Assembly (NCBI GenBank): GCA_026936335.1
Contig: JAPMXV010000015.1
Coordinates: 1-64,000 of the forward strand
Source: Mantamonas sphyraenae STR306
Taxonomy: Eukaryota > Protista > CRuMs
Length of the DNA: 64,000 nucleotides
Direction of reading: 5' to 3'
The translations under genes and the position numbers were made by a program. Below, piece after piece: positions 1-64,000 of the stretch. A model generated the notes under the pieces. It did not search any database, had not been told where the DNA came from, and worked only from the letters and a program-made list of their open reading frames with translations. Position 1 is the first letter of the stretch; each line of letters begins with the position of its first letter.

Positions 1-133
1 ACCCTAAACCCTAACCCTAACCCTAACCCTAACCCTAACCCTAACCCTAACCCTAACCCTAACCCTAACCCTAACCCTAACCCTAACCCTAACCCTAACC
101 CTAACCCTAACCCTAACCCTAACCCTAACCCTA
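1..133. repeat. Telomeric repeat array (CCCTAA)n, i.e. TTAGGG-type chromosome end
   Basis: About 22 tandem CCCTAA units from the first base, with one CCCTAAA variant at the very start. The array ends abruptly at ~133. Confidence 0.98.
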
Positions 134-404
134 TCTTGTAGTTGCATGGTTGTTGGTGTGATGAGTCCGGTCTATGTCATGTGAGTTGTGCTTGTGTTAA
201 CTGGCGGTGTGGCTGAGTTGGGTGGTGACATGGGGCAGTGGGCAATGGGTGAGAGTGGAGATGTTGCTGGTGAGTGGCCGTCGTACTGCAACGCCGCGCA
301 GTCAGCACTGCCCTTCTGCCTTCAACCAAAGTATCACCAACACCCACAACTTCCTCCACCAGTCCAACACAACCCACATACACTCTATTACCATCACCAC
401 CATC

Positions 405-3400
405 ATGGACAACGACCACTCAAGCACTCCGAAGCAACAACACACACCCAACATCTACCCAGCGTGCGTTCTGCCTTCCACTTCGTTTTCTGACTGCCCG
501 CTTCTCCCGCTTCCTTCCCTCCTCCGTGCCTCTGTCGCTTCCCTGCACTCCTCCCCTGCATCTCCACTTCCCCATCACCACCGCTGCTGCCTTCTCCGCT
601 CTTCTCCGATACCCTCTCCCCTGTCACTGCCCTTCCCGTTGCCAGTTCCCCGGTCTGCCAATCTCCTCCGTTTCCCTCTTTGCTCGTTCCAGCCTCCCTT
701 CACCCCCGCTTCTGCTCTAACGGCGTCCATGTCGCCTTCCGCTCACCGTTCCCACCTCGCCCTTCCCCTCCCGTCTCCCCCACAGCTACGCGTACATGGT
801 CCCTCCCATGGCTGCCCAGCCGTTTCCGAATATGCTGCCCGTCTCTGGCGTACAAAACCCGTACCAGCACCCACAACCACCCATCATGTGGGTTCCTGTC
901 AACACCCACCCCCAGCAGCACCACGCATATGCTCATCAGGGCCATCCATATTACGCCTTCCCTCCTCCGCCGCCTCCTCAGCCGCGACAAACCGCCCAGA
1001 TGCACTTCGCTCAGCCTCCGTTGCACCCTCCGCCTGCTCAACCCACCACCAACCACAACCGCGTCCCCAAACGCATCAGCCCTGCCTTTGTCGGCATCAC
1101 ACGGACCACATCCACCACCACATCGTCGTCCTCCTCCCACCAGGCCACACGGCAGACTGGAGACAGCGACGACGACGACGCAGACCAGGACACAGCCACA
1201 CATGACACCGGCGACGTGGAGGACCTGATGTTTCTGAACTTTGGCCACCGTGAACCACGGTCGCCCTCCAGCAACTCAGAGTGGATGACCAGTTTATGGA
1301 TGGAGGCGTATGAAGAAAACGGCGAGGCAAACGACGCAACCCAGCATCAAGTGGAAGACCAATTGGAAACTCAGGGCCCGCTCAGTTTTGCAGACACAGG
1401 TGATACTATGGATGAGGAGTACATGCCACAAGATGACAGCGACGACGACACAGACGACATGGAGCAGGAGCACACGGACGAGTGGCAACCGAGACGCACA
1501 AGTGGAGGCCACAGACGAGGCAGAGACCACAATAGCCGACGTTCTGGTCCACAGAAGATGAAAGGCAGCGGACAGAGCAGGCTCAGGGTCACGGCTGGCA
1601 GTCGCACCGAGACAGGAACGTCAAGCACACGAGCAAGCAGGGCCAAGAACGGAGACAACGGTGCACGGGAGAACGCAGGCGTGGACAAGACGAACAAGTT
1701 GCCACATGGAGTTGTGCGCAAAGGGTGGACAGCGAGACACAGCGACGAGCGCATGCACAGTAACAAGAAGGAGCACACGGCACTGCTGAACCACATGCAC
1801 ACTCTGGCCAACGAGCATCGAATTGACGACATCCCCGACCTGGTGACCCTGCAGGCGCGTGTTGTGGTCTGCCATGGCACGCTGAACACGCTTGTCCGAC
1901 AGATTCAGCTCGCTCTGGGCAACATTCCCCTTTCCCAGGGCGACATGGCCTTCTGCCTCACTCTTCTCGGCCGTGACGTGGATCAAAGCGCGTGCAGCCA
2001 TGCCATCCTTCACGCTGGTCTGGCCATGGGTGTGACAAAGGCTGGGTTGAAGGTGTGCTGGCTGGAGAAGCCACACGACCACGGCGACCCCAACTACGCC
2101 CTCCTCCACCTGCTCATGACAGAGATGGACACTCTCGGCGACAGACGCCATCCCACCACCTGGGAGGAGCACGAGCAGACCCAGCTGTGGCTGCAGAAAG
2201 CACGACGCCCTGCTGGCAACAACAGCGATCCACACTGGACCAAATGCGACTACGACCACCACCTCACCTCAACCAAGGTGGGTAAGTGGCATCCTGAGTC
2301 AGTGCGCAGTGGCTGGAGCAAAGCCAACAGCGACGAGCGTGGCAGCTGCACGGCGCGGGAGTTCCAGACGCTGCTGGCACACATGAAGGCACGCGCAGCC
2401 GAGCACCCTCGCCACCAGCACACACGCGAGCACCAGGCACTGCGTGAGCTGATCAACAACGGTGACATGCAGTCCCTTGTGCGACACATCATCCTGGCGC
2501 TGGGCAACGTTGGCGTGCCGCCTGTCGACCTGGCCTTCTTTGTCCGCCTCCTCAGGCCACAACTCACCTACAGGCAGGTGCAGGGTGCCGTCAAGGACAC
2601 CCTCACCCGCGGTGTCACCTCCCTCTCCCTCAAGATTGCCTGGTTGGACAACCCCCAACCCAGCGACGTCACACTGCACACCCTCCTCCACACCCTCATC
2701 GACCGCATCACACCCCACATCACCACCCGCCCCACCACCGTCGACGCTGTCAACGCCATCGACATCCCCGAGCTTGTTCTTCCCGAGCTAACAGACGAGG
2801 AGAAGCTGGCCGTGGAGGATGGACTGCCAGATGGAGTTGTGCGCAGTGGCTGGACTCGCTGGCGCAAGAGCGAGCGCATACACAGCAACAAGAAGGAGCA
2901 CACGGCACTGCTGAACCACATGCACACCCTAGCCAACCAGCATCCCATCGACGACATCCCAGACCTCATGACCCTTCAGGCGCGTGTTGTGGTCTGCCAT
3001 GGCACCCTGATCACGCTGGTCCGACAGGTTCAGCTCGCTCTGGGCAACATTCCCCTCTCCCAGGGCGACATGGCCTTCTGCCTCACCCTTCTCGGCCGTG
3101 ACATGGATCAACAGGCGTGCAGCAAAGTCATCAACAAGGCTGGTCTGGCCATGGGTGTGACAAAGGCTGGGTTGAAGGTGTGCTGGCTGGAGGAGCCACA
3201 CGACCACGGCGACCCCAACTACGCCCTCCTCCACCTGCTCATGACAGAGATGGACACTCTCGGCAACAGACCCCACCCCACCACCTGGAAGGAGCACAAG
3301 CAGACCCAGCTGTGGCTGCAGAAAGCACGACGCCCTGCTGACAACAACAGCGATCCACACTGGACCAAATGCGACTACGACCACCACCTGACCACCACCA

Positions 3401-3963
3401 ATGTGCACAAGTGGCATCCTGAGTCTGTGCGCAGTGGCTGGAGCAAGACCGGCGACGAGCGAGGCAGCTGCACGGCGCGGGAGTTCCAGACGCTGCTGGC
3501 ACATATGAAGGCACGCGCAGCCAAGCACCCTCGCCAGCAGCACACACACGAGCACCAGGCACTGCGTGAGCTGATCAACAACGGCAGCAAGATGTCCCTG
3601 GTGCGAAACATCATCCTGGCGCTGGGCAACGTGGGGGTGCCGCCTGTCGACCTGGCCTTCTTTGTCCGCCTCCTCAGGCCACAACTCACCTACCAACAGG
3701 TGCAAAGTGGCATCAGCCTAACCCTCACCCGCGGCGTCACCTCCCTCTCCCTGAAGATCGCCTGGCTCGACAAACCCAAACCCAGCGACACCACACTGCA
3801 CACCCTCCTCCACACCCTCATCGACCGCATCACACCCCACATCTCCACCCGCCCCACCACCGTCGCCCTTGTCAACGCCTACCCCATCCCCTCCTTCACC
3901 CTCCCCAAGCGCAAAGACCTCTCCTCCTCCTCCTCCTCCTCCAAACGCCAACGCCTCGAATGA
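405..3963 (+). CDS. Telomere-proximal protein (~1078 aa): Pro/Gln/His-rich and acidic N-terminus plus four copies (A-B-A-B) of an unrecognised ~190-aa domain
   Basis: ORF 796-3963. A hand-derived exon 1 (405-463, MDNDHSSTPKQQHTPNIYP) joins in frame across a GTGCGT...CCCACAG pyrimidine-rich intron at 464-785. The protein ends SSSSSSSKRQRLE (NLS-like). Confidence 0.8.
1699..3905 (+). repeat. Intragenic tandem duplication, period 1125 bp (375 aa)
   Basis: LPHGVVRKGW... at 1699 recurs as LPDGVVRSGW... at 2824, with long identical nucleotide stretches between the copies. Confidence 0.95.
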
Positions 3964-4068
3964 GCCACCCCTTCATTTCCACACCCTTCTCAATCACCCT
4001 CCCTCCTCCACATACTCCTCCATTCCCCACACTCAAACATCGCCTCCCCGATCATCACCAACGCCACT

Positions 4069-4965
4069 TCAAGACGAAGGGACAAATTCGACACACCGCT
4101 CTTCACACTTCCTCTGCCTGGCCCTGCTCCCGTGCTTCGTCCCACACCCTCCGCACACAAAGCTCGTCCTGTCCAATCGCTTCATGTGCACACTCAGGTT
4201 CTTCTGTTCCTTGTACCTTGCTCCACACACACACACACACGGCCTCTTACTCTCTGCGTCCACCCGCTCCAACCTGTGTAATCCACCATTCTCATCAACC
4301 ACCGCTTGCTTCACAGATCGCCGCTGCCTCTGCGACACAACAGCTGTGTGTGCATACGACTGTCGCACTGCCTGCTTGAGTGTACCAGACATGCCCACCA
4401 CACCGTCCTCCAACGCTGCGTCCAAGTCCTCCGTGCCACAGGTGCGTGCTCGTACACGCAACCCGTTGATCGTTGCTCGATCCCACACAAGCCTCTGCCC
4501 ATGAGCCCATGACTGCAACCGCATCCAATGGCGAGTGTATCTGTCCTCCATGTCCTGCATGTCCTTCCATGGATTGTCCTTTCCAGCCTGATCCTGCACT
4601 CTCTCCCACACCTGCCACCCCGGTGCTCCTCGCAACGCTGCCACACTCATCACCACATGCATTCCTGCTGCTACAGGCTTCTCATTGTCCACACGCTGCC
4701 TCTTTGTACCTGGTCCTGCCTCACCTCCCATCCACTTGCGCTTCACTCCTTGCTGCCATCCAGTCTGCCCATCCACCCATGCTTCCACCCACTCCTGCTT
4801 GCTTCCACATTGCCTCATCTTCCCACCCTTCCGTCCATTCATCCTTCGTGCAGTTGTTTCCTCCCCTGCCATCTGCATCTGCTCCACCTGCATCCCCATC
4901 CCCTCGTGCCTCTGCAACACCTCCTCTCGCTTGCCCATCGCCAGTGTCTCTGAGCAGATGGCCAT
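4069..4965 (-). CDS. Putative zinc-finger protein (two C-terminal C2H2-like fingers); 5' end uncertain
   Basis: C-terminus CVCGARYKEQKNLSVHMKR...FVCGGCGTKHGSRARQRKCEERC and a KRQRV basic motif. Upstream exon(s) may lie around 5270-5536 (GTGAGG donor near 5268). Confidence 0.6.
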   Translation of the reverse strand: MAICSETLAMGKREEVLQRHEGMGMQVEQMQMAGEETTARRMNGRKGGKMRQCGSKQEWVEAWVDGQTGWQQGVKRKWMGGEAGPGTKRQRVDNEKPVAAGMHVVMSVAALRGAPGWQVWERVQDQAGKDNPWKDMQDMEDRYTRHWMRLQSWAHGQRLVWDRATINGLRVRARTCGTEDLDAALEDGVVGMSGTLKQAVRQSYAHTAVVSQRQRRSVKQAVVDENGGLHRLERVDAESKRPCVCVCGARYKEQKNLSVHMKRLDRTSFVCGGCGTKHGSRARQRKCEERCVEFVPSS

Positions 4966-5740
4966 TTACCTGTTGTTCTGGATGGATTGCCTCCTTCGGC
5001 GCAGCCCCAGTATTTCGTCGGTCGTGCAGTCGGACGAAAACGAGCGACTGCACGCCCCGAATTCAGAAGCACCAGAAAAGTCCGCCCAGCTCCCCTCCAA
5101 CCACATGCCGTCGACATGCAGTGGGTCCATGTGGGACCCTTGCACCCAAGAATCATCGCTGTGGGCATGGCCTTGGATCCATCTGGCTCTGCATTACCCT
5201 GGGCCATGTTCAAAAGCGGCCGTCTGCTCGTGCGCCAACCTTTCCAGCAAAAACCAAACCCACCTCACCTTCCTCCAGGTGGGGTGGGAAGTGTGAGGGT
5301 GTTGCTCTCCTCCAATCCATCATCCGGTCCCTTGCCACCCATCCCGTCCATACCCTCGCTGCTCTGCGTCGCCCCGTTCATCCAGCTGCTGGAATTCCGC
5401 GGTCCCTTCGTCGGCGCCTTTGCCTGCTTCGCTGCTTGCTTGTCTGTCCATGGGTGGTTCCCTGTCGGGTGTTTGCATGTGTGTGGCTGGTCGGCCATCG
5501 CCATGGCGCCATCTGGCGTCGCTTGCGGTGACATGAGCACCGGAGTGTTTTGTAGGCACAAGCCGACCAAACGACCACACACAACAGCGAAACCAGCGCA
5601 CACAAGCGACCAGTTTCCCCAACCAAAGCAGTGGCCAACCAACAAACAGACAAAAGCAAAGCAAGCAAGCGAACAAAAGCAAAACAAGCGAAACGCAAAC
5701 CCAACGCGACAACACAAACACAGCCAGCCAGCCAGCCAGC

Positions 5741-6343
5741 ATGAGCGAGAACAAGCGCAGTGCGGAGGAGATGGAGGGATGGATGGACCTGGACCTGGAT
5801 CTGGGTCTGGGTCTGGACTGGTGGATGCCGTCAGAGGAGGAGGAGGCCACCCCAGCGTGGAAGCGGCAGCGGGTGATGTCCACATCGCCCGAGCCATGGC
5901 CCATTGTGGGCAGCAGCAGCACAGAGGTGGAGGAGTGGGATCTGGGTCTGGTGGATGACCTGGAGACGCAGACCATGCTGGCTTCGCCCAGCAGCAGCAC
6001 CAGCACCAGCACCATGTGGAGTGAGCTTGCACAGGCTGCTGCCCTGGCTGCGCTGGGAGAGGAGGACATGCAGGAGCAGGAGAAGCAGGTGAGGCAGCCC
6101 GTGCCTGGAGTGGCCGCTGACGAGCCCGTGCTGGGCCGTGACGGCAAGTGGCACGCGCTGGCCGGTGTCGACGGAGACCAGGCAAAGCCCTTCCGCTGCA
6201 TGTGTGGCAGACGATACCCTCGCAAGAGCAGGGTGACCGACCACAAGAAGCAGGCAGTGGGGTTTGCCTGCGACGAGTGCGGCCATCGGCTGGCACGCAG
6301 GGACCGCCTGGCCGAGCACAAGCGCATCTTCCACTGCTACTGA
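5741..6343 (+). CDS. C2H2 zinc-finger protein (200 aa), acidic N-terminus
   Basis: KPFRCMCGRRYPRKSRVTDHKK followed by a canonical finger FACDECGHRLARRDRLAEHKRIFH. Also carries a KRQRV motif. Confidence 0.8.
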   Translation: MSENKRSAEEMEGWMDLDLDLGLGLDWWMPSEEEEATPAWKRQRVMSTSPEPWPIVGSSSTEVEEWDLGLVDDLETQTMLASPSSSTSTSTMWSELAQAAALAALGEEDMQEQEKQVRQPVPGVAADEPVLGRDGKWHALAGVDGDQAKPFRCMCGRRYPRKSRVTDHKKQAVGFACDECGHRLARRDRLAEHKRIFHCY

Positions 6344-6643
6344 GCAGAGGGCAGGAGCGCGGGGGAAGGAGAGGGAGTGACCACGACAATGCAACACACA
6401 CACACACACCCAACACCAAGGATCATTCAAGTCCACCACCGCCAACTGATAGCCTGCTTCACTGTCAATCTTGTGCAGTCGTTGTTCTCGTGCGCATTGC
6501 GCATGGTGGAATGGTTCTTGTGGGGCTGAGATGCAAGACGAGCTAACGAACGCAGTGCCATGCTGTGCTTCCTTGCTTCATTGTCCCGGTTCCCGAGTCC
6601 TTGGGCTGCAGCCGCTCCCACTCACTCGGATCCGCCTGAGTGC

Positions 6644-9600
6644 TCACCCCGTTTCTTCGAGGGCCGATGACCACACAGAGCGCACAAACCGCGTTTCTCG
6701 ACTCCTCACTGTGGCGTTGGGATCTGCACCGGCTTGGATGAGCATGGAAACAATGGCCCAGTTGCGTTTGGTTGCAGCGGCTCTGAGGGGCGAGAGTCCA
6801 CTTGCGGTGCTGGCATTTGGATCTGCCCCTGAGCCCAGAAGCACTTGGACAGCATCCACATGCTCTTCGTGTGCAGCAATTACGAGTGGAGTCCTCTCTC
6901 CAGGCACAAAGCCGTCGACCGGAAGGCCAGCTTCCAGCAACAAGCTCAGCACCTCTGTGGAACCATGCATTGCTGCCCTATGCAGTGCAGTGACATGGCC
7001 ATGGGACATACGATGGATGTCAGTGTTTGCATCCAACAAGGCTCTGACAGTGTGGGCGAACCCCTTGCCCGAAGCGATGAGCAGCGGGCTTCGGTCCGTC
7101 CAGCCGCCTTCCACATCGGCACCGGCTTGCAGCAACAACTGTACAACTTCTGCGCTGTCGCTATGCGCTGCTGATTCCATGACTCCCTGCCCGTTGAATA
7201 CCTGCGCGTGTACGTTTGCGCCTGCATCGAGCAGGAGCTGCACCATTCGAGACCGTCCCTGACGAGCTGCCATCATCAGGGGGGACGTGTGCGTCCGGTC
7301 ACACAAGTTGGGATTCGAACCCATCTCCAACAGCTTCTCCACCACATGCACCTGTCCATTCAGAATCGCAAGCATCAACGCAGTGGTCCCCTTGGCTGTA
7401 GCTGCATCCAGGTCAGCCCCACCGTCAACGAGGGCCATAGCCACGTTTACATGTCCCAGCTCACAAGCCATCATCAGCGGAGTGCGTCCAGAGTGACTCT
7501 CTGCGTTTGGATCAGCAGACGCCTCGAGAAGCAGCCGAATCAATGGCAAATTCGTCACAATGACAGCAACATGCAACGGGGTTTGCCCTTTGTGGTTGAC
7601 AATGTGCACGTCGATGCCTGCTTCGATAAGTACACGTGCACACTCCACATGGCCGTTTACCACGGCGGCATGCAAGGCTGTGGATAGGCGGGTGTTCTGC
7701 GCATTCACGTCTGCCCCTGCAGACAGCAATACCTCCATGGTGGCTTCGTGGCCAATCGAAGCAGCAACAATCAACGGTGTGTTTCCGCTCGGGTTTCTTG
7801 TGTGTACGTTGGCACCTGCGTTGATCAGCTGCAGCACAGTCTCCACATGGCCATCTGTCGCCGCTTTCATCAGTGCGGTCGACCCATTGCCCATGGTAAT
7901 CTCAATATTTGCACCTGCCTTTAGCAGCAGTGAGACGACATCGTTGTGGCCACGACTGACCGCCACGAGCAGTGCCGTCCATCCCCAGACCTTTTGTGCA
8001 TCGACGTCCACCCCTGCATCTAAGAGTGCCTTGACAATGCTCTTGTGACCCTGATGTGATGCACGCATCAACAGGGTGGTGTTCTCGTCGTCCGTTTGGT
8101 GCACATCGGCCCCCGCCTGCACCAGCATGTCGAACAGCTCCTCGTTTCCCGTGTCAACCGCCGCTTGCAAGGGTGTCTGTTGCAATTCGTTGGCGTTGTT
8201 GGCATCTAAACCGGCGTTCAACAACATGCGCACTGACTCGATGTGGTTGTTCAACACGGAGAGGAACAACGCACCCACGGCTCCGATGGACTCTGGCTCG
8301 ATCTGTGCCCCTGCGTCCATCAGCAGCTGTGCCACCTCTTTGTGTCCACTGGCAATTGCAGAGTGCAACGCTGAGCATCCTGATTGTGACACCCAATGAA
8401 CGTCCTCGCCTGTCTCCATCAGCAGCCGCACGGCATCCACGTGTCCTTCCTTTGCCGCCCACCGCAACGCACTCCACTCGGCGTCCACTCCTTGTGCATT
8501 GACCTGTGCACCTGCGTCCAACAATATGCGCAGCATGGACACGTCTCCTTGAGCGGCTGCTGCAAAGAGAATCGGATCTCCCGTGCATGCGTTGACATTC
8601 GCACCAGCTTTCAGAAGCATCTTGACACACGTTGGGTGATTGTGATGCACAGCATAGTGCAATGCAGTGACTCCCTTTGGTGTGTGTGCCTCCAAATCCA
8701 CCCCAGCATCCAAGAGACGTGTGACCATCCCCGCCATGCCCTTGGCGCACGCAAGCATCAGTGCTGTCTGTCCCTGGTTGCTGCGCACTGTTGTCGTGGC
8801 TCCTGAATCCATCAGAAACATTGATGTGATTACATGGTCCCTTTGCAAGGCTGCAATCAGTGGTGTGGAATCATCGTCCTCACACACTGCGTTGACATCG
8901 GCGCCCCCATTCACCAGCGCACTTACCACTGGCATATCACCTCCCATGGCTGCCATGTACAACGCGGTGGCGTTGTGTTGTGACAACCGGGCTTCTGTGT
9001 CTGCACCTGCGCCAAGAAGCACCTGCACAACATCCACTCGACCGTGCATGGACGCATTCAGCAGCGCAGTCATCCCATCCGTGTTCCTCTGAACGTTTGG
9101 ATCAGCCCCAGCCTCCAGTAGCACCCGCACAGCCTGAACATCGCTACGGCCTTTCTCGGTCGCCAACAGCAGCGCGGTGGACCCATCGTCGGTGGCAAGC
9201 TGCACGTTTGCCCCTCGGTCAAGCAAGGAGTTGATAACCCCAAGACGACCCTTTTCAACAGCTTTCATCAGTGCTGTCTTGCCATGGTCGGCAGTTGCAT
9301 CGGCATCCGCGCCTGCGTCGAGGACCGCATGCAGCATCTCCACACGACCTCGATGCACGGCACGCATCAACAGCGTACCACCCTTGGCATCTCGTTGATT
9401 GACATCTGCACCTGCTTCCACCAACATGCGGAATATGTGCAGGTTGCCCTTGTCCACAGCGGCCTCCACTGCAAAGTGCTTCTTCGGGTCGGAGTCCCTC
9501 GGATCGCAACCGGCATCCAGCAGCATTTGTACACACTCCTTGCTTTCGTGAAAGACAGCTTGGACCAACGCCCTGCGTGCACCCACGCTCCGTGCATCAA

Positions 9601-10966
9601 GGTGTGCACCTGACCCCATCAGCAGCGATGCCACGTCGGCATGTCCACACCCCAGAGCCAGATCCAACGCCGTGGTAGCCGTGGGGGAGATCCAATTCAC
9701 ATCTTCGCCTGCTTCCATCAGCATTTGAACGGCCTCCGCGTGTCCGGCTCTCGCTGCGACCTGCAACGCACTCCATTTGCCATCCACTCCTTTAGCGTTG
9801 ACTTTTGCACCTGCGTCCAGCAGCATGCGCACAACGGTCACATCTTCACACAGAGCAGCGGTCAGCAGAGTTGTGTTGCCCGCGTTGACATTGATCCCTG
9901 CAGCAAGCAGCAACTCGACACACCTGCGTGGGTGAGCGTGATCCAGCGCATGGTGCAACGCGGTCAATCCGTCGTTTGTCTGTGCATCCAACTCTGACCC
10001 AGCCTCCAACAGAAGTGTGACCATACCCACCATGCCGTTGGCACACGCAGTCATCAACGGCGTCCCGTCCGTGTTGGTCACGTTCACACTGGCATGTGCA
10101 CGCAGCAACAGCCTGGCCACAATTTCATGATCTTCCTGCAAGGCTGCCATCAGTGGAGTGGAGCCATCGTCACACACGACGTCCACAACCGCACCAGCTT
10201 GCAGCAGCGCTTGTGCAACGGACTCCCTCCCTCCCAGCGCTGCCATGTACAGTGCTGTGGCATTGTTATCGGTCAAACGAGCCTCTGTGTGTGCGCCTGC
10301 CTCCAGAAGGAGTTGCACGGATTCCAATGTGCCGTGGATGGATGCGTTGAGAAGCGGAGTCATCCCTTCGGAATTCGACTCGTTTGGATCTGCTCCAGCG
10401 TCCAACAGCATCCCCACCAACTCTCCACGCGTGTCGTCGTCAAACGCAGTCACAGGTGTAGTGCGCGCGGCCAGGATCAATGGTGTGGTTCCGTCTGCCA
10501 TGGCCGCGTGTATGTCCGCGCCGGCAGCAATCAAGTCCGCTGCAGCTTGCGCTTCACAATCGTCCATCAAGGCAAGGTGCAAAGCACGTTCCTTCGTTCG
10601 TCGACGTGACACTTCCAAGTCTGCCCCCAGGTGGATCAACGCCTGGACCCACGGCAGCTTTCGTCCCTGGAGGCCAAACGCCACGAGAAGCGCCGTTTCT
10701 CCCTCGCTGTCCTTGGCGTTCACGTTTGCTCCAAGTTCTGCAATACGCACCATGGTCTTTATGTCTCCAAGTCGTGTTGCATGCAGGAACGGCGTCCCAT
10801 TCTCGTCACTGGTGGAGTCCAAATTCAGCCCAGAAGAAAGCACCTGAGCGGCCACGTTTGTCCCTTGCTGCTCATCCGACTGGAAAACAGCTTTGAGGGC
10901 ACGCAACACCATTAATGGCAACCCTGTTGCTATTGCTTCATTCAACTTGGCCTCAGCTTGTTCCAT
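6644..10966 (-). CDS. Large ankyrin-repeat protein (~1440 aa, roughly 40 ANK repeats)
   Basis: Continuous G-x-T-[PA]-L-x-x-A...G-A-D-[VP]-N repeats. The stop overlaps a possible GTGAGC donor, so a further 3' exon cannot be excluded. Confidence 0.93.
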   Translation of the reverse strand: MEQAEAKLNEAIATGLPLMVLRALKAVFQSDEQQGTNVAAQVLSSGLNLDSTSDENGTPFLHATRLGDIKTMVRIAELGANVNAKDSEGETALLVAFGLQGRKLPWVQALIHLGADLEVSRRRTKERALHLALMDDCEAQAAADLIAAGADIHAAMADGTTPLILAARTTPVTAFDDDTRGELVGMLLDAGADPNESNSEGMTPLLNASIHGTLESVQLLLEAGAHTEARLTDNNATALYMAALGGRESVAQALLQAGAVVDVVCDDGSTPLMAALQEDHEIVARLLLRAHASVNVTNTDGTPLMTACANGMVGMVTLLLEAGSELDAQTNDGLTALHHALDHAHPRRCVELLLAAGINVNAGNTTLLTAALCEDVTVVRMLLDAGAKVNAKGVDGKWSALQVAARAGHAEAVQMLMEAGEDVNWISPTATTALDLALGCGHADVASLLMGSGAHLDARSVGARRALVQAVFHESKECVQMLLDAGCDPRDSDPKKHFAVEAAVDKGNLHIFRMLVEAGADVNQRDAKGGTLLMRAVHRGRVEMLHAVLDAGADADATADHGKTALMKAVEKGRLGVINSLLDRGANVQLATDDGSTALLLATEKGRSDVQAVRVLLEAGADPNVQRNTDGMTALLNASMHGRVDVVQVLLGAGADTEARLSQHNATALYMAAMGGDMPVVSALVNGGADVNAVCEDDDSTPLIAALQRDHVITSMFLMDSGATTTVRSNQGQTALMLACAKGMAGMVTRLLDAGVDLEAHTPKGVTALHYAVHHNHPTCVKMLLKAGANVNACTGDPILFAAAAQGDVSMLRILLDAGAQVNAQGVDAEWSALRWAAKEGHVDAVRLLMETGEDVHWVSQSGCSALHSAIASGHKEVAQLLMDAGAQIEPESIGAVGALFLSVLNNHIESVRMLLNAGLDANNANELQQTPLQAAVDTGNEELFDMLVQAGADVHQTDDENTTLLMRASHQGHKSIVKALLDAGVDVDAQKVWGWTALLVAVSRGHNDVVSLLLKAGANIEITMGNGSTALMKAATDGHVETVLQLINAGANVHTRNPSGNTPLIVAASIGHEATMEVLLSAGADVNAQNTRLSTALHAAVVNGHVECARVLIEAGIDVHIVNHKGQTPLHVAVIVTNLPLIRLLLEASADPNAESHSGRTPLMMACELGHVNVAMALVDGGADLDAATAKGTTALMLAILNGQVHVVEKLLEMGSNPNLCDRTHTSPLMMAARQGRSRMVQLLLDAGANVHAQVFNGQGVMESAAHSDSAEVVQLLLQAGADVEGGWTDRSPLLIASGKGFAHTVRALLDANTDIHRMSHGHVTALHRAAMHGSTEVLSLLLEAGLPVDGFVPGERTPLVIAAHEEHVDAVQVLLGSGADPNASTASGLSPLRAAATKRNWAIVSMLIQAGADPNATVRSRETRFVRSVWSSALEETG

Positions 10967-11097
10967 TTATGTTGGGTACCGCTGACACCGGTCCACACGA
11001 GGTCTCTTCTCCACCTCCGCTTCCACCTCCTCCTCCACTTCTTCATCCCTCCCTCGCTTCCTCGTCTCCCCTGACCTCCCCAAAGTGACCCTCTCCC

Positions 11098-12852
11098 TCA
11101 CCCTCCCCTCCCCACCCACTCCAACACCCTCTCCATCACCTCATCCGGCAGTGTCATCCACTGTGCGGTCGGTTCATACCCCTCCATCCCCCCACACTCA
11201 AACATCACCTCCCTCTCTTGCCGATTCATCACCAACGCCACCTCCATCGCCTCATCCTTCTCCTCACCCCAACCAATCCAATGCCACGCCTTCCTCCACC
11301 CTGCCTCCCTCACCATCGCCACCGTTTCCATCCTTGGCTTCGCTCCCCACGCTTCCAACACCTCCACCACCTCGTCATCCCCATCCTCAACTGCCATCTC
11401 CAGCGCAGTCCTGCTGCCTTGCCTCCCTGCAAATGTCTCTACAGGCACACCCCGCTCCCTCAACCCAACCATCGTCTCCACATCTCCACATTCCACAAAC
11501 TCTGCATGTTGCTGCTCATTTCTCTCCACCAGCGACTGCAACGCGTCATTGGAAACGCCCTCGATCTTCCAGCACGACCGATTGCCTGCCATGGCCTTTG
11601 TCAGCACTGCTGCTCCCTCATCCCCGATGCTGTTGTTGTGGAGTTTCAGTGTCTGCAGGCTGCTGTTCTCACTCAGTGCCTGCGCCAGTGCCACTGCTCC
11701 TTCTGCCTTGATGAGGTTGCCAAACAGGTTCAGTTTCTGCAAGCTGCTGTTCCCAATCAGTGCTTGCGCCAGCGCTGTCGCTCCCTCTGCCTGGATGACG
11801 CTGTGGCTGAGGCTCAGTGTCTGCAGGCTGCTGTTCTCTCCCAGTGCCTGCGCCAGAGCCGTTGCCCCTTCAGCCCAGATCTTGTTGCCGGTGAGATCCA
11901 GTGTCTGAAGGCTACTGTTCGCTCCCAATCCCTTGGCCAACCCTGCTGCTCCTTCTGCTCCGATGCCGTTGCCGCGGAGGGTCAGTATCTGCAAGCTGCG
12001 GTTCTCGCTCAGGGCGCCCCCTAGAGCTGCTGCTCCTTCAGCCCCAATGCCGTTTTCGTCGAGGTTCAGAGTCTGCAAGGTGTTGTTCCCATTCAGTGCA
12101 TGCGCCAGTGCTGTTGCTCCTTCTGCTCCGATGCCGTTCTTGTCGAGGGACAGTGTCTGCAAGCTGCTGTTCTCTCCCAGTGCCTGCGCCAGTGCTGCCG
12201 CTCCTTCTGCTCCGATGCCGTTGCCGCGGAGGGTCAGTATCTGCAAGCTGCTGTTCTCACTCAAGGCCTGCGCCAGTGCTGCCGCTCCTCCCGCCCCGAT
12301 GCCGTTCTTGTCGAGGCACAGAGTGTGCAGGGTGCTGTTGTTCTCACTCAGTGCATGCGCAAGTGCTGCTGCTCCTTCTGCTCCGAGGCTGTTGCCGCCA
12401 AAGGTCAGTGTCTGCAAGCTGCTGTTCTCTCCCAGTGCCTGCGCCAGAGCTGCTGCTCCTTCTGCTCCGATCCTGTTGCTTCCGAGGGTCAGTGTCTTCA
12501 AGCTGCTGTTCTCACTCAGTGCCTGCGCCAGTGCTGCTGCTCCTCCTGCCCCAATGCTGTTCCTGCCAAAGGTCAGCATCTGCAGGCTGCGGTTCTCACC
12601 CAGTGCCTTGGCCAGCGCTACTGCCTCTCTTTCTCCAAGCATTTTGCCAAGTAGATGCAACACCTATCCCATGTGTCCCATGTGTCAGCACACTCTCCAT
12701 TGTTGCCTTCCCCTCGCTTCTTGACGGGCCACACGTCACCCGGTGTTCCAGGCGCAACCCACCCTTCCCTGTGCGTCCAGTGCATGACAAATCCGTGCAT
12801 GATCCCCGCTCTGCAGCAACGCCACCCAATCATCAGTCTTTCTCGACCTCAT
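11098..12852 (-). CDS. RI/NLRC3-type LRR protein 1 (~551 aa): ~12 LRRs, ANK-like repeat, C-terminal F-box-like cassette
   Basis: Exon 1 is 12852-12763 (MRSRKTDDWVALLQSGDHARICHALDAQGR). Phase-0 intron 12762-12664 (GTGGGT...GCTGAC...ATAG). Exon 2 has 28-aa LxxLxLxxNxIGAEGAAALAQAL repeats and ends WMTLPDEVMERVLEWVGRGG. Confidence 0.9.
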
Positions 12853-13270
12853 TGCGTCTGCTTTGCCCGTTGTGAGCGCGTGCGCTTGCCCTCCCATTCC
12901 CTTCTGCGGCCTCCCTCCTCCTCCCCCTCCTCCACCAGTCCTCCCCGCACGTTTTCTGACAACCCACTCTCCCTACCTTCAGATTTTGATTCTGTGAAAC
13001 TGTTTGCTTGGATTGCACGCCGCTGCGCACCATTTCATTCCCAGACCCTCCCACCTCACCCTCCCCTCCCCATCCACTCCAGCACCCTCTCCATCACCTC
13101 ATCCGGCAGTGTCATCCACTGTGCAGTCGGTTCATACCCCTCCATCCCCCCACACTCAAACATCGCCTCCCTCTCTTGCCGATTCATCACCAACGCCACC
13201 TCCATCGCCTCATCCACCTCCCCACTCCATCCAATCCAATGCCACGCCTTCCTCCACCCTTCCTCCCTCG
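12772..13270. repeat. Near-identical duplicated block (exon 1 of LRR1 + intergenic + 3' cassette of LRR2); partner at ~14520-15020
   Basis: Constant offset of 1748 bp (ATG 12852 vs 14600; stop 13056 vs 14804). The intergenic sequence is almost identical between the copies. Confidence 0.9.
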
Positions 13271-14600
13271 CAATCTCCACCGTCTCTTCCCTCACCTTGG
13301 CACCCCACGCCTGCAACACCTCCACAATCTGCTCATCCCCTCGCTTCACTGCTCTCTCCAGCGCTGTCTCCTCCCCTTCATCCCCTGCAAACGTGTCTAC
13401 AGGAACACCCCACTCTCTCAACCCAACCATCGTCTCCACATCTCCACACTCCACAAACTCTGCATGCTGCGCCATGTTTCTCTCCAACACCGACTCCATC
13501 GCAGAACATGTGACCCCGGTGACACTCCAGCAAGCGTGGTTCGTTTCCAAAGCCTGCACCAGTGCTTCTGCTCCTTCGTCCCCGATGCTGTTCATGCCAA
13601 GTTCAAGCAACTGCAAACTGCTGTTCTGACCCAGGGCCTTTGCCAGCGCTGCTGCTCCTTCTGCCCCGATACCATTGTGATCCAGGGTCAGCGTTTGCAA
13701 ACTGCTGTTCCCTGTAAGTGCCTGTGCCAGTGCCGCTGCTCCTTCTGACCCGATGCTGTTGTAGTCGAGATTCAGCGTCTGCAAACTGCTGTTCACGCTG
13801 ATTGCACGTGCCAGAGCTGCCGTCCCTTCTGCCCCAATGCTGTTGTAATCCAGGGTCAGTGTATGCAAGCTGCCGTTATCACTCAGCCCCTGCGCTAGAG
13901 CTGCTGCTCCATCTGCCCCGATGCTGTTGTTGCAGAGCACCAGCGTCTTCAAGCTGCGGTTCTCACTCAGGGCGCCCCCGAGTGCTGCTGCTCCTTCTGC
14001 CCCGATGCTGTTGTCCCTGAGTTCCAGTGTCCTCAAGCTGCGGTTCCCACACAGCGCCTGCGCCAGTCCGGCCGCGCCCTCTGCCCCGATGCTGTTGTAC
14101 AGGAGGTTCAGTGTCTGCAAACTGCGGTTCTCTCTCAGCCCCTGCGCCAGTGCTGCGGCTCCGTCTGACCCGATGCTGTTGTATCTGAGGTCCAGGGTCT
14201 GCAAGCTGCTGTTCTCTCCAATTCCCTGCCCTAGTGCTGCAGCCCCTTTGTCCCCGATGCTGTTGTTGTTGAGGCCCAGTGTCCGCAAGCTGCTGTTCTC
14301 TCTCAGCCCCTGCGCCAGTGCTGCTGCTCCTTTTGCCCCGATCCTGTTGTCCCAGAGGCCCAGGATGTGCAGACTTTTGTTCTTCGCCAGCCCTTTGGCC
14401 ATTTCTACCATCTCGGCCTCTGCCAGGCTCCTGCCACCAATCGACAACTTCTGTGGCGCGTGTCAGCGGTCCGCTTCGTCGCGCCTCCAGGGACAAACGC
14501 CCAAAATCACCTTTCCCTCTGCGTCCAGTGCATGACACACACGTGCGTGATCCCCGCTCTGCAGCAACGCCACCCAATCATCCATCTCCAGCGAGCTCAT
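13056..14600 (-). CDS. RI/NLRC3-type LRR protein 2 (~494 aa): ~10 LRRs, ANK-like repeat, C-terminal F-box-like cassette
   Basis: Exon 1 is 14600-14511 (MSSLEMDDWVALLQSGDHARVCHALDAEGK). Phase-0 intron 14510-14451 (GTGATT...GCTGAC...CACAG) joins in frame to ORF 13056-14447. Confidence 0.9.
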
Positions 14601-14803
14601 TGCCTCTGCGTTGCCCGTTGTGAGCGCGTGCGCTTGCCCTCCCATTCCCTTCTGCGGCCTCCCTCCTCCTCCCCCTCCTCCACCAGTCCTCCCCGCACGT
14701 TTTCTGACCACCCACTCTCCCTACCTTCAGATTCTGATTCTGTGAAACTGTTTGTTTGGATTGCACGCCGCTGCGCACCATTTCATTCCCACAACGTCCC
14801 CAC

Positions 14804-16266
14804 TCACCCTCCCCTCCCCACCCACCCAATCACCCTCTCCATCACCTCATCCGGCAGTGTCATCCACTGTGCGGTCGGTTCATACCCCTCCATCCCACCA
14901 CACTCAAACATCGCCTCCCTCTCCTCCCCATTCATCACCAAGCCGACCTCCATCGCCTCATCCACCTCCGCACTCCATCCAATCCAATGCCACGCCTTCC
15001 TCCACCCTGCCTCCCTCACCATCTCCACCACGTCTGTGCCTACCCTTGCACCCCATGTCCTCAACAACTGCAACACCACGCTCTGTGCATCTCCCTGCAG
15101 CCTCTCCAACGCCTCGACCAGCGCCGTCCTGCCACTGGGACATGTGTCCACGCTCACACCCCACCCCTTCAACTCCTTCATCGTTGCAACGCTCCCTCTC
15201 CGAGCGGCAGCGACGAACGCCTTGGCTTGAGATCGGTTTTGCTCCAGGACTTCCTCCAACGCGTCTTCCGTCGCCCCCAGGTACTCCCAGCATGTTCTGT
15301 TTGACATCATACCCTCCAGAATCGACGTTGTGCCATTCGACCCCAGATCCAACACTTGCAGAGTTGTGTTTGCGGCCAGCGCGCGCCCCAACGCGTCGCC
15401 GCCGTGGTTCCCGATTGAGCATCCGCACAGGAACAACATCTGCAGCGTTGTGTTGTGTTCCAGGACCTTGGAAAACGCCTCTGCTCCTTCGTCCCCGACA
15501 CAGTTGCCGCCGAAGCGAAAGCGCAACACGCCATCGTTCCTCAGTAGCCCCTTGGCTACCGCCACACTCCCCTCCACCTCGATCACGTTGTTGCCAAGGT
15601 CCAAATCCACCACCACACTGTTCTCTTCGAGGGCACGCGCAAACGCTGCCGCGGCGTTGTCAGCGAGAGAGTTCCCTGCAACATCCAGGGCCTCCAGGAC
15701 AGTGTTCTCCGCTAGGCCCTGGGCCAATGCCACGCCGCCCGCCTCTTGGATCCTGTTCTGGCTCATCGTCAGCCGCCTGAGAGTCTTGTTTTCCTTCAAT
15801 GCCCAGCCAACTGCGCACGCCCCTTTGTCGCGTATCAAGTTCTCCCCCACATGCAAGACCTTCAGCACGGCATTCTCAGTCAACAGGCGACCCAGTGCCA
15901 CACCACCGCCGTCCTGGATGCAGTTCCCGTGCAGCCAAAGCGTCTCTACGGAAGGATGCCGTTCCAACGCCTCGCACAACGCAACTGCACCTGTGTCAAA
16001 CAGGTGATTGTACCTGAAGTCGAGGTGTTTCACGTGATGTGCACCGTGTAGAGCCTTTGCCAAGAGGACACTCTCAGCCTCTCCGAACGCTTGTGCAAGA
16101 GCGAGGCTCTACTCGTTGTCAGCACCTCCACTACTCGGCTACGTGTACCCGTCTACCCAACACATACGCTTCCCTGCATGTCTATGGCCTCTTGAACCTC
16201 TTCTGCGCTTGCGCCCGCGCTCAACAACTCCTTCAGCCACGATTTCCACGATTTCACTGCAGTCAT
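14804..16266 (-). CDS. RI-type LRR protein 3 (~467 aa): ~9 divergent LRRs, ANK-like repeat, C-terminal F-box-like cassette
   Basis: Exon 1 is 16266-16168 (MTAVKSWKSWLKELL...DMQGS). Phase-0 intron 16167-16109 (GTATGT...GCTGAC...GTAG) joins in frame to ORF 14804-16063. Confidence 0.88.
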
Positions 16267-16375
16267 CACCTGTTTCCCCTTGTGCGCTATGCAACAAACA
16301 CGAGCACACCCACAACGCTGTATTTGGTTGCTGGACACCGTTTCCTGGCTCTCCGGGCGCGCTCCCCGTTCCCCC

Positions 16376-17932
16376 TCACCCTCCCCTCCCCACCCACCCA
16401 ATCACCCTCTCCATCACCTCATCCGGCAGTGTCATCCACTGCGCGGTCGGTTCATACCCCTCCATCCCACCACACTCAAACATCGCCTCCCTCTCCTCCC
16501 CATTCATCACCAAGCCGACCTCCATCGCCTCATCCACCTCCGCACTCCACCCAATCCAATGCCACTCCCGCCTCCACCCTGCCTCCCTCACCTGCTCCAC
16601 CGCTTCCATCCGTGGAACCGCATTCCATGCGCGCAACTGTGCAAGGACCCTCACGTCGCCGCTGTCAATCGCCGCCTCCAGTGCCGATTCCCCACCTGGG
16701 CACGCATTTGGATGCACGCCCCACTCGTTCAACGCTGACATCCTTTCCAAGTCCCCTGTTCGAATTGCCTTGACAAACGCCTTGCCCTGCTCATTGTTTG
16801 CGCTCAGCACTTTCGACGCCTCCTCGCCGCAGTCGATTCCCACGCTCCACAGCACCGTGTTTGACAGCACTCCCTCTGCCAGCGCTTCTTTTCCTTTCTC
16901 TTCGACAGGATTGCCGCCCAGGTTCATCCGTTGCAACGACTGGTTGGTGTGCACGCCCTGTCCGAGCGCGGCTGCTCCGACGTCTCCAATCTCGTTTCCG
17001 AACAAATGCAACGCCCGCAGCGTCCTTGTCTTGGCCAACACAGCCCCAAGGGCCTCAGCACCCTCGTCGCCTATCCCGTTCATGTCCAGATTCAGAAACT
17101 GGAGCCCTTCCTGCTCCCGCACAGCCTTGGCAATCGCTGCAGCCCCTTTGTCACCCACCCCGTTCTTCCCGAGGATGAGCTCCTGTAGGCTTCGATTCCC
17201 TGCCAGTCCTCTCCCCAACGCCGTCGCCCCTTGTGCTCCAAGTTCGTTGTTAAAGAGGTTCAGCAAACGAAGGGACTGCGATTCAACAAGTCCCTCTGCA
17301 AGCGCTTGCGCCCCTTCTGCGCCGATCAGGTTGTGATTGAGCAGCACGCGGTGCAACTCCGCGCACTTTCCCACTGCTGCACCCACAGCCACACCCCCTC
17401 GGTCCCCGATGTCATTGGTGGTGAGGTCGAGAGTGCGAATCCTTGGATGTCCACACAACGCTTCACAAATCGCCACTGCACCATCGTCCCCGATCTCGTT
17501 GCCGCCCAGAAGCAGTTTTCGCAAGCTGCGGTTCTCTCGCAGCCCCTTTGCCAGCGCTACGGCGCCTCCTTCCCCCAAGGAACTCTGGTGAATGCGCAGG
17601 TCCTCGAGCACGTCGTTTTCCGCCAGCGCGTCCGCCAGCGGGTTGACCCCTTCGAGCCCAAGCTTGCAGCGGGCCAGATGCAACCCGACCAAGGTTCGGC
17701 TGCAGCCCAGCGCCACGCTCAGCATCTTCATTGAGTGCGCTGTCGGCGATGATTTCACCAAGCTCAGAGTCTTTGGCGGCGTCAGCTCCACCCACCCTCT
17801 CCCATCTCCCACACACACAACCCCACCACCGACCTTATCTCCACAATTCTCCAGCAACTCTGTCATCTCCCACACTGTTGTGTTTTCCCTCTGAAACAGC
17901 GCCTCCAAACCTTCCCTCGTGTTCGTGCTCAT
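16376..17932 (-). CDS. RI-type LRR protein 4 (~497 aa spliced): ~10 LRRs, ANK-like repeat, C-terminal F-box-like cassette
   Basis: ORF of 518 aa. It contains a probable in-frame 63-nt intron at 17833-17771 (GTCGGT...GCTGAC...AAAG), at the same position and phase as in the three paralogues. Confidence 0.88.
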   Translation of the reverse strand: MSTNTREGLEALFQRENTTVWEMTELLENCGDKVGGGVVCVGDGRGWVELTPPKTLSLVKSSPTAHSMKMLSVALGCSRTLVGLHLARCKLGLEGVNPLADALAENDVLEDLRIHQSSLGEGGAVALAKGLRENRSLRKLLLGGNEIGDDGAVAICEALCGHPRIRTLDLTTNDIGDRGGVAVGAAVGKCAELHRVLLNHNLIGAEGAQALAEGLVESQSLRLLNLFNNELGAQGATALGRGLAGNRSLQELILGKNGVGDKGAAAIAKAVREQEGLQFLNLDMNGIGDEGAEALGAVLAKTRTLRALHLFGNEIGDVGAAALGQGVHTNQSLQRMNLGGNPVEEKGKEALAEGVLSNTVLWSVGIDCGEEASKVLSANNEQGKAFVKAIRTGDLERMSALNEWGVHPNACPGGESALEAAIDSGDVRVLAQLRAWNAVPRMEAVEQVREAGWRREWHWIGWSAEVDEAMEVGLVMNGEEREAMFECGGMEGYEPTAQWMTLPDEVMERVIGWVGRGG

Positions 17933-18362
17933 CGCCTAGCACCACACACGTACTCAAGCGTTAGCACACACCATGCTTGATCCCTCTCTCTCTCTCTCTT
18001 CTCCACAAACCTCAATGCAGTGCCTCGGGCTGCGCTGCGCGACATCCGCCTCCCTTATTAATACGTACCAGCCCACCACCACCAACACACAGCACACACT
18101 CCAATCGCCTTCCTATCCTCCTCCTCCTCCTTCTCCCCTTGCTCATCCCTTCGCTCTTGTGTTGAATCACCCCCAAGGAAAAAAATCCACCCAGCTTCTC
18201 TCCCCGCGGGCTGAGTTGCGCTTCGTCCCCACAGCTCGAACCACGCCGACCCAAAACCTACGTCCCACTCACGCACATCTCCATCTCCCTCACACCCCCT
18301 CCCTCCCCAATTTTCCTCCACTCCTCCTCTCCACAAAAATCCCTCCACACGCAATCCCCCTT

Positions 18363-19229
18363 TCATTCACATTCAACGCGCCTCCCCACCCACCCAATCA
18401 CTCTCTCCATCACCTCATCTGGCAGTGTCACCCACCTTTCCCACCCTCCCCGCTCCTCATACCCCTCCATCCCACCACACTCAAACATCGCTTCCCTCTC
18501 CTCCCCATTCATCACCAACGCCAGCTCGATTTCCACATCCACTTGCACAGGCCACTCTACATGTCGCTCCCTATCCCATTCGATGCCCTCGGTTCTCCAC
18601 TCGTGTTCACCGGGCCGGAACAGCTGCCGCAACCACACCTCCTCGTCACTCCCCCGCTCCTCCCGCTCCTCCTTCTTGCTCTTCTGCTTCTCGACCCACA
18701 CCTCCAACGCCGAATGCACCACAGCATCCACGTTCTTCGATTCCTTGGCCGAGGTGTGCACCACAGGCATGGCAAGCTTGCTCGCCACCCGTTCAATTTC
18801 CTCCTCGGCCACACTCCACTCCTCCCTCCCAACATCATCCTTTGTCACCACCAGCACAGCCGCCAAATCCTCCACTGCACATCCATGCACACGACCGGCA
18901 TCCTCCATCAGTTTTGGGAGGGCAAACCACGACGCCGCGTCCAGCGGTGCCACACAAAAACAAAACACCTCTGTGCTGTGCAGCCAGACCTCCACCACCC
19001 TATCAAACGTCTCCTCCAAATTCGTATCAAACAACCACACTTTGACGTGGTGCCCATCATGTTGCACATCCACTGCGTTCCTTGCGCTCCGGTTCTCCAC
19101 CCCGACCCGATCCATCACCAAACGACTTGCCAACCACGACTTGCCCACCCCCGAACCTCCCCACAACGACACTTGCACAACGTTCTTATTCGTCAGGGGA
19201 TGTTCCTGCTTGCTTGGCTTGTTCCCCAT
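18363..19229 (-). CDS. Divergent Ras/Rab-superfamily small GTPase (~288 aa) with N-terminal MGxxxS motif and the same C-terminal F-box-like cassette
   Basis: G1 GGSGVGKS, degenerate G3 WLFDTNLEE, G4 TKDD, G5 TSAK. Start chosen at MGNKPS (19229) because the longer ORF overlaps the neighbouring gene. Tail is MNGEEREAMFECGGMEGYE...WVTLPDEVMERVIGWVGR. Confidence 0.85.
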   Translation of the reverse strand: MGNKPSKQEHPLTNKNVVQVSLWGGSGVGKSWLASRLVMDRVGVENRSARNAVDVQHDGHHVKVWLFDTNLEETFDRVVEVWLHSTEVFCFCVAPLDAASWFALPKLMEDAGRVHGCAVEDLAAVLVVTKDDVGREEWSVAEEEIERVASKLAMPVVHTSAKESKNVDAVVHSALEVWVEKQKSKKEEREERGSDEEVWLRQLFRPGEHEWRTEGIEWDRERHVEWPVQVDVEIELALVMNGEEREAMFECGGMEGYEERGGWERWVTLPDEVMERVIGWVGRRVECE

Positions 19230-19324
19230 GGGTTCCCATCCCCCTCTTCTCCGTTTTGGTCCACCCACCGCAACCCCAATCCATCCCAAAAACCTACAAC
19301 TCTCCAACACTCCATTGCCTTGCC

Positions 19325-22300
19325 TCACCCAGCTCGCATCCCCCTCAGCCTCCACGCCACCCGCTCCATTTCCCCAATCACCCTCGCAAGCTCATCATTC
19401 CTTGCGCGCTGGCTCTCCACACACAGCCGCACCCACTCCAACTCATCCTCCATCTCCTGAACACCCCTTCCCTGCCTCCCCCCCACTCCACCCCAGCTCT
19501 CTCCACCACCACCACCGCCGCCCGCACCACTCTCCCCACCCCACATGCTCCACAGCTCCAAACCCCCCTCCTCCTCCTCCTCCTCCTTCTCCACCCCTCC
19601 TCCCTCCTCCCCCACAAACATCTCCCCATCCCCGTACACCTCCCACGCCGCCGCAAACACAGCCTTCTCCTCCACCCCCATTCGCTCCACCTCTCCTCGC
19701 AGCGCACGCAGCGCTCCTTCCTCCAGCTTCAGCTCCGTTCCGGGCATCACCACACGCCCACACACCTTTTCCTCCGCCACCAGCCGCACAACCTCCTCAT
19801 ACTCCACCTCCTCCCACGACGGCACCACCACCCGCCCATACTTCCCATACTCCTCCATCCAATGCACAAGGTTCTTTCCCCCCACAACTTCCTCCAGCAT
19901 CTTTGCCGTCTCCAGCATGTCGTGCCTCCGCGCGTGCTGCGTCGCGCTCTTCCCATTCTTGTCCTGCGCCTCTGTGTCCGCTCCGTACTGCACAAGCACA
20001 TACGCCACCGCCGTGTGCCCAAAGTACGCCGCCAGCGTCAGCGGCGTGTTTTCGTAAAAGCTCTCCCCAGAGTTCACGTCTGCACCCCCCTCCAGCAGCG
20101 CCACCACAACGTCCACCTTTGCCCACCGTGCCGCAAGGTGCAGCGGTTGCGACCCTTTCTTTGTCCGCGCGTGCACGTCACCACCCAACTCAATCAGCGT
20201 GCTCACCACCTCCGCGTGCCCTTCCCGCGCCGCACGGTGCAGCGGCGTACGTCCTCCCCGCCGCACATTCACGTCCACCCCCATCTCACACAGCTTCCGG
20301 ATCTCATCCACATTCCCATCTCGCGCCGCCTCGTGCAGTCGCCGCCTCGTCGTGTCCGTGTCTCCTCCCTCCTCACTTCCCGACCCTCCCGTCTCCTCCC
20401 CCGTCACCCCTTCTGCCCCCTCTCGGGCCTTGCTTTCCACCACAAACGAGTCCTCCAGCTCACTGTTGCTTACGCTCAGCCCCATCCCGCCCCCGTTCAC
20501 AAGCGCAACCTTGCGCTCTCCCTCGCTGCTCCCCGAGCTCTTTCGGCTTCCCGTGCTTCGCTTCCGCTCCCGCTCATCCTCTCGCCGCTGCAGCGCCCCG
20601 CGCAGTTTCTCCTCGTTCCCTCCATACTTCTTTGCCCACTTGCCCACACGCTTCATCCCGGCCAGATCGCTCAGCATCTCAATCGTGTCGTCCAAGTTGT
20701 TCTTTCGCGCCTGGTACGTCGCGTCCTTCCCGTACCGGTCTCGCGCCTGCAGGTCCGCCCCGTTCTCCAGCAGCTGGATCAGCAGCTCGTTGAACCCGCG
20801 GAACGCCGCAAACAGCAGCGGCGTGTTTCCAAACCCTTCGTCCCGCGCGTTCACGTCTGCTCCGTTCTCCAGCAGTTTCTTCACCGTCTTGCTGAATCCG
20901 ATGCGCACTGCCACATGCAACGCCGTACACCCGTCCGCCCCCACCGCATTCACGTCCGCCCCGCGTTCAATCAGCTCGTCTGCACGGTGGCCCTCCTTGT
21001 TGTACAGTGCCTCCATCAGCTGCTTGCCCAAAATCTTTTGCTTGTCGCTCAGCTGCTGCTTGCCCTTGCCCGCACTCGACCCGTTCGATCCTTTGCGCCC
21101 CTGTCCCCCGCTCCCTTGGCTTCCGTTGCTCGACACGCTCGACGTACGCTTCCCGCTCGAGCTCGCAACCGCGCTCCAGCTGCTCGCCCCACTTGTTCCC
21201 CCGCTTCCTCCAGACGGCCCACGCACAGACGTCTCCAGCGCATCAAACATGTCCTCTCCGCATCCCACACGTTCCGCCATCTTTCTTCCTTGCTCCGTAT
21301 CTGCTCCCAGGCTCACCAGAATCTCCACCGTCCTCACATGGCCCCCACGCACAGCCACCTCCAACGCTGTCTCGCACAAACTCCCTCCGTACTCCTTCTC
21401 CACCCACCCGTCTTCTTCGCTCTCTCCAATCACCCCTTCCAGCCCCTCCGTAAGCCCCACCTTTGCGCACACATACACCATCGCATCCACCACCGCGTCC
21501 TCCTCCCCGCGCACAAGCTGCTGCACAACCGTTCCGTTGCCCTCTTCAGCCGCGCTCACAAGGTCTCGCCACAGCGACACACGCTCGGCCACAGAATACT
21601 GTCCCTCCTCTCGCGCAATCTCCTCTCCACGTCGTACGCTCGCTCCATTCTCCAGCAGCACCTGCACCGTCTCCAGCTCCCCCGCTCCACACCCCACCTC
21701 CACCGCCGTCAACCCTCCCTTCAGTGTCTCCGCCTCCACCAGCGCCCCCTGTCGCACAAGTTCCCACGCTGCTTCCGCCCTTCCCAGCCGCGCCGCCACG
21801 TGCAGCGCGCTCTCCCCTTCATCGTTCCGCACCTCCACACACCCTGCGTCCGCCTCCACCAGCCACCGCACAACTGCTCGCTCTCCCATGCTCGCCGCCA
21901 CGTGCAGCGGCCGGTCCCCCTTGCTGTCCTTGCTTCGCAACCCGCGCACGTCCCTACTCACCGCCCCTGCAACTGCTTCCACCCCTCCACTCAGCGCCTG
22001 AAACACCCCACTTCCTCCGCCTCCGCTTCGTTTTCCTCGTCGCACCACACCGCTCATGCTGTTGCTCTTTTGCATCGACTGCACACGCCGCACATCAGCC
22101 CCGCTGTTCACCAGCAACTCCGCCATGCCCACCGCATCCCTCTCCACTGCATGCATCAGCGCCGTCCACCCATGCACATCGCACGCCTCCACATTGGCTC
22201 CAAGTCGCACAAGCGCCTCCACCATCTCTTCCTTCCCTGCCGCTGCCGCCTCCACCAGTGCGCTCCCGATCCCGGCCCCGTTTCGATTCACCCATGCCCC

Positions 22301-22870
22301 TCCCTCCACCACAGCCTCCACACATCCAACCTCCCCTCCTCTCACCGCCGCGTGCACCACACTCTCTCCCTCTCCGTTCACCCCATCCAGCGCCGCTCCC
22401 AGTTTCACCAAAGCCTCCACCGATTCTGTGCTTCCGCTTTTGCACGCTAGACTCACCGCGTCCATCCCTCCCTCATCCAACGCCCCCACCGCGGCCCCCG
22501 CTGCACCAAGCACCTCCACAGCTCGCCACTGCCCTCTCTCTGCAGCCACCTGCAATGCTGTCCGTCCTTTTCCGTTCTTCCCGCTTCGTCGCCCATCCAC
22601 CTCGCCTCCCGCCTCCAGCACCTTGCTCAATGCCTCCACGTGGCCCAGCTCCGCGCACATTTCTACCGCCCCCATCCCCTTTCCCCCCACATCTCCGTTC
22701 ACATTCGCTCCCGCCCGCACGCTCTGCACCACTCGTGCTCCTTCATCCGATTCGCACGCCTTTTGCAGAGCTCCTTGTGCCTCCTCCCGCCGTCCTCCGT
22801 TGCCACTGCCTCGTCTTCCTTCACCACTCCGTCCCTGCCCATGTCCATGCCGTCTTCCGTGTGTACTCAT
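19325..22870 (-). CDS. Ankyrin-repeat protein (1181 aa) with three ANK blocks, Ser/Gly-rich linkers and a C-terminal coiled coil
   Basis: Motifs GRTALQVAA, GWTALMHAV, GDRPLHVAA, GCTALHVAV, GNTPLLFAA, GRTPLHRAA and ENTPLTLAA. C-terminal EMEDELEWVRL...LARVIGEMERV is heptad-like. Confidence 0.9.
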   Translation of the reverse strand: MSTHGRRHGHGQGRSGEGRRGSGNGGRREEAQGALQKACESDEGARVVQSVRAGANVNGDVGGKGMGAVEMCAELGHVEALSKVLEAGGEVDGRRSGKNGKGRTALQVAAERGQWRAVEVLGAAGAAVGALDEGGMDAVSLACKSGSTESVEALVKLGAALDGVNGEGESVVHAAVRGGEVGCVEAVVEGGAWVNRNGAGIGSALVEAAAAGKEEMVEALVRLGANVEACDVHGWTALMHAVERDAVGMAELLVNSGADVRRVQSMQKSNSMSGVVRRGKRSGGGGSGVFQALSGGVEAVAGAVSRDVRGLRSKDSKGDRPLHVAASMGERAVVRWLVEADAGCVEVRNDEGESALHVAARLGRAEAAWELVRQGALVEAETLKGGLTAVEVGCGAGELETVQVLLENGASVRRGEEIAREEGQYSVAERVSLWRDLVSAAEEGNGTVVQQLVRGEEDAVVDAMVYVCAKVGLTEGLEGVIGESEEDGWVEKEYGGSLCETALEVAVRGGHVRTVEILVSLGADTEQGRKMAERVGCGEDMFDALETSVRGPSGGSGGTSGASSWSAVASSSGKRTSSVSSNGSQGSGGQGRKGSNGSSAGKGKQQLSDKQKILGKQLMEALYNKEGHRADELIERGADVNAVGADGCTALHVAVRIGFSKTVKKLLENGADVNARDEGFGNTPLLFAAFRGFNELLIQLLENGADLQARDRYGKDATYQARKNNLDDTIEMLSDLAGMKRVGKWAKKYGGNEEKLRGALQRREDERERKRSTGSRKSSGSSEGERKVALVNGGGMGLSVSNSELEDSFVVESKAREGAEGVTGEETGGSGSEEGGDTDTTRRRLHEAARDGNVDEIRKLCEMGVDVNVRRGGRTPLHRAAREGHAEVVSTLIELGGDVHARTKKGSQPLHLAARWAKVDVVVALLEGGADVNSGESFYENTPLTLAAYFGHTAVAYVLVQYGADTEAQDKNGKSATQHARRHDMLETAKMLEEVVGGKNLVHWMEEYGKYGRVVVPSWEEVEYEEVVRLVAEEKVCGRVVMPGTELKLEEGALRALRGEVERMGVEEKAVFAAAWEVYGDGEMFVGEEGGGVEKEEEEEEGGLELWSMWGGESGAGGGGGGGESWGGVGGRQGRGVQEMEDELEWVRLCVESQRARNDELARVIGEMERVAWRLRGMRAG

Positions 22871-23433
22871 TTACCCTGCCTTGCCGTTCTTGCTCCCTGC
22901 CTGGGTTATCTTGGCCCCAAAATCGTGTCCCGAAAAAAGACCCTCCTTGCCCAGCAAACGCCCGCTCCTCCCACAGCCCCTTCCTTGCCTCACAACACAC
23001 CCCACTCGCCCCTCTTTTCTACCCATACCCAACCCGTCTCTTCATTGATACAACCCCCACGCTCCCTCCCTCTCCACAGCCTCCTCCTCCTCCCTCCAAC
23101 CCTCTCCCCTCCTCATTTCCGCCCTCCTCTTCTTTCTTCAAACTTGGGTCACTCGCGTCTCAAATACCGCCCGCCTCTCCATCCTCCATGCTTCTCAACC
23201 AAACTCTCCCTCCGTCCACCGGCCCTTACTCTACAACCCCATTCTCCATTCCCCCTCCCCACACACCTCTCTCCAGCCTATGCTATCGCTGGCCAGACAA
23301 AAACCTGTCAACACATTCTTTCTGCTAAGCGACTCTCGCTCAGCCCCGTCTGCCCCTTCCGTGTGTCCCCACCCGCCCTCCTCATCCTTCCTCCCTTCCT
23401 CTCCTCCTCTCCGCCTCCTCCTCTCCCTTCCCC

Positions 23434-23934
23434 TTACCCCGGCCGGCTCAGCGACTCCAGCTCAGCCTTCAGCTCTTTGTATCGAGCCTGTAGCTGCTTC
23501 TCTCGAGTCTCCTCCATCTCCAGCTCCGTTCTCGCAAGCTCCAACTCTCCCGCCACTTCCACTGGCCCTCTCTGGCTCATTCGCTCGCTCCCCTGTCCTG
23601 TGCTTCCCGTTCCCGACGTCGTCCCTTGCCACCCAAACACGTCGTAATCTCCCAGTCCTCCTCCCGTACCCGCGATCGCACTATACATACTATCTCCGGG
23701 CAACACAGACCCCCCCAGGAACTGACTCCTTCCCTCCCCCCCTCCCGCACCGCCTGCTCCACCACCGCCGCCTCCTCCTCCGCTTCGAACCCCGCCAACC
23801 TCGATTCCGCCCAGACCCGCGTGGCTTCCCTGTCCTCCTGTCCCATGCGTCGTTCCTCCCATATTCATTCCCATCCCCAGTCCCCCGAATCCCAGGTAAT
23901 TGATGTGATGGTTCCCGTTTCCTCCTTGGCTCAT
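23434..23934 (-). CDS. Hypothetical Gly-rich protein with C-terminal coiled coil (possibly only the first exon)
   Basis: MSQGGNGNHH... to ELELARTELEMEETREKQLQARYKELKAELESL. The stop coincides with a GTAAGG donor-like site. Confidence 0.5.
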   Translation of the reverse strand: MSQGGNGNHHINYLGFGGLGMGMNMGGTTHGTGGQGSHAGLGGIEVGGVRSGGGGGGGGAGGAGGGEGRSQFLGGSVLPGDSMYSAIAGTGGGLGDYDVFGWQGTTSGTGSTGQGSERMSQRGPVEVAGELELARTELEMEETREKQLQARYKELKAELESLSRPG

Positions 23935-23999
23935 CGCAACACCACTGTTTTTGGCACACTCTTGCCCCGCTCTGCGCGCCCGCCCGCTCACACGAAACC

Positions 24000-26982
24000 A
24001 TGTCCACCACAAAGTCAGAGACCCTCGAGTTTGTCGCCTTGGACGACATGACCAAGAACAGCGACGTTACGCCTGCCCAGGACACCTTTGAGGACATCGA
24101 GGCCGACTCCTGGTACGGCCAGACCCTCGAACCCACCCGCAACAACGTCCGCCCCTCCATCTCCCAGCTTCGCTTCGACAGCCCCGGCGACTCCGAGGAC
24201 GCTTCCGCATCCATCGACAACCGCCCTCGTGCTCGTACCTCCTCTTCCACTGTCCTCCCTGCAGACGACGACGACCCCGAAATGATCCGCTCCGACTCCC
24301 TCGCTCAGGAGCCGAATCCCGTCGACAATGAGGAGCTCAACCGAGGTGCCACTGGCGCACGCAAGTACGGCATCTGGGACGGAGTGTTTGTACGTCTCTT
24401 CCTCCCCCTCCCCCCTTCCCCTCCCACACACACACCTTGCCCCTCCCCAAAACATCACCCTTGCAAAAGCCCTCTCCGCGAACCGCCTCCGCATTTTTCC
24501 CTCCGACCTCAACCCTCCTTCTCCTCCACTCCCGTCACACCCATCCACGCCCATCCCGCTTGTTCACCCCACTCCAGCTCCCCGTCCAACCCCCATCTCC
24601 ACACACCATCCCCTTCCCTGCCCGCCCGCCTCGCTCACTCCCCACAACTCCCCCCTCCAACCCTCCCAGGCCCGTTGTCTCCTCAACATCTTTGGCGTCA
24701 TCATGTTCCTACGTCTCGGTTGGGTCGTCGCCGAGGCCGGCGCCTGGGGTGCTATTGGTGTCATCCTCCTTTCCGGCTTCGTCACCACAATCACCACCGT
24801 CTCCCTCTCCGCCATCAGTTCCAACGGCCAGGTCGAAGGTGGCGGTGTCTACTTTATGATCTCTCGCAGCCTTGGCCCAGAGATCGGTGGAGCCATCGGC
24901 ATCCTGTTCTCCGTCGCAAACGCCGTCGCCATCGCCCTCTACCTCGTCGGTTTTGCAGAGACCATCGTCGGTCTCAAGTGGGCTCCCCTCTTTCCAGACG
25001 AACCCATCAACGACGTACGTGTCTGGGGACTCCTCTCCCTTGTCCTCCTCGTCATCATTGCTCTCATTGGCGTTGGCTGGGTCATCAAAACACAGATGGC
25101 CCTCCTTGTCCTTCTCGTCGGCTCCATTGTCGTCTACATGCTCGGCACCTCCACCACCCCCGCCAACCCGGCTTTTGGCTTCACTGGCTATGATACAGCC
25201 ACCTTTGTCGCAAACGAATTCGAGTCCTACTCCCCAGGCGAAAACTTCTTCACCGTCCTCGCCGTCTTCTTCCCCGCCGTCACTGGCATCATGGCCGGCG
25301 CAAACATTTCCGGCGATCTTCGCAAGCCAGAGTACGACATCCCCTACGGCACCCTCCTCGCCGTCTTTGTCTCCACCATCGTCTACTGCGTCCTCGCCGT
25401 CATGATGGCCTCCACAAACACAAACGCCTCCCTTCGCAACGACCCTCTCGTCATGGTCAACGTCGCCGTTTGGCCTCCCCTCGTCATCATGGGCATCTTT
25501 GCTGCAACCCTCAGTTCCGCTCTCGCAAGCCTCGTCGGTGCCCCGCGCGTCTTTCAGGCCGTCGCCAAGGACAACCTTTTCCCAGCCATCACTCCCTTTG
25601 CAAAGGGCGTCGGCCCCAGCCAGGAACCCCATCGAGCCTACGCCCTCGCTTTCCTCGTCGGCTCCGCTTGCATCATCATTGCAAACCTCAACTCAATCGC
25701 CTCCCTCATCACAGAGTTCTTTCTCATCTCCTACCTCCTGGTCAACTGGGCCTGCGCCGCAGCCTCCTTCTCAAAGTCCCCGTCCTGGCGCCCCTCGTTC
25801 CCCTACTACAACCGCTGGCTTGCAGTCCTCGGCTGTGTCCTCTGCTTCGGCATCATGTTCCTCATCGACGTCATCACAACCGTCATCACCTTCCTCACCT
25901 GCGCCTTCCTCTACAAGTACATCGAGTTTACCAAGCCCGATGTCAATTGGGGCGGCGCAAACCAGGCCATTAGCTACTACCGTGCCTACAAGGCCGCCCT
26001 CAAGCTCCGCGAGATCAAGAAGCACGTCAAGAACTACCGCCCCTCCTTTCTCGTCATGAGCGGCGACCCTCGCAACCGCGCACACGTCGTCCAGACCGTA
26101 AACTTCCTCCGACGTGGACATGGCGCTGCCATTTTCGGTCACATCGTCGTCGGCGCCTACGACGACTCCCTCGACGAGTACGACCGCGCCCGCGCCTCTG
26201 ACTTTCTTGTCCACTCCAAGATCGACGGTTTCCTCGATGTCGTCATCGCTCCCACACTTCGTCGTGGTGCACGCACTCTCATCCAAACCTCGGGCCTTGG
26301 CAACATGCGTCCAAACTCCTTCGTCATGGGCTACAAGGAAGACTGGCAGACCTCCATCGATTCCTCAGACGACGACCGCGCTCGCGTCGGCGTCAACGAC
26401 TACGTCGGCATCATCGAGGATGCTTTGGATCACAACCTCGCCATCGTTGTCCTTCGCAACACCTTTAAGCTCCTCCACGAGCTCGGCGACTTTACTGGCA
26501 CCATCGACGTCTATTGGCTCGTCGACGACGGCGGTTACACCCTTCTCCTGCCCCACCTCCTCTCTCGAGACCCGCGCTGGAAAAAGTGCTCTCTCCGTGT
26601 CTTTATTCGCGCCACGGGCAACATGGAGGCCGAACAGATGCGCATGGCCAAAATGCTCAAGCGCCTCCGGATCAAGGCTCAAGTCCAGATCCTTGAAAAG
26701 ATGGCCCTTCCCTCTGACGATGAGGTCCGTCACATCCTCAAGGACTACCAAGTCGCCATGCCATCGGGCAAGGTCCTCCGCCGCACCAAGCACTACATCG
26801 CCCTTGGCGACCAGTTCCGCTCCCTTTCCAAGGACGCCCCGTGCATCTGTGCCACTTTGCCCATCCCCCAGGTTCAAGACAACCGTCTTTACATGTTCTG
26901 GCTCGAGCAGCTCAGTCAGGATCTACCCCCGATGATGCTTCTCCGCGGCAATCAGGAGTCTGTCATGACCACAGGCCTGTAA
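24000..26982 (+). CDS. SLC12-family cation-chloride cotransporter (NKCC/NCC-like), ~900 aa
   Basis: Exon 1 is 24000-24389. Intron 24390-24669 (GTACGT...CCCAG) gives KYGIWDGVF|ARCLLNIFGVIMFLRLGW. Family motifs GGVYFMISRSLGPEIGGAIG, FFPAVTGIMAGANISGDL, HVKNYRP, IDVYWLVDDGG and LLRGNQESV are present. Confidence 0.96.
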
Positions 26983-27037
26983 TTCGCGTCTGAACGCCTG
27001 TACTCCCACCATGACACCAACAACACAACACAGCACA

Positions 27038-27072
<35 letters not shown>
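27038..27072. repeat. (CA)n microsatellite
   Basis: cacacacaca... run downstream of the SLC12 stop codon. Confidence 0.85.
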
Positions 27073-27074
<2 letters not shown>

Positions 27075-27372
27075 GTGCTGGTGGGCGTGCTGTGAGCTCC
27101 GACACCCTCGTCGCCTCCAGCCGCCCCAGCCTGCCTCCTCTCCCTCGACATCCGCCTGTGTTGGAATTCACTCTTCACAACCGCAACCGCAGTGCACTGT
27201 TTCAATGCATCGTCATTCGCCATCCAATTTTGTCAATCCGCACAGTCGCGTCGCTCTGTCCTGCGCACACTCAGCGCTCTTCTCCCACCACATCCCCTTG
27301 TGGCCGTGCACTTCTGTTGCACTGAGCTTACCAGCTCTTGCTCCATGTCTCCCAACAAAATTCCAATTGGAC

Positions 27373-30300
27373 ATGTCACGTAGCGGCAACGACCAAGACG
27401 ACGGCTTTCCTAGTCTCGCATCCCTTGTCGATGTGGCCATCTCTGAAGCCACAACACGTGAAACCATGCAACACGACATGCAAGTGCTTGCGCAAACCAA
27501 CCACCGTTTGCAGCGCGACAACGAGCAGCTCCGCCAGACGCTGCAAGAAACCCGCGCCAAACTCGAGACCACCAAGGACGAACTACACTCACAAACCGAG
27601 GTCACCTTTGAGCTGGAGACCAAACTTCAACTCACAAACCTCTCCATTCTTCACGAACAAGCCAATGAGAGCCTCAACTCCTCTCTGCAGCACATCCGTG
27701 ACCAGGACCAGGTCCGCAAGGCAAACGCGCGAACCTCCCGCGTCGCCGGGATGCTGGCCGATTTCCACGGCCTTTTGGACACCCTCTACGCAGACGAGTC
27801 CTTTACACACGTCACAGGCAACCGTCCGGCCCAGCGCCACACAGACCTCGTCTTTTCAGACCAGCTCGACTTTCAGTCTGCCGACGTCGACATGCAAGAC
27901 CTCGCGGACCTCCACGACGCCCTGTACGACGACCTGCGCGCATTTGTCCGCCACAGCAAAATGTCCTTTGTCGAGTTTGAATCTACGATTGCTCTCCTCA
28001 AGATGCAACTCGCAAACACAGAGAAGAGTGTCACCCAAACCTCGACCACCGTTACCACCCTGCAGGCGCAAATCGTGCAATTGCGCCAAGAACGCGCCAA
28101 ATTTGAACGCCAGGCTCAGCTTGCCCAGTCCCAGCTGGACGAGTGTACACGCACATTGGACGCGCTTACAGAGCAACACAGTCAGGAAACGGCTGCCATG
28201 CAGCGTGAGCTCCAGCAGCTCAGGTATTCGGACGGCATTTACAAAGTTTTTTACATCAACGCCATGGAAGTCCTCCGACAGAGCGACTTTGATCTCAAAC
28301 TTGCTTCCGCCGGCTCGCAGGATTCCTTCTCTACCATTGAAGAGGTGCAGCACGCGAGTGACACCCTGACAGTGCACATTGAGAACGCAACATTCGACAC
28401 TGAAACAATGCGCCAGCTTCGTGCACAAAACACCCATCTTCAGAGCGAACTGGAGCAGTTGCGTGCGCAAACACAGCAACAACACTCGGAACACGCCTTG
28501 CAGCTGAACAATCTCCAGAATCAATTCGATGAAGAACGTGCACAACACAAGGAAGCACGAACTGAGCTGCGGCTGACAACAGCCAACTTGGAGGATGCCA
28601 CCAGCCAAGCCTTGTCGTTGCAGCAGAAGCTGGACGCCGCCCTACATGCGTGCGAAATGCTCGAGGCAGATCACGACAGCATGCAACGTCAGCTTGACCA
28701 ACAGCTGCAACAACTCGCTCAAGACCAGGAATACGCTCAGCAAATGCACCACGAGAACGCTTCACTCATGGAACAGCTGGAAGCGTGCAACCACCATCGT
28801 TATCAAGGTGGCGAACAGCACGCGGCCTCCGAGACCGCCCTGCGAAACCAACTCATGGAGACCAACAACCGAATGGCACAACTTCAAAGCCAGTTGGCTG
28901 CCTCAGTGCCTCTCAACGAGCATCAACAACTAGCCCGCACTTTGAATACCACCCAGAACAAGCTCAAAGAGGCTGAAGACGCTGCCCAGAACCAAGAACA
29001 GTCCTTTAAGGAAAAGCAGCAACAGAAAGACCTGGAAACTCAGCAACTGCAGGCGTCGTTGGATTCGTTGAAGGAGGAAATGGCACGTATGGTACCAGAT
29101 ACTCTTCTTCAAGACGCCAAACTTCGAGAGAAAGCATTGGAACGCGAGGTTCATCAACTGCAGCAAGCATTGACCGCCGCAAAGGACGAACAGCAAGAAG
29201 AACGCACTGCTGCACAGCGTGAACTGAAGCAAGCAAGGAAAGAGGCTATTGTGGCGCGTGAACGGGTGGCTGAACTGGAACAGTCACAGGCACGCGCTGA
29301 GGAACAGCAGCAGGGAGACAATGCTGGAGCGCAGGAGGATATCAGCGGTGCACTGGAAGCTGCTGAGCAAGAGGTGAAGACGCTGCGGGAGCAACTTGCA
29401 GCGAGCGAGGCAGCGTTTGCAGCGATGAAGGAGCTCGAGGTGGAGATGCAAGAGAAGAACGATGCGCTGTGGAAGGAACAGAATCAGCTTGTGCTGAACG
29501 AGGAGATTGCACTGAAGCGCGCAGAGGAAGCGGAACAGGCACTGGCCGCGTTGCGAGCACGCGAAGCGGCAAGCGGAGAGGAGCTGCGTGGGGAAGTGGG
29601 TCGACTGGAGAATGCTGTGCGAGAGGCAGAAGAGGAGACACGGTTGAAGCAAGGACGGGTGAGCGAGCTTGAGAAGGCTCTTACGGCAGCAGAAAAGGAA
29701 GCACAGAAAACGGCGGAGCACGTGGCAGAGCTGGAAAAGGCACTGGCCGGCACGAAGGCAGAGATGGAAGCAGATCGGACAGCTGCAGAACGAGAAGTGG
29801 CGGTGGCGCGTGAACGGGTGGCTGAACTGGAACAGGCACAGGCACGCGCTGAGGAGCAGCAGCAGGGAGACAATGCTGGAGCGCAGGAGGATATCAGCGG
29901 TGCACTGGAAGCTGCTGAGCAAGAGGTGAAGACGCTGCGGGAGCAACTTGCAGCGAGCGAGGCAGCGTTTGCAGCGATGAAGGAGCTCGAGGTGGAGATG
30001 CAAGAGAAGAACGATGCGCTGTGGAAGGAACAGAATCAGCTTGTGCTGAACGAGGAGATTGCACTGAAGCGCGCAGAGGAAGCGGAACAGGCACTGGCCG
30101 CGTTGCGAGCACGCGAAGCGGCAAGCGGAGAGGAGCTGCGTGGGGAAGTGGGTCGACTGGAGAATGCTGTGCGAGAAGCAGAAGAGGAGACGCGGTTGAA
30201 GCAAGGACGGGTGAGCGAGCTTGAGAAGGCTCTTACGGCAGCAGAAGAGGAAGCACAGAAGACGGCGGAGCACGTGGCAGAGCTGGAGGAAGCAGTGGCA

Positions 30301-33300
30301 AGGAACAAGGAAGAGATGGTGGAGAAGGAGAAGGTGGAACGAGAGCTGGAACGTGTACAGGGAGAGCTTTCGCGACAGGAGAAGCGTGTGCAAGAGCTGG
30401 GGGAGGCAGTTAGGGCTGCTGAGGAGAAGGCTGCTGAGGCGGAAGCGAGTCTGGAAGATCTGCGAAAGGAGAAGGAGGCAGCGGAAGCGAGGGTGGTTGC
30501 AGCGGAGAGGAGGCAAGCCGAGGCAGAAGCCGCGATGCAGAGGAAGGAAGAGGAACGCGTGAGTGTGCTGGACGAGATGGAGGTGCTCCAGGAGGAGATG
30601 GCTGGAGTGATGGGGGAGAACGAGGAAGTTGGTGAGCGTGTGGCGTCGCTGGAGAAGGAACTGGCTGGTGAGAGGACGCGTGTGGAGGAGATGGCGAAGG
30701 AACTTGTGCAGGAGAAGGAGGCGGTGGAGGATGCACAAGGGGAACGCGCGACGGCGCTGGAGCGTGTGGCATCGCTGGAGAAGGAACTGGCTGGAGAGAG
30801 GACGCGTGTGGAGGAGATGGCGAAGGAACTTGTGCAGGAGAAGGAGGCGGTGGAGGATGCACAAGGTGAACGCGCGACGGCGCTGGAGCGTGTGGCAGAG
30901 CTCGAGGAACAGGTGAAGGAAATGATGGGGTCAGGCGATGAAGGATCCGAAGCGGCACAAGTGCTGGTAGACGAGCTGGAGGAGGTGCGGGCGAAACTGC
31001 GGGAGCAGGATGCACGGGTGGAAGAGCTGGAGGAGCAGGTTGAGGGTCACATGGACACGGAGGCCCAAGTGGGACAACTGGAAGAGGAGCTGAATGGATT
31101 GAAGTCACAGCTGGCGCAGGAACGCACGCAAGCAGCAGAGACAGAGGGCAAGCTCGAGCAGATGACACGTGAGCTGGAGAACGCACTGCAGCGGGCAGGA
31201 GTTGCTGAAGAGCGTGGTGATTCGTACACAGAAGAACTTGAGAAGCTGGTGGAGCAGATTGAGAAAGAGAAGCGCGAGTACGGAGCGCTGACGGCATCGT
31301 TGGAGGAATTGCAGCAGACGCTTGAGGAGATGCAAGGGCGAGTCGGCGAGGCAGAGGCGAGCCTGGAAGCTTCAAAGCGCGCGCTGCAGGAGGCACGTGC
31401 ACAGAAAGAAGCGAGCGAACGAGAGCTGGAAGCTGTGAACGACGAGATGGAGGTGTTGCAGGGAGAAATGGGCGAAGTGATGCAGGAGAACGGGAAGCTG
31501 TTGACTGCGCTTGCGGAGGCTGAACGCGCGGGAGCAGCGGCGGTGGCTGAGGGCAAGGAGGCACGGGAGGCAGCGGAAACAGCTCGGGCAGCGGTTGTAG
31601 AGAAACTTCAGGAGACGCTGGGAGAACTAGAAGCAGCACGGAAGCGGGTGGAAGAGCTGGAAGGGGAAGTTGCAGCACGGGTGGGAGAGGAAGAGCATTC
31701 AAAGGTTCAACAGGCACTGGCGCAGGCCGAACAAGAGGTTTTGGAGTCGCAAGATGAGCTGCAGAAGGCGCTTGAGCGCGTCTCAGAACTGGAAAAGGCA
31801 CTGGCCGGCACGAAGGCAGAGATGGAAGCAGATCGGACAGCTGCAGAACGAGAAGTGGCGGTGGCGCGTGAACGGGTGGCTGAACTGGAACAGGCACAGG
31901 CACGCGCTGAGGAGCAGCAGCAGGGAGACAATGCTGGAGCGCAGGAGGATATCAGCGGTGCACTGGAAGCTGCTGAGCAAGAGGTGAAGACGCTGCGGGA
32001 GCAACTTGCAGCGAGCGAGGCAGCGTTTGCAGCGATGAAGGAGCTCGAGGTGGAGATGCAAGAGAAGAACGATGCGCTGTGGAAGGAACAGAATCAGCTT
32101 GTGCTGAACGAGGAGATTGCACTGAAGCGCGCAGAGGAAGCGGAACAGGCACTGGCCGCGTTGCGAGCACGCGAAGCGGCAAGCGGAGAGGAGCTGCGTG
32201 GGGAAGTGGGTCGACTGGAGAATGCTGTGCGAGAAGCAGAAGAGGAGACACGGTTGAAGCAAGGACGGGTGAGCGAGCTTGAGAAGGCTCTTACGGCAGC
32301 AGAAGAGGAAGCACAGAAGACGGCGGAGCACGTGGCAGAGCTGGAGGAAGCAGTGGCAAGGAACAAGGAAGAGATGGTGGAGAAGGAGAAGGTGGAACGA
32401 GAGCTGGAACGTGTACAGGGAGAGCTTTCACGACAGGAGAAGCGTGTGCAAGAGCTGGGGGAGGCAGTTAGGGCTGCTGAGGAGAGAAGCTGCTGAGGCG
32501 GAAGCGAGTCTGGAAGATCTGCGAAAGGAGAAGGAGGCAGCGGAAGCGAGGGTGGTTGCAGCGGAGAGGAGGCAAGCCGAGGCAGAAGCCGCGATGCAGA
32601 GGAAGGAAGAGGAACGCGTGAGTGTGCTGGACGAGATGGAGGTGCTCCAGGAGGAGATGGCTGGAGTGATGGGGGAGAACGAGGAAGTTGGTGAGCGTGT
32701 GGCATCGCTGGAGAAGGAACTGGCTGGTGAGAGGACGCGTGTGGAGGAGATGGCGAAGGAACTTGTGCAGGAGAAGGAGGCGGTGGAGGATGCACAAGGG
32801 GAACGCGCGACGGCGCTGGAGCGTGTGGCATCGCTGGAGAAGGAACTGGCTGGTGAGAGGACGCGTGTGGAGGAGATGGCGAAGGAACTTGTGCAGGAGA
32901 AGGAGGCGGTGGAGGATGCACAAGGTGAACGTGTGACGGCGCTGGAGCGTGTGGCATCGCTGGAGAAGGAACTGGCTGGTGAGAGGACGCGTGTGGAGGA
33001 GATGGCGAAGGAACTTGTGCAGGAGAAGGAAGCAGTGGAGGATGCACAAGGGGAACGCGCGACGGCGCTGGAGCGTGTGGCAGAGCTCGAGGAACAGGTG
33101 AAGGAAATGATGGGGTCAGGCGATGAAGGATTCGAAGCGGCACAAGTGCTGGTAGACGAGCTGGAGGAGGTGCGGGCGAAACTGCGGGAGCAGGATGCAC
33201 GGGTGGAAGAGCTGGAGGAGCAGGTTGAGGGTCACATGGACACGGAGGCCCAAGTGGGACAACTGGAAGAGGAGCTGAATGGATTGAAGTCACAGCTGGC

Positions 33301-36300
33301 GCAGGAACGCACGCAAGCAGCAGAGACAGAGGGCAAGCTCGAGCAGATGACACGTGAGCTGGAGAACGCACTGCAGCGGGCAGGAGTTGCTGAAGAGCGT
33401 GGTGATTCGTACACAGAAGAACTTGAGAAGCTGGTGGAGCAGATTGAGAAAGAGAAGCGCGAGTACGGAGCGCTGACGGCATCGTTGGAGGAATTGCAGC
33501 AGACGCTTGAGGAGATGCAAGGGCGAGTCGGCGAGGCAGAGGCGAGCCTGGAAGCTTCAAAGCGCGCGCTGCAGGAGGCACGTGCACAGAAAGAAGCGAG
33601 CGAACGAGAGCTGGAAGCTGTGAACGACGAGATGGAGGTGTTGCAGGGAGAAATGGGCGAAGTGATGCAGGAGAACGGGAAGCTGTTGACTGCGCTTGCG
33701 GAGGCTGAACGCGCGCGGGAGCAGCGGCGGTGGCTGAGGGCAATGAGGCACGGGAGGCAGCGGAAACAGCTCGGGCAGCGGTTGTAGAGAAACTTCAGGA
33801 GACGCTGGGAGAACTAGAAGCAGCACGGAAGCGGGTGGAAGAGCTGGAAGGGGAAGTTGCAGCACGGGTGGGAGAGGAAGAGCATTCAAAGGTTCAACAG
33901 GCACTGGCGCAGGCCGAACAAGAGGTTTTGGAGTCGCAAGATGAGCTGCAGAAGGCGCTTGAGCGCGTCTCAGAACTGGAAAAGGCACTGGCCGGCACGA
34001 AGGCAGAGATGGAAGCAGATCGGACAGCTGCAGAACGAGAAGTGGCGGTGGCGCGTGAACGGGTGGCTGAACTGGAACAGGCACAGGCACGCGCTGAGGA
34101 GCAGCAGCAGGGAGACAATGCTGGAGCGCAGGAGGATATCAGCGGTGCACTGGAAGCTGCTGAGCAAGAGGTGAAGACGCTGCGGGAGCAACTTGCAGCG
34201 AGCGAGGCAGCGTTTGCAGCGATGAAGGAGCTCGAGGTGGAGATGCAAGAGAAGAACGATGCGCTGTGGAAGGAACAGAATCAGCTTGTGCTGAACGAGG
34301 AGATTGCACTGAAGCGCGCAGAGGAAGCGGAACAGGCACTGGCCGCGTTGCGAGCACGCGAAGCGGCAAGCGGAGAGGAGCTGCGTGGGGAAGTGGGTCG
34401 ACTGGAGAATGCTGTGCGAGAAGCAGAAGAGGAGACACGGTTGAAGCAAGGACGGGTGAGCGAGCTTGAGAAGGCTCTTACGGCAGCAGAAGAGGAAGCA
34501 CAGAAGACGGCGGAGCACGTGGCAGAGCTGGAGGAAGCAGTGGCAAGGAACAAGGAAGAGATGGTGGAGAAGGAGAAGGTGGAACGAGAGCTGGAACGTG
34601 TACAGGGAGAGCTTTCGCGACAGGAGAAGCGTGTGCAAGAGCTGGGGGAGGCAGTTAGGGCTGCTGAGGAGAAGGCTGCTGAGGCGGAAGCGAGTCTGGA
34701 AGATCTGCGAAAGGAGAAGGAGGCAGCGGAAGCGAGGGTGGTTGCAGCGGAGAGGAGGCAAGCCGAGGCAGAAGCCGCGATGCAGAGGAAGGAAGAGGAA
34801 CGCGTGAGTGTGCTGGACGAGATGGAGGTGCTCCAGGAGGAGATGGCTGGAGTGATGGGGGAGAACGAGGAAGTTGGTGAGCGTGTGGCGTCGCTGGAGA
34901 AGGAACTGGCTGGTGAGAGGACGCGTGTGGAGGAGATGTGTGCAGGAGAGGAGGCGGTGGAGGATGCACGACGCGCGACGGAAGCGTGTGGCATCGCTGG
35001 AGCAGGAAGAGAGAGAGACGCGTGTGGAGGAGTGGCGAAGGAATGCAGGCGGTGGAGGATGCACAAGGTGAACGCGCGACGACGGCGCTGGAGCGTGTGG
35101 CAGAGCTTGAGGAACAGGTGAAGGAAATGATGGGGTCAGGCGATGAAGGATCCGAAGTGGCACAAGTGCTGGTAGACGAGCTGGAGGAGGTGCGGGCGAA
35201 ACTGCGGGAGCAGGATGCACGGGTGGAAGAGCTGGAGGAGCAGGTTGAGGGTCACATGGACACGGAGGCCCAAGTGGGACAACTGGAAGAGGAGCTGAAT
35301 GGATTGAAGTCACAGCTGGCGCAGGAACGCACGCAAGCAGCAGAGACAGAGGGCAAGCTCGAGCAGATGACAAGTAGCCTGGCTATCCTCGAACAGCAAC
35401 TGCAAACGGAACGAAACCTCGTGCGGCAGTTGCAAGACGCAGCAGCAGCCTCTGCCAACGATAACCAAAAGGCCCTACAGCGTCAGCTTCAGCATGCACA
35501 GGATCAGCTGCAGCAACTGAAGGCTGCGTTTGCCGACAACAACAAGGAGTTGATTGATGAGCTAAAGAACACTGTCCGCAAATTGGGCGAGTCTGAGGAT
35601 ACCGTTCGCTCGCTACAAAGTGAGCGCATTGATGCCTTGGCCTTGCGTGAACAACTACAGCAGTCAACGTCTCGACTTGCTGGTATGAACGAAGAAGTCC
35701 GAGTGATCCATGATCGTGAGCAACGCGCGGTTGCCCAGCTTCAGCTCGTTGAGGAACACAATGTTTCGCTCGTACACGACAAAGATGCACTCAAACGCAG
35801 TCTAGATCAGTCGAACAGCGCGCTGCAGACGACTAAGCAGTCTCTAATGGTCACCCGACAAGCGTTTGAGGAGAGCTCGACAGCACTTCAACGTTGCAAG
35901 GTCAATCTCAACGAACGCACTGAACGTGTTTTGGAACTGGAGCGACTGCTTTCCAAGAACGCAGATGTGATCGGCAACCTCAGACAAGAGGTGTCAGCGT
36001 TGAAACTTGAGAGCGCCCAAGCGAGGGCGAGTCCGCAGTCGCCTCGTGTTCGAGACCTGGCAACGTCGATTAAGGACAAAGACGAAACGATCGACCATCT
36101 GCAGCAACAAGTGACCAGACTTTTGAATGCAGAAGAGGAGGTGACCGCTTTGCAGGAAGAGGTGACTGTCCTTGAACAAGCACTGGGTGAGGCGGAAAGG
36201 AATGCGGAGACGGAACATCTGCAGCACGGCCACGCAGTCAACGTCCTTACGAAGCAACTGGATGAGGTACGAATGGAACTGGAGCGCGTGCGTGGCGATG

Positions 36301-39300
36301 GAGTGGGGATGGACAAGCTTGTGGACACAGTGCACGAACAGGCGCTGAGTGCAGCGGATATGAACCGACTGTGGGAAGAGTCACAGGAGGCACTGGAGAA
36401 GGCGGAAGCGTCGCGTCGTGTTGCTGAGGAAGGACGGGAGGAAGCGGAAGGAGTGGTTGCGTATGAGCGACAGCGTGCGGAGAAGCTGGAAGAGACGGTT
36501 GCGGAACTGCGAGGACGATGTGAGGAGCTTGAGGAGAGAGTGATGGAGATGCAGGGTGTGGGAGGGAAGAAGAGTGGACGCCGAGTGAGCGACGAAGAGC
36601 GAGAAGCGGCGCTTGTCGTTGTGGCGCGACTGGAGAAGGAAGTGGAGCGGGTGCGTGGGGAGAAGGAGATTGTGATCTCGGAGTACGAGGGTCGTCTGGA
36701 CACGTTGCAGGAGGAGGTGAAGCGTCTGGAGGCACGCGTGTCTGCACAGAGTGCAGCGATGGAGTCGCAAGAAGGGGAGCGCGAGGATGTGCGCATGGAA
36801 GCGTTGTCGCTTGAGGAAGAAGTGATTGTGCTGCGGGGACGCGTTGCGGAGCTGGAAGGAGCAGCGGCGGAAGCGGCGACAGAGGCGATGGCGCGGGAGG
36901 AACGAGAGCGAGCAAGTGCTGTGGCGATGGCGAAGCTTGAAGAAGAGATGGCACGGGGACAGAGTGAAGCGACGGAAGAGTCTGAGGGGATGAGGAACAT
37001 GTTGACGCTGGAGGAGGAAGTGGAGCGTCTGCGAGAGCAGGTGCGGGAGACAGAGCGGGTTGAGGAGGAGATGGTGGAGGCAGTGCAAGGACGAGAGGCA
37101 GCTGTGGACCGTGCGGAAGAAGCAGAGCGTGAGCGGAACGAGATGGAAGGAGTTGTGCGTGAGCTGCGTGAGCAGATGCAAGGGAGCGTGAGCCGGGCGG
37201 AGTACGAGAGCGTGTGTGGGCAACTGGAGGACGCGATGTTGCGCCTGCATGGATCCGGTTCCGGGTTCAACGGCAGTGTCGTTGGATCAGGTGGTTCTGA
37301 GGGAGAATACTCGGAGTCGGAGGTTACATCTTCCCTTGCAGCTGCTGAGGAGGGTGAAGTGGAAGTTTTGCGCTCTCAACTGCAGAGAATGGAGCGGGTT
37401 GAGGAGGAGATGGTGGAGGCAGTGCAAGGACGAGAGGCAGCTGTGGACCGTGCGGAAGAAGCAGAGCGTGAACGGAACGAGATGGAAGGAGTTGTGCGTG
37501 AGCTGCGTGAGCAGATGCAAGGAAGCGTGAGCCGGGCGGAGTACGAGAGCGTGTGTGGACAACTGGAGGAAGCGGTGCGACGCCTGCAGGGAGTCGGAAG
37601 GGTGGACGTGAGCGAGGCAGACGAGGAACGGGCGGAAGCAGCTGGACACGCAGCAGAGCTTGCCGAGATGCAGGAGCGAACGGCAGAAGAGGTTGCTGGT
37701 GTGCGAGAGGAGACGAGCACACGTGTGGCTGAGGCAGAAGCAGCTGCGAGTGCGTCTGCTGTTGCGGCCGAAGAAGAACGAGCTCGAGCGGAACGCGCGG
37801 AAGAGGCGCTGGCGAAGGCAGAAGAGGCAGCAGCTGGACAAGCGAAGCGTGTTGAGGAACTGGAGGAAGAAGTGGCAGCACTGGAGGAGGCGATGGGTGA
37901 GCGAGAAAGGAGTGTAGAGGAGGAGGCTGTGACACAAGAGGAGCGTGTGATTGCACTGACAGGAGAACTGGAAGAGGTGCGAAAGGAGCTGGAGCGCGTG
38001 CGTGGCGATGGAGTGGAGATGGACAAGCTTGTGGACACAGTGCACGAACAGGCGCTGAGTGCAGCGGATATGAACCGACTGTGGGAAGAGTCACAGGAGG
38101 CACTGGAGAAGGCGGAAGCGTCGCGTCGTGTTGCTGAGGAAGGACGGGAGGAAGCGGAAGGAGTGGTTGCGTATGAGCGACAGCGTGCGGAGAAGCTGGA
38201 AGAGACGGTTGCGGAACTGCGAGGACGATGTGAGGAGCTTGAGGAGAGAGTGATGGAGATGCAGGGTGTGGGAGGGAAGAAGAGTGGACGCCGAGTGAGC
38301 GACGAAGAGCGAGAAGCGGCGCTTGTCGTTGTGGCGCGACTGGAGAAGGAAGTGGAGCGGGTGCGTGGGGAGAAGGAGATTGTGATCTCGGAGTACGAGG
38401 GTCGTCTGGACACGTTGCAGGAGGAGGTGAAGCGTCTGGAGGCACGTGTGTCGGCACAGAGTGCAGCGATGGAGTCACAAGAAGGGGAGCGCGAGGATGT
38501 GCGCAAGGAAGCGTTGTCGCTTGAGGAAGAAGTGATTGTGCTGCGGGGACGCGTTGCGGAGCTGGAAGGAGCAGCGGCGGAAGCGGCGACAGAGGCGATG
38601 GCGCGGGAGGAACGAGAGCGAGCAAGTGCTGTGGCGATGGCGAAGCTTGAAGAAGAGATGGCACGGGGACAGAGTGAAGCGACGGAAGAGTCTGAGGGAT
38701 GAGGAACATGTTGACGCTGGAGGAGGAAGTGGAGCGTCTGCGAGAGCAAGTGCGGGAGACAGAGCGGGTTGAGGAGGAGATGGTGGAGGCAGTGCAAGGA
38801 CGAGAGGCAGCTGTGGACCGTGCGGAAGAAGCAGAGCGTGAACGGAACGAGATGGAAGGAGTTGTGCGTGAGCTGCGTGAGCAGATGCAAGGAAGCGTGA
38901 GCCGGGCGGAGTACGAGAGCGTGTGTGGACAACTGGAGGAAGCGGTGCGACGCCTGCAGGGAGTCGGAAGGGTGGACGTGAGCGAGGCAGACGAGGAACG
39001 GGCGGAAGCAGCTGGACACGCAGCAGAGCTTGCCGAGATGCAGGAGCGAACGGCGGAAGAGGTTGCTGGTGTGCGAGAGGAGACGAGCACACGTGTGGCT
39101 GAGGCAGAAGCAGCTGCGAGTGCGTCTGCTGTTGCGGCCGAAGAAGAACGAGCTCGAGCGGAACGCGCGGAAGAGGCGCTGGCGAAGGCAGAAGAGGCAG
39201 CAGCTGGACAAGCGAAGCGTGTTGAGGAACTGGAGGAAGAAGTGGCAGCACTGGAGGAGGCGATGGGTGAGCGAGAAAGGAGTGTAGAGGAGGAGGCTGT

Positions 39301-42300
39301 GACACAAGAGGAGCGTGTGATTGCACTGACAGGAGAACTGGAAGAGGTGCGAAAGGAGCTGGAGCGCGTGCGTGGCGATGGAGTGGAGATGGACAAGCTT
39401 GTGGACACAGTGCACGAACAGGCGCTGAGTGCAGCGGATATGAACCGACTGTGGGAAGAGTCACAGGAGGCACTGGAGAAGGCGGAAGCGTCGCGTCGTG
39501 TTGCGGAGGAAGGACGGGAGGAAGCGGAAGGAGTGGTTGCGTATGAGCGACAGCGTGCGGAGAAGCTGGAAGAGACGGTTGCGGAACTGCGAGGACGATG
39601 TGAGGAGCTTGAGGAGAGAGTGATGGAGATGCAGGGTGTGGGAGGGAAGAAGAGTGGACGCCGAGTGAGCGACGAAGAGCGGGAAGCGGCGCTTGTCGTT
39701 GTGGCGCGACTGGAGAAGGAAGTGGAGCGGGTGCGTGGGAGAAGGAGATTGTGATCTCGGAGTACGAGGGTCGTCTGGACACGTTGCAGGAGGAGGTGAA
39801 GCGTCTGGAGGCACGTGTGTCGGCACAGAGTGCAGCGATGGAGTCGCAAGAAGGGGAGCGCGAGGATGTGCGCATGGAGGCGTTGTCGCTTGAGGAAGAA
39901 GTGATTGTGCTGCGGGGACGCGTTGCGGAGCTGGAAGGAGCAGCGGCGGAAGCGGCGACAGAGGCGATGGCGCGGGAGGAACGAGAGCGAGCAAGTGCTG
40001 TGGCGATGGCGAAGCTTGAAGAAGAGATGGCACGGGGACAGAGTGAAGCGACGGAAGAGTCTGAGGGGATGAGGAACATGTTGACGCTGGAGGAGGAAGT
40101 GGAGCGTCTGCGAGAGCAAGTGCGGGAGACAGAGCGGGTTGAGGAGGAGATGGTGGAGGCAGTGCAAGGACGAGAGGCAGCTGTGGACCGTGCGGAAGAA
40201 GCAGAGCGTGAACGGAACGAGATGGAAGGAGTTGTGCGTGAGCTGCGTGAGCAGATGCAAGGAAGCGTGAGCCGGGCGGAGTACGAGAGCGTGTGTGGAC
40301 AACTGGAGGAAGCGGTGCGACGCCTGCAGGGAGTCGGAAGGGTGGACGTGAGCGAGGCAGACGAGGAACGGGCGGAAGCAGCTGGACACGCAGCAGAGCT
40401 TGCCGAGATGCAGGAGCGAACGGCGGAAGAGGTTGCTGGAGTGCGAGAGGAGACGAGCACACGTGTGGCTGAGGCAGAAGCAGCTGCGAGCGCGTCTGCT
40501 GTTGCGGCCGAAGAAGAACGAGCTCGAGCGGAACGCGCGGAAGAGGCGCTGGCGAAGGCAGAAGAGGCAGCAGCTGGACAAGCGAAGCGTGTTGAGGAAC
40601 TGGAGGAAGAAGTGGCAGCACTGGAGGAGGCGATGGGTGAGCGAGAAAGGAGTGTAGAGGAGGAGGCTGTGACACAAGAGGAGCGTGTGATTGCACTGAC
40701 AGGAGAACTGGAAGAGGTGCGAAAGGAGCTGGAGCGCGTGCGTGGCGATGGAGTGGAGATGGACAAGCTTGTGGACACAGTGCACGAACAGGCGCTGAGT
40801 GCAGCGGATATGAACCGACTGTGGGAAGAGTCACAGGAGGCACTGGAGAAGGCGGAAGCGTCGCGTCGTGTTGCTGAGGAAGGACGGGAGGAAGCGGAAG
40901 GAGTGGTTGCGTATGAGCGACAGCGTGCGGAGAAGCTGGAAGAGACGGTTGCGGAACTGCGAGGACGATGTGAGGAGCTTGAGGAGAGAGTGATGGAGAT
41001 GCAGGGTGTGGGAGGGAAGAAGAGTGGACGCCGAGTGAGCGACGAAGAGCGGGAAGCGGCGCTTGTCGTTGTGGCGCGACTGGAGAAGGAAGTGGAGCGG
41101 GTGCGTGGGGAGAAGGAGATTGTGATCTCGGAGTACGAGGGTCGTCTGGACACGTTGCAGGAGGAGGTGAAGCGTCTGGAGGCACGTGTGTCGGCACAGA
41201 GTGCAGCGATGGAGTCGCAAGAAGGGGAGCGCGAGGATGTGCGCATGGGAGGCGTTGTCGCTTGAGGAAGAAGTGATTGTGCTGCGGGGACGCGTTGCGG
41301 AGCTGGAAGGAGCAGCGGCGGAAGCGGCGACAGAGGCGATGGCGCGGGAGGAACGAGAGCGAGCAAGTGCTGTGGCGATGGCGAAGCTTGAAGAAGAGAT
41401 GGCACGGGGACAGAGTGAAGCGACGGAAGAGTCTGAGGGGATGAGGAACATGTTGACGCTGGAGGAGGAAGTGGAGCGTCTGCGAGAGCAAGTGCGGGAG
41501 ACAGAGCGGGTTGAGGAGGAGATGGTGGAGGCAGTGCAAGGACGAGAGGCAGCTGTGGACCGTGCGGAAGAAGCAGAGCGTGAACGGAACGAGATGGAAG
41601 GAGTTGTGCGTGAGCTGCGTGAGCAGATGCAAGGAAGCGTGAGCCGGGCGGAGTACGAGAGCGTGTGTGGACAACTGGAGGAAGCGGTGCGACGCCTGCA
41701 GGGAGTCGGAAGGGTGGACGTGAGCGAGGCAGACGAGGAACGGGCGGAAGCAGCTGGACACGCAGCAGAGCTTGCCGAGATGCAGGAGCGAACGGCGGAA
41801 GAGGTTGCTGGAGTGCGAGAGGAGACGAGCACACGTGTGGCTGAGGCAGAAGCAGCTGCGAGTGCGTCTGCTGTTGCGGCCGAAGAAGAACGAGCTCGAG
41901 CGGAACGCGCGGAAGAGGCGCTGGCGAAGGCAGAAGAGGCAGCAGCTGGACAAGCGAAGCGTGTTGAGGAACTGGAGGAAGAAGTGGCAGCACTGGAGGA
42001 GGCGATGGGTGAGCGAGAAAGGAGTGTAGAGGAGGAGGCTGTGACACAAGAGGAGCGTGTGATTGCACTGACAGGAGAACTGGAAGAGGTGCGAAAGGAG
42101 CTGGAGCGCGTGCGTGGCGATGGAGTGGAGATGGACAAGCTTGTGGACACAGTGCACGAACAGGCGCTGAGTGCAGCGGATATGAACCGACTGTGGGAAG
42201 AGTCACAGGAGGCACTGGAGAAGGCGGAAGCGTCGCGTCGTGTTGCTGAGGAAGGACGGGAGGAAGCGGAAGGAGTGGTTGCGTATGAGCGACAGCGTGC

Positions 42301-45300
42301 GGAGAAGCTGGAAGAGACGGTTGCGGAACTGCGAGGACGATGTGAGGAGCTTGAGGAGAGAGTGATGGAGATGCAGGGTGTGGGAGGGAAGAAGAGTGGA
42401 CGCCGAGTGAGCGACGAAGAGCGGGAAGCGGCGCTTGTCGTTGTGGCGCGACTGGAGAAGGAAGTGGAGCGGGTGCGTGGGGAGAAGGAGATTGTGATCT
42501 CGGAGTACGAGGGTCGTCTGGACACGTTGCAGGAGGAGGTGAAGCGTCTGGAGGCACGTGTGTCGGCACAGAGTGCAGCGATGGAGTCGCAAGAAGGGGA
42601 GCGCGAGGATGTGCGCATGGAGGCGTTGTCGCTTGAGGAAGAAGTGATTGTGCTGCGGGGACGCGTTGCGGAGCTGGAAGGAGCAGCGGCGGAAGCGGCG
42701 ACAGAGGCGATGGCGCGGGAGGAACGAGAGCGAGCAAGTGCTGTGGCGATGGCGAAGCTTGAAGAAGAGATGGCACGGGGACAGAGTGAAGCGACGGAAG
42801 AGTCTGAGGGGATGAGGAACATGTTGACGCTGGAGGAGGAAGTGGAGCGTCTGCGAGAGCAAGTGCGGGAGACAGAGCGGGTTGAGGAGGAGATGGTGGA
42901 GGCAGTGCAAGGACGAGAGGCAGCTGTGGACCGTGCGGAAGAAGCAGAGCGTGAACGGAACGAGATGGAAGGAGTTGTGCGTGAGCTGCGTGAGCAGATG
43001 CAAGGGAGCGTGAGCCGGGCGGAGTACGAGAGCGTGTGTGGACAACTGGAGGAAGCGGTGCGACGCCTGCAGGGAGTCGGAAGGGTGGACGTGAGCGAGG
43101 CAGACGAGGAACGGGCGGAAGCAGCTGGACACGCAGCAGAGCTTGCCGAGATGCAGGAGCGAACGGCGGAAGAGGTTGCTGGAGTGCGAGAGGAGACGAG
43201 CACACGTGTGGCTGAGGCAGAAGCAGCTGCGAGCGCGTCTGCTGTTGCGGCCGAAGAAGAACGAGCTCGAGCGGAATGCGCGGAAGAGGCGCTGGCGAAG
43301 GCCGAAGAGGCAGCAGCTGGACAAGCGAAGCGTGTTGAGGAACTGGAGGAAGAAGTGGCAGCACTGGAGGAGGCGATGGGTGAGCGAGAAAGGAGTGTAG
43401 AGGAGGAGGCTGTGACACAAGAGGAGCGTGTGATTGCACTGACAGGAGAACTGGAAGAGGTGCGAAAGGAGCTGGAGCGCGTGCGTGGCGATGGAGTGGA
43501 GATGGACAAGCTTGTGGACACAGTGCACGAACAGGCGCTGAGTGCAGCGGATATGAACCGACTGTGGGAAGAGTCACAGGAGGCACTGGAGAAGGCGGAA
43601 GCGTCGCGTCGTGTTGCTGAGGAAGGACGGGAGGAAGCGGAAGGAGTGGTTGCGTATGAGCGACAGCGTGCGGAGAAGCTGGAAGAGACGGTTGCGGAAC
43701 TGCGAGGACGATGTGAGGAGCTTGAGGAGAGAGTGATGGAGATGCAGGGTGTGGGAGGGAAGAAGAGTGGACGCCGAGTGAGCGACGAAGAGCGGGAAGC
43801 GGCGCTTGTCGTTGTGGCGCGACTGGAGAAGGAAGTGGAGCGGGTGCGTGGGGAGAAGGAGATTGTGATCTCGGAGTACGAGGGTCGTCTGGACACGTTG
43901 CAGGAGGAGGTGAAGCGTCTGGAGGCACGTGTGTCGGCACAGAGTGCAGCGATGGAGTCGCAAGAAGGGGAGCGCGAGGATGTGCGCATGGAGGCGTTGT
44001 CGCTTGAGGAAGAAGTGATTGTGCTGCGGGGACGCGTTGCGGAGCTGGAAGGAGCAGCGGCGGAAGCGGCGACAGAGGCGATGGCGCGGGAGGAACGAGA
44101 GCGAGCAAGTGCTGTGGCGATGGCGAAGCTTGAAGAAGAGATGGCACGGGGACAGAGTGAAGCGACGGAAGAGTCTGAGGGGATGAGGAACATGTTGACG
44201 CTGGAGGAGGAAGTGGAGCGTCTGCGAGAGCAAGTGCGGGAGACAGAGCGGGTTGAGGAGGAGATGGTGGAGGCAGTGCAAGGACGAGAGGCAGCTGTGG
44301 ACCGTGCGGGAAGAAGCAGAGCGTGAACGGAACGAGATGGAAGGAGTTGTGCGGGAGCTGCGTGAGCAGATGCAAGGGAGCGTGAGCCGGGCGGAGTACG
44401 AGAGCGTGTGTGGACAACTGGAGGAAGCGGTGCGACGCCTGCAGGGAGTCGGAAGGGTGGACGTGAGCGAGGCAGACGAGGAACGGGCGGAAGCAGCTGG
44501 ACACGCAGCAGAGCTTGCCGAGATGCAGGAGCGAACGGCGGAAGAGGTTGCTGGGTGTGCGAGAGGAGACGAGCACACGTGTGGCTGAGGCAGAAGCAGC
44601 TGCGAGCGCGTCTGCTGTTGCGGCCGAAGAAGAACGAGCTCGAGCGGAATGCGCGGAAGAGGCGCTGGCGAAGGCCGAAGAGGCAGCAGCTGGACAAGCG
44701 AAGCGTGTTGAGGAACTGGAGGAAGAAGTGGCAGCACTGGAGGAGGCGATGGGTGAGCGAGAAAGGAGTGTAGAGGAGGAGGCTGTGACACAAGAGGAGC
44801 GTGTGATTGCACTGACAGGAGAACTGGAAGAGGTGCGAAAGGAGCTGGAGCGCGTGCGTGGCGATGGAGTGGAGATGGACAAGCTTGTGGACACAGTGCA
44901 CGAACAGGCGCTGAGTGCAGCGGATATGAACCGACTGTGGGAAGAGTCACAGGAGGCACTGGAGAAGGCGGAAGCGTCGCGTCGTGTTGCTGAGGAAGGA
45001 CGGGAGGAAGCGGAAGGAGTGGTTGCGTATGAGCGACAGCGTGCGGAGAAGCTGGAAGAGACGGTTGCGGAACTGCGAGGACGATGTGAGGAGCTTGAGG
45101 AGAGAGTGATGGAGATGCAGGGTGTGGGAGGGAAGAAGAGTGGACGCCGAGTGAGCGACGAAGAGCGGGAAGCGGCGCTTGTCGTTGTGGCGCGACTGGA
45201 GAAGGAAGTGGAGCGGGTGCGTGGGGAGAAGGAGATTGTGATCTCGGAGTACGAGGGTCGTCTGGACACGTTGCAGGAGGAGGTGAAGCGTCTGGAGGCA

Positions 45301-48300
45301 CGTGTGTCGGCACAGAGTGCAGCGATGGAGTCGCAAGAAGGGGAGCGCGAGGATGTGCGCATGGAAGCGTTGTCGCTTGAGGAAGAAGTGATTGTGCTGC
45401 GGGGACGCGTTGCGGAGCTGGAAGGAGCAGCGGCGGAAGCGGCGACAGAGGCGATGGCGCGGGAGGAACGAGAGCGAGCAAGTGCTGTGGCGATGGCGAA
45501 GCTTGAAGAAGAGATGGCACGGGGACAGAGTGAAGCGACGGAAGAGTCTGAGGGGATGAGGAACATGTTGACGCTGGAGGAGGAAGTGGAGCGTCTGCGA
45601 GAGCAAGTGCGGGAGACAGAGCGGGTTGAGGAGGAGATGGTGGAGGCAGTGCAAGGACGAGAGGCAGCTGTGGACCGTGCGGAAGAAGCAGAGCGTGAAC
45701 GGAACGAGATGGAAGGAGTTGTGCGTGAGCTGCGTGAGCAGATGCAAGGAAGCGTGAGCCGGGCGGAGTACGAGAGCGTGTGTGGACAACTGGAGGAAGC
45801 GGTGCGACGCCTGCAGGGAGTCGGAAGGGTGGACGTGAGCGAGGCAGACGAGGAACGGGCGGAAGCAGCTGGACACGCAGCAGAGCTTGCCGAGATGCAG
45901 GAGCGAACGGCGGAAGAGGTTGCTGGAGTGCGAGAGGAGACGAGCACACGTGTGGCTGAGGCAGAAGCAGCTGCGAGTGCGTCTGCTGTTGCGGCCGAAG
46001 AAGAACGAGCTCGAGCGGAACGCGCGGAAGAGGCGCTGGCGAAGGCCGAAGAGGCAGCAGCTGGACAAGCGAAGCGTGTTGAGGAACTGGAGGAAGAAGT
46101 GGCAGCACTGGAGGAGGCCATGGGTGAACGAGAATTGGCCGTCGAATCCGACCAGCTTGAATCACGCGATCGGGTCCAGATTTTGATGACAGAATTGGAG
46201 GAAAGTCGCACCAAGATTTCCTTTCTGGAAGGTCGGGTTTCGGATATGGATGGGCTCGTTCAAACCATCCGTGAACAGTCGCAGTCACTGTTTGAGCTCA
46301 ACGAGCATTGGCTGGAAGCCCAGAAGTTGTTGAACATCAAAGAGAAGGAGCTGGACACACAGAAGGTGCTTTCGGAATCGCTAGATGCCAAGTTGTCTGA
46401 ACAACTCGCTGTTTCGAACACACGCGGTGATAAGATCATCGAGTTGGAGGCACTGTTGCATGGGTTCCAGGACCACTTGGACCGTTCTGGTCTCAGTGAT
46501 CTCGACGAGTTCGAAGCCCACATGCGAGAGCAAGAAGCCGAGTTGTTGAATCAGATAGCAGCCAGCGGGCAGGTTCAAGTAGAAGCTGAAGCTTTGAAGG
46601 AGGAGTTGAAGGCGATCCAATCTCAGCGTTTGGCCATGGAGAACGAGCTTGAGGATGCGAAACACAAGGTGGTTACGTTCGAAGAAGATCTCAATGAGCA
46701 TCGGGCTTCGATGGAGCAGGTGGAAGAGGAACGGGACATGCTGCGGCAGGCGCTGGAGGCGTCGGAGAAGGAGAAGGAAGCGCTGGAGCTGCGTGTGAAC
46801 GCATTGCGTGAGAATGTGCACGAGATGGAGAACAGTCGTGTGGACAAACAGACACACGTGAGTGCACAGGAGCGTCTGAACGAACGTATCGCGGAGCTTG
46901 AGCAGCAGGTTGCAGAGACGACCGAAGCGCTGGAGGTTGCACAGAGGCGTGTGAAGGAGATGGTGAACGTGTCGGAGTACGAGAGCGTACGCGAGCAGCT
47001 GGAGGAGGCAGTTCGCCGTCTGCAAGAAGGTGCCGAGAAGGGCAGCGAGGAGACGGAAGGGGAAACACAGGCGGGTGAAGCAGCGGCAGCAGACGCGGAC
47101 AGGGTGAAGGAGCTGGAAGAGGAGCTGAAGCAGATGCGTGAAAGGATGGATGCGCTGGAGGCTGGGGCTGGAGCGCTGGAGACGGAGATGGAGCAAGGGG
47201 AAGTTGAGGCAAGGGAACGAGAGGCCGCGCTGGAAGCGGAGATTGAGCGCCTGCGACGTGCGTCACCGTCTGGGGAGACTGAGCAGGAGGTGATGGAGTT
47301 GCGTGCAGCCGTCGCAGAGGCGGAAGCACGCATGAAGCTGCTGACTACGGAGCTCGAGGAGATGCGCTCGGCATCCGCAGAGACCGTTGTCGAAGCAGAC
47401 GTGGCAAGTGATGGTGAAGTGGAGGCGGCTGGGGACACATCGATGCTGGAGGCAGCGATGGAGCAGGCGGAAGAGGAGCGGGACATGCTGCGGCAGGCGC
47501 TGGAGGCGTCGGAGAAGGAGAAGGAAGCGCTGGAGCTGCGTGTGAACGCATTGCGTGAGAATGTGCAAGAGATGGAGAACAGTCGTGTGGACAAACAGAC
47601 ACACGTGAGTGCACAGGAGCGTCTGAACGAACGTATCGCGGAGCTTGAGCAGCAGGTTGCAGAGACGACCGAAGCGCTGGAGGTTGCACAGAGGCGTGTG
47701 AAGGAGATGGTGAACGTGTCGGAGTACGAGAGCGTACGCGAGCAGCTGGAGGAGGCAGTTCGCCGTCTGCAAGAAGGTGCCGAGAAGGGCAGCGAGGAGA
47801 CGGAAGGGGAAACACAGGCGGGTGAAGCAGCGGCAGACGCGGACAGGGTGAAGGAGCTGGAAGAGGAGCTGAAGCAGATGCGTGAAAGGATGGATGCGCT
47901 GGAGGCTGGGGCTGGAGCGCTGGAGACGGAGATGGAGCAAGGGGAAGTTGAGGCAAGGGAACGAGAAGCCGCGCTGGAAGCGGAGATTGAGCGCCTGCGA
48001 CGTGCGTCACCGTCTGGGGAGACTGAGCAGGAGGTGATGGAGTTGCGTGCAGCCGTCGCAGAGGCGGAAGCACGCATGAAGCTGCTGACTACGGAGCTCG
48101 AGGAGATGCGCTCGGCATCCGCAGAGACCGTTGTCGAAGCAGACGTGGCAAGTGATGGTGAAGTGGAGGCGGCTGGGGACACATCGATGCTGGAGGCAGC
48201 GATGGAGCAGGCGGAAGAGGAGCGGGGCATGCTGCGGCAGGCGCTGGAGGCGTCGGAGAAGGAGAAGGAAGCGCTGGAGCTGCGTGTGAACGCATTGCGT

Positions 48301-51300
48301 GAGAATGTGCACGAGATGGAGAACAGTCGTGTGGACAAACAGACACACGTGAGTGCACAGGAGCGTCTGAACGAACGTATCGCGGAGCTTGAGCAGCAGG
48401 TTGCAGAGACGACCGAAGCGCTGGAGGTTGCACAGAGGCGTGTGAAGGAGATGGTGAACGTGTCAGAGTACGAGAGCGTACGCGAGCAGCTGGAGGAGGC
48501 AGTTCGCCGTCTGCAAGAAGGTGCCGAGAAGGGCAGCGAGGAGACGGAAGGGGAAACACAGGCGGGTGAAGCAGCGGCAGACGCGGACAGGGTGAAGGAG
48601 CTGGAAGAGGAGCTGAAGCAGATGCGTGAAAGGATGGATGCGCTGGAGGCTGGGGCTGGAGCGCTGGAGACGGAGATGGAGCAAGGGGAAGTTGAGGCAA
48701 GGGAACGAGAGGCCGCGCTGGAAGCGGAGATCGAACGTCTGCGAGTGCTCGTACCTGAGGCCAGTGAAGGGGAGTATGACGAGGTCATCGCACATCAGGA
48801 GATGTACAAGAGAGAGCTGGAATTGGAAGTGTTCGAATTGCGACAAACGCTGGTGAATCAGGAAGCAGCCGCTGCCGAAGCGGCGGAACAACACGCTCTG
48901 GAAGTTGATAGCGAAAAGCTGCGCGTTGCTGAATTGCAAGCGCGCCTGGAAAGTGCAGAAGAGGTTGGAAGATCACAGGGAACACGCATGGGATTCCTGG
49001 AAGCCCGGATGTTGGAAGAGCAGATGGCAGCTGTGTCCCAACTGGACGCATTTGCAAAGCTGCTTGAACAGATGTCTCAGGCCTTGCACACCGAGAAGGA
49101 ACTGAAACGAGACGCCGAGGTTGAGCGGGATACGGCTGTGGCCCGAGTCAGGTTCGCGGAGGAGGAGCTGGAGTGGTTCAAAGAACATGGTCATGTCCGC
49201 GCCGTCTCAGCTTGGAAAGGCACGGATGGCACTGTGAGTAGCAACGCAGACGCCTTGAACAACAGCGCTGAATGCGTGCGATTGCTTGTGGTTGCTCTGG
49301 CCGCAAACCAGGAGGCTCTGGACGAAGCGCGTCGACAACTGGAAGAGGCTGATGGCAAGGTCAACGAGCTTACGGATCGCCTGGGAGCAATGAGCGCAGG
49401 TAGCGATGTCGTACACGAGGTACAGCGTGAACTGGAGGAGCAGGACCTGGCACTGAAGCAGTGGGAGGACGAATACGGCGTCCTGCAGTTGGAGTACGAA
49501 CAAGTTGTTCTTGCGTTGGATGCGCAGAAGCAGGATTGGGAGCAGAAGAGAAAGGAAGCGGAAGTGGCGTCGTCGGAGCTTCAGGAAACGCGGGGGGAGT
49601 TGGAAGCAGTATGGACGGAGTATGGTGAGCAGAGCCGGGCTCTGATTAAGACGCAAGAAGAGGGTCGTGTGATGGTGGAGACGATCAGCAATCTGCGTCT
49701 CGAGTCGGAACAGCACATGAGCAAACAGAGCGCACTTCAACAGGAGCGTGACGAATTGCAGCAGCTTGCGGACACACTGTGTGTGGACATGGCGGAGTAC
49801 ATGGAAGAAAACGAGCGGCTGCGTTCTGTGGAGCTGGCGCATCTGGAGCTGAAAGAAGTTGCAGAGGCCCGGCACGAGCAGCTTCTGGACATGTCTCGTG
49901 AGTTGGCGCTGTACAAATCGCAGTACGAGAGCACAAGCGGAGCAACGGGCGCGGCAATGGCCAACCTGAGCGACCAGCTGCACGAGGCAATGGTTGCGCT
50001 TTCGGACACGCGAGGCGAGCTTGTGACGCTGCAGCGGGCACACGAAAGGCTGAAAGCAGAGCTGGAACTGAAGAGGACGCGGCTGGGTGACGTGGAGATT
50101 GCGGCAAGCGTGTACAAACAGCAACTGGAGGTGTTGGCTCGGGAGAACGACGTGATGAGCCGAGGGGTGGAATCGTTCTCCGTAGACGGCATGCGGCAGC
50201 AAACGATGATGGAAGAGGTGCGCGCGCGGCTGGGTGAGCAACTCGAGCGAATGGCACGCGAGTTGCGGCAGGTGCACAGCGAAAATGTGCTACTGGAAGA
50301 CAAACTGGAGCGCATGCGCATCGATCTTGAAGAAACGCGTCGCGGAGAAATGACGGCGAGGTCGCAGCGGGACGAATTGGCCAAGGAGGTGGATGAGCAG
50401 CGTGCACAGGTTCAAGAACTGCTTGCACGCGTTGTGGAGCAGCGCACTCTGCAACAGCTGGTACAAGAGCTGGAAGAGTGGAAGCTGCGTCATTCAGAGG
50501 AGGTATCACGTCGCCAAGAGAGCGAAGCGGAGCTGTTGAAGCGCCGTCAGGACGCGGCGCGAGCGATGGAGATGTTGCGCGCGTGGAAGGAGCACACACA
50601 GATCACATCATCATGGGAGGGACGAATGGACGCGATGGAGAAGCAATTGGAGCATGCGCATAAGCAACTGGACGCGGTGCGTGCGTGCAAGCTGGGAGAG
50701 AAGAGTGGTGTGCTGGAAACGACGCAAAAGGAGCTGGCCAACGCCTTGGAAGTGCTGAAGCGGCAGCGACAGGTGGCAATGGACTACGCGCGGTCAGGAA
50801 GTGTGGTGAACGATCGCCGTCGCAGTGTGCGTGGCCAGGGAGTGGGTGCGCTGGACGTGCTTGTAGCAAGGGTTGATGAGCGCGATGAAGCGCGCGCGGC
50901 CGCTGTGGAGGCACTGGAGCGAGCAGGAGACATGCAACAGCTGGTCGAGTCGTACGAACAAGAGCTGGAAGCACTGAAGTACGAACTGGCTCGACGAGAG
51001 GAGCGGGAGATTGAGGACGCGCGGCGCCTCATGGAAAACTCTCAGCAACTGGACGAACAGGTGCAGGCGACGATCAGAGAGTACCGTGAGAGCAACGACG
51101 AGTATGCACGACAAGTTGAGGCTCTGGCGAAAGAGCTTGCGACAGCAAAGGAGGAGGTGCAATCGCTGAATGGCCAACTGCACGCGGAACAAATGCAGCT
51201 GCTTGAGGAAGAGAGCCGACGCATGGCGACCAAGGGGGCGTTGGACAAGAGCGAGCGCAAGTACAGCTTGCTGATGGAGCAGTACCAACAAGCACTGCAA

Positions 51301-53260
51301 AAGTTGGAAGACGAACGGCACACGAGCGGCGATGAGCGGCAGCGATTGGAAGAGGAGCTGGGACGCAGGGAGCGACAGGTCACGCATCTGACGGCCAAGG
51401 TCAGTCAGATGGAAGTGATGGTTGTTAACCGAGGGGTTGATGCCGAGACATTGGAGGCTCAGTCGAAGGAGTTGAAGCGCCTTCAGCGGGAGGTGAAGGA
51501 TCTGGAGGCGGAAGTGACACGGAAGGAAGGCGCAGTGCGTGCAGCGGAGCAGGAGGTGGCTGGACACAAGGAAGCGTTGCGTCTGAAGAAGCAGGAGATG
51601 GAAGTGAGCACACAGATGCTGCACAACGAAGAGGCACGCCGAGAAGAGGCGGAACTTCGCACGGAGAGCGTGCGTGGGCGACTGGAAAAATCGCTTGCGG
51701 ATGCAGAGGCGGCTCGCAAGGTTGCGCAAGAGAGGGAGCGGGAGCTGGAGGCAAGCGAAAGGCGTCGGGTGAATGAGGTGAGGACTAAGAATGAGGAGAT
51801 CAGAGAAGTGAAGCATAGGCTAGAGGAAGCGCTGGCGCGGGTGAGCGATGCCAAGGAGGAGGCGCGCAGAGCGGCTGCGGGAGGGAAGAACCACAGTGCA
51901 GAGCGAGAGGAAGAGAAACGTCAAGCGATGGAAGAGGCGCGCGGCCTGAAGCAGGAACTTGAGCGGGTGAAGGAGAAACACAGACGCCGAGTGGCGGATA
52001 TGGAGCAGACGTTGCGTGATGCAGAGGCACGCATGAGGGAGCTGGAAAGCAAGGTGGAGGAGGAAGAAGGAAAGGCGAAACGCGCACGTGCACGATTGAG
52101 GAAGTGCGTGTGGAGCTGTCGCTGACGCGCAGTCGAATGGCGGAGATGGAAGTGCGTGTGGAAGCAGCCGAAGCGGAAACGGGGAAGCAGAAGAATGAGA
52201 CGGAGGCGGCGTTGGAGCGGGTGCGAGAACTGGAGGGAGCGGCTCGGGACAACGACGCGAGTACGGGCAAACTGCAGAGGTTGCAGAGGGAGATTGCACG
52301 GCTGAAGCGCGAATTGGAATTGGAAAGAGAGCAGGCGGAAGGGGCGGCCGAGACCATTTCTGTGCTGGTTGAGTCGCTGGAGAAGCTGAAGCAGTTGGAG
52401 AATGACAACAAGCGGCAGGCAGCAAGCGCGCAGGAAGAGGTGCAGGAGATGAGGCAACGATTGGCGTCGACGGAGTTTAGGCTGCACAACAGCGAGGAGA
52501 AACTGCGTGCGAAGAGCGAAGAGGCAGAGAGGCTCCGTGAGCGCCTGAAAGAGGAGCAAGAGGACGAACGACGTGCAGCGGGGCGAGTGAAAGAGGCGTT
52601 GGAGCTGGAAAAGAGACGATTGGAAGAACGGGTGGAGCAGCTGATGCTGGAGCGCGAGCGTGTGCGTGTGGATGCCCAGGAGGAGCAGGTGCAAATGCTG
52701 GGCAAGTGGCAGGCGGAAATGGATGCACTGGAACAGCGGCACAGGGATGAGCTGCAGCGAATGGAAGTAGAACGAGCGGAAAAGGTGGCGGGAACGGCGG
52801 AGCAGACCGCGACGTTGCAGAGGCTGAAGAAGGAGCTTTCTCGAGCACAGCAGCAGACAAGGATGGAACGCGAAGGGCGGGAGGAGGAAATGCGGGAGAA
52901 GAAGCGTCTGCGCATGCAACTGGACGGGATGGAAGAAGAGAAACAGCTCGAACGGACGCGCATGGAGGCGCTGCGGCAAGAACGGGACGTGCTGGCGTCG
53001 CACACGGAGAAACTTGAAGAAAAGGTGCGACAGGCGCAGGCCATGGCGTCGTCTGGGGTGCAAGAGGAGATGGAAAGCCTGACGAAGGAGAACACGTCGC
53101 TGAAGCGCAAGGTGCAGATGTTGAGCAGCGAGGTGAGTGAACTGAAGATGATCGGGCGACTGTGGGACCCGGAGAACAGCAGCCGCAAGGCGAACGAGAG
53201 GCGCACAATGAGTCAAAGTTCGTACGGACAGAGGCGCATGCGCTTGGAAACAGGAGGGAC

Positions 53261-53295
<35 letters not shown>

Positions 53296-53624
53296 GGGCG
53301 GGAAGCAGCAGCGGCAGCAGGAGTGGAAATGGCGGTAGCAGCAGCATCAGTGGCAGCACGAGTCGAATCGGTCAACGTATGGATGCATGGAACCACCGCC
53401 ATGGGCAAGGTAGCCAGTCGACGGGAAGGAGCGGGACGGAGAGCTTGAGCAGCAGCAGCAGCAAGCGCAAATCGACGATCACAGACTCTGTACGCAAGGT
53501 GCTGGAACCGACAGAGTACAACGACTTGGAGCTCCAATTCCAGCAGCTGAGCAAGGAACTGACCAACATCCAGCGCGAAAACGCGCGAGCCGTGGCGGAA
53601 ATTGGGCGGGGACGTCGCAAGTGA
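27373..53624 (+). CDS. Giant Glu/Ala/Arg-rich coiled-coil protein (~8,700 aa), split in this assembly by several frameshifts
   Basis: Same-strand ORFs 27205-32496, 32279-33787, 33730-35121, 34938-38702, 38699-39754, 39751-41265, 41186-44326, 44253-44588, 44515-52125 and 52104-53624 hand over at small indels relative to sister repeat copies. Start taken at MSRSGNDQDD (27373). No globular domain was recognised. Confidence 0.8.
29250..35370 (+). repeat. Repeat family A in the giant CDS: ~2.06-2.19-kb units with a nested 126-bp (42-aa) sub-repeat and a 552-bp partial duplicate
   Basis: The same segment recurs at 29469, 30021, 32079 and 34266. ERVASLEKELAGERTRVEEMAKELVQEKEAVEDAQGERATAL is present in 2, 3 and ~2 (corrupted) copies. 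Confidence 0.92.
36280..46130 (+). repeat. Repeat family B in the giant CDS: ~7 tandem copies of a 1371-bp (457-aa) unit
   Basis: The same marker occurs at 36335, 38045, 39415, 40785, 42157, 43528 and 44901 (spacings 1710, 1370, 1370, 1372, 1371, 1373). Copies are nearly identical. Confidence 0.95.
46710..48740 (+). repeat. Repeat family C in the giant CDS: ~2.7 copies of a 744-bp (248-aa) unit
   Basis: MEQxEEERxMLRQALEASEKEKEALELRVNALRENV... appears three times. Offset is 744 (47196/47940; 47329/48073). Confidence 0.93.
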
Positions 53625-53742
53625 GCTGTGATGGAGAGGGAAAGAGACGGGGGAAAGTGCAGAGGGACACATGGAAAGTGAAGGATCATTTGTCGAAATG
53701 GTTTCTTGCGCACACGGAACCAGGGCTGGAAGGCAAACGCCG

Positions 53743-54434
53743 ATGTCGTCAAACTCGAGTTGGCCACCTCTGCGAACTATGGCGAAGGAGGAGCTGCCAA
53801 GCGTGCTGGACTTGATCAATGACAGCTATAGACCAGGTGGGGTTATGTTGGGCACCGTGTGTGAACGACACGGTGTGTGGGGGCGGTGTTCACGCGACTA
53901 ACCCTTTGTTTTCGGCGGATTGCGGGTGCAGACGACGCGTTCTTTGTGGTCGGGGAGCGCATGGACAAAGAGGAGCTGGGCAAGATGTACACCGAAGGGA
54001 CTTTCCACGTGTGCGACACACGGACAGCGGAGGAGCAAGTGGACACAGAGGGGGGAACTGTGGAGTCGGAAGACGCGGCGCAAGAGGAGGAAGGAGCCAT
54101 TGTTGGGGTGTGCTACACGAAACCAGACCGTGATTTCGGAAGCAAGATGGGCAACGAAGCGGAGAATACGCTGTACTTGGGTCTACTGGCAGTGAACGAC
54201 GCGTACAAACGGCAAGGGATTGCAACGCACCTTGTGGAGCAGGTACACACGATTGCAGAGGAGGGGGGACACGACGCAATAGGCATTTATGTGGTGACTG
54301 TGAAACCTTGGCTGCGCGAGTTTTACGAGGGCAAGGGTTTCAGTGTGCTGCAGGAAGTGGACTTCCCAGAGGAGGCCAAGGCGAGGTTGACGCGTCCGTG
54401 CGGCTTTTGGGTGATGCGCAAGCTGCTTCGATGA
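53743..54434 (+). CDS. GNAT-family N-acetyltransferase (~198 aa)
   Basis: Exon 1 is 53743-53836 (MSSNSSWPPLRTMAKEELPSVLDLINDSYRP). Intron 53837-53931 has a CTAAC branch site. Exon 2 carries the acetyl-CoA motif LAVNDAYKRQGIATHL and FYEGKGF. Confidence 0.9.
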
Positions 54435-54442
54435 GGCTCAGC

Positions 54443-54480
54443 AGAGAGAGAGAGAGAGAGAGGGAGAGAGGGAGAGAGGG
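54443..54480. repeat. (GA)n microsatellite between convergent genes
   Basis: gagagagaga... run in the short intergenic region. Confidence 0.8.
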
Positions 54481-54508
54481 AAGGGGGATAGTGAGGAGGA
54501 AGTGGAAA

Positions 54509-55873
54509 TCAGTGCTCCTCGTCGTCTTCGTCTTGGCGTTGCAGCGCCTCGGCACGCCGCAACAGGGAGACGTTCATCTCGCTCTGAGTGCGGGAACGCC
54601 AGTCACTGTCGTGGTCATCCTCGGTGACGGAAGCACGTCGTACCCTGCGACGCACATGGCCTCCATTGGGGGTGGACTCTGCGTGGCGGAGTGAGGAAAG
54701 GTCGAGCATGGTGTTTTGCTTGCCAAAGTTGCCTTGGCCATCGTGAGCCCTGTCTTCTGTGGCTGACGTGGGCGCATTGGAGGTTTGACCGCGGCCCGAG
54801 CGATATCCGTGCTCGAGAGCAAATTGAGCGTCGTGCAGGATGCCCATGAGGGAAACCTCGTCTTCGGCAAGCCCCAGGGCGTGAAATAAGTCATGATTGC
54901 GTCGAACAGTGGCCATCATCTGTTCGATGGCTGTAAACAGAGCAATCCGCCTCTGTTCCTGTTCCCGTGCTTCCCTGTCGCGTTGCGGAGCACCGCGCCA
55001 GCGCGTCCGTCGAGCCCCAGCGCCGCCCCGGTGCTCCCTGGGTCCCCATGCGTTCCAGTCGGACATCTCTTCCGACACTTCCGATGTGTACAATTCGTCA
55101 AGGTCGCTCAAGGCGCGTGTCTTTGAGTCGAGCAAGGAGCTGGGCCGCAGGGTGGAAAAAGGCAGCGGCTTGCGTCCCGGGTAGCTGTGACCACCACGCG
55201 AGCTCTTTTGCAGCGAAAACGCACCATTGGGATCGCCATTCTCCTCCTCCTCGTCCGCCGAGTCGTCGCCCCCCGTGGCCACGCGCAGCAGCCGCGTCCT
55301 TGAATTTTCCAGTGCCAGTTCCCGCCCCGAGCGAGCTCCAGTGGACACGCGCTGTTGGTCAGCTGTGGCACCTGTTGTGACTGCCGCGCCTGCTCTGTGC
55401 ACTCTTTGTTCTGGTTTGGACTGTGACGCCTGCCCGTGCGTCTCGTCGTGCAGCAGCGAGGACAGTTCGGCCACGCGTTGTTTCATGCGAGCAAAGGGCG
55501 TGTCTGCCGTTCGTCCGCTGCCGCCTCCGTGGCCGTTCCTCAATCCTGTGGCAGCTCGTCTTGTGGCAGAGACGCCCGGTGCCTCCGGAGCGCCGTTGTC
55601 TCTGGACGCACGCGAGGTCTGTGAGCCGCTGCGGCTACGTGAGACCTGTTCAAACGGCGCGGGGCCGCCTCGCAGATCGACCACCAGCTCGCCGGCACCA
55701 AAGACATGGCCCACCTCCTGCACAAGACGCCTCTTGTTGGCCCCAGGCATGGAGGGCACCGTATACACCAGTGCCAAGAGGTTCCCATAGTACAGAAACG
55801 CCAGGGCCACGGCGCCTCCCAGCACAGCCCCGGCGACAAAGACCTCTGCGCCGGACAAGGCAACGCCATCCAT
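54509..55873 (-). CDS. Hypothetical protein with N-terminal signal anchor/transmembrane segment and largely disordered C-terminus (~454 aa)
   Basis: MDGVALSGAEVFVAGAVLGGAVALAFLYYGNLLALVY is a hydrophobic stretch at the start of a long open frame. Start chosen downstream of the neighbouring stop at 55953. Confidence 0.65.
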   Translation of the reverse strand: MDGVALSGAEVFVAGAVLGGAVALAFLYYGNLLALVYTVPSMPGANKRRLVQEVGHVFGAGELVVDLRGGPAPFEQVSRSRSGSQTSRASRDNGAPEAPGVSATRRAATGLRNGHGGGSGRTADTPFARMKQRVAELSSLLHDETHGQASQSKPEQRVHRAGAAVTTGATADQQRVSTGARSGRELALENSRTRLLRVATGGDDSADEEEENGDPNGAFSLQKSSRGGHSYPGRKPLPFSTLRPSSLLDSKTRALSDLDELYTSEVSEEMSDWNAWGPREHRGGAGARRTRWRGAPQRDREAREQEQRRIALFTAIEQMMATVRRNHDLFHALGLAEDEVSLMGILHDAQFALEHGYRSGRGQTSNAPTSATEDRAHDGQGNFGKQNTMLDLSSLRHAESTPNGGHVRRRVRRASVTEDDHDSDWRSRTQSEMNVSLLRRAEALQRQDEDDEEH

Positions 55874-55952
55874 CTTGTGTCCTTTTTTTTGGGTTGTGCA
55901 TGGAAGAGCAACCATGGGAAAATCCATCAACGTATACGCATTGCATCCACAT

Positions 55953-58900
55953 TCATCGTTCACCCCCTTCCATCAGTTTGTAGTCGTCGGCACGTGTGTG
56001 GCGAAGCAGGACGCCCGGGTTGAAGAGCAGGTCGACGACCGCGCCTTCGTACTCATTCCATGCGTGTGGACGCACCGAGTAGTCACTGCGGTGGAGGGAA
56101 CAGGGCAAACCCAGCTGATCGGCAAGGAGTTTGAAGAGCAGGGCACGATGGCGTCCTGTGCCACGATGCAGATCCATGAGATGGACTGCGTTGCTGCCCG
56201 TGCGCACCTGGACCTCGTGCTGCTCCAGTTCGTAGGTGAAGCTGCGGTAGTGATCCATGTCTGTCACGAGTCCACCCATGCGTTCTGCCACCAGCATGGC
56301 CACCTGCTCCAGCATACCCGCGGAGGAGACCTTTGCGCGCAATTGGGCCACCAGTTCCATCACATCCTCGTGCAGGGGATCGGCCACAAGCACAGCCTTG
56401 CGTGCGTGGACACTCTCCTGTCGCACCTGATCCAATGAGCTGTACGCCTGGCGAGTGCCCAGGTCCACAAACGCCACGGAGCCCTCCTCGTCGTCTACTC
56501 CAGCCCCTGTGATCACCACACTGCTGGCCAGCTGTCCCGTAACAAAATAGCGCACGGATGCACTGTGTGCCATGAGTGCCTGCAGTGCCACCTGTGCAAA
56601 CGGCACCTCCAGCGCACTCCAATCACGCAGCCTTTCTACCAACCCGGCCTCAGCCATGGCCGTGCACGCCTTTGCGTCTCGAGTCATGGCCGACAACAGC
56701 CACAGGGCATTGCGTTGCACCTGTGCCCCGTGTGCGTCTGCCAACACCTGTTCCACAAGGTCCACCACGCCCCCCACTCGCATTTGTTCGCGTGCTGCTG
56801 CCGACCCTGCTGCACTCACCAGTGCCAGGAGGACACAGGACAGCACATGGGGCACAGCTTGCAATTGAACATGTGCCAACGCCCGGAGCAGTTTAGTGAC
56901 GCCATCCTGGGCCACAAACTCGTCCAGGGTGTCATTGGAACGCAGCAGCGTGTGCAACAACCATGCCGCTTCTGCCAGCACCTCGCTCTGTTCCACGTCC
57001 TCCACAGATGCCAAATACGCCTGCACCATCCTACTCTCCGAGATCTGCGCCTCGACGCCCTCCAGCGCCTGAGCCCCCGCCAACTTGGCAAGCACTGCGT
57101 ACAGGTGTGCGCGTGCAAATGCACTCGTGGTGTGTTGGCCCTTGGTGGACACAAGACCCACAAGGGCGTCCACGTATCGATTCTCCTCCGTCACGTTGCT
57201 GGCCGCAAAGCCCGCACAGAAGGTGGCATGAGCCATGCAGGCGTTTAGCAGGGCCAAGGCTGCCCCTGTCCGATCGCCTGTTGCCATGGAGGGCGACGAT
57301 GATGACGTTGTTCCCGACGAAGCGGATGAGGACATACGTGAGCCACCTCCCGCGCCGCCACGTCCTCCCTTGCCTCCTTTGCCCGACTCTGTCTCCTTGA
57401 GCGCTTCGGGTCGGATGAGCGCCATGACGGGTGCCATAAAGTGGTCGCCAAAGCTTGTGAGTTGGCTGACAGCGGTCTCGTCGGCGGCCAGGTTGCTCAA
57501 CGCCACGCAAGCAAGAGTTTGGATGCGAGGGTGACTGACACACAGCGAGGGGACGAGTTTGGAGGCTGCCTGGAGGTCCACCAAAGAGGTTCGTGTGTTG
57601 GCATGCCCTGCCAAGTTGGCCACAGTCTGCAGGGCCAGCAAGCGCAGATTGCCGCTGTTCGAAGCCGTGGCTTCCAACACGCTTGTGAGCACCAAAGGCA
57701 TATCGAACGCAGCCACGTCGTTTCCCCTCACGCTAAAGGGCAACAACGTCTGCAGGGCCAGTTGGCGCACACGCAGGTGTTGGCCAGCCACAAAAAGACG
57801 CATCAGCACGTCCATGCCATCTGAGTCACGGAACAGGTCACGGTTGCCGTAGTGGCGCAGAGCCAACGCCAGCAATTGCAATAGGGCAATTGTTTCAAGG
57901 TGCTCCTTGCCTCCCTCGTGCAAATCCTCCACGCGCGTGGTTGCCTCTGGCTGTTCCTGTCCCTGCTCCTTCTCCTTCGATCCCTTGTGGCTGCTACGCT
58001 CCTTGTCCTTCCCTCCGTGCTGCTTCTTGTCTTTGTGGCTCTTGTTACCACCACTGCTGCTCCCCGCCATGGCCTCGCCTGCGCTGGCAGCCTGGGCAAG
58101 GTCCACCTGTGGCACGCTTGGCCACAGCAGGGCCATGAGTCGATGCACTCCGTGTTCGCGGCCAAACTGCACGCGATTTGCCTCGTCACCAGCCAACGGT
58201 TCCTCCAGCAGTTGCAGCACAAGCTCAAGCTGACGACCCCCGTCCTCTCGCAGGAAGATCGCCGTCAGCACACCCAGCAGGTTTTCTTCCTCCATCACCT
58301 GCCTTACCCGCTGCGAGTCATCGTGAGCCAAAGCCTGTTGGATAAACGACAGCATGAGCTGGACCATTTGCCCCTCTTCTGCTTCCTTGACCAGTGCCTT
58401 GGCTTCCTCTGCTTCCACCCTCGACTCCAGCACCTCAGGCCCGTTGCCGTCCTTGGCCTCCTTGTTCTTGCTTGCCTTTTTCTTTTTCTTGCTTCCACCA
58501 GCTGCGTTTGCCTCCTTTGCAAGCTGTGCCGCCTGCACGCGTTCTTCTTCGTCAGCAATCGCTGCCAGCCGGCTCCATTCGGCCTCTGAGTTTCGGTGCA
58601 CCCCAGACGAGACATGCAAAGGGCAGCGCAATAAAGTGAGTGTGTGTGTCAGTAAACGTGTATCGTTTCATCCACGCCATGACTGTTGTGGCGTGGTCCA
58701 TCTCTTGTGACTCCCCAAGGCCGCAACAACGACGCAAGGAAGACGTTACGCCCAGCGTTGGGTCAACTCCGGCCCCACAGCTTCTCACATGTACGCCCTG
58801 CACATGCGACGCGCCCACTCACCTCGCTCTGCCTCGGAGATCACTTGTGCATGCAGCTTGGCCACTGTGTGTTCAAAGATACCCGATGCCAGCAGAATGT

Positions 58901-59021
58901 CAACACCTTCAGGGTTGCTCGTGTGCTGAGCCAGAGATTCGTACGCCGCCTGCTGCTTGGCCCTCTGGCCAGACTGTGCCAACAGTACCAATGTCTCTGG
59001 GTCGTCCACAACCAAGGACAT
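55953..59021 (-). CDS. Armadillo-repeat protein with C-terminal EDR1-like domain (ARMC3-like), ~943 aa
   Basis: Exon 1 is 59021-58823 (MSLVVDDPETLVLL...). Intron 58822-58586 (GTGAGT...CTCAG) restores the frame. ARM-like helices (ALQTVANLA, ACVALSNLA, NALWLLSAM) precede GTGRHRALLFKLLADQLGLPCSL, the EDR1/ARMC3 C-terminal motif. Confidence 0.82.
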
Positions 59022-59157
59022 CTTTGTGGGTGGTGTGTGAGAGGGTGTGTCTGCGTGCGAAAGAACTTGGTTTGCTTCCTCCTGCGCCTGCGGACACAAA
59101 GTAGCACCTGGTCACACCTCACCAACCTTCCTTTGTACAGCCGTACCAGTCACCACC

Positions 59158-60942
59158 ATGTCGTTCTCCTCGTCCTCCGCCTCCAACGTGGACGATGACG
59201 ACACGCCCAACTTCAAGGGCAGCGAACACTGGGGCGTGCAGCTGTGGGACCAGTTTGCCCTTGTGGAATTGCACACTGCACGGGGCCTCAACAACCTCAA
59301 CGACACCATCGCCTTTGTGTACAAGCGCGCCGAGCTGGAAGAGTCGTACGGCAACACACTCATCTCCACCACCGGCACCTGGAACGGGCAGGGCTGCTTC
59401 GGCATGGGACGACTGGGCATTGTTGACTCCACCGGGTGCGTTGCATGATTATTCGCCTGACCTTGGGGAGCTTCCCCACCCTTGTCCCGTCGGTCCCACC
59501 GGGTTCACCGATCCAGCAATCTTTTCCCGGTTCTTTTCCTTCTGCAGCTGACACGGCGCCCACGCTGGCCACGCTTTTCTTGCAGCACGGAAGGTGATCT
59601 GTGGAAGGCCATGGACAATGAGACACACGCGCTTGGTGAGGAACACATTGCACTGGCGAATCAGCTGCGCGAGGAGATTGTCGCTCCGTTGCGGCAGGAG
59701 CACGCTCAGCTGATCGTTGATCGTCAGCAGCTGATCGCTGAGGCACGCAGTGCCCAGCGCGAAACAGAAAACACAGCTGGTAGCTCTCGAGTGGACAGTG
59801 TACGTGTTTGGTGCTCCTTCCATTGCCTGGCTGTTGTTGCTGCTCGCTTTTCCCGCAACGCAACGGTCCTCTCCCCTCCTCTTTCAGCGCCCTGCGCTCT
59901 GCGCACACCCGCCCCATGTCCACTCGTCTCACGCCACGCACGCTCCCTGGCATGTGCCTACTCACAACCCTACACAGGCATGTGCTGCATACCACAACGC
60001 CTGTGCAAGTGCGCAAGCTGCCCAGCAAAAGGCTCGCATCGACACCGCTGGCGACGACGAAGCCATGTCCAAGGTGGGCTGCAAACCGTCACCTTCTCTC
60101 CCCGTCTCCTTCCCTCCTCCCCTCCCCGCTCATTCCCTTACACCCCACCCCCCCTCCGTTGCACACAGGCCACCAAAGAGGCCATCAAAGCCACGGAAAA
60201 GGCACGGCAGGCCAAGGCGGCCTACGAACAGGTTCTGGAGGAAAGCAACGAAACCAAGGACGAGTTCTTTTCGTCCACCTTTCCTGACGCCGTGGCCAAG
60301 CTGCAGGCCCTCGAGCGCAGGCGTCTGGCTGTGATGAAAAAGTACGTCAGTGCTTTTACGAAAATCGAAGAGAGTGCAGACAGCAAGTTCAAGAGCCACC
60401 ACCGCAAACTGGCCAAGGCCAGCGACAACACATCCTTCAAGGCGGACAGCAAGGCATTCATTGCCGAAAACAAAAGTGGCCAGAAGCGGCAGCTCCACGA
60501 GTTTCAGGAGTATGCTTGGATGTACGGCACGAGCATCGACCAGTTTCCCCAGCCCCCTGAGGAGGAGCAGGAGACAGACACGGCAGAGGGAACCGGTGCA
60601 GGCTCGGAAAACGACACCTCACGTTCGTCCACGCCGTCAAGGCGCACACGCACTGCCTCTGTGTCCCGCGGCTCAGCCTCCAAGGGTTCACGCGCTTCAC
60701 GCGGCTCCCGTGTCGAGGAACTCAAGGACGACGGCGGCGCAGACGATGCCAGTGACGCCTCTTCCGTGTCCAGTGCTGCATCTTCTTCCTCCTCAGGCGA
60801 CTTTGACGGAGTCAGTCCTGCGTCCGGTGGCAAGAAAAAGAGGAAAGGGAGCAGTGCACGCAAGATCAAACCTGCTGCCACTGCCGTCGTCGCCGTCGGC
60901 GCAGCTGGACGCAAGGGGAGCACAGCACGAAAGAAACGATGA
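59158..60942 (+). CDS. F-BAR (FCH) domain protein, CIP4/FBP17-like N-terminus, no SH3 (~453 aa)
   Basis: Exons 59158-59435, 59586-59799, 59978-60073 and 60169-60942 all join in frame at GT-AG sites. Motifs WGVQLWDQF, FVYKRAELEESYG, GEEHIALANQL and LQALERRRL. Ser/Lys-rich tail. Confidence 0.88.
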
Positions 60943-61038
60943 GAGAGACAATGCAAGAGACATTTGCGAGATCCACTGCACTTGCCAGCCCAGCCAATCC
61001 CCAACCCCCACACACAGCCGCCCGCTGTCGCGTCCGCA

Positions 61039-62129
61039 ATGTCGATCGCGGATGAAAAGTTCAACATGGGTGCCCTGGGGCTGGGCATCTACGGTGTCTT
61101 CTATCTTTGGGTCACTGTGCGGCTGTGGAGTCTCATGACAAAGATGCGTCGTTTCAGCATCCCCTTGCCGAAACTATTCCACGCCAGTCTCTGGGTGTTT
61201 CTTCTGCGTACGTTGTGATTGCGCTGCAATCCATGCAGTCCATGTGCTCACTTCCACCTCCATCCATGCCCCTTTCCCACAGTACGCCTTGTTTGGTTGC
61301 CTGCAGACCTCATGTTCCCCACCAACGACCTCACCAGCTTCATCCTCAACCGCATTGCTTTTGCGTTCTACTTTCTCTCATTCACACTCATGGTCTTTTT
61401 CTGGGCTGAGCTCATGCACCAGCGGCGCGCAGAAAGCATCCGCTTCCCCACCCGCCTTGCTCCCTGGTTCTGGGGCACCAACATCCTCATTTTCCTTTAC
61501 ATGATCGGCATCTGCATCGGTACGTGTGCACATGTGCCCTCCCTCCCCGTTATCCTGCCCCGTGGGCCCACAACGCATCCTCTTCCACCTGCGAGGTTCG
61601 CCTTCCATTCAAACTTGAAACCCTCTCTTGTCTCCGCCGAACGCAGCGCTTCCCGTCACCCCACTGACCCCATCCCCCCGCCTTACCTGCCCGACATGTC
61701 CACATCTCTCCCTCAGCCATCTCCTTTGACGATCGTCGCGAGGGCGACATGCTCTACGACGGTACAGTCCTCGTTTTGGTCGTCTTCAATGGCATCATTG
61801 CCGTCGGCTTCTCCATCTACGGCATCATGCTGGGTCGCCAGCTCGGCGGCGGCATCCGAGGCGCTGCCCAGCGACGCATCCTCACTGCCACTCTTGTCTT
61901 TAGTGCTGGCTTCCTCATCCGCATGGCCATGTGGTTGTACAGGCCCCTCACAGGCGAGTACCTCCCCTACTGGCTCTTCTTCCTCACGGGCTACCTCCTT
62001 CCCGAACTGTGTCCCGCTGCCTACCAGGTCTACATGATGCGCAACACAGAGGCAAACATGCTGCGTGCCGTCCGTGCCCAGCTGCTTCCTGACGACTCCG
62101 TTTCCGCGAGCGCCAGCAACACCACATAA
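61039..62129 (+). CDS. Multipass (~6-7 TM) membrane protein, TOM1/THH1/GPR137-like (~272 aa)
   Basis: Exons 61039-61207, 61283-61519 and 61717-62129 join in frame. Motifs KLFH, YFLSFTLMVFFWAE, FSIYG, FLIR and LPELCP. Confidence 0.75.
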
Positions 62130-62278
62130 AGCTCATCATGTTGGTGTCCTCCACTCACAATCACTGCATGCACGCATACACCCACCCACCCACCCACCCA
62201 CACACGTGTGCCTCCCACAGGCCGTCTCACACCGTTCGCGTCACCTCTCATTTCAGGAAAACGACTGTGGTCGGAGGC

Positions 62279-64000
62279 ATGCTGGTGGCCACCATTCTCG
62301 CCAGCCTGGTCATTGTCGTCGGCTGTGTGCTGTTTGTGCATCCGCTGAGTCCCAGCACACGCACGCCTGCCTCTATCAACCTCTTTGCCACAGACCCGAC
62401 CTTTGTGGGCACCCACCTTGTCGCAAGCTTGTTGGTCCTCGCACGCAACTATTCCATACTCTACCTTCTCCACTTTGCTCTGTTTGAGTACAGGTCCGGC
62501 CAACACGTGTTTGTCATCCTCCTGGCTGTCGTTCTCCCCGCCGCCGCGGCTGGTCTTCGCCTTGACGACACAGCCCTTGCCTACGTCGGCTTCCACATCT
62601 CCACTGTCCCCTGGCGCGTCTACTCCCTTCTCTACGTCTATATCGTCGATGAAAACGCACGCCGCGTGCGCCGCAAGCTTGCACGTGTCCTGAACCCGAC
62701 GCAACACGCGGGCCCGCCAAATCCGGCCGTTTCCAACTCATCCGCCGTCCTTGTCGAGCCCATGGGCCCTCTCGGCCTCTCTGCTTCTGCACATACAGCC
62801 TCGACACAGTCGATGCGTGCCGAGCATAGCGAGATTCCCTCATCTGCCTCTGCTGTGGCTGCTGGACGTCCGCGAGTGCCCAGGCTTCCTCTTCCTGAGC
62901 AGCCGCAGCAGCACGGGGTCGAGTCGTGGAGCCACCGTGACTTCTTTACACGTGTGCTTCCCTATCGCCGTGGCCACCGCTACTCTGACCAGCAGAAGCT
63001 GGAAACCATGCTGGGCATCGCCTGGAACAGGGAACTCCAGGTGGCCCTCAGAACCACCCATGACATGGAGCGCGTTGCTGCAGGCACTCGCCCCTCGCTC
63101 GCCTCCGTCACACGCAAAGTCATCCAATGGCGTCAGAACCTTGTGCCCGAACTCCTTGCCGATCCTGCAAACAGCCCAGCCAACGCCGCCCTCACCATCC
63201 TTGTCCTCCTCCTCGTCGCCGCCCAGTTCTACTTTGTCGCCTACACACCCACCAACCTCTATGGTCCTCTCAATGACCTTCAGCTCATCTCTGTTGCGTC
63301 CTACTTTGGTCTCTTTGCCCTCGGCTGGTCTGCTGTGCTCATCGCCACAAGCGCGGTCAACCCTTCCCGTGCGGTGCCCATCAACCTCACCTTTCCTGCC
63401 GTCATGGCATACTGTCACCAACTGTGCTTCATCATTGCCGGTGCTTCTGTGGCCCTCCACTACTTCAATGTCCTTTCCGATCCGGCCTCGCTCGTTCCCT
63501 GGCCGGCCATCGTCATGGCTACCTGGCAACTGCTGGCTCCATCCTGGACTCAGCTTGCTGTCGCCACCACCCGACACTTGGCTGTCGGCAAGAATGCCGT
63601 CCTCCTTCTGTTTCCCTTTCAGTTTGGCGAGCGCATCGTTCACAACCTCATGCTCCTCTCCTTGGCCATCCGTGCGGGTGCCTCCCTTCCAAACCTCCTT
63701 TCCAACTGGCTATTTTGGGTCGCAGCCGTGCTTCCAAGCATCCGAAATGCCATCAGCTGTGCTCTGTGGCTCCAGCCTCGTCTCTGGGCCCTCTACGGCA
63801 TCGATCCGGGCAAGCTTTTCTCCTGGAATCCTCGCCGTATCGGCGTGTATGCCATGTGGGCTTTCCAGAGCATGTTTGCAGAGACTGCTGCCTGCCTGTT
63901 TGCCTTTGCCTGGCCTCTGGTCGTGATTGCCTTCTCGTCGGCCGGCTCCGCTGCCTTTATTCAGGACCCTCTTGTCCAGCTGCAGGTGCTTACGCAGCTG
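62279..64000 (+). CDS. Hypothetical multipass membrane protein, 3' end beyond the window
   Basis: Open frame from MLVATILASLVIVVGCVLFV (an in-frame ATG also lies at 62138) runs to the window end, so it is absent from the ORF track. Two hydrophobic blocks are separated by a hydrophilic loop. Confidence 0.7.
   Translation, partial: MLVATILASLVIVVGCVLFVHPLSPSTRTPASINLFATDPTFVGTHLVASLLVLARNYSILYLLHFALFEYRSGQHVFVILLAVVLPAAAAGLRLDDTALAYVGFHISTVPWRVYSLLYVYIVDENARRVRRKLARVLNPTQHAGPPNPAVSNSSAVLVEPMGPLGLSASAHTASTQSMRAEHSEIPSSASAVAAGRPRVPRLPLPEQPQQHGVESWSHRDFFTRVLPYRRGHRYSDQQKLETMLGIAWNRELQVALRTTHDMERVAAGTRPSLASVTRKVIQWRQNLVPELLADPANSPANAALTILVLLLVAAQFYFVAYTPTNLYGPLNDLQLISVASYFGLFALGWSAVLIATSAVNPSRAVPINLTFPAVMAYCHQLCFIIAGASVALHYFNVLSDPASLVPWPAIVMATWQLLAPSWTQLAVATTRHLAVGKNAVLLLFPFQFGERIVHNLMLLSLAIRAGASLPNLLSNWLFWVAAVLPSIRNAISCALWLQPRLWALYGIDPGKLFSWNPRRIGVYAMWAFQSMFAETAACLFAFAWPLVVIAFSSAGSAAFIQDPLVQLQVLTQL

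Follow-up and report, generated by a model that had tools for sequence, protein, structure and literature searches.

Five neighbouring minus-strand genes lying 11-19 kb from a telomere of Mantamonas sphyraenae, four encoding RNI-type LRR proteins and one a Ras-like GTPase, all finish in one common tail of about 75 amino acids, and they are best viewed, with reasonable confidence, as part of a lineage-specific, large family in which variable intracellular LRR proteins carry a new constant docking tail. A typical member would begin with a short 5' exon that is conserved, followed by 28-residue RNI-type LRRs in varying number, a cap with two to three ankyrin-like repeats and the helical tail of about 75 residues. 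The variable domains would bind different ligands, and the constant tail would link every member to one common partner or fate. In sequence the last helix of the tail reproduces the LPxE motif and the hydrophobic pattern seen in F-box helix 1, and so Skp1, a neighbouring Skp1 paralogue or the related Elongin C is the leading specific candidate for docking, albeit a minority one.

The array beside the telomere

The window, that is the whole stretch of 64,000 nucleotides analysed, opens with telomere repeats, in keeping with the subtelomeric location given to the array in an earlier note made from the sequence. ORFs, Pfam matches and the tail alignment agree on the five adjacent co-oriented genes described there (g1 to g5, Table 1), and the RNI-type LRR profile (PF13516, LRR_6) is matched in g1-g4 at E values from 2e-53 to 6e-25. 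The peptide of the predicted 5' exon of g1 is conserved in five family members, and g3 probably has a divergent 5' exon within 16153-16300. The 203 nt that separate the g3 stop and the g2 ATG are 95% identical to the stretch 3' of the g2 stop; apart from this g2-g3 pair the downstream flanks of the array genes are unrelated.

The full ORF of g5 (18363-19355, minus strand) has its Pfam Ras match at residues 64-217 and is without the LRR or ANK module. Read by eye, it has the P-loop GGSGVGKS, TKDD and SAK, with DTNL at the DxxG switch-II position, and so GTP hydrolysis may be impaired. The long-loop variant of the tail found in g5 occurs also on LRR genes elsewhere in the genome.

Table 1. Positions of the array genes and their parts in the window
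Feature	Positions	Strand or place	Basis
Telomere repeat (CCCTAA)n	1..134	contig end	direct reading of sequence
g1 main exon: RNI-type LRR array + cap/ANK module + tail	11098..12663	-	ORF 521 aa; LRR_6 E 2e-53
g1 tail domain, ~77 aa + stop	11098..11331	-	
g1 inferred intron, 99 nt, GT..AG, GCTGAC-like branch site	12664-12762	-	sequence reading
g1 inferred 5' exon, 30 codons, M..DDWVALLQSGDHAR.CHALDA.G.	12763..12852	-	sequence reading
g2 main exon: LRR array + cap/ANK module + tail	13056..14450	-	ORF 13056-14447; LRR_6 E 2.3e-46
g2 tail domain	13056..13295	-	
g2 inferred intron, 60 nt	14451-14510	-	sequence reading
g2 inferred 5' exon, 30 codons	14511..14600	-	sequence reading
g3: LRR array + cap/ANK module + tail	14804..16063	-	ORF 419 aa; LRR_6 E 6e-25
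g3 tail domain	14804..15046	-	
g4: LRR array + cap/ANK module + tail; ORF begins with ATG	16376..17932	-	ORF 518 aa; LRR_6 E 5.5e-36
g4 tail domain	16376..16609	-	
g5: Ras-like GTPase + tail, from internal ATG (MGNKPSK...)	18363..19229	-	Ras E 8.6e-14; tail alignment
g5 tail domain, long-loop variant (YEERGGWERW)	18363..18590	-	

Variable repeats and a constant tail

The 28-residue LRR units, 262 in number, have the consensus LQTLxLxxNxIGxEGAAALAQALxxNx. Repeat positions 6, 8, 9, 11, 25 and 26 show high entropy and a pN/pS of 0.8-2.0 against 0-0.3 at scaffold positions, in an analysis which pools every repeat unit, is saturated and identifies relaxed or diversifying positions rather than being a formal test of positive selection. 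The variable positions are those predicted to make up the binding face.

Aligned across g1-g5, the last ~75 residues contain 42 invariant columns, including those of ...LVMN..ERE.MFECGGMEGYE...W.TLPDEVMERV..W.GR. Identity of the tail DNA is 85-92% among the four LRR genes and 70-74% to the GTPase gene, and immediately upstream of the tail it is 37-73%; to call it near-identical was thus an overstatement. A further correction is that g1-g4 have in common a module of ~170-180 residues made of an LRR cap, two to three ankyrin-like repeats and the tail, of which g5 shares the last ~72 residues alone. A model of this cap/ANK/tail module (pLDDT 87.6) is all helical and its middle part matches DARPin/ANK structures, while the tail itself, as predicted for g3 by AlphaFold2, consists of a short helix, a long helix, a 17-residue loop and the final LPDEV helix.

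The dN/dS of the tail is 0.28-0.32 at a pS of 0.35-0.37, 146 of the 150 scored copies are without a stop codon, and the same tail peptide is written with differing synonymous codons in internal copies. By these codon-level measures the tail is a selected and evidently translated protein domain, and the reading frame assumed for it in the earlier note is supported.

A large family at chromosome ends

With a degenerate DNA pattern for the core motif TLPDEVMER at least 183 exact copies are found in the 25-Mb genome, against 0 matches for the reversed control pattern, and genome-wide matches to the tail have E values of 1e-27 to 1e-50. This puts the family at no fewer than 183 copies, with about 350 candidates at most, 150 of the 357 candidates having been scored. 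Within 50 kb of a contig end lie 83% of these 150 copies (29% would be expected if they were uniformly placed), and each of the 20 contig starts checked begins with a (CCCTAA)n repeat. Among the copies listed, nearly every one within a few tens of kb of a contig start is on the minus strand, whereas the plus strand predominates near contig ends, and with strands flipping in this way most tail copies face the telomere. The family is present at most chromosome ends that could be checked.

LRR_6 occurs in 48 of 53 sampled tail ORFs, the others including an ANK array, HSF_DNA-bind with LRR, and Ras. The genome-wide count proposed in the earlier note therefore bears out a subtelomeric and modular family with several partner domains, in which one tail stands on LRR+ANK, ANK-only, Ras-like GTPase and HSF-DNA-binding+LRR proteins, and the tail has demonstrably been recombined onto N-terminal parts other than the LRR array (ANK arrays, the Ras-like GTPase, the HSF DNA-binding domain). 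Synonymous divergence is lower in the tail (dS 0.5) than in the adjacent module (0.99); growth by tandem duplication, with partial homogenisation among chromosome ends, is established.

No relatives of the tail were found in 1.84 billion representative proteins, 5.8 billion protein clusters or metagenome contigs, nor in the PDB, BFVD or the ESM Atlas, where there was no fold match; the organism's own proteome seems to be absent from these libraries, and so the absence may partly reflect thin sampling of the lineage. On present sequence collections the tail family appears restricted to this lineage.

Relation of the tail to the F-box

The earlier note read the tail as a truncated C-terminal F-box of the kind found in PRANC proteins, a reading that is partly supported. 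Its likeness to F-box helix 1 is sustained: in an hhalign comparison with 28 F-boxes from the same genome, tail columns 56-76 align to F-box columns 5-25, the loop and helix 1 (21 columns, score 21.8, P 3.2e-4, probability 38.6%), and 0 of 300 column shuffles reach that score (8.4 +/- 1.8, maximum 15.7). The target had been picked after the motif was seen, and a P of 3e-4 would not survive a Pfam-wide correction. The LPxE motif and the helix-1 hydrophobic pattern are both present, LPDEVMERVIGWV retaining the hydrophobic spacing of the local F-box consensus LPxEVLxxIxxFL, and this helix-1-like stretch holds the most conserved residues of the tail.

Membership of the F-box or PRANC family is not supported, given the absent profile matches and the single helix. 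The profile comparison suggested in the earlier note gave no tail match at E<=10 to Pfam F-box (PF00646), F-box-like (PF12937), PRANC or SOCS_box, one tail of 41 giving the lone exception, F-box_5 at E 0.16. The tails and modules of the window genes had no F-box match at that threshold, and six-frame genome searches with F-box profiles at E<=10 gave 82-94 places, none on a tail copy; those searches recovered 70-90 normal F-box genes at other loci, none of them in the tail family, and the only genome match to PRANC (PF09372), at E 0.39, is at C39 and not on a tail. In most copies the stop comes ~17 residues after the LP; AlphaFold2 models this last stretch as one helix, and the predicted protein ends without helices 2 and 3, short of the three-helix domain of 40-50 residues. 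No downstream exon for the remainder of an F-box was found, the next ATG in the array coming 131-203 nt past the stop and the flanks not being conserved, and neither the PDB profile search nor the fold searches returned an F-box for the tail. A C-terminal F-box behind ANK repeats is known in poxviruses and Orientia (PMC9414399, PMC11401901), and the tail has that position after ANK-like repeats, but the shortest F-box shown to bind Skp1, a poxviral one, has two helices (PMC9414399). The tail thus copies F-box helix 1 yet fails the other F-box tests, which leaves a ubiquitin-ligase role as an idea.

Potential partners are encoded in the genome, namely Skp1, a divergent Skp1-like paralogue 4.5 kb from the Skp1 gene, and Elongin C (exons at ~132.1-132.9 kb of C37).

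Other readings of the tail

That the tail is a working, extremely truncated F-box which binds Skp1, making the family a host SCF adaptor repertoire possibly used in defence, is unlikely. The alignment of its last 21 columns to the organism's own F-boxes, the hydrophobic spacing at its most conserved residues, the presence of Skp1 and the paralogue and the poxviral and Orientia precedent argue for it; weighing on the other side are the empty F-box, F-box-like, PRANC, PDB and fold searches in a genome whose canonical F-box genes were readily found, the one helix past LP, the want of room for a further exon and an hhalign probability obtained for a target chosen post hoc. Skp1 is, on the helix-1 resemblance, the best single guess for the partner, at a low probability. 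It is possible, though doubtful, that a single helix backed by the preceding long helix suffices to dock Skp1, the adjacent paralogue or Elongin C, which would make these genes a set of 200-350 ubiquitin-ligase adaptors, chromosomal and subtelomeric, each with a C-terminal box and hypervariable LRR face. BC-boxes have the consensus [STP]Lxxx[CSA]xxx[LIVM], and SOCS-box proteins carry their box C-terminally after ANK repeats or a GTPase. A terminal helix that docks Elongin C as a BC-box-like element, in the SOCS-box-type architecture of ASB (ankyrin + box) and Rab40 (GTPase + box), would suit both the position of the tail and the presence of an Elongin C gene, and TLPDEVMERV fits the consensus spacing except for V in place of the small residue. 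It is nevertheless highly improbable, as the SOCS_box profile (PF07525) does not match the tail, P3 and V6 are unusual for a BC-box, the LP dipeptide is a hallmark of F-boxes and not of BC-boxes, and the protein ends where a Cul-box segment would lie.

A tail that lacks a docking partner and is conserved mainly for the homology by which chromosome ends exchange cassettes through recombination, or that acts instead as a stability signal at the C-terminus (...GRGG being a frequent ending), is quite improbable. The smaller synonymous divergence of the tail than of the sequence beside it, the common downstream flanks of neighbouring genes and the ends of sampled genes (GG in 18 of 45, G in 23 of 45) would agree with it; against it, a dN/dS near 0.3 at genuine synonymous divergence, together with the codon variants, indicates selection on the peptide, the invariant residues are distributed over 60 aa and not at the C-terminus alone, and the endings vary (GRGG, GRGW, GKDV, GRGAAPR, long acidic extensions). 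Descent from a PRiA4_ORF3 (MM3350-like; PF07929) domain, of which the tail would be a remnant, is barely credible even though this is the best Pfam match, found at E<=10 on 23 of 41 tails with a best E of 9e-4. The aligned part is always profile positions ~110-162 of 173, no more than the final third, and the 15-18 bits scored fall short of the 26.6 cut-off. Furthermore, the matching tails are paralogues and not independent evidence, the genome has no true family member, the PDB profile search of the tail gave no such structure, and the tail is predicted to be helical.

Comparison with known systems

Poxviral ANK/PRANC and Orientia Ank F-box proteins resemble the present family in forming large variable families with a repeat domain followed by a short C-terminal F-box-like element containing LPxE, and differ in having a two-helix F-box within a PRANC of ~97 positions and demonstrated Skp1/Cul1 binding (PMC9414399), whereas here there is one helix after LP, no PRANC match and a set of chromosomal eukaryotic genes. 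Cellular FBXL proteins, the F-box plus LRR adaptors of SCF, likewise use RNI/Skp2-type LRRs as the variable recognition part and contain the motif that F-box helix 1 shares with the tail, but their F-box is N-terminal and has all three helices. SOCS-box families (ASB, Rab40) also place a constant C-terminal box after ankyrin repeats or a small GTPase, and with its L2 and V10 the single tail helix fits BC-box spacing (T-L-x3-V-x3-V), although the tail lacks a SOCS_box match and a Cul box and is nearer in sequence to F-box helix 1. Nematodes and plants have large, adaptively evolving F-box and BTB families, hundreds of ubiquitin-ligase adaptors with variable recognition domains and a proposed role in immunity; those are bona fide F-box or BTB domains, whereas the ligase link here is a one-helix resemblance only. 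In Tetrahymena species-specific tandem LRR expansions lie in subtelomeric and pericentromeric regions (PMC6564038), and so a free-living unicellular eukaryote again has large, fast-evolving, tandemly duplicated LRR families near chromosome ends; organism and repeat type differ, and the Tetrahymena families are not known to have a constant C-terminal tail in common with non-LRR genes.

Implications

On the assumption of several thousand genes in the 25-Mb genome, a few per cent of them probably belong to the family. A recognition repertoire with a single output would be expected to look like this, a variable LRR face joined to one constant tail of a kind not described before, and the partner of the tail would explain what hundreds of variable intracellular LRR proteins are used for in a free-living or little-studied unicellular eukaryote. 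Were it Skp1 or Elongin C, the tail would be a new minimal box for cullin-RING adaptors, and the family would be what a host has to match the ANK/F-box effectors of viruses and bacteria; if single-helix docking is true, this would be a diversified intracellular targeting repertoire with the smallest known cullin-adaptor box. With a partner that is neither, the tail would still be a new domain family whose structure is worthwhile.

The tail-bearing genes beside the telomere

Five neighbouring genes of the window, four encoding LRR proteins (g1 to g4) and one a Ras-like GTPase (g5), end in a common stretch of ~75 aa, here called the tail, with the core motif TLPDEVMER. They span 11.1-19.4 kb, and since all lie on the minus strand with the telomere at the window start, transcription runs toward the telomere. 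The earlier note had described five adjacent genes with one common C-terminal tail, and this is confirmed by the open reading frames, by Pfam (LRR_6 at E 2e-53 to 6e-25 in g1 to g4) and by an alignment with 42 tail columns invariant over g1 to g5, the tail being the C-terminus of every one. Identity of the tail at DNA level is 85-92% within g1 to g4 and 70-74% against g5, and just 5' of the tail it is 37-73%. A longer module, about 180 aa in length and made up of LRR cap, ankyrin-like repeats and tail, is common to g1 to g4, and g5 has only its last ~72 aa, an overlap which gives the extent of the unit that moves between genes.

Features of the telomeric array and genes for candidate partners (positions in the window unless a contig of this assembly, G000, is named)
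Feature	Position	Strand	Basis or remark
Telomere (CCCTAA)n	1-134		read directly
Ankyrin-repeat gene, 1440 aa	6644-10966	minus	judged ankyrin by eye; no tail
g1	11098-12663	minus	ORF, Pfam LRR_6
g2	13056-14447	minus	ORF, Pfam LRR_6
g3	14804-16063	minus	ORF, Pfam LRR_6
g4	16376-17932	minus	ORF, Pfam LRR_6
g5	18363-19355	minus	ORF, Pfam Ras, E 8.6e-14
g5 from MGNKPSK start	18363-19229	minus
Ankyrin-repeat gene, 1181 aa	19325-22870	minus	Ank_2, E 3.7e-83; no tail
Divergent Skp1-like gene (L065, L067)	G000:C35:33106-33926		4.5 kb upstream of canonical Skp1
Elongin C gene (L112)	G000:C37 ~132.1-132.9 kb		multi-exon

The array is bordered by two giant ankyrin-repeat genes, and the other large reading frames of the window mostly have no Pfam match. 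The coding strand is strongly purine-rich throughout (GC skew reaching 0.5 and AT skew 0.4), with the sign of the skew switching at ~28 kb and ~54 kb along with gene orientation.

For g1 and g2 a 30-codon 5' exon was inferred, followed by an intron of 99 nt in g1 and 60 nt in g2, each bounded by GT..AG and containing a GCTGAC-like branch site, and the exon peptide is seen again in five family members. These exon models come from the sequence, and main and 5' exons were analysed separately. At the other end of the genes only 131-203 nt separate a stop codon from the next ATG, and the downstream flanks are unrelated apart from those of g2 and g3, with 95% identity, so no hidden exon could extend the tail. 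The stop after ...GRGG does sit in a splice-donor-like AGG|GTGAG, and an intron at that point was rejected on the variable endings as well as on those flanks and short gaps. In four other loci (L018, L027, L051 and L057, on C29, C76 and C69) reading continues beyond ...GRG into a 30-50-aa extension, K/R-rich and then acidic (..KRERDEEEE..KRQRV..), which could be a nuclear localisation signal.

The GTPase g5 retains an intact P-loop, TKDD and SAK, with DTNL at the expected DxxG as read from the reading frame, and so may bind GTP without hydrolysing it. Its N-terminus, MGNKPSK, looks like an N-myristoylation signal.

A large subtelomeric family and its selected tail

A six-frame search of the assembly (25.06 Mb, 78 contigs) scored 150 tail matches of 357 candidates at E 1e-27 to 1e-50, and 146 of the 150 are free of stops. 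A degenerate DNA pattern for TLPDEVMER gave 183 genome matches, its reversed control none. Of the scored copies 83% are no more than 50 kb from a contig end, where a uniform distribution would put 29%, and all 20 contig starts checked are telomeric. Of the copies listed, nearly every one lying a few tens of kb or less from a contig start has minus-strand orientation, and the plus strand predominates near contig ends. A minus-strand copy is found ~3.9-4.5 kb from the left end of contigs C4, C7, C9, C16, C18, C19, C22, C27, C30, C31, C38, C41, C60 and C67, and this near-constant distance suggests that a terminal unit of about 4 kb is conserved.

Over 50 copies the tail has a dN/dS of 0.28-0.32 at a dS of ~0.5, against 0.45 and 0.99 for the adjacent cap and ankyrin-like part, and internal copies encode the identical peptide with different synonymous codons. 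The low dN/dS and the synonymous variants indicate that the tail peptide is under selection, and they uphold, as far as sequence alone allows, translation in the frame that had been proposed. The lower dS of the tail agrees with a degree of homogenisation by gene conversion.

Among 53 sampled tail-bearing reading frames, 48 contain LRR_6, and the other five are a 1085-aa ankyrin array, an HSF-type DNA-binding domain with LRRs, the Ras-like g5 and two without Pfam match. The HSF-type domain (E 1.7e-16) precedes the LRRs of the telomere-proximal copy on C7 (L026). The tail of g5 is a long-loop variant found also on LRR genes elsewhere in the genome, which suggests exchange between architectures. 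In the LRRs themselves, across 262 units compared, the scaffold is constant and positions 6, 8, 9, 11, 25 and 26 vary strongly (pN/pS 0.8-2.0, versus 0-0.3 at scaffold positions).

What the tail might dock to

The earlier note took the tail to be a truncated F-box or PRANC-like cassette recruiting Skp1, and of this the helix-1 motif is supported and the family membership is not. Profile comparison spoke against membership: no tail was matched at E<=10 by the Pfam models for F-box, F-box-like, PRANC or SOCS_box, F-box_5 matched one of 41 at E 0.16, and identical F-box searches pick up 70-90 ordinary F-box genes elsewhere in the genome. A PDB profile search with the tail returned no F-box protein and only noise at E>0.3. 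The tail has one of the three F-box helices, whereas two are present in the poxviral F-box, which is the shortest with demonstrated Skp1/Cul1 binding (PMC9414399). On the other side, when 28 of this genome's own F-boxes (consensus LxxLPxEVLxxIxxFL...VC...LW) were aligned as a reference profile, hhalign matched its columns 5-25 to the final 21 columns of the tail at a score of 21.8 (P 3.2e-4, probability 38.6%), and 300 column-shuffled tails scored 8.4 +/- 1.8 with a maximum of 15.7. The likeness to F-box helix 1 thus appears genuine as a targeted comparison, albeit a short one whose target was picked with the motif already known and whose P is too weak for a Pfam-wide correction. A split F-box with helices 2 and 3 supplied by the conserved 5' exon was rejected, scoring 12.6 in hhalign (probability 4.6%), inside the null range. 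The top Pfam match of the tails, PRiA4_ORF3, is partial and sub-threshold (best E 9e-4, 15-18 bits) and was not accepted as membership.

Skp1 is present in the genome, spread over at least three exons, and its nearest sequences carry opisthokont-looking labels (Opistho-1/-2, Partr, Nk52 and two glomeromycete fungi). The divergent Skp1-like gene close to it scores 53 bits for the Skp1 C-terminal domain versus 105 bits for canonical Skp1, and has an acidic, serine-rich C-terminal extension. A complex prediction of the tail with P0013, a full-length homologue standing in for the genome's Skp1 and 87% identical to its C-terminal exon, was run without controls and scored 0.03, giving no verdict either way. 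Going by its residues, TLPDEVMERV may instead be a BC-box-like element, and the Elongin C gene in the genome leaves room for that reading.

AlphaFold2 models the 179-aa module as all-helical (pLDDT 87.6), with the LRR cap followed by ankyrin-like repeats matching DARPin structures and then the tail, in which a short and a long helix are followed by a 17-residue loop and, directly after LP, a final helix of 12 residues. The tail alone is modelled at pLDDT 71.5. No F-box was found with the tail model in the PDB by Foldseek (best E 5.9), in VIA wide (best Z 4.1), in BFVD (best E 3.7) or in the ESM Atlas (TM up to 0.58, unrelated helical families), and the PDB, BFVD and ESM Atlas matches are nothing beyond generic helical hairpins.

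Relatives and overall reading

No relative was found for the tail profile among 1.84 billion representative proteins (one cysteine-repeat match, P0121, is spurious), for the tail and the cap and ankyrin-like module in word-based searches of 5.8 billion clusters, or in the metagenome contigs scanned. A feature-based search of the ESM Atlas reached a best score of 0.88 with unnamed clusters, and literature searches gave no mention of the tail motif strings. The organism's own proteins seem to be absent from the protein libraries searched, and such poor sampling of the lineage may account for part of the lack of relatives.

The free-living protist Tetrahymena is likewise described as having large LRR families that evolve fast and stand in tandem near its chromosome ends (PMC6564038), and this much is common to both; new here are the constant tail, its presence on non-LRR genes too and the uniform telomere-ward orientation. 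Docking of the tail to Skp1 or Elongin C is a minority hypothesis. Most likely the family represents a repertoire of variable LRR proteins, intracellular and specific to this lineage, that share a new and constant tail with a putative docking role.
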